Virus record (IMG/VR): IMGVR_UViG_2526164634_000013
Location: 1 to 9,208 of that record
DNA from: a virus
Lineage: Duplodnaviria > Heunggongvirae > Uroviricota > Caudoviricetes
Direction: 5' to 3' (one strand)
DNA: 9,208 nt
Shown one piece after another: positions 1-9,208 of the stretch (within the stretch, counting starts at the first letter, position 1; each line of letters begins with the position of its first letter). Both the position numbers and the translations under genes were made by a program. Below the pieces are notes generated by a model. It ran no database searches. It saw only the letters and a program-made list of their open reading frames with translations, and was not told where the DNA came from.

Positions 1-1
1 C

Positions 2-172
2 ACCATTGGCGATAAAAGCATTTACCTGTATGACCTGCGCCGCATGGATGAAATCATGGAGGCTCTTGATAATCGTTCGTCGATGGATTGGTGTGTTGCT
101 GTCCATGATATGAATGCCGGATTTGATGAAAGGATTTTGTTCCCCTCATCAGTTGAAAGCACTGCGGGTTAA
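2..172 (+). CDS. 3' end of an upstream gene (partial, function unknown)
   Basis: Reading frame 2 is open from the window edge to TAA at 170-172 (…SVESTAG*). No start codon in window and no recognisable motif. The stop overlaps the AAGGAG Shine-Dalgarno of the next gene. Confidence 0.3.
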   Translation, partial: TIGDKSIYLYDLRRMDEIMEALDNRSSMDWCVAVHDMNAGFDERILFPSSVESTAG

Positions 173-182
173 GGAGTAACAC

Positions 183-1412
183 ATGACCACTATTACCAAA
201 GAACGTATTGAATTGTTCATTAAAAATCCGCTTGAAAACGGGCTTACCCGTGGTGAACAAATGGAACTGGCACGGATTGCGCTGGCATCGCTGGAAGCAG
301 ATCCAGTTAAACGAGTTAACTCAGATCAGATGCGCCGAGTCTGCTTAGAAGCTAATCGCCATTTAGATAAATATGACGCGATGGCGAAAGAGGTAAATAA
401 GTTGCTTGGACGCATCGCCCCGCCAGCGCCGGTAGTGCCGGAAGAAGCAACTCCGGAAAACGTAGAAATGCTCTCTGGCTATGTTTCCACGTACAAATTA
501 ACCGATAGCGAGCGCGATATTGCTACCGAAATATGGAACGCCTGCCGCGCCGCCATGCTTCAGTCCGGAAACTTTCGGGAAAACAAGAATTCGTCAACCA
601 ATAATTTTCGGGAAATCGCGGAAACGTCAACCAACTATCCGGCAATTCCTAGTGAGGTGTTGTCCGCAATCCTGAAGGTTGCCAGGATTCGTGCCGATTT
701 CGATGATTTTGACGGTGACAGGCGAGGTATCGGTGATTGTCTGGATGAGGCTGAGCAAGAGCTTATCGTTACCATTAACAAATATGCCAGTCAGTTGGCA
801 GCAGAACCGATAGCGACTAATGACGTTCGAGAGCAGCAGACAGCCGTTCCGCCAGTTCCGGAAATACAGGATGATGTCGCGCAAGCAATTGAAAATCTCA
901 AGCAGAAGTTAGTGGAATGCAATCGCTATAACTACTGCGCAGATGCAGTTAAAGGCGTAGAGGATGCCTGCCACGCTGCCATGCTTCAGGGTAGCCAACC
1001 TGTAAGCCAAACTTACAAGTTGCCAGTTAATACACCTTGCCAAGATGCGCCAGCCCATATCTGGCTGCAAACGGCTGGAGTATGGCCAGAAGATGGCGAG
1101 TTAAGCGAATTAACGTGGTGCAGCCACAATCAGCACCATGATGACACGCTATATGTTCGAGCTGACCTTGTGAATGGCAACTCTCCGGTAACTCCGGATG
1201 GTTGGATAAGCTGTAGTGAGCGAATGCCGGATACCAAAACAGCCGTTCTTGTTGCCAGGGAGTTTGACAGGAAAGGTGACTGGCGAATGAAATGGGCGAC
1301 TTACATCCCGGGTCATCCTGACGCTAATGATGGGTGGATAATACCTGGTGCGTCGTGGATACCATCACACTGGATGCCTCTACCAGAACCGCCGCAGGAG
1401 GTGCGCCAATGA
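183..1412 (+). CDS. Prophage protein with C-terminal DUF551-like domain; N-terminal ~300 aa of unknown function
   Basis: 409-aa ORF with ATG at 183 preceded by AAGGAG (171-176). The C-terminus (…WISCSERMPD…WIIPGASWIPSHWMPLPEPPQ) matches, from memory, the W-rich DUF551 signature ending in HWMPLPEPP seen in enterobacterial prophage proteins. No database search was run. Confidence 0.75.
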   Translation: MTTITKERIELFIKNPLENGLTRGEQMELARIALASLEADPVKRVNSDQMRRVCLEANRHLDKYDAMAKEVNKLLGRIAPPAPVVPEEATPENVEMLSGYVSTYKLTDSERDIATEIWNACRAAMLQSGNFRENKNSSTNNFREIAETSTNYPAIPSEVLSAILKVARIRADFDDFDGDRRGIGDCLDEAEQELIVTINKYASQLAAEPIATNDVREQQTAVPPVPEIQDDVAQAIENLKQKLVECNRYNYCADAVKGVEDACHAAMLQGSQPVSQTYKLPVNTPCQDAPAHIWLQTAGVWPEDGELSELTWCSHNQHHDDTLYVRADLVNGNSPVTPDGWISCSERMPDTKTAVLVAREFDRKGDWRMKWATYIPGHPDANDGWIIPGASWIPSHWMPLPEPPQEVRQ

Positions 1413-1492
1413 ACTGGCCTGAAGCATTTGCAATTACAGGCGTTGCTATGGCTATAGCTTTTTTAGTATATGTTATTTGTCGGTGGGGGTAA
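1409..1492 (+). CDS. Micro-ORF, 27-aa hydrophobic peptide (MNWPEAFAITGVAMAIAFLVYVICRWG), putative single-pass membrane peptide
   Basis: ATG at 1409 overlaps the TGA of the upstream gene (ATGA coupling). AGGAGG at 1396-1401 sits 7 nt upstream. A hydrophobic stretch of about 20 residues is followed by RW. Too short for the supplied ORF track; translated by hand. Confidence 0.4.
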   Translation: MNWPEAFAITGVAMAIAFLVYVICRWG

Positions 1493-1527
1493 AAACGTTC
1501 GCCGGGATTAACACCAAAGGAGGGAAT

Positions 1528-1632
1528 ATGTCGGATGATATATCACTGGCAATGGAAGGTGCGCTGGCTGTTGTTGCTGTTGTGGGCGTTTACTGCCTGG
1601 TTGTGTTTTTGATGGATCGACTAGGGAACTGA
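1528..1632 (+). CDS. Micro-ORF, 34-aa hydrophobic peptide (MSDDISLAMEGALAVVAVVGVYCLVVFLMDRLGN), putative single-pass membrane peptide
   Basis: ATG at 1528 with AAGGAGGG at 1517-1524. Acidic N-terminus followed by a ~20-residue hydrophobic helix. Not in the ORF track; translated by hand. Confidence 0.45.
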   Translation: MSDDISLAMEGALAVVAVVGVYCLVVFLMDRLGN

Positions 1633-1640
1633 ATTCATTA

Positions 1641-1662
1641 CGATATGGGAATTCCCATATCG
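1641..1662. repeat. Perfect 22-bp palindrome CGATATGGGAATTCCCATATCG
   Basis: The sequence equals its own reverse complement and contains a central GAATTC. It lies 9 nt after the stop of the 34-aa micro-ORF and about 35 bp upstream of the predicted hok promoter. No U-tract follows, so it is not a classical intrinsic terminator. Confidence 0.6.
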
Positions 1663-1673
1663 GGTAAAAACGG

Positions 1674-1702
1674 TTTGCGGTAAAGCGAGAGTTAAGTAGA
1701 AT
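1674..1702 (+). promoter_or_regulatory. Candidate sigma70 promoter of the hok transcript (-35 TTTGCG/TTGCGG, -10 TAGAAT at 1697-1702)
   Basis: TAGAAT matches the -10 consensus at 5 of 6 positions, with a 16-17 bp spacer to a weak TTG-containing -35. The predicted +1 near 1707-1709 coincides with the 5' arm of the long-range complementarity to the mRNA 3' end. Confidence 0.4.
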
Positions 1703-1878
1703 TGCAGCGGGTGCTTGAGGCTATCTGTCTCAGGCATGAACACCAAAAGGCAGATAGAGAAAAGCCCCAGTTAACATTATGCGTCCTGCAAGACGCTTAA
1801 CATTAATCTGAGGCCCAATCTATGTCTCACAAATGTAGGTTAGCCTCTTACGTGCCGAAAGGCAAGGAGAAGCAGGCT

Positions 1879-2034
1879 ATGAAGCAGCAAAAGGCGATGT
1901 TAATCGCCCTGATCGTCATCTGTTTAACCGTCATAGTGACGGCACTGGTAACGAGGAAAGACCTCTGCGAGGTACGAATCCGAACCGGCCAGACGGAGGT
2001 CGCTGTCTTCACAGCTTACGAACCTGAGGAGTAA
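1879..2034 (+). CDS. hokD: Hok/Gef-family type I toxin (51 aa, small membrane-depolarising peptide)
   Basis: The product MKQQKAMLIALIVICLTVIVTALVTRKDLCEVRIRTGQTEVAVFTAYEPEE has the Hok/Gef hallmark: N-terminal TM helix and conserved TRKDLCEV…R…G…EVA.F.AYE. From memory it matches E. coli HokD/RelF very closely. The family call is secure; the exact paralog name is by recall only. An in-frame upstream ATG at 1822 with GAGG SD gives the 70-aa track ORF. Confidence 0.85.
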   Translation: MKQQKAMLIALIVICLTVIVTALVTRKDLCEVRIRTGQTEVAVFTAYEPEE

Positions 2035-2082
2035 GAGACCAGGCGGGGGAGAATCCCTCGCCACCTCTGATGTGTCAGGCAT

Positions 2083-2097
2083 CCTCAACGCACCCGC
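2083..2097 (+). promoter_or_regulatory. 3' fold-back element of hok mRNA (fbi-like), complementary to the predicted 5' end at 1707-1720
   Basis: 1707-1720 (GCGGGTGCTTGAGG) pairs antiparallel with 2083-2097 (CCTCAACGCACCCGC): 8 bp plus 6 bp with one bulged C. This is the architecture described for hok mRNAs, where the 3' end pairs with the 5' translational activator region. Confidence 0.5.
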
Positions 2098-2103
2098 ACT
2101 TAA

Positions 2104-2128
2104 CCCGCTTCGGCGGGTTTTGTTTTTT
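2104..2128 (+). terminator. Rho-independent terminator ending the hok transcript
   Basis: Hairpin CCGC-TTCG-GCGG (2105-2116) followed by GTTTTGTTTTTT. Confidence 0.75.
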
Positions 2129-2200
2129 CCTGGCATTCTGGTTTACAATTCGCACACCAGCCTGAACAACTGGCACCTGCTGCGCCAGCAGAGACAACCG

Positions 2201-2479
2201 ATGGCGCACGATACCAAATTACACAATTCTGATGATTCTGCCGTCTTTGCCAGCAGGCACGGGCGGCGTTCCCGCACTTTCAAATCTGACTGGTTCCAGC
2301 ATCCCCCATGCACTGAAGAACAGGCCGAGTGGCTAATTCAGTGCTACCGCAGACACGGATACGAGATTAAGAAAGCCCTCAGCCTCGATTATCGTCACTG
2401 GATAATCTCCGTCAGGCTTCCTTACTCCGAACGCCCACCGCGTCCGTCCCGCACATTCCAGCAACGCATCTGGAGGTAA
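2201..2479 (+). CDS. Small basic hypothetical protein (92 aa); Rem-like by position only
   Basis: ORF with ATG at 2201 chosen because the track start at 2072 would overlap the hok terminator. The SD is weak (GAGA). The TAA stop at 2477-2479 sits 1 nt before the GTG start of the next gene. Sits where rem sits between hokD and ydfU in the Qin prophage, as I recall that order. Confidence 0.45.
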   Translation: MAHDTKLHNSDDSAVFASRHGRRSRTFKSDWFQHPPCTEEQAEWLIQCYRRHGYEIKKALSLDYRHWIISVRLPYSERPPRPSRTFQQRIWR

Positions 2480-2480
2480 C

Positions 2481-3527
2481 GTGCGGGTATTACTTCGACC
2501 TGTTCTGGTACCGGAACTCGGGCTGGTGATCGTTAAGCCGGGCCGTGAATCCATGCCGGTATTCCACAATACCCGGGTACTGGTGGAGCCGGAACCGAAA
2601 AGCATGCGTAATCTGTCGTCCGGGGTCGTTCCTGCCGTTCGCCAGCCGCTGGCGGAGGATAAATCATTACTGCCATTTTTCAGCGACGAACGAGTGATTC
2701 GTGCTGCTGGTGGCGCTGGCGCATTGTCTGACTGGTTACTGCGCCATGTTAAATCCTGCCAGTGGCCACACGGCGATTATCACCACAGTGAAACCGTCAT
2801 TCACCGTTATGGTACCGGCGCAATGGTGTTGTGCTGGCACTGCGACAACCAGCTGCGCGACCAGACCTCCGAATCACTCGGGCAACTTGCTCACCAAAAC
2901 CTGTCTGCATGGATGATTGACGTCATACGCCATGCAATGAATGGCTCGCAGGAACGGGAATTATCGCTGGCTGAATTATCCTGGTGGGCGGTCCGCAATC
3001 AGGTGGCGGACGCGCTACCGGAAGCGGTATTACGTCGTTCGCTGGGGTTGCGTGCGGAAAAAATCCGCTCAATGTACCGTGAAAGCGACATCGTACCGGG
3101 AGAGCAGACCGCCACCAGCATACTGAAGCAGCGCACAAAAAATCTTGCGCCGCTGCCTCACGCCCACCAGCAAAACCCGCCACAGGAAGAGACGGTGGTC
3201 AGCATTGCCGTTGATCCTGAGTCTCCGGAATCTTTCATGAAACGACCTAAACGTCGCCGCTGGGTTAACGAGAAATACACACGCTGGGTGAAGACACAGC
3301 CGTGTGCGTGTTGTGGTAAGCCAGCCGACGATCCCCATCACCTGATTGGTCATGGTCAGGGCGGAATGGGGACAAAATCTCACGATATTTTCACGCTACC
3401 GCTGTGTCGGGAGCATCACAACGAGCTTCATGCGGATCCTCTGGCGTTCGAAGAAAAGTATGCTTCTCAGGTTGATTTAATTTTTCGTTTTCTTGATCAC
3501 GCCTTTGCAACTGGCGTGCTTGGGTAA
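2481..3527 (+). CDS. ydfU: DUF968 (YdfU-like) prophage protein with C-terminal Cys/His HNH-like motif
   Basis: 348-aa ORF with GTG start at 2481 and GGAGG at 2472-2476. The C-terminal segment CACCGKPADDPHHLIGHGQGG…LPLCREHHNELH resembles a zinc-binding HNH-type module. The length matches the roughly 349-aa YdfU of Qin as I recall it; the family call is by recall. Confidence 0.75.
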   Translation: MRVLLRPVLVPELGLVIVKPGRESMPVFHNTRVLVEPEPKSMRNLSSGVVPAVRQPLAEDKSLLPFFSDERVIRAAGGAGALSDWLLRHVKSCQWPHGDYHHSETVIHRYGTGAMVLCWHCDNQLRDQTSESLGQLAHQNLSAWMIDVIRHAMNGSQERELSLAELSWWAVRNQVADALPEAVLRRSLGLRAEKIRSMYRESDIVPGEQTATSILKQRTKNLAPLPHAHQQNPPQEETVVSIAVDPESPESFMKRPKRRRWVNEKYTRWVKTQPCACCGKPADDPHHLIGHGQGGMGTKSHDIFTLPLCREHHNELHADPLAFEEKYASQVDLIFRFLDHAFATGVLG

Positions 3528-3539
3528 AAGAGGTGACTG

Positions 3540-3899
3540 ATGCTCATAGATTTGGTTTTACCTTACCCGCCGACGGTGAACACTTACTGGCGACGCCGTG
3601 GCAGCACATATTTTATCTCGGAGGAGGGAAAGCGTTATCGCCGTGATGTGGCGCTTATTGTTCGCCAGCAGCAACTGAAATTAAACCTGTCCGGAAGGCC
3701 GGCAATAGAAATTATTGCAGAGCCACCGGATAAGCGCCGTCGTGACCTGGACAATATCCTGAAGGCACCACTGGATGTACTGACGCATGCGGGGCTGCTC
3801 ATAGACGACGAGCAGTTTGATGAAATTAATATTGTGCGCGGTCAGCTTGTTCCTGGTGGGCGGTTGGGGATAAAAATCACAGAACTGGAGTATGCATGA
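3540..3899 (+). CDS. rusA: RusA-family Holliday junction resolvase
   Basis: 119-aa product with PPxxNxYWRRRG…RRRDLDN…DDxQ…GGRL, matching the RusA catalytic acidic-residue pattern. SD AGAGG upstream. The stop overlaps the next start (ATGA at 3896-3899). Confidence 0.88.
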   Translation: MLIDLVLPYPPTVNTYWRRRGSTYFISEEGKRYRRDVALIVRQQQLKLNLSGRPAIEIIAEPPDKRRRDLDNILKAPLDVLTHAGLLIDDEQFDEINIVRGQLVPGGRLGIKITELEYA

Positions 3900-4585
3900 A
3901 TAACCAGTATTTACAGTTTGTTCGTGAGCAACTCATGATTGCCACCGCCGATTTGAGTGGATCAACAAAAGGGCAGCTTGAGGCCTGGCAGGAGAATGCC
4001 ATGTTTGATACAGGGCGTTACAGGCGTAAAAAAATCCGGTACCGCGATGAAGTGACTGGAAAAATGATAACGCGGGATAATCCACCAATCCCGGGAAAGC
4101 AATCGCTGGCGAAGGGGGCGTCAATTCCTCTCGTCAGTCCGGTTGAGTTTTTGACATCATCGTGGCGGCGGGCTGTTCTGTCTCTTGAAGAACATCATAA
4201 AGCCTGGTTGTTGTGGTGTTACAGCGGGAGTATTTGTTGGGAATATCAGATCGCGATAACGCAGTGGGTGTGGAATGAATTTAAAACCCGGTACGGCACC
4301 AGAAAAATTGCAGGGAAAACGCAGGAGCGCGCGAAGAAGTTGATCTGGCTGGCGGCACAGGATGTCAGAGGATGGATTACCGGGTGTGAGGTCTACCAGA
4401 GACAGGAGCTTGCCAGACTGTGTGGAGTTAAGCCTGATAACTGGAGCCATAATTATGCGAACTACTGGCGTGAGATGTGCGATATTTTTAAGAGTCTCGA
4501 TAGAGAATCTGTGATTTGCACCGTGAAAATAAGAGCGCAACAAAAAGCGACTTTTTCACGACGAGATATTGCAAAAGTCAATTAA
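3896..4585 (+). CDS. Putative late-gene antiterminator Q (long Q-like family, QuuQ/YdfT-type)
   Basis: 229-aa ORF translationally coupled to rusA, with GGAG 5 nt upstream. It is the last gene before a promoter-like AT-rich stretch and a strong terminator, which is the canonical Q position in lambdoid phages. The family is inferred mainly from synteny; I cannot confirm by motif. Confidence 0.55.
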   Translation: MNNQYLQFVREQLMIATADLSGSTKGQLEAWQENAMFDTGRYRRKKIRYRDEVTGKMITRDNPPIPGKQSLAKGASIPLVSPVEFLTSSWRRAVLSLEEHHKAWLLWCYSGSICWEYQIAITQWVWNEFKTRYGTRKIAGKTQERAKKLIWLAAQDVRGWITGCEVYQRQELARLCGVKPDNWSHNYANYWREMCDIFKSLDRESVICTVKIRAQQKATFSRRDIAKVN

Positions 4586-4644
4586 ATAGCGTACGTTTCG
4601 TATAAATCTGATATTTTGCCGATTTTGTACGCGATGGCAAAGTA

Positions 4645-4675
4645 AGAAAAAAACTGCCGTCAGGCGGTTTTTTTT
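4645..4675 (+). terminator. Strong intrinsic terminator downstream of Q (tR'-like), flanked by A-run and T-run
   Basis: AGAAAAAAA, then stem CTGCC-GTCA-GGCGG (one G-U pair), then TTTTTTTT (4668-4675). It is about 60 nt downstream of a TATAAAT box (4601-4607). Confidence 0.7.
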
Positions 4676-4797
4676 ATGCCCAAAATCGCGTCAGTACAGT
4701 AAACACGCTGGTGGTTGCGAATACGGGTCTTTCAGCTTGCTGGCTTTTTCGACAAGAGTTATTGGTATGTCACGTTAACCGGAAAAAGGAAAAAGAC

Positions 4798-4995
4798 ATG
4801 CTAAAACAGCAGGATATGACAGAAACCGCCAGAGTGGTGTTTAATGAATTAAGCGTTACCGAACCGGCGACAGTCGGGGAGATAGCGCAGAATACTTACC
4901 TTTCACGCGAACGCTGCCAGTTAATACTGACTCAGCTGGTTATGGCGGGTCTGGCAGACTATCAGTTCGGTTGTTACAGACGCCTTCCGCAGTGA
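4798..4995 (+). CDS. Small helix-turn-helix DNA-binding protein (65 aa)
   Basis: ATG at 4798 with AGGA 8-11 nt upstream. The segment ATVGEIAQNTYLSRERCQLILTQLVMAGLA has an HTH-like pattern. The track start at 4711 is an in-frame extension lacking an SD. Confidence 0.55.
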   Translation: MLKQQDMTETARVVFNELSVTEPATVGEIAQNTYLSRERCQLILTQLVMAGLADYQFGCYRRLPQ

Positions 4996-5006
4996 AGGCT
5001 TTTTTA
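4982..5006 (+). terminator. Intrinsic terminator overlapping the stop codon of the HTH gene
   Basis: Stem GCCTTC (4982-4987) / GAAGGC (4994-4999) with loop CGCAGT, followed by TTTTTTATTT. Confidence 0.6.
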
Positions 5007-5023
5007 TTTGTGGTAAATGGGCG

Positions 5024-5052
5024 GCTGGTGGGTGTTAGGGGCACCCACCAGC
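5024..5052 (+). repeat. Perfect 11-bp-stem hairpin (GCTGGTGGGTG / CACCCACCAGC, 7-nt loop) in the methyltransferase leader
   Basis: Exact inverted repeat with no following U-tract. A second 7-bp-stem hairpin lies at 5095-5113 (CTGCTTT-GCGCA-AAAGCAG). Confidence 0.6.
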
Positions 5053-5145
5053 CATCTGCTCATGCGTTGGGTTCACAAGCAAACCTCAGGCCCACTGCTT
5101 TGCGCAAAAGCAGAATGAGCCTATCAGAGACAGGCTTAATGATCC

Positions 5146-6195
5146 ATGCTTAATACTGTAAAAATATCCAGTTGTGAGTTAATCAACGCCGACTGCCTGG
5201 AATTTATCCGGTCGTTACCCGAAAATTCTGTTGACCTGATAGTCACGGACCCGCCGTACTTTAAAGTGAAGCCTGAGGGCTGGGATAACCAGTGGAAGGG
5301 CGACGATGATTACCTGAAATGGCTGGACCAGTGTCTGGCGCAGTTCTGGCGGGTGCTGAAACCTGCCGGAAGTCTTTACCTGTTCTGTGGTCATCGCCTG
5401 GCATCTGATATCGAAATCATGATGCGTGAACGCTTCAGTGTGCTGAACCATATTATCTGGGCGAAGCCGTCCGGACGCTGGAACGGGTGCAACAAGGAAA
5501 GCCTGCGGGCGTATTTCCCCGCCACAGAGCGCATTCTGTTCGCGGAACATTATCAGGGGCCGTATCGCCCGAAAGATGCCGGGTATGAGGCGAAGGGCAG
5601 GGCACTGAAACAGCATGTGATGGCCCCGCTGATTTCTTACTTTCGTGATGCGCGCGCTGCCCTGGGGATAACGGCAAAACAGATAGTGGATGCCACAGGA
5701 AAGAAAAACATGGTGTCACACTGGTTCAGTGCCAGTCAGTGGCAGCTACCGAACGAAAGCGATTATCTGAAATTACAGTCGCTGTTTGCCCGGGTGGCAG
5801 AAGAGAAACATCAGCGGGGAGAACTGGAAAAGTCCCATTACCAACTGGTCAGCACATACAGTGAGCTGAACCGGCAGTATACGGAACTGCAGAGTGAATA
5901 TAAGCATCTGCGGCGGTATTTTGGCGTGACGGCGCAGGTGCCGTACACGGATGTGTGGACGCATAAACCGGTGCAGTACTATCCAGGGAAACATCCGTGC
6001 GAAAAACCGGCAGAAATGCTGCAGCAGATAATCAGCGCAAGTAGTCGTCCTGGTGATCTGGTTGCGGATTTTTTCATGGGGTCGGGTTCAACGGTAAAAG
6101 CGGCGATGGCACTGGGGCGTCGTGCGATTGGCGTTGAACTGGAGACCGGACGTTTTGAGCAGACAGTCAGGGAAGTTCAGGATTTAATCGTTTGA
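5146..6195 (+). CDS. Orphan DNA methyltransferase, beta class (N6-adenine/N4-cytosine family, PF01555-like)
   Basis: 349-aa product with catalytic DPPY (residues 35-38) preceding the AdoMet-binding motif HPCEKP…GDLVADFFMGSGST (residues 283-316). That motif order defines the beta class, and DPPY rather than SPPY favours N6-adenine. No obvious SD before the ATG. No restriction endonuclease ORF in the window. Confidence 0.88.
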   Translation: MLNTVKISSCELINADCLEFIRSLPENSVDLIVTDPPYFKVKPEGWDNQWKGDDDYLKWLDQCLAQFWRVLKPAGSLYLFCGHRLASDIEIMMRERFSVLNHIIWAKPSGRWNGCNKESLRAYFPATERILFAEHYQGPYRPKDAGYEAKGRALKQHVMAPLISYFRDARAALGITAKQIVDATGKKNMVSHWFSASQWQLPNESDYLKLQSLFARVAEEKHQRGELEKSHYQLVSTYSELNRQYTELQSEYKHLRRYFGVTAQVPYTDVWTHKPVQYYPGKHPCEKPAEMLQQIISASSRPGDLVADFFMGSGSTVKAAMALGRRAIGVELETGRFEQTVREVQDLIV

Positions 6196-6244
6196 AACGG
6201 ATGAGATTGCAGAATTAATTACGCACCATTATTATTCTGCTCCC

Positions 6245-6320
6245 GGCCCTTTAGCTCAGTGGTGAGAGCGAGCGACTCATAATCGCCAGGTCGCTGGTTC
6301 AAATCCAGCAAGGGCCACCA
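6245..6320 (+). tRNA. ileZ: tRNA-Ile2 (anticodon CAU, lysidine type), ileZ-like
   Basis: Hand-folded cloverleaf: acceptor GGCCCTT/AAGGGCC, D-stem GCTC/GAGC, anticodon loop CTCATAA, T-loop TTCAAAT, encoded CCA. Closely resembles E. coli tRNA-Ile2 as recalled. Confidence 0.8.
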
Positions 6321-6327
6321 TCACATA

Positions 6328-6404
6328 CCGCCATTAGCTCATCAGGAAAGAGCGCCAGCCTTCGAAGCTGGCTGCGCGGAGTTCGGGTCCCCGAAGGCGG
6401 TCCA
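6328..6404 (+). tRNA. argN: tRNA-Arg (anticodon UCG as read from sequence), argN-like; atypical stems
   Basis: Perfect anticodon stem CCAGC/GCTGG with loop CTTCGAA, D-stem GCTC/GAGC, encoded CCA. However there is one A-A mismatch in the acceptor stem, one A-C mismatch in the T-stem, and the T-loop is TTCGGGT (G at position 58). Confidence 0.55.
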
Positions 6405-6417
6405 TTATCTGTATCCT

Positions 6418-6494
6418 GCGTTGTTAGCTCAGCCGGACAGAGCAATTGCCTTCTAAGTAATCGGTCACTGGTTCGAATCCAGTACAACGCGCCA
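6418..6494 (+). tRNA. argO: tRNA-Arg (anticodon UCU), argO-like
   Basis: Acceptor GCGTTGT/ACAACGC, D-stem GCTC/GAGC, anticodon stem ATTGC/GTAAT with loop CTTCTAA, T-arm ACTGG-TTCGAAT-CCAGT, encoded CCA. Confidence 0.82.
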
Positions 6495-6508
6495 CACTTA
6501 TTTTCCCT

Positions 6509-6533
6509 GGCTCGCTTTTGCGGGCCTTTTTTT
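6509..6533 (+). terminator. Intrinsic terminator immediately after the tRNA cluster
   Basis: Stem GGCTCGC / GCGGGCC (one U-G pair) with loop TTTT, followed by TTTTTTT. Confidence 0.7.
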
Positions 6534-6730
6534 AAATGTCTCACAATTCAGACGGTTGACAGTTGTCTGTTTTGCGGGGAGTTTGTTAAAAGAAACTGGC
6601 ATGGTGAATCCCCCTGTGCGGAGGGGCAATCAGCGAGTAGGTATATGGGATAATCGCGGATTCAGGTGCTGGTACTGAATTCACCGGGAGGCACCCGGCA
6701 CCATGCAATGGCACATAGCGCCACTCTCCA

Positions 6731-6755
6731 GCCCCTCTCCGGAGGGGCTTTCTTA
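6731..6755 (+). terminator. GC-rich hairpin with T-rich tail (terminator-like) in the tRNA-to-esterase interval
   Basis: Stem GCCCCTC / GAGGGGC with loop TCCG, followed by TTTCTTA. Shares the core CGGAGGGGC with a second hairpin at 6611-6626. Confidence 0.4.
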
Positions 6756-6760
6756 TGGAC

Positions 6761-6788
6761 AAAAAAATCCCGCGCTGGGAGACGCGGG
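6761..6788 (-). terminator. Minus-strand intrinsic terminator-like element (hairpin CCCGCG/CGCGGG followed on the minus strand by U7)
   Basis: On the + strand this reads AAAAAAAT, then CCCGCG, an 8-nt loop, then CGCGGG. On the minus strand that is hairpin plus T-run. It sits back-to-back with the + strand hairpin at 6731-6755. Confidence 0.35.
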
Positions 6789-6982
6789 CGGCAAGGAATA
6801 AACATCAAAACGTGAAGTAATATTTCAGCTGGCGAATAATATCCGACAGTAATCACTCTGCGCAATAGCGCGGCCTTTTTCGTATTGCGGACTGTTGTCT
6901 CTCTTCTGCCATTGTCCTGTAACTTCCGGACTTCAGCCCGCTCCTCATTTTACTCACAATATTATCCCGGCCGGGAGGATTC

Positions 6983-8836
6983 ATGGCATTTAAACACTAT
7001 GATGTTGTCAGGGCGGCGTCGCCGTCAGACCTTGCGGAAAAGCTGACACATAAACTGAAAGAGGGCTGGCAGCCGTTTGGTAGTCCGGTGGCCATAACCC
7101 CTTATACCCTGATGCAGGCGATTGCAGCAGAAGGTGATGTGGTCGTCAGTGGTGCAACTGAGCCGGAGTGGTACTACGTCATCGTACTGGCCGGGCAGTC
7201 CAATGCCATGGCTTACGGTGAAGGGCTTCCGCTTCCGGATTCATACGATGCGCCGGATCCGCGCATTAAACAGCTGGCGCGCCGCAGTACAGTGACGCCG
7301 GGTGGGGCTGCCTGCAGATATAACGATATTATTCCGGCCGACCACTGCCTGCATGATGTGCAGGATATGAGTACGCTGAATCATCCGAAGGCAGACCTGA
7401 GCAAAGGGCAGTACGGCTGTGTCGGCCAGGGCTTACATATTGCCAAAAAACTGCTTCCGTATATCCCGAATAACGCGGGGATCCTGCTGGTACCATGCTG
7501 TCGTGGTGGTTCGGCATTCACCCAGGGCGCGGAGGGGACATTCAGTGCGGACACGGGGGCCAGCCAGGATTCGGCACGCTGGGGTGTGGGTAAACCGTTA
7601 TATCAGGACCTGATTGCGCGCACTAAAGCTGCATTACAGAAGAACCCGAAAAATGTGTTGCTGGCGGTGTGCTGGATGCAGGGAGAGTTTGACATGAGCG
7701 CCGCCACCTACGCACAGCAACCTGCGCTGTTTACAGCCATGCTGAAGCAGTTTCGTGCTGACCTCACTGTGTTTAACGCGCAGTGTCATGGTGGCAGTGC
7801 TGCAGATGTGCCGTGGATTTGTGGTGACACGACGTATTACTGGAAAAATACATACGCTACCCAGTACGACACCGTGTACGGCGGGTATAAAAACAGGGAG
7901 AGTGAGGGCGTTTATTTTGTGCCCTTCATGACAGACGGTAACGGCGTCAATACCGCCACTAACGCACCGGCAGAAGATCCGGATATTCCGGCATCAGGAT
8001 ATTACGGTGCGGCATCGAGAACGAATGGAAACCAGGTATCATCAAACCGCCCGACACATTTCAGTTCATGGGCGCGCAGGAGCATTATTCCGGATCGTAT
8101 GGCAACCGCTATTCTGAACGCAGCCGGGCGCACCTCAGCCTTCATCAGTGGTAAGGCACCGGAAATCAAACCCTCGCCCGGCGTCGACACGCCATCGGGG
8201 CCGTCTGAAGATGCATCCGTACGCACAATCTCCCTGTTGCCGACAGCCGGAGAGGCTGCTGCGCAGGGCTGGACCATTAAGGACGGCGGAATTCAGTTGT
8301 CGGGTGGTGTATTTAAGATCGCCAAGCAGAGCAATAAAGCCTGGTCCCTGACGCGCCCGGTGGGTGACGCAGTCTCCCTGCTGACACGGGGTGGCAGACT
8401 GAGCTGTAAGTTTCGACTGTCAGGCGCACTGACCAACAACCAGTTCGGTCTGGGAATTTATCTGTATACCGATGTAGCGTTACCTGACGTCGTGGCGATG
8501 ACCGGGACTGGTAACCCGTTCCTGATGTCGTTCTTCACCCAGACCACAGACGGCAAACTGAATCTGATGCATCACAAGAAAGCAGGAAACACAAAGTTGG
8601 GCGAGTTCGGGAATTACAGTAACGACTGGCAGACGCTGGAGCTGGTGTTCACCGCCGGCCAGTGCCACGGTTACTCCGAAACTGAATGGAGTGGCTGGCC
8701 CGGCATTCCAGGTCATAAAGACAGTCTGACAGTGGGACTAAATGCACTGACGCTGACGGATATTACCAAAAATGCAACGTATGGCGTTGAGATAGAAAGT
8801 CTGGTGCTGGAGATAAATGCACCGGCATCATCATAA
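6983..8836 (+). CDS. nanS-p: Prophage sialate O-acetylesterase NanS-p-like (SGNH/SASA hydrolase with N-terminal DUF1737-like region)
   Basis: 617-aa product. The motif [16 protein letters not shown] carries the GQSN catalytic-serine signature of SASA-type esterases (NanS/YjhS family). The N-terminal [21 protein letters not shown]… resembles the short domain that heads prophage NanS-p proteins. GGGAGG SD at 6973-6978. Confidence 0.8.
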
Positions 8837-8921
8837 AAAGTGAGCCAGTCAAGTGGAAGGTATCGTTAAACTCACCGGTAGTGTCAGTGGGTCGTCTGAG
8901 ACGCCTGCATGAGTTATCAGA

Positions 8922-8950
8922 GCCATCAGTACTTAACTGGTGGCTTTTTT
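8922..8950 (+). terminator. Intrinsic terminator between the esterase gene and the holin gene
   Basis: Stem GCCATCAG / CTGGTGGC (one G-U pair) with 7-nt loop TACTTAA, followed by TTTTTTATT. Confidence 0.6.
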
Positions 8951-8985
8951 ATTGTTGTCAGCTTCCGGATAACGGGAGACGGGGT

Positions 8986-9201
8986 ATGTACCAGATGGAA
9001 AAAATCACAACAGGTGTGTCATACACCACGTCAGCGGTGGGAACGGGCTACTGGTTCCTGCAGTTGCTGGACAGGGTTTCCCCGTCTCAGTGGGCGGCAA
9101 TAGGCGTGCTGGGGAGTCTGCTGTTTGGGCTGCTGACATATCTGACTAACCTGTATTTCAAAATCAGAGAGGACCGTCGTAAGGCGGCGCGGGGAGAGTA
9201 A
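8986..9201 (+). CDS. S: S21-like pinholin (class II holin) with dual-start motif
   Basis: 71-aa product [71 protein letters not shown]. From memory it is near-identical over the C-terminal two thirds to the phage 21 holin (…[15 protein letters not shown]…[22 protein letters not shown]). Two TM segments and Met1/Met4 dual starts. The track ORF from 8881 is an unsupported N-terminal extension. A new ATG at 9206 starts the next gene. Confidence 0.85.
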
Positions 9202-9208
9202 AGCGATG

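Follow-up and report, generated by a model that had tools for sequence, protein, structure and literature searches.

An EcOnc08-type small RNA transcribed against the late operon of a lambdoid prophage: a documented longer form and a predicted short form

Does the short gap between STnc100 and the nanS-p esterase gene of a lambdoid Escherichia coli prophage encode a small RNA on the strand opposite to the late operon, and, if so, which RNA is it, where does it start and how might it act? The question arises from an earlier note, made by eye from the sequence, which proposed a leftward transcript of 65–70 nt running from a weak promoter to an intrinsic terminator within an apparently empty interval. 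The DNA analysed here (the window, 9,208 nt) is the late-regulatory region of such a prophage, and its principal genes are the following.

Positions 3896–4585: antiterminator Q, accompanied by DUF968 and RusA (Pfam)
Positions 5146–6195: DNA methylase (Pfam)
Positions 6245–6494: three tRNAs
Positions 6570–6760, plus strand: STnc100 sRNA of EcOnc05/EcOnc27 type (Rfam RF02076, 139 bits, E 1.8e-31)
Positions 6983–8836: nanS-p type esterase, DUF1737/SASA/DUF6645 (Pfam)
Positions 8881–9201: P21-type holin (Pfam)

The gene order is Q, the tRNAs, STnc100 (plus strand), the leftward sRNA element (minus strand) and the nanS-p esterase, with the element lying in the 220-nt gap that separates STnc100 from nanS-p. 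The neighbourhood is not empty as had been supposed, since Rfam places STnc100 directly to the left of the leftward sRNA. The two RNAs are convergent, their terminators lying back to back (STnc100, 6730–6757, plus strand; leftward RNA, 6761–6788, minus strand). The northern probe for EcOnc05 matches the STnc100 copy of prophage Sp4 in E. coli O157 Sakai (positions 3804–3838 of our Sakai locus L004, equivalent to window 6628–6662); the window STnc100 is the same RNA as Sakai EcOnc05/EcOnc27 and is related to PasD of enteropathogenic E. coli (EPEC). The leftward element itself can be divided as follows, all on the minus strand.

Positions 6761–6788: intrinsic terminator of the leftward sRNA (scan and fold)
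Positions 6790–6796: probable seed CCUUGCC, single-stranded and immediately 5' of the terminator
Positions 6797–6811: G/U-rich linker GUUUUGAUGUUUAUU, with a variation hot spot at 6805–6807
Positions 6812–6830: 5' part of the predicted short RNA, (A)GCUGAAAUAUUACUUCAC, with a possible weak hairpin UGAA...UUCA (folds)
Positions 6836–6841 (read 6841–6836): -10 hexamer TATTAT, read from the sequence, with an 18-nt spacer to the -35
Positions 6860–6865 (read 6865–6860): -35 hexamer TTGCGC, read from the sequence
Positions 6841–6942: upstream part of the longer isoform, from the CRAC peaks EcOnc21/EcOnc42 (6841–6926) and the EPEC estimate of the 5' end (6942)
Positions 6961–6989: candidate promoter of the longer isoform, ATGCCA-17-GATAAT (scan, 9/12), overlapping the nanS-p start codon

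The terminator scan and RNAfold, whose minimum free energy structure includes the hairpin, agree on the terminator, in keeping with the hairpin and seven U residues that had been recognised in the complement of 6761–6788. The stem (6788–6769, CCCGCGT CTCCCA GCGCGGG) has seven pairs, six of them G-C, enclosing a loop of six, and this G+C-rich stem-loop is directly followed on the transcribed strand by an A and U7 (6768–6761), which is the form of a Rho-independent terminator. It is among the best of 19 terminator-like sites found by the scan in the window (9.0 +/- 3.5 in shuffles). In 25 of 25 distinct bodies a G+C hairpin with at least six U is kept, as judged from per-sequence folds, the alternative stems being out of register in the MAFFT alignment; the stem changes include U.G to C-G, C-G to U.G and replacement of the whole stem by a different one with full compensation, ACCGCUC/GAGCGGU. 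EPEC RIL-seq data place the 3' terminus of the homologous sRNA at 6761, the exact end of the U-tract.

Back-to-back terminators are typical of convergent units, and the hairpin and U-tract might serve solely to keep stray antisense transcripts out of STnc100 and the tRNAs, the RNA itself being functionless. We regard this as very improbable: conservation extends beyond the hairpin to the CCUUGCC block and the promoter, the RNA is bound by Hfq and has RIL-seq partners with a common motif, and the module persists in other genomic contexts.

The window element is a copy of the RNA catalogued as EcOnc08/EcOnc21/EcOnc42 in O157 Sakai and as ‘E2348C_1409.E2348C_1408.IGR’ in EPEC E2348/69. The leftward small RNA is real and, since it stands in the literature as an uncharacterised candidate sRNA, it is already known. 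Window 6495–7074 is 98.5% identical to Sakai prophage Sp4, window 6677–7038 is 96.7% identical to Sakai prophage Sp15, and the locus is 98% identical to prophage PP6 of EPEC E2348/69. Position (between STnc100 and nanS-p), strand (antisense to the late operon) and an end at an intrinsic terminator are those of EcOnc08/21/42. Moreover, the 35-nt northern probe for these RNAs, AATAATATCCGACAGTAATCACTCTGCGCAATAGC, is found with no mismatch at window 6835–6869; it matches the plus strand and therefore detects a minus-strand RNA, and its site sits on top of the proposed internal promoter. The window copy differs from the published EcOnc08-type copies in a private GAUG in the linker (GUUG in the others), an A for U in the terminator loop and an A for C after the stem.

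Tree et al. 2014 (PMC4104026) described convergent sRNA genes at the moron site of Sakai prophages, downstream of PR'. Their Hfq-CRAC peaks include EcOnc05 (Table S2; Sp4, plus strand), EcOnc08 (Sp4, 1179938–1180010, minus strand; 5/5 datasets), EcOnc21 (Sp4, 1180016–1180101, minus strand) and EcOnc42 (Sp15, 2924036–2924118), the last three being listed as mutual homologues with a northern band of ∼271 nt. The coordinates of Tree et al. 2014 and Waters et al. 2017 belong to an older version of the Sakai sequence than NC_002695.2. At our Sakai loci (L002–L004, L085 and L086) the offset is 0 (+/- 1) at Sp3 and Sp4 and +135 at Sp15, as given by probes and CLASH reads, and about +135 to +143 at Sp5 and Sp10, as implied by peaks; this shift needs correcting before the tables of either study are mapped. 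The EcOnc08 peak falls on window 6763–6835, where it coincides with the predicted short RNA, while EcOnc21 falls on 6841–6926 and EcOnc42 on 6844–6926, and the agreement of the latter two provides an internal check on the mapping.

Interaction data are available for the near-identical Sakai and EPEC copies. RNase E-CLASH (Table EV7; PMC5286369) contains nine EcOnc8-mRNA chimera lines, of which the four listed are single reads each. The EcOnc8 fragments run from UUACUUCACGUUUUGUUGU into the terminator; one, TTACTTCACGTTTTGTTGT, is joined to ECs2692 via CAAAACGTGAGGT, and another, TTTGTTGTTTATTCCTTGCCGCCCGCG...GCGCGGGCTT, to ECs1417 via AAAAACAACAAT (PMC5286369). In these chimeras pairing is through the linker at 6797–6811. 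In EPEC RIL-seq (Table S6B; Pearl Mizrahi et al. 2021, PMC8550237) the entry ‘E2348C_1409.E2348C_1408.IGR’ (minus strand, 1444797–1444978) is annotated by the authors ‘Homologues identified in EHEC (EcOnc08/EcOnc21/EcOnc42)’ and is scored as an Hfq-dependent sRNA that is always RNA2 in chimeras. Its ten partners include the 5'UTRs of cfa (767 chimeras) and dppA (197 chimeras), as well as emrA, tir, espC, pcm, the yagU intergenic region and a LEE gene, and their common motif is GGCA[A/G]GG (PMC8550237). The EPEC coordinates, an estimate of ∼182 nt from RNA-seq coverage, correspond to window 6761–6942. A 2021 review gives the target of EcOnc42 as ‘unknown’.

Taken over near-identical Sakai and EPEC copies, CRAC, CLASH and RIL-seq data bear out the leftward RNA ending at the terminator that the earlier note had proposed, and the mapped published data lie on the minus strand, as its antisense orientation to the late operon entails. 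Hfq binding and in vivo expression are documented for these near-identical copies by CRAC, CLASH, RIL-seq and northern blotting.

The region immediately 5' of the terminator is strongly conserved. In an alignment of 19 distinct variants (from E. coli genomes, phage records and viral contigs), CUUGCC does not vary and UUCCUUGCC hardly does, and CCUUGCC is kept save for one position in the divergent phage phiSTEC1589. CCUUGCC is the complement of GGCAAGG, one form of the motif common to the EPEC RIL-seq partners, and nucleotides 32–43 of the window RNA pair with published target sites with predicted energies of -10 to -21 kcal/mol. CCUUGCC is probably the pairing seed. The adjoining linker contains the hot spot, at which three adjacent positions of an otherwise nearly invariant gene vary (UUUUGUUG, UUUUAUUG, UUUCAUUG); the linker UUUUGAUG occurs in the window only and is unique among 141 copies (25 distinct bodies).

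We consider it likely, with good confidence, that this is an Hfq sRNA that ends at the terminator at 6761–6788 and acts through CCUUGCC. The RNA would be a prophage-borne, Hfq-binding, base-pairing sRNA, transcribed leftward against the late operon up to this terminator, back to back with that of the rightward STnc100, and Hfq would aid pairing of the single-stranded CCUUGCC (6790–6796) and the adjoining G/U-rich linker with mRNA sites resembling GGCAAGG, for example in tir and in the leaders of cfa and dppA. An Hfq-dependent trans-acting sRNA with its seed adjoining the terminator is the most likely mechanism because the conserved seed complements the RIL-seq motif and the hairpin and U-tract are kept; terminator, strand, conservation, Hfq association and partner list come directly from the present observations or the cited data, and any regulatory outcome is inferred. 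Two isoforms with a common 3' module are probably made, namely the documented longer RNA of ∼180–270 nt, which would start near or upstream of 6942–6954, and a predicted primary transcript of 68–69 nt from TTGCGC-18-TATTAT.

The minus strand also carries open reading frames at 6853–6984 (43 aa) and 6662–6865 (67 aa), both present in a mechanical listing, and some phage records annotate a ‘hypothetical protein’ here. That the product is a small protein is scarcely credible, and this reading was rejected: the 67-aa frame starts with TTG and crosses both terminators into STnc100 antisense, an AUG arises in the short RNA solely through the private GAUG of the window, and RefSeq shows no gene under 6755–6880 among the E. 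coli genomes listed.

The start of the RNA is a separate question. Direct reading confirmed the positions of the promoter-like pair TTGCGC-18-TATTAT and also the weakness with which it had been described: it matches the consensus at 8/12 positions (3/6 and 5/6) and falls below the scan threshold. Sites of this quality number 31 on both strands of the window, so that the chance expectation is ∼0.05 per 30-nt placement window upstream of a given terminator. Taken alone, the internal promoter is weak evidence. A start 6–7 nt past the -10, which we infer to be at A6830 or G6829, would give an RNA of 68–69 nt ending at 6761/6762, the fold of the 69-nt RNA being unexceptional (z = -1.75).

Comparison with other prophages, beginning with Sp5 of Sakai, supports it. 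The Sp5 slot contains STnc100 followed by AsxR (Rfam, 88 bits) in the same arrangement as in the window, and TTGCGC, 18 bp and TAAAAT precede the 5' end of AsxR, a primary start according to the mapping of Tree et al. (PMC4104026). Homology between the window and Sp5 resumes at window 6858, and the TTGCGC of Sp5 AsxR is the homologue of the window -35. The 13 distinct promoter/body versions compared, among them AsxR, AgvB and EcOnc03 with TAAAAT, differ in the spacer, the upstream flank and the 5' body, but every one has TTGC, TA..AT and a spacing of 18 bp. AgvB and EcOnc03 have 5' ends that were mapped by experiment elsewhere, and the predicted start is equally far from nanS-p. In E. coli 14EC001 and N64 and in phages PhiR49_2 and phiSTEC1589 the EcOnc21-type upstream region is absent and the promoter-body-terminator unit is kept, in two of the four cases in a different genomic context. 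Promoter and terminator, the loss of which in related prophages had been named beforehand as the outcome that would speak against the RNA, are both conserved in divergent relatives. On these sequence comparisons, the internal promoter is evidently the positional homologue of the mapped AsxR, AgvB and EcOnc03 promoters, and we lean towards a short primary transcript of 68–69 nt being made from it.

Published accounts of EcOnc08/21/42 differ from this model in having an RNA of ∼182–271 nt, with neither an internal promoter nor a ∼68-nt form. No ∼68-nt species appears in the published experiments, in which the sole northern probe lies upstream of the predicted start and gave ∼271 nt (PMC4104026). 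The proposal of a 65–70-nt transcript thus stands in part: a leftward RNA does end at the terminator and the predicted 68–69 nt fits, but the RNAs reported in the literature exceed that size. There is certainly a longer isoform with an upstream start, given the ∼271-nt band, the ∼182 nt estimated for EPEC, and the CLASH fragments, of which some extend to window 6949–6952 and one, ATATTATTCGCCAGCTGAAA, runs across the proposed -10 and start; this last fragment means that read-through from upstream occurs. For the start of this isoform the site at 6961–6989 is the best candidate; read leftward (6989–6961), it predicts a start at ∼6954 and an RNA of ∼193 nt to the terminator, which is close to the ∼182 nt of EPEC, unlike the ∼271-nt northern band. 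By eye or by scan, no convincing sigma-70 promoter was found that would yield exactly 271 nt (a start near 7032).

The longer RNA could then be the only one, starting near or inside the 5' end of nanS-p, with TTGCGC/TATTAT non-functional here and the EcOnc08 peak representing a 3' Hfq module or a processed fragment. The ∼271-nt band obtained with a probe lying over the proposed promoter, the fragment spanning the -10, the EPEC estimate equal to window 6761–6942 and a 9/12 promoter at 6989–6961 compared with just 8/12 for the internal one are all consistent with this. However, the hexamers and their 18-bp spacing are conserved amid diverging surroundings and are retained in relatives from which the upstream region is missing; in Sp5, AsxR uses the same -35 and its reported band is 54 nt, even though the sequence upstream, with the GATAAT promoter, is 91% identical; and 6765–6825 lies outside every northern probe so far. 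An exclusively long antisense RNA is a serious alternative that we think rather unlikely, and the two-isoform model is the one that we prefer.

The RNA can be compared with a set of known prophage sRNAs. The genomic slot is the same in each case, convergent with STnc100, downstream of PR'/tRNAs or stx and upstream of nanS-p. Among 58 viral contigs, the occupant of the slot before nanS-p is AgvB (20), the EcOnc08 type (10), EcOnc03 (4) or none of these (24). Every 5' end in the slot falls no more than 4 nt from a common distance to nanS-p, the up-coordinates being 402–410 for AgvB, the EcOnc08 type and EcOnc03. The EcOnc08 type resembles AsxR (RF02703), AgvB (RF02702) and EcOnc03 in its moron slot, its orientation and its convergence with STnc100, in the TTGCGC, 18 bp, TA..AT architecture of the promoter, in Hfq binding, and in the order of its elements (a 5' part that varies, UUGCC, a G+C hairpin whose loop contains CCCA, and a U-tract). 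In contrast, its body is not recognisably homologous to theirs, their conserved 42-nt 3' block (GUAUCUCAUGC...GCCCGAACCCAYUCGGGC) is absent from it, its predicted length is 68–69 nt as opposed to 51–60 nt, and the partners found so far are mRNAs for the EcOnc08 type but GcvB or FnrS for the AsxR/AgvB family. The Rfam AsxR and AgvB covariance models gave no match in the window (E ≤ 1) or in 6740–6900 (E ≤ 10), although the same search finds the Sp5 AsxR, and membership of that family was rejected. A remote common origin of the two types of 3' module, suggested by UUGCC and the CCCA-loop hairpin, is possible.

These likenesses raise the prospect that the RNA is an anti-sRNA (sponge) like AsxR and AgvB, which would titrate or destabilise a core sRNA instead of regulating mRNAs. 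Slot, orientation and promoter are as in three known anti-sRNAs, the 5' and linker regions are variable as in AsxR, AgvB and EcOnc03, and dppA, a reporter of the GcvB/AgvB circuit, is among the RIL-seq partners. We nevertheless judge this improbable, as no sRNA is among the RIL-seq partners listed, which comprise leaders and coding regions of mRNAs and a single intergenic region, pairing of the 5' 40 nt with the two core sRNAs GcvB and Spot 42 is no better than in shuffles (p 0.06–0.45), and the AsxR and AgvB models find no match.

Several resemblances to other sRNAs were examined and set aside. The best complementarity of the 5' 40 nt to AgvB, AsxR, EcOnc03, GcvB or Spot 42 was to AsxR (p 0.028, uncorrected and for the window variant only) and was taken as chance. 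Mimicry of Spot 42, suggested by a common UUACUUCACGU, was rejected: the local-alignment p of 0.013 is for a single comparison, p is 0.13–0.15 for divergent classes, and the match is not significant because Spot 42 had been picked out of roughly 100 sRNAs. The likeness of the G/U linker to GcvB R1 (10/11 positions) was rejected at p 0.2–0.3 against composition-preserving shuffles. PasA/PasC of EPEC, homologues of EcOnc51/52, are also prophage-borne and Hfq-dependent, lie on the minus strand with respect to the late operon, flank the same esterase gene and have a seed adjoining or within the terminator; they differ in lying downstream of the esterase and in sequence. Identity with them was rejected, PasA being the EcOnc51/52 homologue downstream of the esterase and the PasA probe being absent from the window. 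Separately, GATAGAAAGTCTGGTGCTGGAGATAAATGC at 8791–8820 (plus strand), at the 3' end of nanS-p, is identical to a listed PasA RIL-seq target site in the esterase paralogue E2348C_1246; the window does not contain the PasA gene, and the position of Sakai Hfq peak EcOnc52 (minus strand) corresponds approximately to window 8823–8900.

To return to the mRNA-pairing sRNA with two isoforms, the recurrence of unrelated RNAs at one site allows a wider and more tentative proposal. Prophages may use the interval between STnc100 and nanS-p (or the holin gene) as a modular sRNA socket, in which the EcOnc08 type would be a fourth cassette, encoding a primary sRNA of ∼68 nt whose seed ties carriage of the prophage to cfa, dppA and the LEE gene tir. 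The promoter flank, with the -35 in a conserved hairpin, and the STnc100 terminator would be the recombination anchors between which prophages swap unrelated bodies, namely AsxR, AgvB, EcOnc03 and the EcOnc08 type with its sub-variants, and the 3-nt hot spot in the linker would tune target choice from strain to strain. This is an idea that we think less likely than not. Between Sp5 and the window, the 3' end and terminator of STnc100 (about 6708–6760) belong to the same swapped segment as the body of the leftward sRNA.

The 126 bases at 6755–6880 are present in 1109 of 5426 complete E. coli genomes (about a fifth), in up to six copies each, and also in Stx1 and Stx2 phages, including the Stx1 phage Sp15. 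No RefSeq annotation lies under 6755–6880 among the E. coli matches listed, and the EcOnc08 type is outside all Rfam families. A scan of species-representative genomes (596 Gb) with TTTRTTCCTTGCCRCYCG, a pattern too short for that amount of sequence, gave chance matches only, with no promoter or U-tract among the matches listed; the one enterobacterial match, in Cedecea, likewise has neither.

The EcOnc08-type RNA occupies the toxin/moron slot of lambdoid prophages. Among its published partners are cfa, dppA and emrA, which belong to the envelope and transport functions, and the virulence genes tir and espC. Through such an RNA, with its unvarying seed, the carriage of a phage could therefore be coupled to the physiology of the host and to attaching-effacing virulence. 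Our analysis maps three published datasets exactly onto one gene model, provides a candidate seed with which two independent lines, conservation and the RIL-seq motif, are consistent, and predicts from the homology to the AsxR/AgvB promoters an isoform of ∼68 nt in a slot viewed as a cassette site. The basic picture in the literature is unchanged; the sRNA call made by eye was correct and is useful for annotation, and would not surprise a specialist.

Further observations concern other parts of the window. On the plus strand a terminator-like hairpin at 6858–6880 (CTGCGCAATAGCGCGG then CCTTTTTCGT) holds, on its opposite strand, the leftward promoter's -35; Sp5 has the hairpin too, altered solely in the loop. 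The hairpin pairs better on the plus strand (U.G) than on the minus strand (C.A), and may stop read-through from STnc100 when Q is absent. Just downstream of Q, in the PR'/tR' region, 4641–4716 (minus strand) gives a sub-threshold match to STnc370 (46.7 bits, gathering score 54), and a terminator-like site lies on the plus strand at 4656–4668. Finally, a hok/sok-type toxin-antitoxin module is located at 1709–2034 (plus strand), comprising an Rfam sok match of 121 bits (1709–1884) and an open reading frame of the Hok/Gef family (1822–2034).
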